This document shows positions 1 through 45,210 of a stretch of DNA of 45,210 nucleotides, one piece after another. This DNA is from Oculatellaceae cyanobacterium bins.114. GTDB lineage: Bacteria; Cyanobacteriota; Cyanobacteriia; Elainellales; Elainellaceae. The notes below the pieces were generated by a model. It was given only the letters and a program-made list of their open reading frames with translations, was not told the DNA's origin and did no database searches. Positions within the stretch are counted from its first letter, which is position 1, and each line of letters begins with the position of its first letter. Made by a program: the position numbers and the translations under genes. Location: positions 1 to 45,210 of the forward strand of contig JANRJA010000217.1 of the NCBI GenBank assembly GCA_033764315.1, given 5' to 3'.

Positions 1-126
1 CTTTGCAAATCAGTCCCCACATCCCCCAACCCCTTCCCCCCCGCGGGTATAGGGGGAGCCGTATTAATGGCCCTCGCCCGTTGGTAGTGGTATTTTGGGT
101 GAGGGAGGCAAAAGTGACATACTCCC
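1..126. mobile_element. MITE-like cyanobacterial dispersed repeat (left end cut by the window edge)
   Basis: C-rich left half (CCCCCAACCCCTTCCCCC) and G-rich right half (TTTTGGGTGAGGG). Terminal GCAAAAGTGACATACTCCC at 108-126 is an inverted match to CTTTGC at 1-6. Confidence 0.6.
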
Positions 127-476
127 AGCAGTTTTCCCTGCAAGGTGATCGCTTTTTAAGCACCTGTCTCGTAGGAATTGGGACAGCGGCATTTGGCTGT
201 ACTCAAACCATCGCCATTCTGTTAACTCAGCAACTCGTGCAAAAAAAGTATCCAGAAAGCGAAAAAGGTCACTATAAATTGGCACTCGATCTCGAAAATA
301 CGGTTGTCGTTCTAGCTCCGCTGATTCCCTGGAATATTGCCGGATTGGTTCCAGCTACGATTCTCAACACAGATGCAGGTTTTATTCCTTTTGCAATTTA
401 CCTGTATCTATTACCATTGTTGAATCTCATCCACATTCGCTCGAGTACGCCTCCTAAATTGAGTCTATGCAATTAA
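3..476 (+). CDS. C-terminal part of an NhaC-type Na+/H+ antiporter family membrane protein, 5' end outside the window, with an in-frame repeat insertion at 1-126
   Basis: Hydrophobic C-terminus with [19 protein letters not shown] resembles the NhaC-family LEDxGT...LIPW motif. The first ~40 codons derive from a repeat element. Confidence 0.6.
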
Positions 477-769
477 CGCCCCAGGAAAAGGACAAGCTTC
501 TCATTTTTACTGCCGCATTGTTGGCAGAACGTCGCAAAGATAAGGGGATCAAGCTAAACTACCCTGAATCCATTGCCTATATCTCTGCTGCGATCTTAGA
601 AGGCGCACGGGAAGGGCGCACCGTCGCTGAGTTGATGACCTATGGCACCACTCTTTTAAAGCGAGCCGATGTCATGGATGGCATTGCTGAAATGATCCAT
701 GAGGTGCAGGTCGAGGCGACATTTCCCGATGGCACCAAGCTTGTGACGGTGCATGATCCCATTCGTTGA
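467..769 (+). CDS. ureA: Urease subunit gamma
   Basis: [14 protein letters not shown]...[21 protein letters not shown]. Confidence 0.98.
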
Positions 770-782
770 GAGGGCTACTTTG

Positions 783-1157
783 ATGATCCCAGGTGAATTG
801 TTTGTTGAACCAGGCGACATTGAACTCAATGTTGGTCGTCCTACCGTGACCTTAACCGTTGCCAATAGGGGCGATCGCCCCATCCAGGTTGGCTCCCACT
901 TTCACTTTTTTGAGGTAAACACTGCCCTCAGCTTCGATCGCGATCAAGCCCGTGGCATGCGGCTCGATATTCCTGCTGGCACTGCGGTGCGCTTTGAACC
1001 CGGTGATGAGAAAGAAGTGACGTTAGTCGCGTTGGTGGGAAGCCGTGAAGTCTATGGTTTCAATGGGCTGATCAACGGTGCGTTAGATGCCAAAGAAACG
1101 GCATCTAGTGAAAAATCTGAGAGCAAAAAGAAGGGCGACAAAAAGAAAAAGAAGTAG
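783..1157 (+). CDS. ureB: Urease subunit beta with a Lys-rich C-terminal tail
   Basis: MIPGE...[17 protein letters not shown]...[18 protein letters not shown] at 783. Confidence 0.97.
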
Positions 1158-1174
1158 TCTTTAAAGCGTCAGAT

Positions 1175-1482
1175 CTCTAAAGGCTGCGGTGTACATACAA
1201 ATCTTTTGATCTAGCCTGTGCTGGGTTTGATCCTCCCTAACCCTCGGCTCGACTGAGCTTCGCCGAACGTCCTTAAAAAGGAGGGAACCGGAGTCAAAGT
1301 CCTCTTTTTAAGGGAGATTGAGGGGGATCGTACAGACTGCTGAGTGCTAGGTTTGATCCTCCCTAACCCTCCTTAAAAAGCAGGGGCTCGGAGTCGAAGT
1401 CCTCTTTTTAAGGGAGATTGAGGGGGATCGTGCCAGGTTTTGAACTCTCAATCCAAGATCGGTGTACACGGTCGCTTTAGAG
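1175..1482. mobile_element. MITE-like element with imperfect terminal inverted repeats and two tandem internal palindromic units
   Basis: Left CTCTAAAG-N6-GTGTACA and right TGTACAC-N5-CTTTAGAG. Two internal units GATCCTCCCTAACCCT..CCTTAAAAAG..CTTTTTAAGGGAGATTGAGGGGGATC at ~1229-1329 and ~1355-1429. Confidence 0.7.
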
Positions 1483-1490
1483 GTGGAATA

Positions 1491-1634
1491 AGCCGGATAA
1501 CTGTTCGGCTTGCGCCTACCAAGATATCCGGCTCGATTGTTTTTTGGATGCCGTTGCCGACATCGCAGGAGTAGGGCTGGACTCTTCTGGCACACTCAAC
1601 CAATTCCCACTGGTTGACTCTGGCAGTGAAGAGT
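1491..1634 (-). ncRNA. Structured 3' spacer of the DGR template RNA
   Basis: Inverted repeats 1491-1499/1525-1533, 1581-1587/1628-1634 and 1596-1602/1611-1617, lying directly 3' of TR on the minus strand. Confidence 0.55.
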
Positions 1635-1635
1635 A

Positions 1636-1760
<125 letters not shown>

Positions 1761-1779
1761 GGGTTGCCCTACCCCTTCT

Positions 1780-2844
1780 TCAAAGTCTGTGCCTGACGAA
1801 GGCAAGATCACTGAATATCTGTTTGCGGAGTTGCCAGGTGTCGCCGTGCTTGAGGTGTGCTGCCCAACTTTGCAGAGATTGCTGAATCTCAAGCGGTGTA
1901 ATGGTTCCTTCAGCATAGTCGTCTTGCATTGTTTTGAGACGCTTTCTAGCATATCGAAGGTTTTGATTACGGACTCGAATGTGAGTTAAAAAAACACGAA
2001 ATCCAAGAAAATTTGTGCCTATTTTAGTGGCAAATAATTGACTTTTAATCGGATGAATTTTTAGTCTCAAAGTACTGAGATAGTCTTCAACCGCGATACG
2101 AACATCTGCCAAGAATGCTCGATCGTTACTGAGAAATGCAAAGTCATCTACATAGCGAATATAAGGTTTAACCTTAAGCGTTTCTTTGACGAAATGGTCA
2201 AATCCACTGAGATAGAAGTTGGCAAAAAATTGACTGGTTAAGTTACCAATGGGCAATCCAACTCGACGTTGAACAGGTGTGAGTAAATCATCTCCGGAAA
2301 AATAGTGAATAACTGATTCTTGAGGATTGCTGGCATCAATGATGGTATCAATTAACCAAAGCGTCTTTAAACACTTAATTTTTCGTCGAATTAATGATTT
2401 TAGAATTTCGTGATCGATGCTAGGAAAGTATTTACTGATATCACATTGAAGAATGTAATCGTGATTCCGAACAAATCGAGTAAATCGCTGTAATGCGCGA
2501 TGAGAACCAAACCCTAATCGATTGGCATAGGTATTAAGAATCAAGCCCTTTTCTAAAATTGGAGCGATGATATTACAAAGCGCATGATGAACCACTCGAT
2601 CGCGATAAGGAGCGGCAGAAATCAAGCGACGCTTGGGTTTACGAATTTGAAATGTTTTATAGGAACCTGGAATATAGGTTTTGGTTTCTAGCTCTAATTG
2701 AAGTTGGATTAATTCAGCTTCCAGGTTGTGATTGAAGGCTAAGACATTATCTCGAAATCGTTTTCCTTTCTGGGCATTCCGGGCAGCTTGCAAAAGATTG
2801 GAGAAATCAATCACTTGATGCCAGAGGTTGCCATATCGTTTCAT
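1780..2844 (-). CDS. DGR reverse transcriptase
   Basis: 354 aa RT with [31 protein letters not shown] (the DGR-type SQ motif) and YVDD. No maturase or endonuclease extension. Adjacent to avd and TR. Confidence 0.97.
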
Positions 2845-3179
2845 TTTTGTTTTTGTTGTTTAATCCAACTGCCCAAGTCAGCCCCAATCAAATTAATCAG
2901 TTTGCTGATATATTCGTATCGTTGATCAGAGATTAACGAAAAGTCAAGCAAAAGTCGGGTCTGGTATCGAAGAATGGTAAGATGGGGGTTAAGAGGTTCT
3001 AAAATAATTAACCTTTCTTTGGTGTATTGAGCAACAATTAACTGGTCTAGAAAATCATACAGTTCAGAAATGATTCTGTCACCTAAATTAAATTTATGAT
3101 CTTTAGGCAAACGATTTAAGATGGGAACATACCACTTGATTAAGTCATAGGTTTTTTGAATAATAGGCAGATCATTCAT
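2841..3179 (-). CDS. avd: DGR accessory variability determinant Avd (four-helix bundle)
   Basis: 112 aa, [36 protein letters not shown]...[13 protein letters not shown] at 3179; its stop overlaps the RT start (ATGA at 2841-2844). Confidence 0.93.
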
Positions 3180-3213
3180 AACAGTTTGAGATCTCTCCAA
3201 AAAATAAAAAATT

Positions 3214-3234
3214 TGATCGCGCTCTGCGCGATCA
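3214..3234. promoter_or_regulatory. Hairpin/cruciform downstream of the VR, candidate DGR target-recognition element
   Basis: TGATCGCGC-TCT-GCGCGATCA: perfect 9-bp stem with a 3-nt loop, ~55 nt 3' of the target stop codon. Confidence 0.65.
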
Positions 3235-3289
3235 GTCAGAAGGATAATAGAATAAAACTGAAAAGAGAAACAGGAAAAGAGGGTAAAGT

Positions 3290-5419
3290 TTAAAAAGTCC
3301 TCGGAATAGAACAAACAACCCGAAAACCGAAGTTGAGGTAACGATTGTCGCGCGCGCTCCTGAGGCGATTAGCGGAGCGGCAGAACCTCGGATAGTTGAC
3401 CCACGAACCGCCGCGCAGGAGGCGATAATTTGTCTCGTCTGATTTTGGAGCCATCTTTGTCGTTTCCTCAGTCCAGGCGATCGCCCCGTTCTGCTTCAGC
3501 AAATCTGGCTTGTTGGCATAGCTGCCATACCATTGGTCAGCGCACCACTCCCAAACATTGCCGTGCATGTCGTAAAGCCCAAAGGCATTGGCAGGGAAGT
3601 TGCCAACATCGGTGGTTTGCTTTCGATATTGTCCTTTAGGTGCATTGCCATAGGTATAGTTGCCATCATAGTTCACCAGATCAAAAGTAATGGTTTCGCC
3701 AAAATGAAATGGCGTAGTCGTTCCGGCGCGACAGGCATATTCCCATTCGGCTTCTGTGGGCAGGCGATAAGGTTTATTTGTTTTACGAGAGAGGCGAGCG
3801 CAAAACTCCACGGCTTCATCCCACGATACCTGCTCGACCGGACGCTTTGCCCCTTTAAAGTTTGCTGGGTCAGAATTGAGATCTAGCTTGATCTTGGGCA
3901 ACCCTGCAACCTGCTTCCACTGAGCCTGCGTGGCGGCAAACTTACCCAGCCAAAATTCTGGCACCTTGACGCGATGCTGGGGACGTTGCGAATCTGTCCA
4001 TGTTTCTGCATCCTCCTGGCTGACTCCATGTCGGGTTGCTTCTTGGATGACGGTGTCACGCTCTATGTCTGCCGTGCCCATCAAAAACTCCCCCGCCGGA
4101 ATTTTAACCATCTCCAGCGTTACGCCATTGCCTAGATCTTCTACAAAATATTCAGCACGTTTGCGATCGCGGTTTTTCTCTTCACCTTTAGCGTTGACCG
4201 TTATCACCTCAAAATTAAAATAGGTAGCTGGGTCAGGTTGAGGAGCAGGAGGGGCGATCGGCTCAGATTGAAGGGTTTGTCCCAATACACTGGCTTCAAC
4301 TGGTGCTACATCTTCATCTCGTAATTTCAACATTTGCTGAAACCGTTTGAGATCTTCACGGGTTTCAGAGCTAAGTGTGCCTTCGTGTTCAACTGCTTCA
4401 ATACAGGCTTGCTCATATTCCCGCAAGTTGTGCTCATACTCCCGGTAGGGCTGCAACACTTCATCTTCGATCGCAGTTGCAACATCAGGCAATAAACGCA
4501 GTTCAGTTTGCCTGCGTTTAAGGATGCGGCGACCCACAATGGTGATGGCTCTATTTCTGATGTTCTTCTCGACTTCCTTGCGATACACCAGCTTAGGATC
4601 ACCCAATGATGCCTTAGCCAGCTTAATTTTATAGCCCTCCCTCACGGTGTAAATTTCTGGCTTCATAGCGGGTGCAGCTTCGTGTACTTTGCTGCGGGCA
4701 TACTCGTGCAATTCATTAACAGAAATTGCCCCATCGTTATCTTGATCAGCCGCTCCAGTCGTTAGTCCCTCTACTAAATAGCGTGTGTAAACCGACAAGG
4801 TTGCGTCTGGCTGTTCTAGTGAATATTGCGTTGCGGTGGATGATGTCAGAACGGCTCGACCTTCCTCCCCTAGTTGATTTCGGATATCGGCTGAAATATC
4901 TTCAACTGGGGCTGACTTGACGACTTCTTCCTTCCCTAATTGATTTCGGATATCGGCTGAGATATCTTCAACTGAGGCTGATTTGGCAGGCATATCTGTC
5001 GCAAATGCACCGCTGAAGCAACAATCTAAAATGACAACCTGTCGCTTGGCTCGACTGCCACTCATAAACTCGTGAATCGTGACCGCAGACACCGCTGTAG
5101 ATTTGACCAGTTCTCCTCGTGGTGTGGTGCGAGTGCGGGGGGTAGCAAAATACAGCCTACCTTGGTCATCTTTGATGCCATGCCCAGAAAAAAACAACAC
5201 CACCAGATCATCTTTGGCGCGATCGCTAAAAACCATTTCGATCGCCAACTGCATGTCTTGAGGTTCGGGATTAAGCAATTCCTGAACCCTATCAAACTTG
5301 CCAATTTGAGGATCTTCTAATGCCTGCTTTAAGGCTGCTACATCTTGTGAAGCACCCGGCAGGGCATTCAAACCTGGTTCATACTTGCTGACACCAATCA
5401 GTAATGCCACCTTTGCCAT
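3290..5419 (-). CDS. DGR target protein: N-terminal caspase-like peptidase C14 domain, helical linker, C-terminal FGE-sulfatase (C-type lectin fold) domain carrying the VR
   Basis: ALLIGVSKY, FFSGHG (catalytic His), ILDCCFSG (catalytic Cys); RLPTEAEWEYACRAG, NAFGLYDMHGNVWEW, RGGSW...GFRVV. Confidence 0.95.
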   Translation of the reverse strand: MAKVALLIGVSKYEPGLNALPGASQDVAALKQALEDPQIGKFDRVQELLNPEPQDMQLAIEMVFSDRAKDDLVVLFFSGHGIKDDQGRLYFATPRTRTTPRGELVKSTAVSAVTIHEFMSGSRAKRQVVILDCCFSGAFATDMPAKSASVEDISADIRNQLGKEEVVKSAPVEDISADIRNQLGEEGRAVLTSSTATQYSLEQPDATLSVYTRYLVEGLTTGAADQDNDGAISVNELHEYARSKVHEAAPAMKPEIYTVREGYKIKLAKASLGDPKLVYRKEVEKNIRNRAITIVGRRILKRRQTELRLLPDVATAIEDEVLQPYREYEHNLREYEQACIEAVEHEGTLSSETREDLKRFQQMLKLRDEDVAPVEASVLGQTLQSEPIAPPAPQPDPATYFNFEVITVNAKGEEKNRDRKRAEYFVEDLGNGVTLEMVKIPAGEFLMGTADIERDTVIQEATRHGVSQEDAETWTDSQRPQHRVKVPEFWLGKFAATQAQWKQVAGLPKIKLDLNSDPANFKGAKRPVEQVSWDEAVEFCARLSRKTNKPYRLPTEAEWEYACRAGTTTPFHFGETITFDLVNYDGNYTYGNAPKGQYRKQTTDVGNFPANAFGLYDMHGNVWEWCADQWYGSYANKPDLLKQNGAIAWTEETTKMAPKSDETNYRLLRGGSWVNYPRFCRSANRLRSARDNRYLNFGFRVVCSIPRTF
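3300..3424 (-). repeat. DGR variable region (VR) at the 3' end of the target gene
   Basis: Encodes RGGSWVNYPRFCRSANRLRSARDNRYLNFGFRVV; differs from TR only at TR adenines. Confidence 0.97.
4861..4985 (-). repeat. In-frame tandem duplication (66-bp period) inside the caspase domain
   Basis: 4861-4919 vs 4927-4985 has 5 mismatches in 59 bp; the protein repeats KSAxVEDISADIRNQLGxE twice. Confidence 0.9.
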
Positions 5420-5431
5420 GTGTGCGGAACC

Positions 5432-5809
5432 CTACGAATTAACAAACTCTTGAGCAGCTTTGATAGCGGCTTCTAACTCCTCACGGCTACTGGCTTCGAC
5501 AGAGAGTTTTTTGCCGTTGGCTTCGACTGATAGTTTAATCGGTTTATTGCCCAGGCGATCGCCCAAAAAGCCCATCACCTTTTTAGCATTATCAACACTC
5601 ACCTCAGCGGTTAATAATCCCACCAAAAATCCACCGAATGCCTTGTTGCCTTCTGGTGGGTTGGGGTCGAGGACGCGATCGATGGTTTCCACTTCATCCA
5701 GGTCGCGCAATTCTGCGATCAGGCGTTGAGCCTGTTCGTCTCGTTCTTCAGGTTCTAGGTCTAGGTCAGTAAAGGCGATCGTTAGTTTAATTCCAGAGCT
5801 GATAGTCAT
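5432..5809 (-). CDS. Small protein resembling EACC1 (effector-associated constant component 1), operonic with the caspase
   Basis: 125 aa with L..ELRDLDEV, PPEGNKAFGGFLVGLL (central hydrophobic segment) and C-terminal IKLSVEANGKKL. It ends 12 bp before the caspase ATG. The family was assigned from memory of this pattern and context. Confidence 0.65.
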   Translation of the reverse strand: MTISSGIKLTIAFTDLDLEPEERDEQAQRLIAELRDLDEVETIDRVLDPNPPEGNKAFGGFLVGLLTAEVSVDNAKKVMGFLGDRLGNKPIKLSVEANGKKLSVEASSREELEAAIKAAQEFVNS

Positions 5810-5901
5810 GTCCGGCTATTTCACAGATGAGTTGGTGTAGTTGCATTATCTTCTGCTTATAAATTAACTCACTGTTACAGCATGCATCTGGGTTAAATAA
5901 C

Positions 5902-6010
5902 CCCATGTGCGACTTTCCCCAGATCCCCGGTTGATGTGACACAAATCAGACTCCTTTGAAGAGGCTGAACGAGCAACCGGGGATCTAAACCTCTCAGTTG
6001 CACATCGCAT
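5902..6010. mobile_element. ~110 bp dispersed MITE-like repeat, copy 1
   Basis: Closely matches the reverse complement of 40812-40920. Nested IRs: ATGTGCGACT/AGTTGCACAT and AGATCCCCGGTT/AACCGGGGATCT. Confidence 0.85.
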
Positions 6011-6182
6011 TAAATACAAAAGCGATCGCCCCTTAAACCTTAACTTTTCAGCAAATTCGAGTCGTCCTGAAACCGCTCCGTGATACTCTTTTCGAGTTAA
6101 GTCACCAAACGAACAATCCGTAGACGGGTTGACTGAGACAATCAATTCTCGTTTGGAGCAACGCTGTGATTGAGGGAGTGTT

Positions 6183-7892
6183 ATGAGTTATCGCATGGAT
6201 CGCCGTGCTTATGCTGAAACCTTTGGCCCCACCGTGGGCGATCGCGTCCGGTTAGCCGATACAGAGCTGATGATTGAAGTTGAACGCGATTACACCACCT
6301 ATGGCGACGAGGTCAAATTTGGTGGCGGCAAAGTGATCCGCGATGGCATGGGTCAATCGCCCATCAGCAATGAGCAAGGCGCGGTTGATGTGGTGATCAC
6401 CAATGCGCTGATTCTCGATTGGTGGGGCATTGTCAAAGCTGATGTGGGCATTAAAGATGGCAAGATTGCCGCCATTGGCAAAGCGGGCAACCCCTACATT
6501 CAAGACAATATTGATATCATTATTGGCCCTGGCACTGAGGCGATCGCCGGAGAAGGGATGATCCTCACGGCAGGCGGCATCGACACTCACATTCACTTCA
6601 TCTGCCCTCAGCAAATCGAAACGGCGATCGCTTCAGGCATCACCACCATGATTGGCGGTGGCACTGGCCCCGCTGCCGGAACTAACGCCACCACCTGCAC
6701 CCCCGGCCCCTGGAATATTTACCGGATGCTGCAAGCGGCAGACGACTTTCCAATGAATCTGGGCTTTTTGGGCAAGGGCAATGCCGCTCAACCCGAAGCT
6801 CTCGCCGAGCAAGTGGAAGCCGGAGTCATTGGGCTAAAGCTGCATGAAGACTGGGGCACGACTCCAGCAACCATCGATACTTGCCTCAGCGTTGCCGAAG
6901 ATTACGACATTCAAGTTGCCATTCACACCGACACGTTAAACGAAGCCGGATTTGTCGAAGATACGATCGCCGCCTTCAAAAATCGAGTCATCCACACCTA
7001 TCACACCGAAGGAGCAGGCGGCGGACACGCGCCCGACATTATCAAAGTCTGTGGTGAACTTAACGTGTTGCCCTCTTCTACCAATCCCACTCGACCTTAC
7101 ACCGTCAACACCCTAGAAGAACACCTCGATATGTTGATGGTGTGCCACCACCTCGATCGCAGCATTCCAGAAGATGTTGCCTTTGCTGAGTCTCGCATTC
7201 GCCGAGAGACGATCGCCGCTGAAGATATTCTGCATGATCTGGGAGCCTTCAGCATGATCTCATCGGACTCACAAGCGATGGGACGCATTGGTGAAGTCAT
7301 CATTCGCACCTGGCAAACCGGACACAAAATGAAAGTGCAACGGGGCGCACTCAGCCAAGATAGCGATCGCAACGATAACACCCGCGCCAAACGCTACATC
7401 GCCAAATACACCATCAATCCTGCTATCACCCACGGCATTGCAACACACGTTGGTTCTATAGAAGTCGGCAAACTGGCAGACCTCTGCTTGTGGCGACCTG
7501 CTTTCTTTGGGGTCAAACCTGAACTGGTGCTCAAAGGCGGCATGATAGCTTGGGCACAGATGGGCGACGCTAATGCCAGCATTCCCACACCTCAACCCGT
7601 CCACATGCGACCCATGTTTGCGAGCTTTGGGGGTGCCAGACATGCGACTTCTCTAACCTTCCTGTCTCAAGCCGCATTAAAACAAGATATTCCCACCAGG
7701 CTCAACTTGCGAAAACAGATCGCCACTGTCTCTCAAATTCGGCAATTGACGAAAAAGGATATGAAACTCAACGACCTGACCCCTCAAATCGAAGTCGATT
7801 CTGAAACCTATGAGGTGAGGGCAGATGGAGAACTGTTGACCTGTGAACCTGCCACTTTATTACCAATGGCACAACGCTATTTCTTGTTTTGA
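6183..7892 (+). CDS. ureC: Urease subunit alpha
   Basis: [67 protein letters not shown] upstream. Confidence 0.99.
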
Positions 7893-7901
7893 GGCGATCG
7901 C

Positions 7902-7907
7902 TATAAT
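7902..7907 (+). promoter_or_regulatory. Candidate -10 box for the Uma2 gene
   Basis: Perfect TATAAT immediately after HIP1 (7894-7901), 24 nt before the ATG at 7932. Confidence 0.4.
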
Positions 7908-7931
7908 TGTCTCAAAAGCAAGCTCTAACGC

Positions 7932-8645
7932 ATGACTCTCTCTGCTGCTAAACCCACTTCACCAACCGCAACCTCCCCAACTCAATGGCACTCTGCCACC
8001 TGGGAGGATTATGTTGCTCTGCGAGATAATCCCGATCGAGAACGAGTCAAACTAGCATTTCATCAAGGATGGTTGTGGGTTGATATGGGAGGTGAAGGCA
8101 TTAATCACTCTGGCATCAGCGACTTGTTCACTCTAATGTTAGGTTTTTGGGCAATTCAGATACCTGAAAAACCTCATACCTTATTAGGTCGTTGTCTAAT
8201 TGAAAAGCCACAAACCCAAGCGTGTGCCCCTGACCTGGTGTTATATGTGGGCGATGACTATCCCCAGTGGCAGGCAGGAGAACGACGACGTATCGATTTA
8301 ACGCGATCGCGTGTCCCTGATTTGGTGGGTGAAATCTCAGACACAACGTTAGCCAATGACCTAGATGAGCAAAAGCATCTGTATGCTGCATTAGGCATTC
8401 CAGAATATTGGGTGGTAGATGTGCAAGGACAACGGGTGTTTGCCTTTCAACTACAGGATGATCAAACCTACAAAATCTGTACCACCTCTCAAGCCCTCAT
8501 TGGGTTGCCCATCCATTTGTTAGAAGAAACCCTCAAGCGATTGAGTGAAGGCACAAACACCAGTGCTGCTGCCTGGTTTGCTCAACAAATTGCACAATTA
8601 CCAAAGGAAACAACTCCCAATACATCAGCCTCTGAGTCAGCCTGA
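7932..8645 (+). CDS. Uma2 family (DUF820) putative restriction-endonuclease-fold protein
   Basis: APDLV, PDLVGEISDTTL, K..LYAALGIPEYWVVDV. Confidence 0.92.
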   Translation: MTLSAAKPTSPTATSPTQWHSATWEDYVALRDNPDRERVKLAFHQGWLWVDMGGEGINHSGISDLFTLMLGFWAIQIPEKPHTLLGRCLIEKPQTQACAPDLVLYVGDDYPQWQAGERRRIDLTRSRVPDLVGEISDTTLANDLDEQKHLYAALGIPEYWVVDVQGQRVFAFQLQDDQTYKICTTSQALIGLPIHLLEETLKRLSEGTNTSAAAWFAQQIAQLPKETTPNTSASESA

Positions 8646-8723
8646 GTTGCCCACTCGGTCAACTATTTATCAACTATTTAAAGACTGTGGCGATCGCCCT
8701 CTCATTCCCCTCCATGCGGCTCT

Positions 8724-9062
8724 TTAACCCAGAATTGCTGTTAAGACAGTTCTCAAGGTTTGGCGATCGCCCTCCTGAAGATGTCCTAACGTCCGAATAA
8801 CTAGAGAGACCTCAAGGGTTGCCAAAATCGGTTTGACGATTGAGGGTTTCAACAAACCTGCTGACTGCCATTCCAAAATTGCCGATTCACCAAAATCAGA
8901 AGAATTCGCCAATTGACTGGTTACTGCAATCAAAATTACGTCAGCCTTTGCAGCGTGATACACTTCTGAACTGACAATAATTGCAGGCCATTTTTTGGTC
9001 GTCGCTTGATTGGTAAATGGAAAAGGAACAAGAATGACATCACCAAATCTATAATTCGTCAT
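8724..9062 (-). CDS. PemK/MazF family toxin with the conserved Arg replaced by Trp
   Basis: YRFGDVILVPFPFTN...KKWPAIIVS...AVTS...AGLLKPS; ATG at 9062 overlaps the upstream antitoxin. Confidence 0.88.
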   Translation of the reverse strand: MTNYRFGDVILVPFPFTNQATTKKWPAIIVSSEVYHAAKADVILIAVTSQLANSSDFGESAILEWQSAGLLKPSIVKPILATLEVSLVIRTLGHLQEGDRQTLRTVLTAILG

Positions 9063-9258
9063 AGTCAGCATCAAGCGGGTTATCCCAAACCTGTTGAAAG
9101 GCAGACTCAGACAGCTTGGTTGCAGCTAATGTCAACTGATAGTCTGCAATACGTTGAGCTAGAAAATCAATGAAATCTTCAACTTCAGCCAGTTTTTCAG
9201 GCGGAAGCTGACGAATTTTTTCTAGTAAGCGTTGCTCTGACACTGAGCTAATAGACAT
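9049..9258 (-). CDS. DUF2281-type putative antitoxin
   Basis: LLEKIRQLPPEKLAEVEDFIDFL...SESAFQQVWDNPLDADYDEL; overlaps the toxin start. Confidence 0.8.
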   Translation of the reverse strand: MSISSVSEQRLLEKIRQLPPEKLAEVEDFIDFLAQRIADYQLTLAATKLSESAFQQVWDNPLDADYDEL

Positions 9259-9341
9259 AAATCTTGTTCAACATCTTCTCCTAATATTATCCGCGATCGC
9301 CCTCTCCCTTGCATAGAATCAAAGCGATCGCCCCCTTGCTC

Positions 9342-9391
9342 TCACTCCACATGCTTGACATCTGCGATCTTGCATAGCTACAAGTGACCTG
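9342..9391 (+). repeat. 50-bp direct repeat, copy 1 (copy 2 at 10982-11031)
   Basis: TCACTCCACATGCTTGACATYTGCGATCTTGCWTAGCTACAAGTGACCTG, 48/50 identical; both copies are preceded by HIP1. Confidence 0.9.
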
Positions 9392-9479
9392 AGAATATGA
9401 GGTTAGCGATGACGATCGCCTCATCCTACACATGCTTCTACTACACTTGAAAGTAATGCCTACCTAGAGCTTAAGAGCA

Positions 9480-10094
9480 ATGGTTCAAGCGGTTCCTGAG
9501 TTAATGACGTTAGACGAGTTTCTGGATTGGTATCCAGATGGCTACGGTCGTTATGAGTTGTGGAATGGGGTGGTGATTGAAATGCAGCCAACGGGTACCC
9601 ATGAGCAGGTTGCTGGCTTTCTAGCGGGTGAACTATTTTCAGAAATTAGACGGTTGCAATTACCCTACATTATTCCGCGACAGGCGATCGTCAAACTCAC
9701 AGATACTGATAAGTCAGGCTACAACCCGGATGTCATTGTTCTCGATCAGCCAACATTAAGTGAAGAACCACTCTGGAAACAACGCTCCACCGTGACTCAG
9801 GGTAAATCAGTGCGAGTGGTGATTGAGGTGGTGAGCACCAATTGGCGAGACGATTATGGCCACAAGTTTATTGATTATGAAGCGTTGCAGATTCCGGAGT
9901 ATTGGATTGTTGATTATTTAGGATTGGGTGGAAGACGCTATATTGGTCTGCCAAAACAACCGACTCTGTCGATCTATCAATTGATTGACGGGGAATATCA
10001 GGTGCAGCAGTTTCGAGGCAGTAATCGCCTTGTGTCATCGGCGTTTCCTGAATTGAATGTCACAGCGGCTCAAGTCTTTGCGACAGGGCTATAG
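9480..10094 (+). CDS. Uma2 family putative endonuclease
   Basis: MTLDEFL, RYELWNGVVIEM, YNPDVIV, IEVVSTNWRDDY, IPEYWIVDY. Confidence 0.93.
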   Translation: MVQAVPELMTLDEFLDWYPDGYGRYELWNGVVIEMQPTGTHEQVAGFLAGELFSEIRRLQLPYIIPRQAIVKLTDTDKSGYNPDVIVLDQPTLSEEPLWKQRSTVTQGKSVRVVIEVVSTNWRDDYGHKFIDYEALQIPEYWIVDYLGLGGRRYIGLPKQPTLSIYQLIDGEYQVQQFRGSNRLVSSAFPELNVTAAQVFATGL

Positions 10095-10199
10095 CGATCG
10101 CTCTTTTTTGCTCCCTCTTCACTTTCCAATCCTCTATAGGAGAACTTTCGCTACAATTCAGATGAATCAAGTTCAGTGATCAGTTTGAGTGCCACTGAG

Positions 10200-10616
10200 A
10201 TGGTTGCAAAGGATCGGTTTCATGATGCGGTACGCACAGCCCTAGAAAAGGAAGGGTGGATAATTACCGATGACCCCCTCTCGTTCCGATTTGGAGGAGT
10301 GGATGTTCATATTGACTTAGCCGCAGAAAGGTTGATTGCCGCAGAAAGAGATGGACAAAAAATAGCCGTTGAAATCAAGAGCTTTTTAGGAGCATCTGTC
10401 ATTTCAGAATTCCATACAGCCTTGGGGCAATTTATGAATTATCGAACTGTATTGCGTCGTAAAGAACCAGAACGGGCTTTATATCTAGCAGTTCCCCAAG
10501 CCACCTATGATGACTTCTTTCAGCGACAGTTTACACAGGCTGTTATTGAAGATTATCAGCTTAGCTTTGTGGTATATGACGTTGAAAATGAGGTGATTAC
10601 TCAATGGCATCCTTAG
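10200..10616 (+). CDS. xisH: XisH family protein (fdxN element excision controlling factor family)
   Basis: AKDRFHDAVRTALEKEGWIITDDP, DLAAERLIAAER, IAVEIKSF, FHTALGQF, LYLAVP. Confidence 0.93.
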   Translation: MVAKDRFHDAVRTALEKEGWIITDDPLSFRFGGVDVHIDLAAERLIAAERDGQKIAVEIKSFLGASVISEFHTALGQFMNYRTVLRRKEPERALYLAVPQATYDDFFQRQFTQAVIEDYQLSFVVYDVENEVITQWHP

Positions 10617-10939
10617 AAAACTATCGTGCTTATATTAAGCAATTACTAACAGAATATAGTCAGTATCCCTATCGTTATGGGGAAGTCGAGTCACAAACAA
10701 TTTTTGATACAGAACATGATCATTACCAACTTGTGCGGGTGGGTTGGGAAAAGAACCAACGGATTTATGGTTGTGTTCTCCATTTAGATATTAAGGATGG
10801 AAAAATTTGGATTCAATGGAACTCTTCAGATATTGATATTGGTAAGGAATTAATGGCATTAGGCGTTCTCAAACAAGACATTGTGATTGGGTTTCAACCG
10901 GAGTATCTACGCCAGTATTCAGACTACGCTGTTGGCTAG
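10604..10939 (+). CDS. xisI: XisI family protein
   Basis: FDTEHDHYQL, GW...RIYGCVLHLDIKDGKIWIQ, DIVIGF; overlaps xisH. Confidence 0.93.
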   Translation: MASLENYRAYIKQLLTEYSQYPYRYGEVESQTIFDTEHDHYQLVRVGWEKNQRIYGCVLHLDIKDGKIWIQWNSSDIDIGKELMALGVLKQDIVIGFQPEYLRQYSDYAVG

Positions 10940-10981
10940 TGAATTACATAAACCCCGTCAGCTAAATGGCGATCGCCCCTT

Positions 10982-11031
10982 TCACTCCACATGCTTGACA
11001 TTTGCGATCTTGCTTAGCTACAAGTGACCTG
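10982..11031 (+). repeat. 50-bp direct repeat, copy 2
   Basis: 48/50 identical to 9342-9391. Confidence 0.9.
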
Positions 11032-11067
11032 GAGATATGCTGATAACAAAATAATGCCTGCTGTCCC

Positions 11068-11100
11068 AGATCCCCGGCTTTTTGAAAAAGCCGGGGATCT
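11068..11100. repeat. Palindromic AGATCCCCGG-type short repeat, possible terminator
   Basis: AGATCCCCGGCTTTTT-G-AAAAAGCCGGGGATCT. Confidence 0.8.
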
Positions 11101-11139
11101 AATTTAACCTGCGATCGCCCCTCCTATCCACTCACCTCT

Positions 11140-11633
11140 ATGAAGCCTCTCTCTCATCGACTCTGGTTGTCTTGCATTGCAGTCGTTACAACTTCAGGCG
11201 TGATTATTACAAGTCCTGTATTTTCTTCCCAACCATCTGAAGGAGCGATCGCCTCTCCACAACTGGCACAAGTGTCAGAGCAATCAACCTCGGCTCCAGC
11301 CATATAACCCTCCACCATTACAGGCAGACTGGATGAAAACAGTAATATCCTAGAGAGCGATCGCAGTTATTACACACATACATTTGAAGGAGTTGCAGGA
11401 CAGGCGATCGCAATTGAGATGAACAGTAATGAGTTTGACACTTACCTAATTCTGCTTGATCCAAATGGTCTTTTGAGCAAGCATTGGTGATTTATCGGGA
11501 AGTAGGTGATCGCAATCGGGAAGCTAGCGCACTAACTCTTCTGGGCATTGTTTACGGTTCCTTGAGTCAATACTCAGAGGCGATCGCTTACTATCAGCAG
11601 GCATTACCCATCCTTCAAGAAACGGGCGATCGC
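11140..11633 (+). pseudogene. Remnant of a secreted PPC-domain + TPR protein gene
   Basis: From ATG 11140: signal-like N-terminus, premature TAA at 11305-11307, then ITGRLDENS...YTHTFEGVAGQAIAIEMNSNEFDTYLILLDPNG (PPC-like). A frame change near 11470 leads into TPR EQALVIYREVGDR...EAIAYYQQALPILQETGDR, which ends at HIP1 11626-11633. Confidence 0.8.
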
Positions 11634-11663
11634 GTCTTCAACACACTATTAAGATCTGTGGTG

Positions 11664-11879
11664 CTAAGCTGCCTCATTGTCGTCATATGTATTGCAAATA
11701 GTATCACCGTCGTCATAGTAGGGATCGACTAAAGTCTCTAGGTCTTGAATCTTCTCCTCTAAGTCTTGTTCTCGGTTCTCTGAAGCTTGTTTCTCGTTTT
11801 TCAAAACTTCCTTCAAAGCTTTCGTGCATTGCTCTATAGCCTCCGCAAGCTCTTCTGACGAATATTCGTAAAAATCCAT
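11664..11879 (-). CDS. Small acidic coiled-coil hypothetical protein (71 aa)
   Basis: MDFYEYSSEELAEAIEQ...; divergent from the gene at 12030. Confidence 0.5.
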   Translation of the reverse strand: MDFYEYSSEELAEAIEQCTKALKEVLKNEKQASENREQDLEEKIQDLETLVDPYYDDGDTICNTYDDNEAA

Positions 11880-12029
11880 AATTGGGTAAGTTAATAAACA
11901 ATGAAACAATATTCGTATTTTAATACAAGTCAAAAGTTTGTCAATAAATTTCGTCAGTAGTCCTATTTCTAACTATTGAAGCTGAAAATGAGGCTTGCTA
12001 TACTGAGTCGTAGATAAATACAAAAAGCT

Positions 12030-12641
12030 ATGAATAGCGAGTTAGATCGGCGCAAGCACAAAATATACACTGAATCTGAGCAAGCAGGACTTCGGCAAGT
12101 GGCTGAGATTTTGAAACAAACTCGGCTTTCTCAAGAAGGAAAAATTGGCACTCGCAAAAGAAGCAGTGTTCGTGGATTTATTGAGTTATTAGAAGAAAAA
12201 ACAGGAGAACGCTTCAACATTAGTGATATTCAGCGATATGAAGCCGCCGGAGAACCTGATAAACGGTATGGCTTTATCAATGCCGTTCATCCAACCTATT
12301 TAGAGTGTGTTGCACCCCTCACGAGTTATACCGTTGAAGAGTTAAAGGAGATGATGAAAGGGAATCTGACGCAGCGATCGCCCTCGCCTTCTCAAGATGT
12401 ATTGCGAATAAATACTCAAAATACTCAAGCTGTCATGCTTGATTTGTCTCCATCCTTGATGCATTTCATCGAGAAGCATAAAGCCATGTACAACTATCAA
12501 TCGATGTCTCAAGTGATTGAAACTGCGCTTGAAGAGTGGCGCGATCGCGAACTTGAAAAAGCTTATCGAGAAGCATCGGCAGAAGTAGATGGCGACTGGG
12601 ATGTGGTTGTTGCGGATGGATTGACCGATGAAGCGTGGTGA
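12030..12641 (+). CDS. Fusion of an N-terminal HTH-like domain with a C-terminal ribbon-helix-helix antitoxin
   Basis: C-terminal LDLSPSLMHFIE...SQVIETALEEWRDRELEKAYREASAEVDGDWDVVVADGL is typical of cyanobacterial RHH antitoxins and overlaps mazF. Extended -10 TGcTATACT at 11996-12004. Confidence 0.7.
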   Translation: MNSELDRRKHKIYTESEQAGLRQVAEILKQTRLSQEGKIGTRKRSSVRGFIELLEEKTGERFNISDIQRYEAAGEPDKRYGFINAVHPTYLECVAPLTSYTVEELKEMMKGNLTQRSPSPSQDVLRINTQNTQAVMLDLSPSLMHFIEKHKAMYNYQSMSQVIETALEEWRDRELEKAYREASAEVDGDWDVVVADGLTDEAW

Positions 12642-12966
12642 AATCTACTATGCTGACCTAAATCCAGTCGTGGGGTCTGAAACTGCAAAGCGGCGTCCAG
12701 TTCTCATTGTCAGCAACAACGCCAACAACCGTGCAGCGACAACTGTGACGGTTTTGCCAATTACGTCTAACGTGACTCGTGTCTATCCGTTTGAAGTATT
12801 GCTTAGCCCAGAGGACAGCAGTTTGCCCAAACCTTCAAAAGCTCAAGCTCAACAAATTCGCACCATTTCTAAACACCGTATAGAACGAGGTGTTGTAGGT
12901 TTGATCTCTGAAGAAACAATGCAAGTTGTTGATGCAGCTATCAAACTCCACTTAAACCTGGATTGA
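12628..12966 (+). CDS. mazF: MazF/PemK family endoribonuclease toxin
   Basis: MKRGEIYYADLNPVVGSE..KRRPVLIVSNN, VLPITS, SKAQAQQIRTISK. Confidence 0.93.
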   Translation: MKRGEIYYADLNPVVGSETAKRRPVLIVSNNANNRAATTVTVLPITSNVTRVYPFEVLLSPEDSSLPKPSKAQAQQIRTISKHRIERGVVGLISEETMQVVDAAIKLHLNLD

Positions 12967-13049
12967 TGTTGAATCTCCAGCTTCTGATGTGAGCCTCAAC
13001 CAGTGAAATCAACATGTTCAATAAAAGTTAGAGATTTGGTGATGAGTTT

Positions 13050-13811
13050 TTATCGTTGCCCACAATACTGAACGGTTTCATCAATCAGTCGTTGCTCTTG
13101 ACCTGCTGCACTCACGATCGCCTCATAAGCGCGATCGGCAGACTCAGAATCCTGTTCGTTTGCTGACTCAACCAAATTGCGAGAAGCATCGCCCATCGTA
13201 GAGTAGGTTGAAATAAAGCGTTGCTTCAACCCTTGCAATCGTCCATCGGTGATACGTAAGCGTTGCATTGTTGAGGAAGTGCGATCGACTAAGCCAATCA
13301 ACTGCACAAAAGGAGCCGGATCACCTGGAGTGATGGCTTGAGAAATGGTTTGAGCTTCGGTTCCTGCCTGGCTGATCAAGCCAGCTAACATCAAACATTC
13401 ATCGGTTCGAGCGATGCCAACGGGCATATCGAGCAACTCTGGAAATGCCATGATTTCTCGTGACCAATCAAACCGTGCTTGAGGCCGACGAGGTTGGGTG
13501 GGGGTAGTGTTGGCCACGGCACTGGCAACCGGACAGTTAGAAATGTTGGAAACAGACGCTCTCGTATCGCGCCAGTTTTCGACTTGGCGTCGGAAGCTGA
13601 CTAACTCGCTGCGATAGGCAGGTGAGGTTTGGGATGAGCCAATCAGGGGATCAATAACCTCTAACGCTTCGTTCCAGTCATTCTGGCAAACTGCTTCCTG
13701 CAAGTTGGCTTGCAACTCAACATCACTCACTTGAGTGGTGGTTTGAGCATGGGCTGGCAGCGTCATCAATGCTAAAGGAATCAGGGCGATCGCGTAAAGA
13801 TTTTTCAGCAT
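13050..13811 (-). CDS. Secreted hypothetical protein
   Basis: Signal peptide ending AHA; mostly helical composition. Confidence 0.75.
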   Translation of the reverse strand: MLKNLYAIALIPLALMTLPAHAQTTTQVSDVELQANLQEAVCQNDWNEALEVIDPLIGSSQTSPAYRSELVSFRRQVENWRDTRASVSNISNCPVASAVANTTPTQPRRPQARFDWSREIMAFPELLDMPVGIARTDECLMLAGLISQAGTEAQTISQAITPGDPAPFVQLIGLVDRTSSTMQRLRITDGRLQGLKQRFISTYSTMGDASRNLVESANEQDSESADRAYEAIVSAAGQEQRLIDETVQYCGQR

Positions 13812-13858
13812 AGGAGTTAGCTTATTTCAATAAACGTGGGCAGATCGAACTCAGCCAA

Positions 13859-14353
13859 TTAATTGGGGTACCGCATTTGAATTGGAACGGTCGTCTCAGG
13901 GCCGGCTACTAAAAATATGGCATCTTCAAACCGAGCTGGGCCTGTATCAGCAGGTGCATCATTGGAAAAACCATATCCTTCGATGGGTGCGCCAAAGGTG
14001 CCTCGATTCAACACTTCATCGCCATTACTATCGTGATAGATAGCCACAGCATAGGTGCCCGATGTCAAATTCTCAAAGGTATACTGCAAAGGGTCATCTG
14101 GGTTTTCGGTGGGAATGGAGGCGATCGCCACGCAGGTTCGTTGCACTGCGCTGTCATTGTCATTGGGAAACCCTCGACTCCCTGAAAACACCTTGAAACA
14201 AATATTGCCCTCTTGATTTCTCAGGTTTTCGACTTGTATGGTTAAATTTCCAACCAACTGAGCGTGAGCCGTTGTTTGCCAAAGACAGCTTCCTAATCCA
14301 GTTAAAACTAATACAGCAATTCGTTTCACGCTGACATTCCTATTTGAAATCAT
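13859..14353 (-). CDS. DUF2141 family protein
   Basis: Signal peptide; GTYAVAIYHDSNGD..LN.G.FGAP.EGYGFSN. Confidence 0.88.
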   Translation of the reverse strand: MISNRNVSVKRIAVLVLTGLGSCLWQTTAHAQLVGNLTIQVENLRNQEGNICFKVFSGSRGFPNDNDSAVQRTCVAIASIPTENPDDPLQYTFENLTSGTYAVAIYHDSNGDEVLNRGTFGAPIEGYGFSNDAPADTGPARFEDAIFLVAGPETTVPIQMRYPN

Positions 14354-14540
14354 GGGATGACTTAAGCCTCTTTAATTGTAGGAATAATAAGTAGTGCGAT
14401 CGCAATGATTGTGCCTTCAGAGATAAAATTTAATCTGATTAAACAGATGGCGATGACGGCAAATAGATCCATCCTCAAGATATTAGGTCTACCCAACTGC
14501 CGTATTATTAGAATTTGAAGCATCAGCCGCCCTATGCATT

Positions 14541-14582
14541 GACTGGCACAATTGGACTGGCACAACTGGACTGGCAAAGTTG
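14541..14582 (+). repeat. Three tandem 14-bp repeats
   Basis: GACTGGCACAATTG GACTGGCACAACTG GACTGGCAAAGTTG. Confidence 0.8.
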
Positions 14583-14634
14583 ACTAAAAAAACTTCTCAC
14601 ATGCTTAAAGCCTCATAGATTAGCACAGTGTTGT

Positions 14635-15099
14635 ATGTCATTTATTTACCCTCGGAATGTTCACTTTAAAGACACAGATGCGGCTGGAGTAGTTTACTTC
14701 GCCAATGTTATGTCAATGTGTCATGAGGCATATGAAGCCTCACTTGCCGCTTCAGGAATTGACCTCAACGCCTTCTTTTGTTATCCCAAAATTGCCATTC
14801 CGATTACGCATGTCACGGTTGATTTTATGCGTCCTATGTTTTGTGGGGATAACTTGCAAATTCATGTCAATCCAAAGCAACTTAAAGGAGATGAATTTGA
14901 GATTCAATATGAAATTTTTTCGGTCGAAAAAGTTGTAGAAGAAATCACTCAAGTTCAAGAAGTGTGCACAGCTAGAGCTTTTAGCAAACATGTTTGCATC
15001 GATGCGGTCAATCGAGTTCGCATTAACCTGCCACCCCATGTCACACAGTGGTTAGAAAGGTGGGGTGAGTCGCTCAGTGAATCGGTCGAATTACTTTAA
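14635..15099 (+). CDS. 1,4-dihydroxy-2-naphthoyl-CoA hydrolase (hotdog thioesterase)
   Basis: VHFKDTDAAGVVYFAN...CHEAYEASL; next to menE and menC. Confidence 0.88.
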   Translation: MSFIYPRNVHFKDTDAAGVVYFANVMSMCHEAYEASLAASGIDLNAFFCYPKIAIPITHVTVDFMRPMFCGDNLQIHVNPKQLKGDEFEIQYEIFSVEKVVEEITQVQEVCTARAFSKHVCIDAVNRVRINLPPHVTQWLERWGESLSESVELL

Positions 15100-15152
15100 G
15101 ATTGATTTAGCAACATGCCATCTGAAGTCAGTCCATACCCTGATTCAAAAAG

Positions 15153-16547
15153 CTATACATACGCCAGTTTCAATTGCTGCCGATTAATTTTTCCTTGAGA
15201 ATTTCGCGGAATTTCTGTAACAGCAACCCATTTTTTAGGACATTTGAACCGACTAATTTTATTAGCCATTTCTGCCTGAATTTCTAAACTGTGAATCTCC
15301 GGATGTTGAGGGACATAAATGGCTGTTACAACTTCTCCCCAATGGGCATCTGGTAAGCCAACCACACAGACGTCAGTAACTAAACCTGTAGCTAAAATAG
15401 CTGATTCAACTTCAGGAGGGAAAACATTTTCTCCTCCTGTAATAATTTTTTCACTGTTGCGCCCCACTATATTTAATTCGCCTCGATCATCCAAAAAGCC
15501 CACATCATCTGTTTCAAAATAGGGCGTTAGATCCAATAAAGTGGGGTAATAACCCAAGGCTAGAGAGGCGGCTTGAATCACGACTTTGCCAACGTGATTA
15601 GCAGGCAAGATTTGATGATTTGCATCGAGAATCATAATCTGAGCATGGGGCAGTATATTCCCCAAACTGGTGTGTCCTTGCAAAAACTTTTGAGGGGTTA
15701 AGGTCGCTACTTGCGAGGCAGTTTCAGTCATGCCATAGGTCGGTGCTAGCGGAATACCTCGTTGTCGGGCCATATTGAGCAGGCGATCGCTGGCAGGTGC
15801 TCCTCCTAATAAAACGGTTTGAAACTGGGTTAACCAATCCGCTAAGTCAGGGGTTTGTAGCAGTTGTTGCAACTGAGTCGGCACTAACGATAGAAACCCA
15901 TGAGACGACTGGAGTTGAGGTTTAAGCCCACTCTTGAGGTCTTTAAAGGGCAGCGTAACAAACTGTCCACCTGAGGTAAACGAACGGAGAAATTGCATCA
16001 ATCCACTGACGTGATGCAGCGGCAACACACAGCAAGAATGAACTTGCTCGACCTCAAAGTGTTGCTGAAATCCTTGCACTGAAGCCATTAAGGTGTGCCA
16101 GGTATGAATGGCAAAGCGAATGACACCCGATGACCCACCCGTTGGAATCATGATCCACCCTTTCTCATTAGTCGGGTGACTGAGTTGTCGCTCCAAGTAA
16201 TTTTGAACTGGAAATGGGGGACAATGCGAAGTCGCTTCCCCTGCAAGAGCATCGCCCCAAAACACATGAGGTTGCACCAATTGCCAAACCTGTTGCCACT
16301 CCACAGCTGCCCATTGGGGGTTACCTAAAAATACAGGACACTGGGCACTACAAGCTGCAATGAAGCCTGCTAAAAGGCGAGTAGGGTCTGACTCTACGAT
16401 CAAAATACGAGGCAAAATCCCCTGTTGCAAAAGATGGGTAAGCTGCTGCGATCGCTCTATGGCCTGCTCTGTCAACTGCTGAGAGTCAACCCCAATCAAC
16501 CAGGAATCTTTAGAACGCTGTTGCAGACGGATTAAAGGCGTTGCCAT
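15153..16547 (-). CDS. menE: O-succinylbenzoate-CoA ligase
   Basis: IPTGGSSG, LPLHHVSGLMQ, PTYGMTETASQ, IITGGENVFP, RNSQGK; ATG at 16547 overlaps the menC end. Confidence 0.92.
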   Translation of the reverse strand: MATPLIRLQQRSKDSWLIGVDSQQLTEQAIERSQQLTHLLQQGILPRILIVESDPTRLLAGFIAACSAQCPVFLGNPQWAAVEWQQVWQLVQPHVFWGDALAGEATSHCPPFPVQNYLERQLSHPTNEKGWIMIPTGGSSGVIRFAIHTWHTLMASVQGFQQHFEVEQVHSCCVLPLHHVSGLMQFLRSFTSGGQFVTLPFKDLKSGLKPQLQSSHGFLSLVPTQLQQLLQTPDLADWLTQFQTVLLGGAPASDRLLNMARQRGIPLAPTYGMTETASQVATLTPQKFLQGHTSLGNILPHAQIMILDANHQILPANHVGKVVIQAASLALGYYPTLLDLTPYFETDDVGFLDDRGELNIVGRNSEKIITGGENVFPPEVESAILATGLVTDVCVVGLPDAHWGEVVTAIYVPQHPEIHSLEIQAEMANKISRFKCPKKWVAVTEIPRNSQGKINRQQLKLAYV

Positions 16548-17482
16548 AGATCGTGACTGGGAGACTGATTGAAATCGTCTGAGAACCAATGATTTACCCC
16601 AAAACCAATAGCCCGTCGGTGTTGGGGCAGTGAGGGCAAGAGGCGATCGAGAATGAATTGTTGAGCAACTGTGGTTTCAAACACCGATGACCAAACCACA
16701 TCCACACCGGGTTGTTGGCAAAACTGCCGTAACCGCTGAGGTGAACCTGCGATCGCCGCTTTAATGACAAACACCCCTCGCCAACCACGCTGATAGCACG
16801 CCTCTAATTGACCGAGGGTAGCGACAGATTCATCTAAAGCGATCGGTGTAGAATAACGCTGGCTCAACTGCAACATGACATCAAACTGATCCACTGCAAG
16901 GGGTTGTTCTAAAAACTCCACACGAGAATCGTGCTGACACTGTGCCAACCATTGCTTGGCTTCAGCTTCAGACAAGCCTCCATTAGCATCTAACCGCAGC
17001 TTGGCTTCCCTGGGTAGCTTTTGCAGCAATTGTTCAAATAAGGCAAGTTCTTGAGCAAGAGGAGCGACGCCAATCTTCCACTTAAAGGTGTGTCCCTGTT
17101 TCCAAAAGGCTTGCCACGCCGACAAAGCCGCCTCTCCAGCAGGCAACAACCGACTGTAGTTAAGTGACGCTACTGAGCCAGAGACAGGTTTTTGAAGCAT
17201 TTCCCAGGCTGACTCAAACCCAAATCGACAGGCTGGTAAATTGTCTGGAATTGAAAAAATTGCTTCAGTTGCAATTTCATCTGGTAGATCATGGCAAAAG
17301 GCGATCGCCTCTGCCAGAGTCTCACTGCCAAACCAGGCTAATGGAGCAATCTCACCAAAACCACTCCGTCCTAAAGCATCCGTGAGTCGAATCAAAATAC
17401 CCTGGCGATCGCACCACTCTCCCTGACTTGTCACCAGAGGCGGTTGAAAGGGGCGGCTATACTCACGCCACTCAAACCGCAT
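16532..17482 (-). CDS. menC: O-succinylbenzoate synthase
   Basis: GFGEIAPL, FKWKIG, LRLDANG, EFLEQP, IALDES. Confidence 0.92.
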   Translation of the reverse strand: MRFEWREYSRPFQPPLVTSQGEWCDRQGILIRLTDALGRSGFGEIAPLAWFGSETLAEAIAFCHDLPDEIATEAIFSIPDNLPACRFGFESAWEMLQKPVSGSVASLNYSRLLPAGEAALSAWQAFWKQGHTFKWKIGVAPLAQELALFEQLLQKLPREAKLRLDANGGLSEAEAKQWLAQCQHDSRVEFLEQPLAVDQFDVMLQLSQRYSTPIALDESVATLGQLEACYQRGWRGVFVIKAAIAGSPQRLRQFCQQPGVDVVWSSVFETTVAQQFILDRLLPSLPQHRRAIGFGVNHWFSDDFNQSPSHDLWQRL

Positions 17483-17532
17483 TGGAGAGCAGGATGAAAC
17501 CTTTCCAGCCTTCATCCTTCATCCTTCATCTT

Positions 17533-18174
17533 TTAGATTTCAGGGCCAGTTGGTTTGACTTTTGACTTAGCTCTAGCAGCACTCTTTTTCAGAGCATCTA
17601 GACGCAATTCATAGCGGCGGCGAACTCGTTTCTTGGGAGTTTGCTCAATCAAAACTTTAAGGGCACTCCCTAAACTCTTGTAGGCGTTGGGCAAGGTATA
17701 GCCAAACCGAGTCGCGAGGCTGATCGCCTTATCATCAGCGTCGATCGCCTCTCTCAAGGTCTTTTCACCGTTGTTGCGCTGATATAACCGCCATCCCGAC
17801 ACACCACACAACGCCAATGCCAGAATCAGCAACAATCCGTCTTGAACCCACAACTCACCGACCGCACCCCCTAAGCCGATCGCTAGAGCAGCCATCTCCC
17901 AGCCGTCTTTAGGAATCGTATCGTTTTGAATCCGGGCGACTTCATGCCAAAACAACAAGTTCCGCTGATCGAGTGCCAGCATATCCCACTTTGCTAAATC
18001 AATCTGCACCTCAACCTGGTCTTTGCCAATTTCTTCAGAGGTAACGAGAGGTGGGTTAACGGCAGTGGACGCCTCTACTGAAACCCAGCTTTTTAACTCA
18101 GGAGGCAGCAGGGTCTTTAGCCGCCGAAGTTCGCTGAGGTCAGCTCTGACAGAAGAGGTTGCATATGAAGTCAT
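17533..18174 (-). CDS. DUF3318 family conserved cyanobacterial membrane protein
   Basis: ELRRLKTLLPPEL, QRNLLFWHEVARIQ, GWEMAALAIGLGGAVGELWVQD. Confidence 0.8.
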   Translation of the reverse strand: MTSYATSSVRADLSELRRLKTLLPPELKSWVSVEASTAVNPPLVTSEEIGKDQVEVQIDLAKWDMLALDQRNLLFWHEVARIQNDTIPKDGWEMAALAIGLGGAVGELWVQDGLLLILALALCGVSGWRLYQRNNGEKTLREAIDADDKAISLATRFGYTLPNAYKSLGSALKVLIEQTPKKRVRRRYELRLDALKKSAARAKSKVKPTGPEI

Positions 18175-18590
18175 GGAGTCAGCCCTAAAAACTCATTAGA
18201 AAAATTTGATACTTAAAGGAGTATAGCGGTCTTTTAAATATAATCAGTAACCTTGATTAATCATTAAAAGATGCGTCAGCGAATCAGCCAAAGCACAAAA
18301 TGCTAAAAATAAATTGCGATCGCCCCCTCTAACCCTTATGTTAGCGTGTCTCTCTCATTGCTACAGCCTCTTATGACTATATTTTTATTGCTACATCGTG
18401 ATCATGGTACAAGCGTCAGTAGGGTCTAAATCTATCCTGATTCACGATTCCCACTCTCTTGTGGCGAGCGTAGCCGAGTCACTGTTGGCGAATAGACTTG
18501 AGAGCCAGATTCCCCACTCCCTACTTCCCAGATTGGGCTAGTCTAATAAGGTTGCGAGATTCAATATAGACAGAAAAGGCTTGGGAGATC

Positions 18591-20150
18591 ATGGCGCGTC
18601 TAGCACTGCTGAGTACTTCAGACAAAACTGGTTTGGTGGAGTTGGCAAAATGTTTGGTAGATGAATTTGGCTTTGACCTGATTAGCAGTGGTGGTACAGC
18701 ACAAGCCTTGAAGACAGCAGGTATCCCCGTGGTGAAAGTGTCAGATTACACTGGTTCTCCCGAAATTTTGGGAGGACGGGTGAAAACGCTGCATCCCCGA
18801 ATTCATGGCGGCATTTTGGCACGGCAAGACCTACCAGAAGATTTGGCAGATTTAGAAGCAAACCAGATTCGCCCGATTGCCCTGGTGGTTGTCAATCTTT
18901 ATCCATTTGAGCAAACCATTGCTAAACCGGGTGTGACATTGCCGGAGGCGATCGAGCAGATTGATATCGGCGGGCCTGCAATGCTGCGAGCATCAGCTAA
19001 AAACTTTGCTCATCTGACGGTGTTGTGCCATCCCGATCAATATCAACCTTATTTAGAGGAATTGCGAACTCAGGCAGGCACTGCCTCGCTTGAATTTCGG
19101 CAACAGTGCGCGTTAAAAGCATTTGAGCATACGGGTGCTTATGATCGGGCGATCGCCACTTACCTCAAGCAGTCGTCGTCTACCACGGATACACCCACCT
19201 CAACATTGCCTCCGTCTTACAGTCTTAGTGGGCAGGTGCTGCAAGAGTTGCGATATGGCGAAAACCCCCATCAACCTGCCGCCTGGTATCAAACTGGGCA
19301 CAGTCTAGCAGGGTGGGCCGCCGCCGAAAAGCTGCAAGGCAAGGAGCTAAGCTACAACAACTTGGTGGATTTAGAAGCGGCAAGACGAATTGTGGCAGAA
19401 TTTGATCCCCGTCAAGCGGCGGCGGTCATTATCAAACACACCAATCCCTGTGGAACTGCCCTGGGTAGCAGCATTGCCGAGGCTTATACCAAAGCATTTG
19501 AAGCAGATTCGGTTTCAGCCTTTGGTGGCATTGTGGCGTTGAACCAGGCCATTGATGCGACAACTGCCACGGCATTGACCCAAACGTTTTTAGAATGTGT
19601 GGTTGCTCCTGATTGCACCCCAGAGGCCAGAGAGATCTTGGCAGCAAAGTCTAAAGTACGTGTCCTGCTGTTACCCAATTTGAGATCAGGAGCCGCTGAG
19701 ACAGTCCGGGCGATCGCTGGAGGGTTTTTAGTGCAAGCCAGTGATGATGCAGTAGTTAACCCAACTCAATGGAAGGTCGCTACCGATCGCCAACCCACAA
19801 CCGATGAGATCGAAGAGATGCTGTTTGCCTGGAAGGTTTGCAAGCATGTCAAATCCAACGCTATCGTAGTCACAAGCGATCGCACCACGTTGGGTGTAGG
19901 GGCAGGGCAAATGAATCGGGTTGGTTCCGTCAAGATTGCTCTAGAGCAGGCAGGCGATCGCGCTAAGGGTGCTATTCTCGCCAGTGATGGGTTTTTCCCA
20001 TTTGATGATTCTGTTCGCTTTGCCGCTGCGGCTGGCATTCGGGCGATCGTACAACCGGGCGGTAGCTTGCGAGATCAAGACTCTGTCATAGCTGCCAACG
20101 AGTTGGGTCTAACGATGATGCTGACTGGAGTTCGTCATTTCTTGCACTAA
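18591..20150 (+). CDS. purH: AICAR transformylase / IMP cyclohydrolase
   Basis: GGRVKTLHP, IDIGGP, LRYGENPHQ, KHVKSNAI, ASDGFFPF, RHFLH. Confidence 0.98.
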   Translation: MARLALLSTSDKTGLVELAKCLVDEFGFDLISSGGTAQALKTAGIPVVKVSDYTGSPEILGGRVKTLHPRIHGGILARQDLPEDLADLEANQIRPIALVVVNLYPFEQTIAKPGVTLPEAIEQIDIGGPAMLRASAKNFAHLTVLCHPDQYQPYLEELRTQAGTASLEFRQQCALKAFEHTGAYDRAIATYLKQSSSTTDTPTSTLPPSYSLSGQVLQELRYGENPHQPAAWYQTGHSLAGWAAAEKLQGKELSYNNLVDLEAARRIVAEFDPRQAAAVIIKHTNPCGTALGSSIAEAYTKAFEADSVSAFGGIVALNQAIDATTATALTQTFLECVVAPDCTPEAREILAAKSKVRVLLLPNLRSGAAETVRAIAGGFLVQASDDAVVNPTQWKVATDRQPTTDEIEEMLFAWKVCKHVKSNAIVVTSDRTTLGVGAGQMNRVGSVKIALEQAGDRAKGAILASDGFFPFDDSVRFAAAAGIRAIVQPGGSLRDQDSVIAANELGLTMMLTGVRHFLH

Positions 20151-20162
20151 CTTTTTCTACGA

Positions 20163-21098
20163 ATGTCGTCTAAATCTCAAGCCACTCATAAATCTCAAGT
20201 GGTGTCCTCAGAGGACATCAAAGTCACGATTTTGCTGACCGGAGGACACGACTATACCGTCATGATGCCACCTGATGCGGCGTTGTTGCGGCAACTGTTT
20301 GAAGTCGTGCTCGATCAGACCGGGAGTCGCGCCAAAATGCTGTTTCAGGTGCCGATTCAAAAGGGGCGATCGATGTTGTGTTTTCCGGGCGAACACTTGG
20401 TGGGTTTAGTAACAGAGCCACCCCTAGTGGTGCAACAGCAACCCCAAACAACCCAGACTACTCAAATTCAAGCCATTCAAACCGCCACACCCACCATTGA
20501 GCAACCGTCTGAGGTGTTGCCCTCTAGCTATGTCCAGCTCGATCAGTTCTTCACAACCGACGAGTTAACCAAACTGTTAAGCTATACCTTTCAAAAAGAG
20601 GCAGAGTTTGTCTCAACCAGCACGTCAACAGGCGACTTGGACTATCGCAAGTCGGTGGTGTTGCACTCATTTCCTGAGTTCTCTAACTTAATCAGCCGTA
20701 AAATTTCCGCCATCATTCCAGATATTCTAACCAAGTTAGGAATTCCTCAATTTCCGGTGAGTCAAATCGAGTCGCAGTTGACCGGGCACAACGATGGCAA
20801 CTACTACAAAATTCACAACGACAACGGCAGCCCTGACACAGCCACACGAGAACTCACCTACGTCTATTATTTTTATCGAGAGCCAAAGGCGTTTTCAGGC
20901 GGAGAGTTGTTAATTTACGATAGCCGCATTGAAAACAACTTCTATGTGCAAGCAGAGTCATTTCACACAATTGAACCGCGCAATAACAGTATCGTGTTTT
21001 TCCTCAGCCGTTATATGCATGAGGTGTTGCCGATTCAGTGCCCCAGTCGTGCCTTTGTTGATAGTCGCTTCACGATTAACGGCTGGATTCGTCGATAA
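20163..21098 (+). CDS. 2OG-Fe(II) oxygenase (prolyl hydroxylase-like) with an extra N-terminal domain
   Basis: YKIHND (HxD), FSGGEL, HEV, RFTINGW. Confidence 0.88.
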   Translation: MSSKSQATHKSQVVSSEDIKVTILLTGGHDYTVMMPPDAALLRQLFEVVLDQTGSRAKMLFQVPIQKGRSMLCFPGEHLVGLVTEPPLVVQQQPQTTQTTQIQAIQTATPTIEQPSEVLPSSYVQLDQFFTTDELTKLLSYTFQKEAEFVSTSTSTGDLDYRKSVVLHSFPEFSNLISRKISAIIPDILTKLGIPQFPVSQIESQLTGHNDGNYYKIHNDNGSPDTATRELTYVYYFYREPKAFSGGELLIYDSRIENNFYVQAESFHTIEPRNNSIVFFLSRYMHEVLPIQCPSRAFVDSRFTINGWIRR

Positions 21099-21105
21099 AT
21101 ACTTC

Positions 21106-21138
21106 AAACCCCCGGCTTTTGATAAAAGCCGGGGGTTT
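21106..21138. terminator. Hairpin between convergent genes, likely a bidirectional terminator
   Basis: AAACCCCCGGCTTTT-GAT-AAAAGCCGGGGGTTT, 15-bp stem. Confidence 0.75.
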
Positions 21139-21156
21139 AAAACCTCAGAGCGTCGG

Positions 21157-21744
21157 TTAACCTTCTTCCCCAGCCGCTTGAGTAGCACCTCTAGATTGCA
21201 GAACAGACACAACCAGGCGATCGCCATCTCCAATAGCAGTCACTCCTTCAGGCAGTGGCAGATCTCGAACATAGATAGAGTCAGTCAAGTCTAAGCCAGA
21301 CACATCCACATTGATCACTTCAGGAATCCGATCAGGAGGGGATTGCAACTCCAATTCGTTAAGGACGGTATCTAAAATTCCACCTGAGTTTTTGACCCCA
21401 ATGGATTCACCCACAAAGTGAATCGGGACGGTAACACTCAAGCTGCCTTGAGACCCAATTGAGAAGAAACTGAGGTGATAGAGTTTACCCTTCCAAGGAT
21501 GGGATTGCACTTCCTTCAGCAAGGTTTTACCACTCCAGGGAAGGTCAGCGATGTTGAGCTGAATTACAGTGTTGTTCAACGATGCTTTTTTGACCAACGA
21601 TTCAGCCGTCTTTGAGTTCAACGTCAACTCAACAGATTCTGCGCCACTATGTCCATACAGGACAGCAGGGATCAAGCCATCTCGCCGAAGAGCATTGGGC
21701 TTGCTACCGGGAGAGCGTTTTTGACAGTCGATTGTGAGTTCCAT
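21157..21744 (-). CDS. rplY: 50S ribosomal protein L25 / general stress protein Ctc
   Basis: ALRRDGLIPAVLYG, KEVQSHP, IPEVINVDVSGL. Confidence 0.96.
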   Translation of the reverse strand: MELTIDCQKRSPGSKPNALRRDGLIPAVLYGHSGAESVELTLNSKTAESLVKKASLNNTVIQLNIADLPWSGKTLLKEVQSHPWKGKLYHLSFFSIGSQGSLSVTVPIHFVGESIGVKNSGGILDTVLNELELQSPPDRIPEVINVDVSGLDLTDSIYVRDLPLPEGVTAIGDGDRLVVSVLQSRGATQAAGEEG

Positions 21745-21797
21745 ACTAGTTACTAAGCAATTGCAAAAGTGGATAAATCTGCGGGGGAAAAAGTTAT

Positions 21798-23150
<1,353 letters not shown>

Positions 23151-23229
23151 TTACGCAAACTCTAATTATCGGCATCGGATGTGACCGATGTCAATGTCAA
23201 TTTCTCTCTATCTAATTCAAGAGGTTTCC

Positions 23230-24285
23230 GTGGCTCTATATGCTGAATTACACCGCCATCTCGGCGGATCGGTTGTACCTCGTGTGCTATGGCGGTACTT
23301 TCAGCGCAATCGCGCTGATCTAGTTCAAAATTTTGCAGATTATGCAGAGTTTGAGGATTTTTATACTCGCCCTCGCAATACGTTGGCTGAATATCTGGAG
23401 CTTCATACCCTTGTAGAGAGTGTCCAGACAGATGAAACATTGCCCTATTTTATTTATCGGCTACTCCGTGGGGCTTATATTTTTGAGAATCTAGCCTATC
23501 TAGAGTTGCGTTATACGCCTTATCTAAGAACACCAGATCATCTCAGTCAGTCTGACCGGATTGAGTTGATGGCTAGCATTGTGGATGTTGTGGGGCAAGC
23601 CAGTCGATCGCTGGAGTATTCCATCATTACAAGCCAAATTTTGTGTATGCACTCTCGACTACCCTATGAGGTAAATCGGGCGATCGTTGAGTTAGCGGCT
23701 CAGAAACGCCATTTTGTCTGCGGGATTGATCTAGCCGGGGGAGATGCCCACTATGCTGATCGTCTGGATGAATACATTGAGCTATATCAATATGCGCGAT
23801 CGCTGGGTTTAAACACCACCGGGCACTTGTATGAGACCACCGAGGGCTGCTATCCAGACCTTTTGCCTCACTTGATGCGAGTGGGTCACGGTATCCAGAT
23901 TCCGCTGTTGCATCCTGAACTCTTGCCCGAATTGGCAGAGCGAGGACAATGTCTAGAGGTGTGCCCCACCACTTACCTCAAAACGGGGACTTTAAAGGAT
24001 ATTCGTCAACTCAAACAAGTGTTCGATCGCTGCTTTGAGGCGGGAGTCGATATTGCTATTTGTACTGACAATGCAGGGTTACATAATGTCCGCCTGCCCT
24101 TTGAGTACGAAAATCTATTGACCTACGACATTATCGATTTTGAGCAATTACAAATCTGCCAGGAAGCGGCATTTCGTCACGCGTTTGCATGGCCTCATGG
24201 AGGGCGTCCGGCAGATATCTTGACGGGTTTATTAAACCCAGAAGGCGACTCTCGCACCTTTGCTGAGTTGTCTTTAGGGCGATAG
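23230..24285 (+). CDS. add: Adenosine deaminase family protein
   Basis: AELHRHLGGS, YLELRYTP, RVGHG, LEVCPT, ICTDN; GTG start at 23230. Confidence 0.88.
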   Translation: MALYAELHRHLGGSVVPRVLWRYFQRNRADLVQNFADYAEFEDFYTRPRNTLAEYLELHTLVESVQTDETLPYFIYRLLRGAYIFENLAYLELRYTPYLRTPDHLSQSDRIELMASIVDVVGQASRSLEYSIITSQILCMHSRLPYEVNRAIVELAAQKRHFVCGIDLAGGDAHYADRLDEYIELYQYARSLGLNTTGHLYETTEGCYPDLLPHLMRVGHGIQIPLLHPELLPELAERGQCLEVCPTTYLKTGTLKDIRQLKQVFDRCFEAGVDIAICTDNAGLHNVRLPFEYENLLTYDIIDFEQLQICQEAAFRHAFAWPHGGRPADILTGLLNPEGDSRTFAELSLGR

Positions 24286-24363
24286 AGACTGACTGTCTCC
24301 AGATCAGGTTATAGCTCTGACTGGGGGTGCTTGGCTAAATGCCTTGAGCAAATCACCCACTCA

Positions 24364-24396
24364 CCCAAAAGGGTTCCAGAACGGAACCCTTTTGGG
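24364..24396. terminator. Hairpin between convergent add and psb27
   Basis: CCCAAAAGGGTTCC-AGAAC-GGAACCCTTTTGGG, 14-bp stem. Confidence 0.75.
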
Positions 24397-24430
24397 CGTT
24401 CAAACAAAATAGGAGCGGATCGATATGAGG

Positions 24431-24835
24431 TTATGCCCCACGTTGCAAAGCCGCTTCGATCTGCTTAAATTCTTGATCTAATCGCTGCTTGAGCTTAGCA
24501 GGCACTGGACGATTGGGGTAAGAACTGTAGTGCCCTGCCAGCGAGTTAAGAGCAGTTCGCATTGTAGTAAAAGAAGTCAGTTTCGTCACCGCAGGATCAC
24601 GACGATATTGAGATGTAAATGCATTAATCAACTGACGCGCCTCAGCCTGGGCTGTCGTTTTTTCGGGAGAGTTGTCAGGCAACTCCAGTGCCGTTCTCAG
24701 ACCATTAACCACCGCTAAGGTGTCTTGGCGATAGTCTCCAGACAAGCCAGCAGGAGAAGACGAGCAGCCCATCACACCGATCATGACCACAAAGGTTAAA
24801 ACTAGAGAAACCAGGCGAGATAAAAATCGCTTCAT
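24431..24835 (-). CDS. psb27: Photosystem II assembly lipoprotein Psb27
   Basis: Lipobox-like VMGC, LSGDYRQDT, SFTTMRTALNSLAGHYSSY. Confidence 0.95.
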   Translation of the reverse strand: MKRFLSRLVSLVLTFVVMIGVMGCSSSPAGLSGDYRQDTLAVVNGLRTALELPDNSPEKTTAQAEARQLINAFTSQYRRDPAVTKLTSFTTMRTALNSLAGHYSSYPNRPVPAKLKQRLDQEFKQIEAALQRGA

Positions 24836-24921
24836 AAAACCTCGATTGTAAAGGGCGTAACAGCAGTTCGATGCGACCACGGGGATCAAACTTTATGCAA
24901 TCTTACCACCCTATACTCCCC

Positions 24922-26352
24922 CTAACTTCCTCCGTCTTCTTCCTGCAGAGGCTGTATTTCTCGACGCTGTCGTAGCTTTAATAAAATCTCGGCATGAACC
25001 TCACGGGTAATAGGGTAGAAATATGCCAAAACCAACCCTATTAAAAGAACAAGCGTTGGAACAGGACCAATCATCCAACGAATCGCCTCAATCGCAGAGT
25101 CAGGTTGTGGCGGAGGAAGCTGACCTGGAGTGGCTTCAACAAAACCTGCATTGCCAAGTGCCTGCCCGACAATCAGCAATGCTAGAAATAAACTAATCTT
25201 TTGTAGAAATACTAAAAATGCATAGAAGATACCTTCCCGGCGTTGCCCGGTTCGCAACTCATCCAACTCAATTACATCCGGCAGCATAGACCAAGGCACC
25301 AGATAAGCAGTGGCAACACCAACTCCTGCCATTGCCGCCAAAATGTATAACAAAAAGGTTTGACCTGGGTGTAGAAAAAATAACCCACCCTGAGCCGCGA
25401 TCCACAGACTCATTCCCAAGAAGTACACTGTTCGTTTGCCTTGTTGCTTACTCACAGCACTCCAGACAAATAGCATGACGATCGCCACTCCCTGAACGGC
25501 TAACGCGATGGGGAAGTAAGATCCCATCTCCATGCGGTTGACCACAAAGTAAGGCAGGATGGTGGCGGTCAGTTGAAATGCTAGCCACGAGCAGAGATAA
25601 ATGCCGATGACATACAAAAAAGGACGATTGCTCAAGACGATTTTGAGCTGTTCTAAGATAGGCAGGCTTGGCTCTGAGTCAACGGTGTAGCGTTCTTTGG
25701 TACCCCAAACGCACCAATAAATAGGGAAAACGGACAGAATGGCGCAAACGGCTCCCAAGGCCAAATATTGTTGAATCGGGTCAGTAACGACGTTAAAAAT
25801 CACCAGCCCTAACAGGAGGGACAGGATACTGCCGCCAATAGAAAAAGCAAAACGGAAGCTATTGAGACTAGTACGTTCGTTGTAGTCTTTGGTCAACTCA
25901 GGGGTCAAGGCCGTGTAGGGTAAGTTGACCGCGGTAAAGGCAGTATTAAACAGAATAGAAATGAGGACGTAATACCAGAACAGTCCTGCTTTATTGACAG
26001 AAGGGTCGCTGCTAAAGTGAGGCACCAACCACTGCAAAAAGAAGAAAATCCCAAAAGGAATTGCCCCAAACATCATCCAGGGTCGTCGCCGTCCCCAACG
26101 CGACCGGGTGCGATCGCTCATCACCCCGACAATCGGGTCATTAATGGCATCCCACACCTTGCCGATCGCTAGAATATTGCCAGCCGTTCGGGGGTCTAAC
26201 CCCGCAACATTAGTAAAAAAGACCATCAAAGAGAAGGTCAAAATGGTTACGGTAATCCCAGAGCCTGCATCTCCTGCTCCATAGGCCAATTTTGTGTTCA
26301 AACTTAACTTTTCTGAGTCACCCGTTGCAGCAGTCGCAGAAGGATTAGTCAT
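24922..26352 (-). CDS. MFS transporter, glycoside-pentoside-hexuronide (MelB-like) family
   Basis: WDAINDPIVG..SDRTRSRWGRRRPW, ERTSLNSFR, PWSMLPDVIE, RREGIF. Confidence 0.92.
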   Translation of the reverse strand: MTNPSATAATGDSEKLSLNTKLAYGAGDAGSGITVTILTFSLMVFFTNVAGLDPRTAGNILAIGKVWDAINDPIVGVMSDRTRSRWGRRRPWMMFGAIPFGIFFFLQWLVPHFSSDPSVNKAGLFWYYVLISILFNTAFTAVNLPYTALTPELTKDYNERTSLNSFRFAFSIGGSILSLLLGLVIFNVVTDPIQQYLALGAVCAILSVFPIYWCVWGTKERYTVDSEPSLPILEQLKIVLSNRPFLYVIGIYLCSWLAFQLTATILPYFVVNRMEMGSYFPIALAVQGVAIVMLFVWSAVSKQQGKRTVYFLGMSLWIAAQGGLFFLHPGQTFLLYILAAMAGVGVATAYLVPWSMLPDVIELDELRTGQRREGIFYAFLVFLQKISLFLALLIVGQALGNAGFVEATPGQLPPPQPDSAIEAIRWMIGPVPTLVLLIGLVLAYFYPITREVHAEILLKLRQRREIQPLQEEDGGS

Positions 26353-26425
26353 AACACTGACAAACGAAACCTAGACAACAGTTGTATCATTCTTTTCATC
26401 TTTAAGTATTCGTATTGCCGCTGTC

Positions 26426-26965
26426 ATGTCAGATCTATATGTCTCTTGGTCAGATTATCACCACAACATTGAGCAACTTGCTGCCAAAATTCACCAATCT
26501 AACTGGAGCTTTAATCAGATTATTTGCCTCGCCAAAGGGGGCTTACGAGTGGGTGATATTCTCGCCCGTATTTACGACCTCCCCTTGGCGATTTTAGCGG
26601 TGTCTTCCTACGGAGGATCTAATAATCAGATTCGAGGCTCCATTACCTTTGCGAATGATCTGACGATGACAACCGCTAATCTAGGGAGTCGAGTTTTGTT
26701 AGTAGACGATCTGGTTGATTCAGGAATGTCATTAAAGCGGACTTTGACCTGGCTCGATCGCAAGTATGGATTTTATATTGATGAAATTCGCACTGCCGTG
26801 TTGTGGTACAAAGACTGCTCGGTGATTACCCCCGATTATTATGTTGATTACTTGCCCGATAACCCCTGGATTCATCAGCCGTTTGAGCGGTATGAGCAGA
26901 TGACTCCGGCTGAACTGGCAGCCGCCCTTGATCAACCCTCTAGTGAGGTTAATAGTGGGGTGTAA
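26426..26965 (+). CDS. Purine phosphoribosyltransferase (Gpt/Hpt-like)
   Basis: VLLVDDLVDSG PRPP-binding loop; PDYY; WIHQPFE. Confidence 0.88.
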   Translation: MSDLYVSWSDYHHNIEQLAAKIHQSNWSFNQIICLAKGGLRVGDILARIYDLPLAILAVSSYGGSNNQIRGSITFANDLTMTTANLGSRVLLVDDLVDSGMSLKRTLTWLDRKYGFYIDEIRTAVLWYKDCSVITPDYYVDYLPDNPWIHQPFERYEQMTPAELAAALDQPSSEVNSGV

Positions 26966-26977
26966 ATGAGAATACAG

Positions 26978-27013
26978 GCAAGAAGAGACGCGATTAATCG
27001 CGTCTCTTCTTGC
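26978..27013. repeat. Perfect 36-bp palindrome with the AGACGCGATTAATCGCGTCT core, a cyanobacterial short dispersed repeat type
   Basis: GCAAGAAGAGACGCGATT|AATCGCGTCTCTTCTTGC. Confidence 0.85.
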
Positions 27014-27284
27014 TCTCACCCAAAATTATCCTGCTTCCAAAGTCCAGGTCTGTATGACTCTACTGAGGGTCTTATACCGTTCTTATTGCTTATTAGAGGG
27101 TACAGAGAGAGCTTGCTGGGCGTTTCCCATCAATGAGCGATCGCCATTTAACTGCATAATTAGTGAAACAAAATACAGCCGTTTGTAGATTTAAGCTTTA
27201 CAAAATCCGCCCTATCCTCTAGCGCAAGAGTCACACTTCATGTAGACTCTGCCTGACACCCGTTTTGCTTAACCCAATTCTCCA

Positions 27285-28331
27285 ATGCCTTCCCACCTTT
27301 ACCATCTGATAGCATTTGTCGTGTCTGTGGCGGTTGTCCTAATTAGTACACCGATCGTCAGATTCATTGGTCTTAAAAGCGGCTACTTTGACCCTCCTGG
27401 CGGACGCAAAATCCATCAGCGTCCTATGGTAAGGCTTGGCGGTGTGTCTATTTTTTTGGGCACGATCGTGTCACTCCTCATTGTCTGGGGCATCGGTGGA
27501 TTTGGCATATTACCCCCTGATAAAGAATATGAGATTTGGGGTGTCACGATTGGTGGACTGGCTTTTTTCCTAATTGGGTTAGCCGATGACCTGTTTAGCT
27601 TGAGAGCAATTACTCGTCTGTTTTTGCAAGCTGTTGTGGCTTCAGGAGCCTGGCAAGCAGGGGTTCACATTGATTTTCTAACCATTCCATTTGTGGGTTT
27701 AACCTCCTTACCCGCTTGGGTCAGCCTGCCAATTACGGTGATCTGGCTCGTTGGAATGGCAAACGCCATTAACTGGATTGATGGACTCGATGGATTAGCC
27801 GCCGGAGTCTCTGGCATTGCGGCAATGGTGATGTTAGTCGCTTGCCTATTTATGAGTCAGCCCGCTGCTGCTATGATTGCAGCCGCATTAGCAGGCGGTG
27901 CTTTAGGCTTTTTGCGCTATAACTTCAACCCCGCTCAGATTTTTATGGGAGATGGAGGGGCTTATTTTATTGGCTTTACTCTGGCGGGAATAGGGGTAGT
28001 TGGGTTGGTTAAGAGTGTCACTACGGTAGCGGTATTGTTACCTTATATTATTCTGGCAGTGCCGATTCTAGATATGTCAGCAGTGATTGTCGATCGCCTC
28101 CGCAATGGCAAATCGCCCTTTATTGCTGATAAGCGTCATCTACACCATCGACTGCTTCAAGCAGGCTTACCACACCGATTTGTCGTGCTTTTCATCTATT
28201 CTCTAACGCTCTGGGTCGGCAGCTTAGCCCTGGCATTTTCAGGCATTCCCAGTGGGTTAGGCTATGCGATTGGGGCTACGGTGCTGTTAAGCTATACGGG
28301 TTGGCGCGCCAGAAAACACGCCCGTCAATAA
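27285..28331 (+). CDS. WecA/TagO-like undecaprenyl-phosphate GlcNAc-1-phosphate transferase (glycosyltransferase family 4)
   Basis: RKIH, GLADD, NAINWIDGLDGLA, NFNPAQIFMGDGG, HLHHRL. Confidence 0.92.
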   Translation: MPSHLYHLIAFVVSVAVVLISTPIVRFIGLKSGYFDPPGGRKIHQRPMVRLGGVSIFLGTIVSLLIVWGIGGFGILPPDKEYEIWGVTIGGLAFFLIGLADDLFSLRAITRLFLQAVVASGAWQAGVHIDFLTIPFVGLTSLPAWVSLPITVIWLVGMANAINWIDGLDGLAAGVSGIAAMVMLVACLFMSQPAAAMIAAALAGGALGFLRYNFNPAQIFMGDGGAYFIGFTLAGIGVVGLVKSVTTVAVLLPYIILAVPILDMSAVIVDRLRNGKSPFIADKRHLHHRLLQAGLPHRFVVLFIYSLTLWVGSLALAFSGIPSGLGYAIGATVLLSYTGWRARKHARQ

Positions 28332-28346
28332 TCCCCTGTATCAACG

Positions 28347-29612
28347 ATGAATGGATCTATTCCGAGTGCTGAGATTATCTGTGTAGGAACCGAGTTGCTC
28401 TTGGGTGAGATTCTCAACAGCAACGCTCAGTTTTTGGCACAACAGTTAGCTGAGTTAGGGATTCCCCACTATTATCAGACCGTCGTGGGTGATAACCCAA
28501 TGCGGTTGCAAAAAGTCTTGGCGATCGCCTGTGAGCGATCGCGCCTGCTGTTATTTACCGGAGGGTTAGGGCCGACACCCGATGATCTAACGACAGAGAC
28601 TCTAGCCGACTTTTTTCAAGTTCCTCTGGTTGAGCGTGCCGATGTCCTAGCTGACATTACCCGCAAGTTTACAGAGCGGGGACGGGTTATGTCTCCTAGC
28701 AATCGCAAACAAGCCCTGATTCCTGAAGGGGCAGAGGTGTTACCCAATCCAACCGGGAGTGCGCCCGGCATCATTTGGCAGCCTCGCTCTGGGTTAACCC
28801 TGATGACCTTTCCAGGGGTGCCCAGTGAGATGAAGGTGATGTGGCAAGAGACGGCTGTGCCCTATCTTCGTTATCAAGGGTGGGGGCAAGGAGTGATTGT
28901 CAGCCGCACATTGCGCTATTGGGGCATTGCCGAGTCAGCCCTGGCTGAAAAAATTGCTCCCTTTTTTGAGCTACAAAACCCCACGGTTGCTCCCTATGCG
29001 GATCACGGTGGGGTGCGGTTGCGCGTCTCTGCTCGCGCCGAATCACCGGAAGCAGCTCAACAGTTAATTGACCCAGTTGAGCAACAACTTCAACAGGTGA
29101 GCGGGATAGATTTTTATGGGACGGATAACGACACGCTGGCGATCGCCCTGGGTCGGTTATTGCTAGCGACCAACCAAACCGTATCAGTCGCCGAATCTTG
29201 CACAGGGGGCGGTTTAGGGCATCTGTTGACGGCTGTGCCTGGAAGCTCTGCCTATTTTTGGGGTGGCATTATCTCTTACGACAACCAGGTCAAAGTCAAT
29301 CTGTTAGGAGTTGACCCTGCTCATCTGGCAGAGCATGGAGCCGTGAGCGATGTAGTCGCCCAACAGATGGCAATAGGAGTGCGCGATCGCTTAAACACCA
29401 CTTGGGGACTCAGCATCACAGGCATCGCTGGCCCTGATGGTGGCAGCGACACGAAACCCGTTGGACTGGTTTATATCGGTTTAGCCGGACCTGATAACTA
29501 CGTTGAAAGTGTGGTCTATCGATTTGGCTCAAACCGAGGTCGAGAGTTTGTGCGTTGGCTCAGTGCTTGTAGTGCTCTCGATTTGTTGCGGCGCAAGGTG
29601 CTGTCACTCTGA
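28347..29612 (+). CDS. cinA: Competence/damage-inducible protein A (NMN deamidase domain)
   Basis: VGTELLLG, GGLGPTPDDLT, AESCTGG, SITGIAGP. Confidence 0.95.
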   Translation: MNGSIPSAEIICVGTELLLGEILNSNAQFLAQQLAELGIPHYYQTVVGDNPMRLQKVLAIACERSRLLLFTGGLGPTPDDLTTETLADFFQVPLVERADVLADITRKFTERGRVMSPSNRKQALIPEGAEVLPNPTGSAPGIIWQPRSGLTLMTFPGVPSEMKVMWQETAVPYLRYQGWGQGVIVSRTLRYWGIAESALAEKIAPFFELQNPTVAPYADHGGVRLRVSARAESPEAAQQLIDPVEQQLQQVSGIDFYGTDNDTLAIALGRLLLATNQTVSVAESCTGGGLGHLLTAVPGSSAYFWGGIISYDNQVKVNLLGVDPAHLAEHGAVSDVVAQQMAIGVRDRLNTTWGLSITGIAGPDGGSDTKPVGLVYIGLAGPDNYVESVVYRFGSNRGREFVRWLSACSALDLLRRKVLSL

Positions 29613-29655
29613 CTCATTGGGTTAGACTCATCAAACTATGAGTTGATTGGTCAAG

Positions 29656-31680
29656 TTAGCTAGAGATCCCACGAGATCTGAGCGTTGCCCGTCCCTGATA
29701 GGGTGTTTTACCCACAATGCGAGACGGCAAAAGAGGAGTCACAACACCATCGGCACTAGAGCGAGCAATTGGCAGTGTGAAATGAAACTGGCTCCCTCTA
29801 TCTCGACCATCTGACTCTGCCCAAATTTGGCCTCCCAATCCTCGAACAATTTGACGACAAATCGCCAACCCTAAACCTGTGCCTCCGGTTGTTCGTCGCA
29901 GTGCTCCTTCTTCTTGATAAAAGCGATCAAACACCGTCTCTAAGCGATTAGGTTCAATCCCTCGTCCTGTGTCTGCAATGGTTACTTTAATCATCTTGCC
30001 GCCACTGAGACTGGCCGCGATCGTCACCTGTCCTTGCGACTCTGTAAACTTACAAGCGTTATCTAACAATCGAGACAACACCTCCACCAGCCACTCGCCA
30101 TCGGCTTGCACCAGCGGCAGGTCAAGCGGTACTTGAGACGTGACTTGAGGCAAAGGATTATCAGACTGGCGCACCCGTAGGCTACTCAATGCTAGTTCTA
30201 CACACTCATCAATCGAGATGGGTTCTAGATGCCACTCAATCCGACCACTCTCTAACCGAGACAAGGTCAAAAAGTCACGAATCAAGGTTCGCATTCGTTC
30301 TGCATCGGTCAAGGCAGTGCTAAGCATAACCTGACGCAGTTCAGGGGACATATCCGGTTCACTGGCAAGGCTTTCTAGGCACACCTGAATGGTTGACAAA
30401 GGTGTCCGCAGTTCATGCCCGGTAATCGCAATTAAATTACTGCGTGTGCGTTCCAACGCTTCTAGTTGTTGATTGAGATCTTCAAGATTGGCATAGGCCT
30501 CCGCTTGAATGATGGCCACCCCCAACTGCGTGGCGATCGCCTCTACCATGCCAATCTCATCATCTGACCAGAGGTGAGCACTAGCTTGACAGTGGTGTAG
30601 CTCTACCATGCCCAGCAATCTCCCCTGATAGACAACAGGCACCATCAACCAAGAGCGAATTTGCCAGCGTTCAATCAATGTGGCAAGCAGGGTGAGATCA
30701 AATCGTTTCTCAATCTCAGTATTCGCAATCGCAATGGGTTCTTGTGATTGCACTACCGTTTGAAACAACGGGTTATTTTGCAACGACCAGGAATGCCCCT
30801 GAAGGGACGCGATCGCATTACTTTTAAGCGATTCATAGGTAATTGTAGTCGTGGCATCAGTTGCTTTACAGCGGTAGAGAATGCAACGACAGACAGACAT
30901 TGCCTGTCCTAGTTCTTGCACTGCCACCTTAAAAATTTCTTCTGGATTGAGCGATCGCCGAATAGCAGCCGTAATCGAGTTAACCAACCGTTCTTTCCGT
31001 TCTTTAGCCGCGATCGAGCGGTAGGCTTTGAGGAGTTTATATTGCCCCGCCTGGAGGTGAGTCACCAACCGTTGAGCAAACGGGTCAGGGTCAACCTCTT
31101 GTTTTTTAGATGGGGCTTCTGTCAAAAACTCAGCTTTTGCCTGCTCAATTTTGCCCGCCAAATCAGGACGGTAAATCAAAATCCGATCTAACAACAGCTC
31201 GGCTGCCTCACAACTAACCTGTCGATCAAACGTCCAGATGCCCTCAAAGCGACGAGTTTGATCCATTCCCATCGGCTCAGATGCCGTCTCTTTAGCCGTT
31301 TTGAGACGTTCTCGACAGATTAAGCAGGTGGAGTATTGTTTACCCAAAACCACCAGATGCCATTCCTGGCTGAGTTGGTCGCTCGACTCAAAGGCGATCG
31401 TCTCATAGTGGTCTGAGCCATTCATAAAGCTCGTCTCAGGCGCAGCCAGCACATACACCTGTGAGGTCAGCTCTGAGATGCGCAGATAACGATGCGCCTC
31501 TTGACGATAAAATCGCTCTCGCTGAAAGCTGGCAATGACGAGAGGCTGCTCTCCAACCGCCAAAACTTGATCTTCCATCGCGTGAGACAACGCAGTTAAG
31601 GAAGACTTGAAATAAAGCTGAGATCGCAAATGAGGCAGTCTTTGCAATAACTCTTCCAATACGGAAGTGGAAATGCTCAT
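29656..31680 (-). CDS. hik2: DICT-GAF sensor histidine kinase, Hik2/CSK-like
   Basis: YFKSSLTALSHAMED (DICT), GAF domain, GHELRTPL, LLDNACKFT, DTGRGI, GTGLGLAI. Confidence 0.85.
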   Translation of the reverse strand: MSISTSVLEELLQRLPHLRSQLYFKSSLTALSHAMEDQVLAVGEQPLVIASFQRERFYRQEAHRYLRISELTSQVYVLAAPETSFMNGSDHYETIAFESSDQLSQEWHLVVLGKQYSTCLICRERLKTAKETASEPMGMDQTRRFEGIWTFDRQVSCEAAELLLDRILIYRPDLAGKIEQAKAEFLTEAPSKKQEVDPDPFAQRLVTHLQAGQYKLLKAYRSIAAKERKERLVNSITAAIRRSLNPEEIFKVAVQELGQAMSVCRCILYRCKATDATTTITYESLKSNAIASLQGHSWSLQNNPLFQTVVQSQEPIAIANTEIEKRFDLTLLATLIERWQIRSWLMVPVVYQGRLLGMVELHHCQASAHLWSDDEIGMVEAIATQLGVAIIQAEAYANLEDLNQQLEALERTRSNLIAITGHELRTPLSTIQVCLESLASEPDMSPELRQVMLSTALTDAERMRTLIRDFLTLSRLESGRIEWHLEPISIDECVELALSSLRVRQSDNPLPQVTSQVPLDLPLVQADGEWLVEVLSRLLDNACKFTESQGQVTIAASLSGGKMIKVTIADTGRGIEPNRLETVFDRFYQEEGALRRTTGGTGLGLAICRQIVRGLGGQIWAESDGRDRGSQFHFTLPIARSSADGVVTPLLPSRIVGKTPYQGRATLRSRGISS

Positions 31681-31842
31681 GCGACCCAAATTCCTTTCGG
31701 CGTGAAGTGACTCGTCACAAAAGTTAGCAATCGTTTCACCGAACTTGCTGAAGTGCTCTCTAGTCCACTATATATTTTCTGCCAAAAGGGGAGGGTTGCG
31801 GCAACACTGCTTTAGAGATGATTGAATTTTGATGCCAAAAGA

Positions 31843-33480
31843 TTACGAAATTGAAACAGTTCCAGAATTTTGGGGGTGGAGTAGAGAACTTCCTTCACAG
31901 TAATCGGGTATTGGCGCATCTAACAGCGTCAAGATGGTTGGAGCCAAATCAGTGAGACGACCCGGTTGAGGCAACGTTGCATTTGCTTCAATTCCGGGGC
32001 CTTTGGTCATCAAGAAGCCAACGGGTTTGTGCCCCCCTGTGTTGCAATAGGGAATTGGACCAATGCGTCCAAACTCAGGACTATCGACTACATCAATAGG
32101 GCGATCGCGCCATTCCACAATCAGATCGGCCGTCACCGATCCAGGTTTTGTCTCCATCGCCGTTTCACGAGTCCGAACTACTCGCAACACCATAGGTTCA
32201 CCCGTACGCGCATCTTTGAGTTGATATAGCTTGGCGGTCAGATCTTCACAAATCTGAGCATAGTCAGCTGGGTCAACCATGCCGTGTGCTTCACGTCCTT
32301 TCACATTGATCCGCACATGCCCATCTGAAAAGTTAGGCAAAGCAAACGCCTTCATCGTGGACCAAAGCGGGCGATACCACAAAGTAGGCTGCCAAAATAG
32401 AGACGGATATTGCTTTAGCAACTGATAAGGCGACACCAGACTGGGTTGACTTGACGTCCAGAGTTGGTCGAGCTTGTCTTGAAACTTACCTGGAAGCCAT
32501 TGCCGTATCCACCGCTTTAATGGATTGGAATCATATCGCCGCTGCCAGACCTCGCCAGCCCAGCTTTGCCGCTTGGGCTTGCTAACGGGGGGAGGGGGAG
32601 GAGTGTTGGGATTTCCTTTAGCCAATGCAAATTGACCCGGAAAGTTATAGCGGTAGAGAAACTCAGGCAAAAAGACCATCGTGGGAATGTCAGTCGAGTT
32701 TGCCCCCATGCCATCAACTGAAAACACCATGACATAGGCATCGTCTGGGGCTTGAGCGATGATCTCACCGATCGCCTGGTCAATCGCTTCATACACTTCT
32801 AGTAACGGATCTCCCTCAAACACGTCTGTGGGGCGATAGGGATGCAGGGGGTGATCAGGTTGGCTGATATACCAAAAGTCGTGGCTGGCGTAGTGTGCTT
32901 CGTCGATGACCGTGAGAAACAAATCCCACTGGTCTTGCCGCAGCATGTCACGGCACATCGCAAGCTGACGTTTGATGCCAGCATGAACGGTTTTGTGTAA
33001 GTACCGCAAATTGTTCTTATCCCAAAAACAGCCGTACTCCTTATAAACCGGAAGTTTGCCATATTGCTCATAAAGCTGGTTGAGCAATTCAGGAGGGCGC
33101 GATCGCCGTCTACCCACTTGAGGCCCATTAACGTTGTCAGACATAGGAATCTGAGGAGTTCTCAGGACGGCAACTTTGTAGTCCTCCCCTAAAGCGTAGA
33201 AAGGAGGATGTTGCTCAAAGTTATAAACGCCCTCTTCAGCCACATCATAAGTAGTTTGGTTAAAGCCCAAACGCCCCCAATATCCTGTTTTTTCAGGAGA
33301 ACACCCTGTCAAAAACGAGGTCCATTGCATCTCTTCAGGTGAGCTACCGTAGGTCAAAGGGCCATAGGTTCCCTGCGATCGCAGCGCATTCAAATTTTTG
33401 AGGTGTCCCTGAGCCATCCAGGCTTCTAGCAATTCTGGATGAACGGTGTCGATACCAATAGCGATAACAGGACGCTTCAT
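31843..33480 (-). CDS. Alkaline phosphatase superfamily protein (type I phosphodiesterase / nucleotide pyrophosphatase)
   Basis: VIAIGID, WTSFLTG, RINVKGRE..G, GGHKP, DLAPTIL. Confidence 0.85.
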   Translation of the reverse strand: MKRPVIAIGIDTVHPELLEAWMAQGHLKNLNALRSQGTYGPLTYGSSPEEMQWTSFLTGCSPEKTGYWGRLGFNQTTYDVAEEGVYNFEQHPPFYALGEDYKVAVLRTPQIPMSDNVNGPQVGRRRSRPPELLNQLYEQYGKLPVYKEYGCFWDKNNLRYLHKTVHAGIKRQLAMCRDMLRQDQWDLFLTVIDEAHYASHDFWYISQPDHPLHPYRPTDVFEGDPLLEVYEAIDQAIGEIIAQAPDDAYVMVFSVDGMGANSTDIPTMVFLPEFLYRYNFPGQFALAKGNPNTPPPPPVSKPKRQSWAGEVWQRRYDSNPLKRWIRQWLPGKFQDKLDQLWTSSQPSLVSPYQLLKQYPSLFWQPTLWYRPLWSTMKAFALPNFSDGHVRINVKGREAHGMVDPADYAQICEDLTAKLYQLKDARTGEPMVLRVVRTRETAMETKPGSVTADLIVEWRDRPIDVVDSPEFGRIGPIPYCNTGGHKPVGFLMTKGPGIEANATLPQPGRLTDLAPTILTLLDAPIPDYCEGSSLLHPQNSGTVSIS

Positions 33481-33790
33481 GCATTTTCTCCGGGGAGTCA
33501 AACCTGGGTAAGACAGTTACTTAAGGTGATTCGCTTAAGTGTGATTTTAAGTGAAATTTTAAAGGGGTTACAGTGCTCAATAGGTCATAAACCCGCTCAC
33601 GGAGCAGGAGACAACCTAATTTACACTGCACTTTTTCGATGTTAGAGAGCCAAGTTCAATTCGGCTATTGCCTTTAACCATCTTCATCGGTTCTTTTCAG
33701 ATGAAGGGTCTTCACGATGGATGCATGAAGTTTCTGTGAAATCTTAAGTGGAGTCTTTAGGATATAGACGGCAGGGTTTTCGCTCACAGG

Positions 33791-33830
33791 ACTGGTTTGA
33801 TATATCAGAGACTGGTTTGATATATCAGAG
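33791..33830 (+). repeat. Perfect 20-bp tandem duplication containing the palindrome TGATATATCA
   Basis: ACTGGTTTGATATATCAGAG x2. Confidence 0.9.
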
Positions 33831-33895
33831 GATGTAGATGTGCGACTTAGCCACACTCTCCCGCTTACTTAAACTCCACTTACTTGACGCTCAGT

Positions 33896-34639
33896 ATGTC
33901 TTCTGAAACACCTCAACCCTCATCCTCTTCATCTCGTCGTTTAGAGATGCTGTTGACGACTCTGTTGAGTTGGGTGCCTTTGTCGATTGGCTTTACCTTA
34001 CGACAGCAGTTTTATCGCTTTATTCTCGGCAAAATCGGCAAACCTGTTTATATCGAGCCAGGGGTTGAGCTGTTAAACACAAAGGGCATTGAGCTAGGCA
34101 ATGGAGTCAGACTATTACGGGGCGATCGCCTTGATAGCCAGGGCAAAAATAGCTGCATTCGCTTGGGCAACCATGTCCAGTTTGCGTATGGAGTAGGCAT
34201 CAAAGTCAGCCGAGAGAATTGTGTGATCGAAATTGGCGATCGCACCTCGATTGGCCCTTATGTAGTAATTCATGGTCCTGGCAATATTAAGATCGGTCAG
34301 GATTGCTTGATTGCCGCTCACACAGGCATCTACGCCAGTAACCACCAGTTTGCCGACCCCGATCGCAAAATTCGTGATCAGGGGTTAAGCCGTAAGGGAA
34401 TCGTGATTGAGGATGACTGTTGGTTAGGGCACAAGGTTTCAGTGCTGGATGGCGTTACGATTGGCAAGGGCAGCGTGATTGGCGCAGGCGCGGTTGTCAC
34501 CAAAGATATTCCCCCTTATTCGATTGCTGTGGGGGTTCCCGCAAAGGTGATTGGTCAACGCCGCCAATCTGACCCTCACCCCGATCCTCAGTCATTAGAA
34601 GAAGTTGCTATGCCTGTTAAGGAGATGCTGGATGTCTGA
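33896..34639 (+). CDS. Hexapeptide-repeat (left-handed beta-helix) acyltransferase
   Basis: GIVIEDDCWLG..V.VLDGVTIGKGSVIGAGAVVTKDIP..SIAVGVPAK. Confidence 0.92.
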   Translation: MSSETPQPSSSSSRRLEMLLTTLLSWVPLSIGFTLRQQFYRFILGKIGKPVYIEPGVELLNTKGIELGNGVRLLRGDRLDSQGKNSCIRLGNHVQFAYGVGIKVSRENCVIEIGDRTSIGPYVVIHGPGNIKIGQDCLIAAHTGIYASNHQFADPDRKIRDQGLSRKGIVIEDDCWLGHKVSVLDGVTIGKGSVIGAGAVVTKDIPPYSIAVGVPAKVIGQRRQSDPHPDPQSLEEVAMPVKEMLDV

Positions 34640-35606
34640 ATGGAAGCTCAATACACCCGTCGCAATGCTGATCTTTAAACGCCCTCAAACAACAGAAAAA
34701 GTGTTTGAAGCCGTTCGGCAAGCAAAACCTCCCAAGTTACTCATCGTCAGCAACACCCTCAGCAAAACCCCAGATGAGCCATTAGAAGAAAAGTGTGCAG
34801 CGACCCGTGCCATTATTGAGCGGGTCGATTGGGACTGTGAAGTGCTAAAGAACTATGCTGACACCTACATGGGCTGCAAACAGCGCATTTATAGTGGCTT
34901 AGATTGGGTGTTTCAACAGGTCGATCGCGCCATTGTTTTAGAAGACGATTGCATTCCCCATCCCAGTTTTTGGCAGTTTTGTGATGAGTTGCTCGATCGC
35001 TATCAAGACGACGATCGCATTGCCGCCATTACGGGCGATAACTTTCAATTGGGGCGCAAACGCACTCCTGACAGTTATTATTTTTCTCGCTATACCCACT
35101 TTTGGGGTTGGGCAACGTGGCGACGGGCATGGCAGCACTATGATGTCAATATGAGTCGCTGGCCAGAACTGCGAGATAACGGTTGGCTAGAGCAATTTTT
35201 AGGCGAGCCTGAGGCCGCTGAATGGTGGCGAGACACCTTTCAAAGAACCTATGACGAAAAGGTCGATACCTGGGATTGGCAGTGGATTCTCTCGTGTTGG
35301 GTCAACAACGGATTGACGATCGTTCCTAATGTCAATTTAGTTTCCAATATTGGGTTTAATGCTGGAGCAACCCACACGGGAGATGCTAGTGATTGGCGTG
35401 CCAACATGCTCACTGAGGAAATGAAGTTTCCGCTGAAACACCCTGCAACGGTGAGTCGTCATGCAGAAGCCGATCGCTTTGAGCAACATGAATATTACAA
35501 CTTCATTACTAATCAACGAAAGCTAGAATATCGGCTAAAACGACGTTTTCGAGTAGCAAAACGAGCCTTGCAAGACCAGCTCAAAGCCGTTTTTGCAACT
35601 CGCTAA
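34632..35606 (+). CDS. GT-A fold glycosyltransferase (family often labelled hemolytic protein HlpA-like)
   Basis: TPVAMLIFKRP, AIVLEDDC, WGWATWRRAW, NLVSNIGF. Confidence 0.85.
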   Translation: MSEWKLNTPVAMLIFKRPQTTEKVFEAVRQAKPPKLLIVSNTLSKTPDEPLEEKCAATRAIIERVDWDCEVLKNYADTYMGCKQRIYSGLDWVFQQVDRAIVLEDDCIPHPSFWQFCDELLDRYQDDDRIAAITGDNFQLGRKRTPDSYYFSRYTHFWGWATWRRAWQHYDVNMSRWPELRDNGWLEQFLGEPEAAEWWRDTFQRTYDEKVDTWDWQWILSCWVNNGLTIVPNVNLVSNIGFNAGATHTGDASDWRANMLTEEMKFPLKHPATVSRHAEADRFEQHEYYNFITNQRKLEYRLKRRFRVAKRALQDQLKAVFATR

Positions 35607-35611
35607 CAATC

Positions 35612-35644
35612 AGCTCCCCGGAATCTTCAAGATTCCGGGGAGCT
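35612..35644. terminator. Palindromic repeat / terminator after the glycosyltransferase
   Basis: AGCTCCCCGGAATCTT-C-AAGATTCCGGGGAGCT. Confidence 0.7.
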
Positions 35645-35668
35645 AGAGATTTCAGGGATTTGAGATAT

Positions 35669-35682
35669 AGTACAAGTGAACT
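35669..35682 (+). promoter_or_regulatory. Possible cyanobacterial LexA box upstream of recQ
   Basis: AGTAC-AAGT-GAACT, one mismatch to RGTACNNNDGTWCB, 45 nt upstream of a DNA repair gene. Confidence 0.35.
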
Positions 35683-35727
35683 TTACCAATTTTGCGGCAC
35701 TATAGGTAAAGATTCGCTTGAGTTATC

Positions 35728-37326
35728 ATGACCCCCGATGTATTGACCCCTCCCCAGTTTCAGTCGCTAGAGCAAGCCCTGCATCACTTCTTTGGATACG
35801 ATCGCTTTCGTCAGGGTCAACAAGAGGTGATCGAAGTTGCCTTGCAAAACCAGGATTTGCTAGTGGTCATGCCCACAGGTCGGGGCAAGTCTCTTTGTTT
35901 TCAATTGCCTGCCTTATTGAAACCGGGGATTACGGTAGTGGTTTCTCCTCTAATTGCGTTAATGCAAGATCAAGTAGAGGCGTTGCAAGCACGAGGCATT
36001 GGGGCAACGTTCCTAAACAGCAGCTTGAAAGTGGCAGAGGTGCGCCAACGTGAGGCCGCCATTCTCAATGGCACGATTAAACTTTTGTATGTTGCTCCAG
36101 AACGGTTGATGGCAGAGAAGTTTTTGCCGTTTTTAGAGCGTATTCATGCTGAGATTGGCATTGCCACCTTTGCGATCGACGAGGCTCATTGTCTATCGGA
36201 GTGGGGACACGATTTTCGCCCAGAATATCGGCAATTAAAAGAGTTGCGGCGACGCTATCCAGATGTGCCGTTTTTAGCATTAACCGCCACAGCCACAGAT
36301 CGGGTGCGACAAGACATTGTTCATCAACTGCAATTGCGATCGCCCCTGATTCACGTTGCCAGTTTCAACCGCCAAAACCTTTACTACGAAGTTCGTCCCA
36401 AACAAAAATATGCCTACAAAGATCTGTTCAAACTCATTCATCAAACGGAGGGAGCAGGGATTGTCTATTGCCTCAGTCGCAAAAAAGTGGATGAGATCAC
36501 CTATCGACTCCAAGAAGATGGGGTTGAGGCATTACCTTATCACGCTGGGTTGAGCGATGCAGAGCGAACGTTGAATCAAACCCGTTTCATTCAAGGCGAG
36601 GTCAGGGTCATGGTGGCAACGATCGCCTTTGGCATGGGCATCGATAAGCCTGACATTCGATTTGTGATTCACTTTGACCTGCCGCGCAACATGGAAGGAT
36701 ATTACCAGGAGTGTGGACGGGCAGGACGAGATGGACAACCTAGTGCCTGCACCTTATTTTTTAGTTACGGTGACATTAAAACGATTGAATATCTGATTGC
36801 TCAAAAGGTTCACCCCGTGACGGGCGATCCACTGCAAGAAGAACAGCAAATTGCCCGTCAGCAACTGCGTCAGGTGCTCGATTATGCTGAGGGCTTAGAC
36901 TGCCGCCGAATTATTCAACTCGGCTACTTTGGCGAACGATTTGAGGGGCACTGTGGTAATTGCGATAATTGCCTCAATCCCAAACCCCTTGAAGACTGGA
37001 CAATTGAGGCACAAAAGTTTCTCTCGTGTGTGGCTCGCTGTGATCAGCGATTTGGCATGAAGTACATCATTGATGTGTTACGAGGGTCAAAAGACCAACG
37101 CATTCTCAAGAACGGACACCATCGCCTCTCGACCTATGGCATCGGCAAAGACCAAAGTGCCGATGAATGGCGGATCTTGGGGCGATCGCTCTTGCACCAG
37201 GGGTTCTTGGAGGAAACCAGTGATGGTTACTCGGTGCTCAAACTCAATGCTGAAAGCTGGCAAGTCATGCGAAAACAGCGATCGGTGTATGTAGCGATGC
37301 CAAATGTGGTGAGTCAGTATGATTAA
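35728..37326 (+). CDS. recQ: ATP-dependent DNA helicase RecQ lacking the HRDC domain
   Basis: MPTGRGKS, DEAHC, ALTATA, QECGRAGRDG, CRR...CGNCDNC, RQC winged helix. Confidence 0.95.
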   Translation: MTPDVLTPPQFQSLEQALHHFFGYDRFRQGQQEVIEVALQNQDLLVVMPTGRGKSLCFQLPALLKPGITVVVSPLIALMQDQVEALQARGIGATFLNSSLKVAEVRQREAAILNGTIKLLYVAPERLMAEKFLPFLERIHAEIGIATFAIDEAHCLSEWGHDFRPEYRQLKELRRRYPDVPFLALTATATDRVRQDIVHQLQLRSPLIHVASFNRQNLYYEVRPKQKYAYKDLFKLIHQTEGAGIVYCLSRKKVDEITYRLQEDGVEALPYHAGLSDAERTLNQTRFIQGEVRVMVATIAFGMGIDKPDIRFVIHFDLPRNMEGYYQECGRAGRDGQPSACTLFFSYGDIKTIEYLIAQKVHPVTGDPLQEEQQIARQQLRQVLDYAEGLDCRRIIQLGYFGERFEGHCGNCDNCLNPKPLEDWTIEAQKFLSCVARCDQRFGMKYIIDVLRGSKDQRILKNGHHRLSTYGIGKDQSADEWRILGRSLLHQGFLEETSDGYSVLKLNAESWQVMRKQRSVYVAMPNVVSQYD

Positions 37327-37450
37327 GCCTCAAAGTAGTAGTGTTTTTCGACAGCTTGAAGAATAGTCCAGGTGCAACTCATACCCGCTGGAAAGGTGAC
37401 TAAATCACCCTTTCCCAGTTGTACAGGTTCCCCATCTTGTGGAGTTACGT

Positions 37451-38329
37451 TCACAAAACACCCTTATCGGTCTGCGGAAAAATAGCCGCAAACAGGGCAG
37501 AATAATCACTCTCAGCTAAGCCTGCATCACAGGCTGATTCTAAAATCTGACGGACTCCAGCTAAACTATCCACTCGTAAATGGGCCGCGATCGCCTCTTC
37601 TAAAAAGAGTCGGGTATCCTTCAACAAATGCTTAGTTGGAAAGTTAGGGTTCGCGTAATTGCCTTCTACCATGCGCTGCAATTTCTTATCAAACGTGGGA
37701 GCATAGAGCGCACTTTGCCGCAGAATTTGCATAAAAGTTTCCACATCAACACCCTGCTGTTGCACAAACCCCAAACTTAAGGCAAAGGCAGCCGTGAGAG
37801 AGCTGATCAATTGATTGAGGGCTAGCTTTAACGCCGCCGCAGAACCGACCTCACCGATTAATCGGGGCTGTTCACCAAACTGCTGAAACAAGGGCATCCA
37901 CTGTTGGAACTGGGCTTCAGACGCACCCACCATAATCTGCAATTTACCCGCTTCCACCTCAGCGATGCTGCCCAGCACTGGAGCCTCTAAGTAGTCTCCT
38001 CCTACAGCAGCGATCGCCTGTTGAAGTTCGCGGCTCTGACTGGGGGCGATCGTGCCCATTTGAATGATGGTGCGGTGAGCCAAGTGAGGCCGAGTGACAT
38101 CTGATAGCAACACCTGATGAATAGCTGGCGCATCACTCAACATGAGAATTACAGCATCACAGCGTTGCAATACGTCAGCGGGAGTATCGGCAATTTCAAC
38201 CCCTGCGGCTTTTAGAGGGTCTAACTTTGTGGCGGTGCGATTATAGGCAACCACAGGGGTTCCAGCCAGCAGCAATCGCTTTGCCATAGGCAGTCCCATC
38301 AATCCGATGCCGATCAGTCCAATATCCAC
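37451..38329 (-). CDS. NAD(P)-dependent 3-hydroxyisobutyrate/glyoxylate reductase family dehydrogenase
   Basis: GLIGIGLMG, YLEAPVLGS, ALKLALN, FPTKHLLKD; GTG start. Confidence 0.92.
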   Translation of the reverse strand: MDIGLIGIGLMGLPMAKRLLLAGTPVVAYNRTATKLDPLKAAGVEIADTPADVLQRCDAVILMLSDAPAIHQVLLSDVTRPHLAHRTIIQMGTIAPSQSRELQQAIAAVGGDYLEAPVLGSIAEVEAGKLQIMVGASEAQFQQWMPLFQQFGEQPRLIGEVGSAAALKLALNQLISSLTAAFALSLGFVQQQGVDVETFMQILRQSALYAPTFDKKLQRMVEGNYANPNFPTKHLLKDTRLFLEEAIAAHLRVDSLAGVRQILESACDAGLAESDYSALFAAIFPQTDKGVL

Positions 38330-38891
38330 GCAAAATACTCCCTGGTTTCTTACGATTCTAGCGATCGCCCCACCGTCATTCCGCAGTCACTCCACAGTCA
38401 CTGTGCGATCGTGATGACACAACTATCATTCCGCAATTAGTACGACACCCCACTGCTTTAATTCAACTCTATTCGAGTTCTACCTTTCGACTTTTTTTAC
38501 CATGCACCTTGGATAGAGCAAAGCCAGCGATCGCCTCATTGCGACAAAGGCATGAAGTCGATTTAGGATGGCTATAGCCGTAGCCACATTCGATGGGGCG
38601 GAGGCGAGTCAGAAAGCTTTCCCAGTATCAGGATTTGAGCCATTGCCTTTGCCTTAAGCTTTCTGACCAAAGCTATATATATGAGATATAGCAGTCCTAA
38701 ATCAGTTGTGAAATAGGCGGGTTGTGAGAGGCGCACCCCATTTGGGATTGCCATATATGAGTTGGTACTCAACAAATCAGTGTGGAACAAGGGGCTTAAG
38801 CTCCTTATCTAATGCAGCTTCATACTCTCTGGCAGCGGGTTGAGCGCAGTCGAAACCCAAAGTGTGAGCTGAGTTTGAGACTGACTTGGTT

Positions 38892-39761
38892 TTAATTGGG
38901 CAAAATTGGCAATAGCAGGGTCACGAAGTAATAGACCAAAGGTGCCGTAAACACATAGCTATCTGCCCGATCGAGGATGCCCCCATGACCGGGGATGAGT
39001 TGCCCGGAGTCTTTGACCCCGGCATCTCGTTTCATCATTGACTCGGTCAAATCGCCTAAAAGACTGGCAATACCAATAATTAAACCTAATGCCAAACCCG
39101 TTAGCGGCCATCCAGACCAATCGAGATACCAGGTGCCAAAAATAGCGACGGCTATGCTCGCTGCGACGCCAAACACCGCCCCTTCTACGGTCTTTTTAGG
39201 GCTGATGTCAGACAGTCGAGTGCGCCCAAAAAACTTGCCAACGACATAAGCCCCAATATCGGCAGCCCAAATGCAGACAAACGCCAACAACGTGACGGTT
39301 AAGCCTTGAGGCAACGCTTGCACATCTGTAATGGGAAATGCCCAATAGCCATCGAGCGGCAAGTTACTCATCTCTGCATGCTCTAGCGATCGCAACCTGA
39401 CCCAATAGCTGGGTAAATAGCCTCCATAAAACAACCCCAAAATGGAAGCTGAGATATCAGCAATCGTGGCAAATTTGGGTTGAAACAATAAATAAAAGCA
39501 AATACAGGTGCCTGCAATCGGTACGACGGCATCCGATAAAGCAGGCGCAATGGTACAAATAATCAGCAAAACTTGAGTCGCTGCCAGGGTTGTTTTTGCA
39601 GCAGGGGCAATCCCTTTAGCTCGAACAAGTTGAAAGTATTCGAGTTGACCCAGGTAGACAATGACACCAAACGCCAGGGTGAAATACCATCCCCCTAGAA
39701 ATGTCATCCCCAGGGCAAGGACGATCGCAACAATAGCACTGAGGATACGCGGCAAGGGCAT
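38892..39761 (-). CDS. cdsA: Phosphatidate cytidylyltransferase
   Basis: WAADIGAY, ISPKKTVEG, GDLTESMMKRDAGVKDSG.LIPGHGGILDR.DS. Confidence 0.96.
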   Translation of the reverse strand: MPLPRILSAIVAIVLALGMTFLGGWYFTLAFGVIVYLGQLEYFQLVRAKGIAPAAKTTLAATQVLLIICTIAPALSDAVVPIAGTCICFYLLFQPKFATIADISASILGLFYGGYLPSYWVRLRSLEHAEMSNLPLDGYWAFPITDVQALPQGLTVTLLAFVCIWAADIGAYVVGKFFGRTRLSDISPKKTVEGAVFGVAASIAVAIFGTWYLDWSGWPLTGLALGLIIGIASLLGDLTESMMKRDAGVKDSGQLIPGHGGILDRADSYVFTAPLVYYFVTLLLPILPN

Positions 39762-40148
39762 AAATAACGAATTGGCAATATAAAAAAGTTGTCAATAACT
39801 GAGTTAGGTCAACCATCAACAAGATGTCAACAGCGATCGCAAGTTAAGGCGTGACGCAGGCAACGTTTAATAAGTCAAGCCAACTGTAGCAACACGGCTG
39901 CTAGAGGCAAGAGTTAAAGGGTGCAATCCTCTTGGCTCAGGCTTTATGACCATCGGCACACAGTGGACTAGGTTCAATGGGATTAGGGTTAACGGGGATT
40001 AGGGTCAACCAAGTTCAACCGTAACAGCTTTTTTTGTGTTGAACCGTGGATTTTATTAAATTCAGGTTAAAGATAAATGTTGCACACTTTAACCTCTATT
40101 CCAAGAAGTCTGAGGCAGATTTGTATTCAAAGGCTGAATTTTCCTGAC

Positions 40149-40751
40149 CTAGTCCAGCTTTTCACCGCTCAGAATAAAAATCGGATCGACTGCAACAAAA
40201 AGTTGATGGTTGCCTCTGACTTCTAAGCGATTGATTGCAGATTGCACTACTTCAACGTTGCGGGCTTGCAGTTCGGCAAGGCTCTCAGAGATAGCGTAGA
40301 GGGTTTCCAAGCTGGTGGCAGTCGCCACGACTCGACCTTGAGGTTGCAGGCGTTGCCATATATCTTGGAGGATAGTTTTGATGGGTCGTCCGCCTTCAAT
40401 GCAAACACAATCAGGGCGTTGGGTTAACCCCTTGAGGCAGTCGGGTGCAATGCCTTCGATCACCTCAACATTCTTGACTGCAAAGCGATCGCAGTTGCGT
40501 CGAATTAAACTTGCTACTTCTTCATCCCGTTCTACTGCGACAATTTTGGCTTCAGGGCATAACAATCCGACTTCTACGGGAATGGTGCCTGTTCCTGCAC
40601 CGATGTCCCAAAAAACGGCATTTGCCTTTAAGCGCAGATGCGAAACAATCAACAAACGTACTTCTCGTTTGCTCATCGGAATGCCTGGTAGCTGTTCAAA
40701 TAGCTCATCGGGAATACCAGGAGTCTTATAAGACCAAAGGGAGGTAGGCAT
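40149..40751 (-). CDS. cbiT: Precorrin-6B C15-methyltransferase (decarboxylating) subunit
   Basis: TPGIPDELF, PMSKREVR, WDIGAGTGTI. Confidence 0.92.
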   Translation of the reverse strand: MPTSLWSYKTPGIPDELFEQLPGIPMSKREVRLLIVSHLRLKANAVFWDIGAGTGTIPVEVGLLCPEAKIVAVERDEEVASLIRRNCDRFAVKNVEVIEGIAPDCLKGLTQRPDCVCIEGGRPIKTILQDIWQRLQPQGRVVATATSLETLYAISESLAELQARNVEVVQSAINRLEVRGNHQLFVAVDPIFILSGEKLD

Positions 40752-40811
40752 GTGAGGGCAATTAAAAAAGTACAGGTAGAACGTCAGAAGACAACGCTTC
40801 ACTTCACAGCT

Positions 40812-40920
40812 TACGCGATGTGCAACTTAGAGGTTTAGATCCCCGGTTACTCGTTCAGCATCCTCAAAGGAGTCTGATTTGCGTCACAGCAACCGGAGAT
40901 CTGGGAAAGTCGCACACGGG
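40812..40920. mobile_element. ~110 bp dispersed MITE-like repeat, copy 2 (inverted relative to 5902-6010)
   Basis: The reverse complement aligns with 5902-6010 with scattered substitutions and one small indel. Confidence 0.85.
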
Positions 40921-41070
40921 GGCAGCTTATAACTCAATTCCTCGAGTGGTTGGTCAAGGACGAAAGAGAGCTTAGGGGTAAATGGGTAAATGATATAGAT
41001 AGAAGAATCGATAGAAAGTACAGCACATCCACTCATCCACCCACCTTCCCCTCAACTCAAAGTTGTCAAT

Positions 41071-42633
41071 CTAACAAGCTTTCACAACTTTTAGGGTTGA
41101 GAGGGTGGCATCGACGCATCCTGTAATTACCCCTCCTGTATCTAACACGTGTTGTAAGTAAGCGATCGCCTCAGTTGTGATAGGTTCACCAGGCACCAGC
41201 ACCGGAATGCCAGGAGGATAGGGGCAGACTAACTCGGCACTGATGCGATCGACCGCTTGGGTCATTGCCACCATTTCTGATGGGGCAAAGAAAGCCTCGC
41301 GGGGTAAGATCAAAGATTGGGCTATGGGGGTTGAAGCGTTTAAGAAAGCAGGATAGGAAAACCGTTTTGCATCGCTTATTTCATCGCTGACAGCCCTTAT
41401 TTCATTACTGTCATCACTTAGCTGTTGACGCAATAACGACTGACTGAGGGCTTTAAACCCCTGTATCAGGTGCCCAATATCTTGGGGAGTGTTGCCAATG
41501 CTGATGATGAAGGTGATATGACGCAATGACGGCAACTCAGCCGTTATCCCCAAGGTTTTGTGCAAGATCTCGTCAGCTTCAAATCCGGTTAGCCCCAACT
41601 GAGTAACGTTGACCGTCAAGCGAGTGCGATCGAGGTAGGCAGCCCCTAAAAAGCCCTTGAGATGAGTGGGTTCCAAGACCGAGATTCCAGAAATCTGGCT
41701 CAACTGAGTTCGGGCAATATCTGCGAGAGCCAGAGTTTGAGAGAGCAGGTCACGCCCTTGCATCGCCATTTGATGACGAGCCGCATCTAACGACGCCAAC
41801 AGCACAAAACTAGGGCTAGTGGATTGCACCAGTTGCAGCGATCGCTGTAATCGGTCACGGTCAATGCGATCGCCCTGAACATGCACCATAGCAGATTGGG
41901 TCATCGCCCCTAGAGTTTTATGGGTCGATTGCACCGTCAAATCAGCACCGCTTGCCAGAGCTGAGGGGGGTAAGTCGGGATGAAACGCCAGGTGGGCACC
42001 ATGCGCCTCATCCACCAACAACGGGATTTGATAGTGGTGGACGAGTTGAGCGATCGCCTCCAAGTTACCGCAGACTCCGTAATAGGTGGGACACACCACC
42101 ATCACCGCCTTTGCATCGGAGTGTTGCTCCAAAGTTGCTGCTACGGTCGCCAAAGAAACGCTGTGAGCAATATCCCAACTGGGGTCATAGTCAGGCTGCA
42201 TAAATACTGGAACTGCCCCAGAGAGAATTAAAGCGGCGATCGCAGATTGATGGACATTGCGCGGCAGGATGATTTTGTCACCTGGATTGCAAACCGCCAA
42301 AATCGCCGCCTCAATGCCGCAGGTTGACCCATTTGCCAAAAACCAGGTCTGCTCTGCCCCAAATGCCTGTGCCGCTAACTCTTGTGCTTGGCAAATCACC
42401 CCCACCGGAGCAAACAAATTATCCAGGTCAGGCAATTCTGGCAAATCGGCTTGAAAGACGCGATCGCCCATCACCGCCGACAGTTTTGAGTGAATGCCTT
42501 GTCCTCGCTTGTGCCCTGGTGTGTAAAACGCTGCATGAGGACGTTGAGCGCATTGGTAGAGCGCGTCCAGGAGAGGGGTTGATGTTTGAGAGAGATTTGG
42601 GTGATTCAAGATCTGTAAATGGTGAATTGGCAA
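41071..42633 (-). CDS. PLP-dependent Orn/Lys/Arg decarboxylase (start uncertain)
   Basis: FYTPGHK, NGST, RNVHQS, VDEAHG, QSTHK, STSPS, PYPPGIP. Confidence 0.92.
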   Translation of the reverse strand: MPIHHLQILNHPNLSQTSTPLLDALYQCAQRPHAAFYTPGHKRGQGIHSKLSAVMGDRVFQADLPELPDLDNLFAPVGVICQAQELAAQAFGAEQTWFLANGSTCGIEAAILAVCNPGDKIILPRNVHQSAIAALILSGAVPVFMQPDYDPSWDIAHSVSLATVAATLEQHSDAKAVMVVCPTYYGVCGNLEAIAQLVHHYQIPLLVDEAHGAHLAFHPDLPPSALASGADLTVQSTHKTLGAMTQSAMVHVQGDRIDRDRLQRSLQLVQSTSPSFVLLASLDAARHQMAMQGRDLLSQTLALADIARTQLSQISGISVLEPTHLKGFLGAAYLDRTRLTVNVTQLGLTGFEADEILHKTLGITAELPSLRHITFIISIGNTPQDIGHLIQGFKALSQSLLRQQLSDDSNEIRAVSDEISDAKRFSYPAFLNASTPIAQSLILPREAFFAPSEMVAMTQAVDRISAELVCPYPPGIPVLVPGEPITTEAIAYLQHVLDTGGVITGCVDATLSTLKVVKAC

Positions 42634-42699
42634 TCGTCAATCGCCAGTAAATTTAGATCTCCGGCATCTTAGAGATTTTGGAGATCTAGTAACCCACGA

Positions 42700-43284
42700 T
42701 TAATGAAAGAGCCAACTGGTAAAGGCATACTTTTCACCCTTGTGAATGGGCAATGACTCATGGGGATGGGTGAAGTAGGAGGGAAACACCAACACTGCTC
42801 CAGTTTCAGGTTTGACTTTGATATCTTGGCGATCGAAATAGGTTTCACCCCCTTCAAAGTCGTCGTTGAGATACCCCACTACGCTAATATCGCGGGTTGG
42901 AATGCCCTCTTGCACTTCTTGAAAGCGACTCGATAGCAAGACATTATCCACATGCCGCTGATAAAACTGTCCCTCTCGATAGCGCAAGATTGTGCAGGGT
43001 TCGGCATAGGGAAACTTTAGACCAAACTCTTGATGGAGCAGGTTTTGGGCGATCGCCAACCGTCCTAAAAGGAGTTGATTGGTCGATTGCAGGAGGCTAT
43101 CTTCGCCACCGAGTTGCAGCATATCGTTACTACGAACCTGGGTATCCACGGCATCTAACAAGATTCCAGCAGATTCAAATTGCCGACATTCCGCCACTTG
43201 AATGATGTGTTGACAGAGCGCGGGTTCAAGCAATCCTTTGATCAGAAAAACATCGTTCCCCAAAGGGGTGAGGATCTGAGGCAT
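42700..43284 (-). CDS. 2OG-Fe(II) oxygenase (prolyl 4-hydroxylase-like)
   Basis: RHVD, YLNDDFEGGET, HPHE, KYAFTSW; likely ATG at 43284. Confidence 0.88.
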   Translation of the reverse strand: MPQILTPLGNDVFLIKGLLEPALCQHIIQVAECRQFESAGILLDAVDTQVRSNDMLQLGGEDSLLQSTNQLLLGRLAIAQNLLHQEFGLKFPYAEPCTILRYREGQFYQRHVDNVLLSSRFQEVQEGIPTRDISVVGYLNDDFEGGETYFDRQDIKVKPETGAVLVFPSYFTHPHESLPIHKGEKYAFTSWLFH

Positions 43285-43473
43285 TGATAAAAGGGTAAAA
43301 GGTAAAGGGTAATGAGATCGATCGGTGGATGGGTCGATGCAATGACAGGATGTACCTTCTATAACCGTAGTCATTCAGATTAGAACGGAGTACACGAGTG
43401 GAACCCCTGAGTGATAGCCTCACCCATACTCCCTTTGTCTCACCTAGCTAGCTACAGCTATACCTAACCATTC

Positions 43474-43577
43474 AAAACCTAAAACTCAAAACTCAAACTT
43501 AAAACCTAAAACTCAAAACTCAAAACTCAAAACCTAAAACTCAAAACCTAAAACTCAAAACTCAAAACTCAAAACTC
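43474..43577 (+). repeat. Short tandemly repeated repetitive (STRR) heptamer array
   Basis: 15 units of AAAACTC/AAAACCT, one of them 6 nt. Confidence 0.95.
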
Positions 43578-43638
43578 TCCCACTCTTCCATCCACCCTGC
43601 TGAATGATAACCTAGAGCAATTGCCCTTGCGATCGCTT

Positions 43639-45073
43639 ATGATTAAACGCTCATCAACAGCTCAACGGTTATCTGAACCGATTGATCGGGTTGCCATTAT
43701 CGTGATTGCGATATTGAGTGTGCTGATTGGCTTGCTGTTACTCAGCAGTGGTCACACAGCCCCTCGCATTCGCGATTTTAGCTGGCAAGGCAAACAAATT
43801 GGGGCAGAAGATACGGCATTTTTGTTGACTTTTAGCCGCCCGATGAACCATGCCAGTGTCGAAAACAACTTGCGAATTGAGCCACCTCTCGCTGGAAAGT
43901 TTAGCTGGGCGGGGCGACGCATGGCGTATACCTTAACGTCTCCTGCTCCCTATGGCACCGATTTTCAGGTAAAGCTGCAAGGGGCACGCGATCGCTTTAG
44001 TGAGCCAACCGATACTAAGGCTCAAATCCAACCCTTTACCGAAACGTTTCAGACTCGCGATCGCGCCTTTGTCTATTTGGGCGTTGAAAAAGAAGAAGCA
44101 GGACGGTTAGTTTTCTACAACCTGACACGCCAAACAAAGCAACTCTTGACCCCTGCTAATTTAGTGGTGATGGACTTTGAACCCTATCCCAATGGCGATC
44201 GCATTTTGTTTGCGGCAAGCGATCGCACCGCTCAAGCCCAGGGAATGCTCGATCAACGGCTCTATACCGTCACCACTGGAATTCAAGTAAAATCCCCCGC
44301 TGAGCCTCCTTTAGCCAATCAAAATACGGCGTCTCCAGTGGCCTCTACATCGCCACAACCCGCCGGAGTGATTGAAGAAATACTTGATAGCAAAGACTAC
44401 CAAAATCTCAAGTTTGACCTATCTCCTGACGGTCAAATCATCATTGTGCAACGGGTCAACCGCACTGACCCGGCTGATTTTGGGTTGTGGCAGATCAAAC
44501 CCAATCAACCCCCTCAACCCTTAAAAACGGAACCAGGGGGCGATTTCTTAATTACCCCTGATAGCCAAGCTTTGGCAATGGCTCAAGGTCAGGGCATGGC
44601 GATCTTGCCCCTTGAATCAGGAGCCAACCCACTGGATTTTTTGCCCAAATTTGGTATGACGCTCAGCTTTGCCAGAGATGGCTCTGCGGCATCTATGGTG
44701 CAATTTAACGCTGACCCTGGCAACCCAACGCGATCGCTCTTTGTGGTGACCAATCAAGGCACCGATAAAGAACTGTTGCAAACCAATGGCTCGATTCTCA
44801 ATGCTCAATTTGACCCTACCAATCGGGTTCTGTATTGCCTGATCACCACCCGCCTCGAAGGAGACGACTATTTAGAGCAACCCTACTTGAGTGCCGTCAA
44901 CTTAGAAACAGCAAAGCGGACTGATTTGCTCAAACTACCCATTCAGCGAGACATCCAAATGAGCTTGGCTCCTGATGGCTTAGGCATCTTGTTTGACCAG
45001 GTCATCACAGCTAATCCTGAGCAATCTTCTGATAGTGGTTTACAAAGTCAAGATGGAGGGGCGATCGCCACTA
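43639..45073 (+). CDS. Membrane-anchored Ig-like plus beta-propeller (TolB-like) protein, 3' end interrupted by an IS
   Basis: N-terminal TM helix, LTFSRPM, repeated (S/T)PDG motifs; the sequence after ...AIATS reads into IS DNA. Confidence 0.75.
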
Positions 45074-45210
45074 GTGCTGTGTCACAGCTTAATTTTAGGG
45101 TAGACAGAAGTGAGTTTACATCGAGCATCATCGATCTTCATCTGCCAATCAACACCCCGTTGAGTGTTGTTAACATCAGTTGACCAAGCGGCCGTTGCCT
45201 CTCGTAAGGT
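45072..45210 (-). mobile_element. End of an IS630-family insertion sequence (transposase C-terminus at 45082-45210)
   Basis: Minus strand reads TLREATAAWSTDVNNTQRGVDWQMKIDDARCKLTSVYPKIKL*, an IS630-type VDWQF..DAR.KL..LYP tail. The stop is followed by CACAGCAC then a TA target dinucleotide at 45072-45073. Confidence 0.85.

Follow-up and report, generated by a model that had tools for sequence, protein, structure and literature searches.

We analysed a 45,210-nucleotide stretch of DNA from Oculatellaceae cyanobacterium bins.114 (hereafter the window), in which a 4.2 kb minus-strand cassette runs in the order EACC1 homologue (P0002), caspase-lectin fusion (P0001), avd, reverse transcriptase (RT) and TR (Table 1). 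As a preliminary description of this DNA had stated, a 125-aa gene lies just ahead of the caspase gene: the TAG of P0002 ends at 5432 and the ATG of P0001 is at 5419, leaving a spacing of 12 nt. We infer co-transcription of the two genes from this spacing alone, because a promoter scan gave no signal above chance. Terminator-like sites were no more frequent than in shuffled sequences, an Rfam scan gave no match inside the cassette and a tRNA scan returned zero tRNAs.

Table 1. Features of the cassette, with positions numbered from the first letter of the window.
Feature	Position	Strand	Description
EACC1 homologue, P0002	5432..5809	-	125 aa; predicted latent pore-forming effector; divergent, cyanobacterial
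Caspase/FGE-lectin gene, P0001	3290..5419	-	709 aa
Peptidase_C14 (caspase) domain of P0001	4640..5419	-	residues 1-260
Tandem 66-nt (22-aa) repeat in P0001	4861..4985	-	2 copies; residues about 145-187
Middle region of P0001	4130..4639	-	residues 261-430; without Pfam family
FGE-sulfatase / C-type-lectin-fold domain of P0001	3314..4114	-	residues 436-702; predicted ligand sensor
Variable region (VR)	3300..3424	-	P0001 residues 666-707 of 709
GC-rich hairpin between VR end and avd	3214..3234	-	9-bp stem, 3-nt loop
avd, DGR accessory protein	2841..3179	-	NF033474 match
DGR reverse transcriptase	1780..2844	-	354 aa; ORF intact; RVT_1 match
Template repeat (TR)	1636..1760	-	first nt 19 nt past RT stop

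The lectin domain as a DGR target

Avd matched NF033474 with 127.4 bits (cut-off 80) over residues 49-152, and its true start is likely Met46 of the listed open reading frame 2841-3314. The frames of avd and RT are both open and full-length, and the RT translation contains IGNLTSQ and YVDD, which we take to be DGR-RT signatures. Over 125 nt, TR and VR show 12 mismatches, all of which fall on TR adenines (12 of 28), and they are identical at every one of the 97 non-adenine positions. Immediately past the 125-nt block, a candidate IMH-type end of VR, the two also differ at non-adenine positions. Because the non-adenine positions are identical while the flanking sequence diverges, comparison of the repeats points to recent homing.

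VR forms the last 125 coding nucleotides ahead of the final codons of P0001. A 21-nt core common to TR and VR occurs in exactly two copies in the window, as against 0 expected in shuffles; both are accounted for by TR and VR themselves, and remote VR copies were absent from the window. Sixteen adenine-containing codons of VR are able to change the encoded residue, 11 of them AAY, so that VR could encode about 10^15.7 protein variants and never a stop codon. The hairpin, which lies 66 nt downstream of VR, could serve either as a stem-loop for target recognition by the DGR or as a terminator. An RT, an Avd, adenine-only TR/VR differences and a VR at the 3' end of a target with the CLec fold, the features by which a DGR is recognised, are all present. 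The adenine-only mismatches bear out the earlier proposal that the lectin domain fused to the caspase is a genuine DGR target. We rejected the view that the FGE domain marks a functional formylglycine enzyme gene with no connection to the DGR, as VR lies at the 3' end of FGE.

The caspase domain of P0001

Pfam searches of P0001 returned Peptidase_C14 at residues 3-255 (E 1.9e-21) and FGE-sulfatase at residues 436-702 (E 2.4e-51). The preliminary description had proposed searching the caspase against a model of EACC1-associated caspases; NCBIfam NF047832 ('caspase, EACC1-associated type') matched residues 4-247 with 167 bits against a cut-off of 140. It had also reported an intact catalytic dyad, which we located at His80 in SGHG (nt 5180-5182) and Cys134 in DCC (nt 5018-5020). 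His80, Cys134 and Asp132 are invariant across 70 aligned homologous caspase domains.

The closest solved folds to the caspase of P0001 are those of MALT1 paracaspase and metacaspases. Its domain contains a conserved EF-hand-like loop (residues 225-236, nt 4712-4747), which may add calcium control. Just past the catalytic Cys lies a long disordered linker, with pLDDT below 50 at residues 145-156 and 162-173, that carries the tandem repeat; its two copies are 92% identical, and relatives have one copy. Lys146, in the same linker, is near-invariant across the 70-domain alignment. Most related loci retain the middle region 3' of the caspase domain, irrespective of which C-terminal domain they carry.

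P0002 as a divergent EACC1 homologue

The Kaur EACC1 family corresponds to Pfam PF19953, and the EACC1-associated caspase to NF047832. P0002 itself gave zero matches in Pfam, NCBIfam and PADLOC even at E<=10, no EACC1 model for it surfaced in NCBIfam, and it does not reach the PF19953 gathering score of 23.6 bits. Its EACC1 membership therefore rests on a chain of relatives. A profile built on 30 close homologues of P0002 (A2) found 396 representatives at E<=1e-3. Among 93 full-length members, 30 matched Pfam EACC1 at E<=1, the runner-up family being matched by five, and 13 of the 51 members scanned singly matched EACC1 at E<=0.01. Five of these 13 exceeded the 23.6-bit cut-off (P0225, 25.2; P0228, 26.4; P0234, 23.8; P0241, 24.6; P0254, 23.9). 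These five span PF19953 positions of about 4-106 of 107, and they match the A2 profile with E values of 1e-18 to 1e-21. When P0254, a Myxococcales record, was used as a query for independent named EACC1 proteins, only P0254 was returned. The search of 5432-5809 against EACC1 models that had been proposed earlier was thus negative for the protein itself and positive for these five relatives, and we treat the result for P0002 as a failure of an operational threshold, not of homology.

Structural comparison agreed with this assignment. A language-model/structure atlas linked P0002 to EACC1 clusters with a feature score of 0.91 and TM values of 0.73/0.72 over 115 residues. The model of P0002 (pLDDT 83.9) consists of an N-terminal beta-alpha-beta unit, a low-confidence loop at residues 55-58, and then beta-alpha-beta-beta-alpha. 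Against the PDB it gave zero matches at E<=1e-3, all folds retrieved being generic ferredoxin-like ones with TM below 0.5. A central hydrophobic segment with a Gly patch (residues 57-71, AFGGFLVGLLTAEVS) places a stretch of glycines and small residues between alpha+beta elements, as expected of EACC1. Gly59, Gly60 and Gly64 are invariant in the 30 close homologues; of the 93 relatives, 88 have Gly64. This segment is modelled as a buried beta-strand of the globular fold, not as a transmembrane helix. The modelled fold and its Gly-rich core fit the descriptions of EACC1 in the available parts of PMC7159879 and of the Evans preprint (10.1101/2025.11.14.688446).

Together the relatives, the atlas, the fold, the Gly-rich core and the linkage to a caspase support the earlier label 'EACC1-like', through a link that is transitive and structural, and P0002 as a divergent cyanobacterial EACC1 homologue. 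The cyanobacterial EACC1 branch comprises 1452 clusters at E<=1e-3, with 213 confirmed loci in species-representative genomes. Its small protein is called 'hypothetical' in every named public record among the matches listed, and the partner of this branch is already annotated 'caspase, EACC1-associated type'. The current Pfam cut-off misses the cyanobacterial branch, and a broader EACC1 model would close this annotation gap.

Conservation of the gene pair

We surveyed the best 80 of the 213 confirmed loci in species-representative genomes. By tblastn, a caspase adjoins the EACC1 homologue in 75 of these 80; the intergenic gap is at most 26 nt in 65 of 73 loci, and Peptidase_C14 stands at the N-terminus of all 69 downstream proteins scanned. 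The EACC1 gene is an orphan in three of the 80 loci and fused in one. The C-terminal domains of the 69 proteins were FGE (11), PBP (7), EAL (5), TPR (4), HSP70 (2) and six others once each, so that 11 distinct second families are paired with the caspase, HSP70, EAL, GUN4 and periplasmic-binding domains included. On a FastTree caspase tree in which some rows are incomplete, the FGE label requires at least 7 changes. These loci, like the one studied here, show a 5' EACC1 gene followed by an N-terminal caspase with a variable C-terminal domain. The conserved linkage that the preliminary description had supposed is therefore real, and we rejected a chance neighbourhood of the two genes on the frequency of adjacency, the short gaps and the constant presence of Peptidase_C14. 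When pairwise distances were compared between the two proteins over 69 loci, they correlated with r = 0.52, a value reached in 0 of 999 permutations; shared ancestry alone can also explain this.

Intact adjacent DGRs are rare among these relatives. TR was found within the examined flank in two of the 11 FGE-type loci, both without a usable RT; an IS200/RAYT-like gene is present in one and a transposase in the other. In the remaining nine, TR was absent from the examined flank. When related loci were searched by tblastn for RT and avd (E<=1e-5), fragments were recovered in one locus (L002) only.

A candidate cleavage site in P0002

The flexible loop of P0002 covers residues 48-60 (nt 5630-5668) and includes Lys56 (codon 5642-5644). 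Position 56 is Lys or Arg in 84 of 93 relatives, and Asp48 is present in 48 of 93. A candidate caspase cut site would lie after Lys56 or near Asp48, the choice between them being uncertain. Basic-P1 specificity is a property of the solved folds nearest to the P0001 caspase; because of these specificities and the D-C-C motif, a cut after a basic residue comes into consideration. Asp48 may be the counterpart, by analogy, of the putative Asp49 site in the studied homologue.

Proposed mechanism

We consider it reasonably likely that the cassette encodes an EACC1-caspase two-gene death or defence module whose C-terminal sensor is the DGR-diversified lectin (FGE) domain, and we infer its mechanism as follows. 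In the resting state the caspase-lectin protein would be inactive and EACC1 would be an alpha+beta monomer, soluble and auto-inhibited. Binding of a ligand to the variable lectin surface, most plausibly of a protein or glycan from a phage, would switch on the N-terminal caspase, probably through bringing copies together, with calcium control through the EF-hand-like loop as a possible addition. The caspase would then cleave EACC1 within the loop of residues 48-60, after Lys56 or near Asp48, and the C-terminal fragment, which would start at the Gly-rich hydrophobic segment, would oligomerise into membrane pores that kill the cell. Infection would therefore abort. Avd and RT would copy TR into VR with errors at adenines, and trigger specificity would therefore differ among cells or filaments.

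A more specific form of this proposal is a somatically diversifying receptor-executioner in which a calcium-gated, Lys/Arg-specific protease cuts after Lys56 and the population holds a repertoire of abortive-infection receptors; we regard this form as possible but doubtful. If the mechanism is true, the cassette would be among the smallest complete units that couple sensor hypermutation directly to a protease-licensed pore, and it would make the 2024 antigen-sensor proposal for DGR targets testable in four genes.

Alternative explanations

Section 33 of PMC7159879 proposes a membrane-inserted EACC1 sensor: a Gly-patch helix would detect a membrane signal and activate the caspase, whose auto-proteolysis would free its own C-terminal domain as a released effector, here a hypervariable lectin that would bind invader molecules and neutralise them. 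The hydrophobic Gly-rich segment of P0002 suits such a sensor, and the disordered linker with its near-invariant Lys146 offers a possible auto-processing site. Against this, the segment is modelled as a buried beta-strand, and the studied EACC1 is, in the accessible text of 10.1101/2025.11.14.688446, a soluble monomer that is cleaved by its caspase to give a toxic, membrane-active C-terminal fragment. We therefore think the released-lectin model quite unlikely. In a role outside phage defence, the module would act in endogenous signalling or in developmental death (kin or self recognition, stress, filament differentiation), with the DGR tuning how a ligand from the host or its community is recognised. 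The HSP70, EAL, GUN4 and periplasmic-binding domains on sister-locus caspases suggest non-phage inputs; in the portions available, PMC7517822 reads cyanobacterial DGR targets, orthocaspase fusions among them, as regulatory, and 10.1101/2025.11.14.688446 raises stress sensing for DnaK fusions. The sole experimentally studied EACC1 pair, however, answers a phage protein according to that preprint, DGR-linked lectin sensors belong to predicted conflict systems in the accessible text of PMC10907252, and hypervariation is easier to reconcile with an external target that changes quickly than with a self ligand that stays the same. On balance a non-phage role seems unlikely to us.

VR might be a frozen relic of past retrohoming, leaving a sensor of fixed specificity, as the loss of RT from both TR-bearing related loci and the absence of TR from the examined flank of the other nine FGE-type loci would suggest. 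In this cassette, by contrast, the frames of avd and RT stay open over their full length, YVDD is present, and TR and VR agree at all non-adenine positions and diverge just outside, so that we hold an inactive DGR to be very unlikely. P0002 might also be an unrelated small protein that lies upstream by position only and is functionally unconnected with the caspase. It is without a direct curated-model match, and three orphan copies occur among the 80 loci, but the linkage in 75 of them, with gaps of about 10 nt, already contradicts this idea. The chain of relatives to Pfam EACC1 holds, and the distance correlation runs the same way, with the reservation that shared ancestry alone could yield it. 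An unrelated P0002 is accordingly an extremely improbable reading.

Comparison with known systems

The preliminary description had ranked the locus as the best candidate for an undescribed system, and this claim did not survive comparison with the literature. Kaur, Burroughs, Iyer and Aravind defined the EACC1-caspase pair with its variable C-terminal domains in 2020 and described it as widespread among actinobacteria, with sporadic occurrence in proteobacteria (PMC7159879, in the portions available); FGE and DGR are not among the C-terminal domains given in its section 33. According to the accessible text of a 2025 preprint by Evans et al. (10.1101/2025.11.14.688446), the Ktedonobacter racemifer KrAvs12 caspase cuts EACC1, the small N-terminal piece is inhibitory, toxicity lies only in the C-terminal fragment, which forms pores, and cleaved EACC1 leaks liposomes. 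The same text notes that EACC1-protease modules are also found with DGRs. In the available parts of their papers, Vallota-Eastman et al. (2020; PMC7517822) describe cyanobacterial DGR variable proteins that have an orthocaspase at the N-terminus, and Dore et al. (2024; PMC10907252) put DGR targets forward as antigen sensors. With the pair, the protease-licensed pore and its DGR-linked examples, and the antigen sensors each published, the cassette adds a clear further instance of a published system type. What may be new is the EACC1 branch missed by curated models, the conserved Lys/Arg56 and the EF-hand-like loop of the caspase; neither that loop nor the conserved basic loop residue is mentioned in the available text of PMC7159879, PMC7517822, PMC10907252 or 10.1101/2025.11.14.688446.

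The cassette shares with the Kaur system, as far as the available text describes it, the Gly-rich hydrophobic core of the small protein and colonial or filamentous hosts; it differs in that its branch is cyanobacterial and the small protein of this branch does not reach the Pfam cut-off. In both the cassette and EACC1-KrAvs12, EACC1 is encoded ahead of a caspase-sensor fusion. The sensor described in the accessible part of the preprint is an Avs STAND ATPase and the putative site Asp49, whereas here we find a DGR-variable lectin and the conserved loop residue Lys/Arg56. By analogy with that preprint, the earlier suggestion that the small protein is 'substrate or adaptor' can be sharpened to a substrate that would itself be the death effector. 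With the DGR proteins of PMC7517822 and PMC10907252 the cassette has in common, on the available portions of both, a C-terminal CLec/FGE domain with a 3' VR, fusion to a caspase-like peptidase, avd, RT, TR and adenine mutagenesis. An upstream small gene or EACC1 is unmentioned in those portions, and 'EACC' has 0 occurrences in the available text of PMC10907252.

A gasdermin analogy is drawn in the accessible text of 10.1101/2025.11.14.688446: as in gasdermin-protease pairs, the studied EACC1 includes an inhibitory fragment and forms pores once licensed by a protease. EACC1 differs from gasdermin in its length of about 125 aa and in its ferredoxin-like alpha+beta fold without a solved relative. 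Among proteases, it is the metacaspases and the paracaspase MALT1 that the P0001 caspase resembles most closely in fold. The receptor-executioner form of our proposal, doubtful as it is, would have its analogue in an anticipatory immune receptor, with a lectin repertoire in a filamentous population wired to cell death.

Gene organization of the cassette and its relatives

The cassette is tightly packed on the minus strand of the window, running from 5809 to 1636 (table), with the small gene and the caspase gene spaced as the preliminary description had it. From this spacing alone, we infer that the cassette genes are cotranscribed.

Coordinates of the cassette and neighboring features in the window
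Feature	Position	Strand	Remarks
P0002 gene	5432-5809	-	small protein, 125 aa
P0001 gene	3290-5419	-	caspase/FGE-lectin protein, 709 aa; 12 nt after P0002 gene
P0001 linker duplication	4861-4985	-	residues ~145-187
P0001 EF-hand-like loop	4712-4747	-	residues 225-236
VR	3300-3424		residues 666-707 of P0001
avd (listed ORF)	2841-3314	-	likely start Met46 at 3179
Reverse transcriptase gene	1780-2844	-	overlaps avd stop
TR	1636-1760	-	125 nt; 19 nt past RT stop
Direct repeats, 78 nt	1254-1331, 1354-1431		85% identical, 100 nt apart, just beyond TR
Island-like region	1254-5942
Urease beta gene	753-1157	+	flank
Urease alpha gene (ureC)	6183-7892	+	flank
Rfam 5_ureB_sRNA match	6338-6624	-	149.8 bits
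Two Uma2-family putative endonuclease genes and XisH gene	7932-8645, 9480-10094, 10176-10616	+	past ureC
Likely XisI frame	10604-10939		near XisH gene

GTDB species-representative genomes contain 213 stretches encoding a P0002 relative, of which the best 80 were fetched. A tblastn homologue of the P0001 caspase domain lies directly downstream in 75 of these 80. The five others are L001, where the contig ends; L006, L012 and L046, which hold orphan genes (that of L006 faces a 1681-aa NTPase-like gene); and L019, in which the EACC1-like domain is fused into a longer frame. A downstream frame of 100 aa or more is present in 73 loci; in 65 of these the stop-to-start gap is at most 26 nt, most commonly about 10 nt. 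Where the downstream protein reaches 250 aa or more (69 cases), it always carries Peptidase_C14. The linkage with caspases is thus conserved, as had been anticipated.

C-terminal domains of these 69 proteins were FGE-sulfatase (11), ANF-receptor/periplasmic-binding (7), EAL (5), TPR (4), HSP70 (2) and, once each, WD40, GUN4, RDD, ribosomal L12-C, Pilin_GH and Clp_N; a second family was not found in 34, some of which end at contig edges. On a FastTree caspase-domain tree the FGE label requires at least seven changes, an approximate figure since some proteins are cut by contig ends. Judged by sequence, the gene pair has exactly the arrangement by which the EACC1 system is defined, a "constant component plus variable domain" syntax. 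EACC1 and caspase pairwise distances were correlated (r = 0.52; 0 of 999 permutations as high), for which shared descent can be a source. Some genomes hold tandem pairs or an extra caspase gene nearby (L068, 5878-6978 and 8001-9092; L075, 5774-6874 and 8001-9090; L053, 11182-11880).

P0002 as a divergent EACC1

P0002 had been called EACC1-like. Direct scans of the protein itself gave no Pfam, NCBIfam or PADLOC match, even at E<=10, but homology was reached through its family, a protein atlas and its predicted fold. At E<=1e-3 the family comprises 1452 clusters. Identity is 72-81% for the best 120, most of which are 124-125 aa long; their named members are all "hypothetical" and all cyanobacterial. 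D48-P-N-P, Lys56, Gly59, Gly60 and Gly64 are invariant in 30 close homologues. A family profile built from these 30 sequences and searched against 1.84 billion representatives matched 396 proteins at E<=1e-3, of which 233 also reached E<=1e-10. Pfam EACC1 (PF19953) was matched at E<=1 by 30 of 93 full-length members, P0002 counted, and the next family by 5 of 93. One-by-one scans of 51 members yielded 13 EACC1 matches at E<=0.01, five of them above the 23.6-bit gathering score and spanning nearly all 107 model positions; these five match the P0002-family profile at E = 1e-18 to 1e-21. In the protein atlas, EACC1-bearing clusters lie at a feature score of 0.91 to P0002 and at TM 0.73/0.72 over 115 of its residues.

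The AlphaFold model of P0002 (pLDDT 83.9) comprises strand 6-13, helix 20-36, strand 40-47 and loop 48-60 (confidence lowest at 55-58), followed by strand 61-71, helix 72-86, strands 91-97 and 100-106, and helix 109-124. No solved structure resembling it was found. The available text of PMC7159879 assigns EACC1 an alpha+beta structure whose central hydrophobic segment is rich in Gly, and that of the Evans preprint (bioRxiv 10.1101/2025.11.14.688446) has an N-terminal piece completing a sheet with C-terminal strands; the model agrees with both. From the chain of relatives and the predicted structure, we conclude that P0002 represents a putative divergent cyanobacterial EACC1 branch below the curated cut-off. 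EACC1-like domains also occur fused, N- or C-terminally, to longer proteins (P0129, P0139, P0147, P0172, P0197, P0233, P0264; L019, 8001-9848), and in the atlas, GUN4 proteins of 508 aa form a cluster with a matching fold (TM 0.76 by query).

The protease and its candidate cleavage site

P0001 contains Peptidase_C14 (residues 3-255, E 1.9e-21) and an FGE-sulfatase/C-lectin-fold domain (436-702, E 2.4e-51; both Pfam), a combination present in 118 of its 119 listed non-self relatives. Its caspase scored 167 bits against the NCBIfam model "caspase, EACC1-associated type" (cut-off 140), a label already borne by at least 40 of the 119 in NCBI or UniRef. The His/Cys dyad reported as intact is indeed so: His80, Cys134 and Asp132 are invariant across 70 aligned caspase domains. 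The model (pLDDT 84.9) adopts a caspase-hemoglobinase fold, nearest among solved structures to MALT1 paracaspase and metacaspases (profile E 1.6e-4 to 8e-4; fold E ~5e-11).

A helix-loop-helix at residues 210-248 carries what looks like a canonical EF-hand loop, D225-x-D-x-D229-G-x-I-x-x-x-E236, which is modeled with high confidence and kept in all 70 domains; Pfam EF-hand models matched it below threshold. Its sequence suggests calcium control. A disordered linker follows the catalytic Cys. In the window it contains two tandem copies of a 22-aa unit (66 nt; 92% identity), against one copy in relatives; near-invariant Lys146, at the start of the duplication, may be an auto-processing site.

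MALT1 paracaspase and metacaspases cleave after Arg or Lys, and the D-C-C motif of P0001 presumably corresponds to the metacaspase S1-pocket Asp. Because loop position 56 is also basic (Lys/Arg) in 84 of 93 family members, against 48 of 93 that retain Asp48, we favor Lys56 of P0002 as the candidate P1 residue, with Asp48 as the second candidate. The available text of the Evans preprint places a putative cleavage site at Asp49 of its EACC1.

An intact DGR

The 125-nt alignment of TR and VR is gapless. Each of the 12 differences falls on a TR adenine (12 of 28 changed), the 97 non-adenine positions are identical, and divergence starts just outside the block; a 21-nt core occurs in the window only at these two sites (0 expected from shuffles). 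The VR lies at the 3' end of the lectin domain, bearing out its reported diversification. Of its 16 adenine-bearing codons, 11 are AAY, giving a potential ~10^15.7 protein variants, and adenine substitution can never create a stop. Avd scored 127.4 bits against NF033474 (cut-off 80); since the match begins only at residue 49 of the listed ORF, Met46 is the likely start. The RT frame is intact, with IGNLTSQ and YVDD, which we take to be DGR-RT hallmarks. By these sequence features, the DGR is genuine and looks recent.

Eleven related loci are of the FGE type. TR is present in two, L002 and L032, where 20 of 22 and 11 of 17 mismatches, respectively, fall on adenines, and both have lost RT. L002 has a truncated avd and, in RT's place, an IS200/RAYT-like gene (8507-9091, -); L032 has a transposase gene (11242-12180, -) near RT's former place. 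Both look like DGR decay through mobile elements. TR was not found within the available flank of the other nine, two of which are limited by contig ends. The window cassette is therefore the sole complete one among 81 loci (the best 80 of 213 plus the window), and an intact DGR beside the EACC1-caspase pair is rare.

The cassette resembles an island inserted between two urease genes, on the opposite strand, that usually belong together; related loci have other neighborhoods. Both 78-nt repeats show inverted-repeat character internally, and they may represent terminators or a small repeat element. The 5_ureB_sRNA match lies antisense within the urease alpha gene; its likely source is conserved urease coding sequence, not a cyanobacterial sRNA.

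Proposed mechanism and relation to known systems

Ligand binding by the variable lectin surface would switch on the P0001 caspase, perhaps with calcium. The caspase would cut P0002 in its loop, and the C-terminal EACC1 fragment would form pores and kill the cell, with the DGR continually altering recognition specificity. The steps from cleavage to pore are demonstrated by experiment, in the available text, only for the Ktedonobacter racemifer EACC1-KrAvs12 pair (Evans preprint), and the sensor role of DGR targets is a proposal in PMC10907252.

The available text of the four papers cited here does not mention this EACC1 branch escaping curated models, its conserved basic loop residue or the EF-hand-like loop of the EACC1-associated caspase; "EF-hand", "calcium" and "Ca2+" have no occurrence in PMC7159879 or the Evans text. 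The system had been proposed as undescribed, a claim that does not hold, for every element is in print: the EACC1-caspase pair (PMC7159879), cyanobacterial orthocaspase-CLec DGR targets (PMC7517822), the antigen-sensor idea for such targets (PMC10907252) and, in the Evans preprint, EACC1 as a protease-licensed pore and, in one sentence and a figure panel, DGR-linked EACC1-protease modules.
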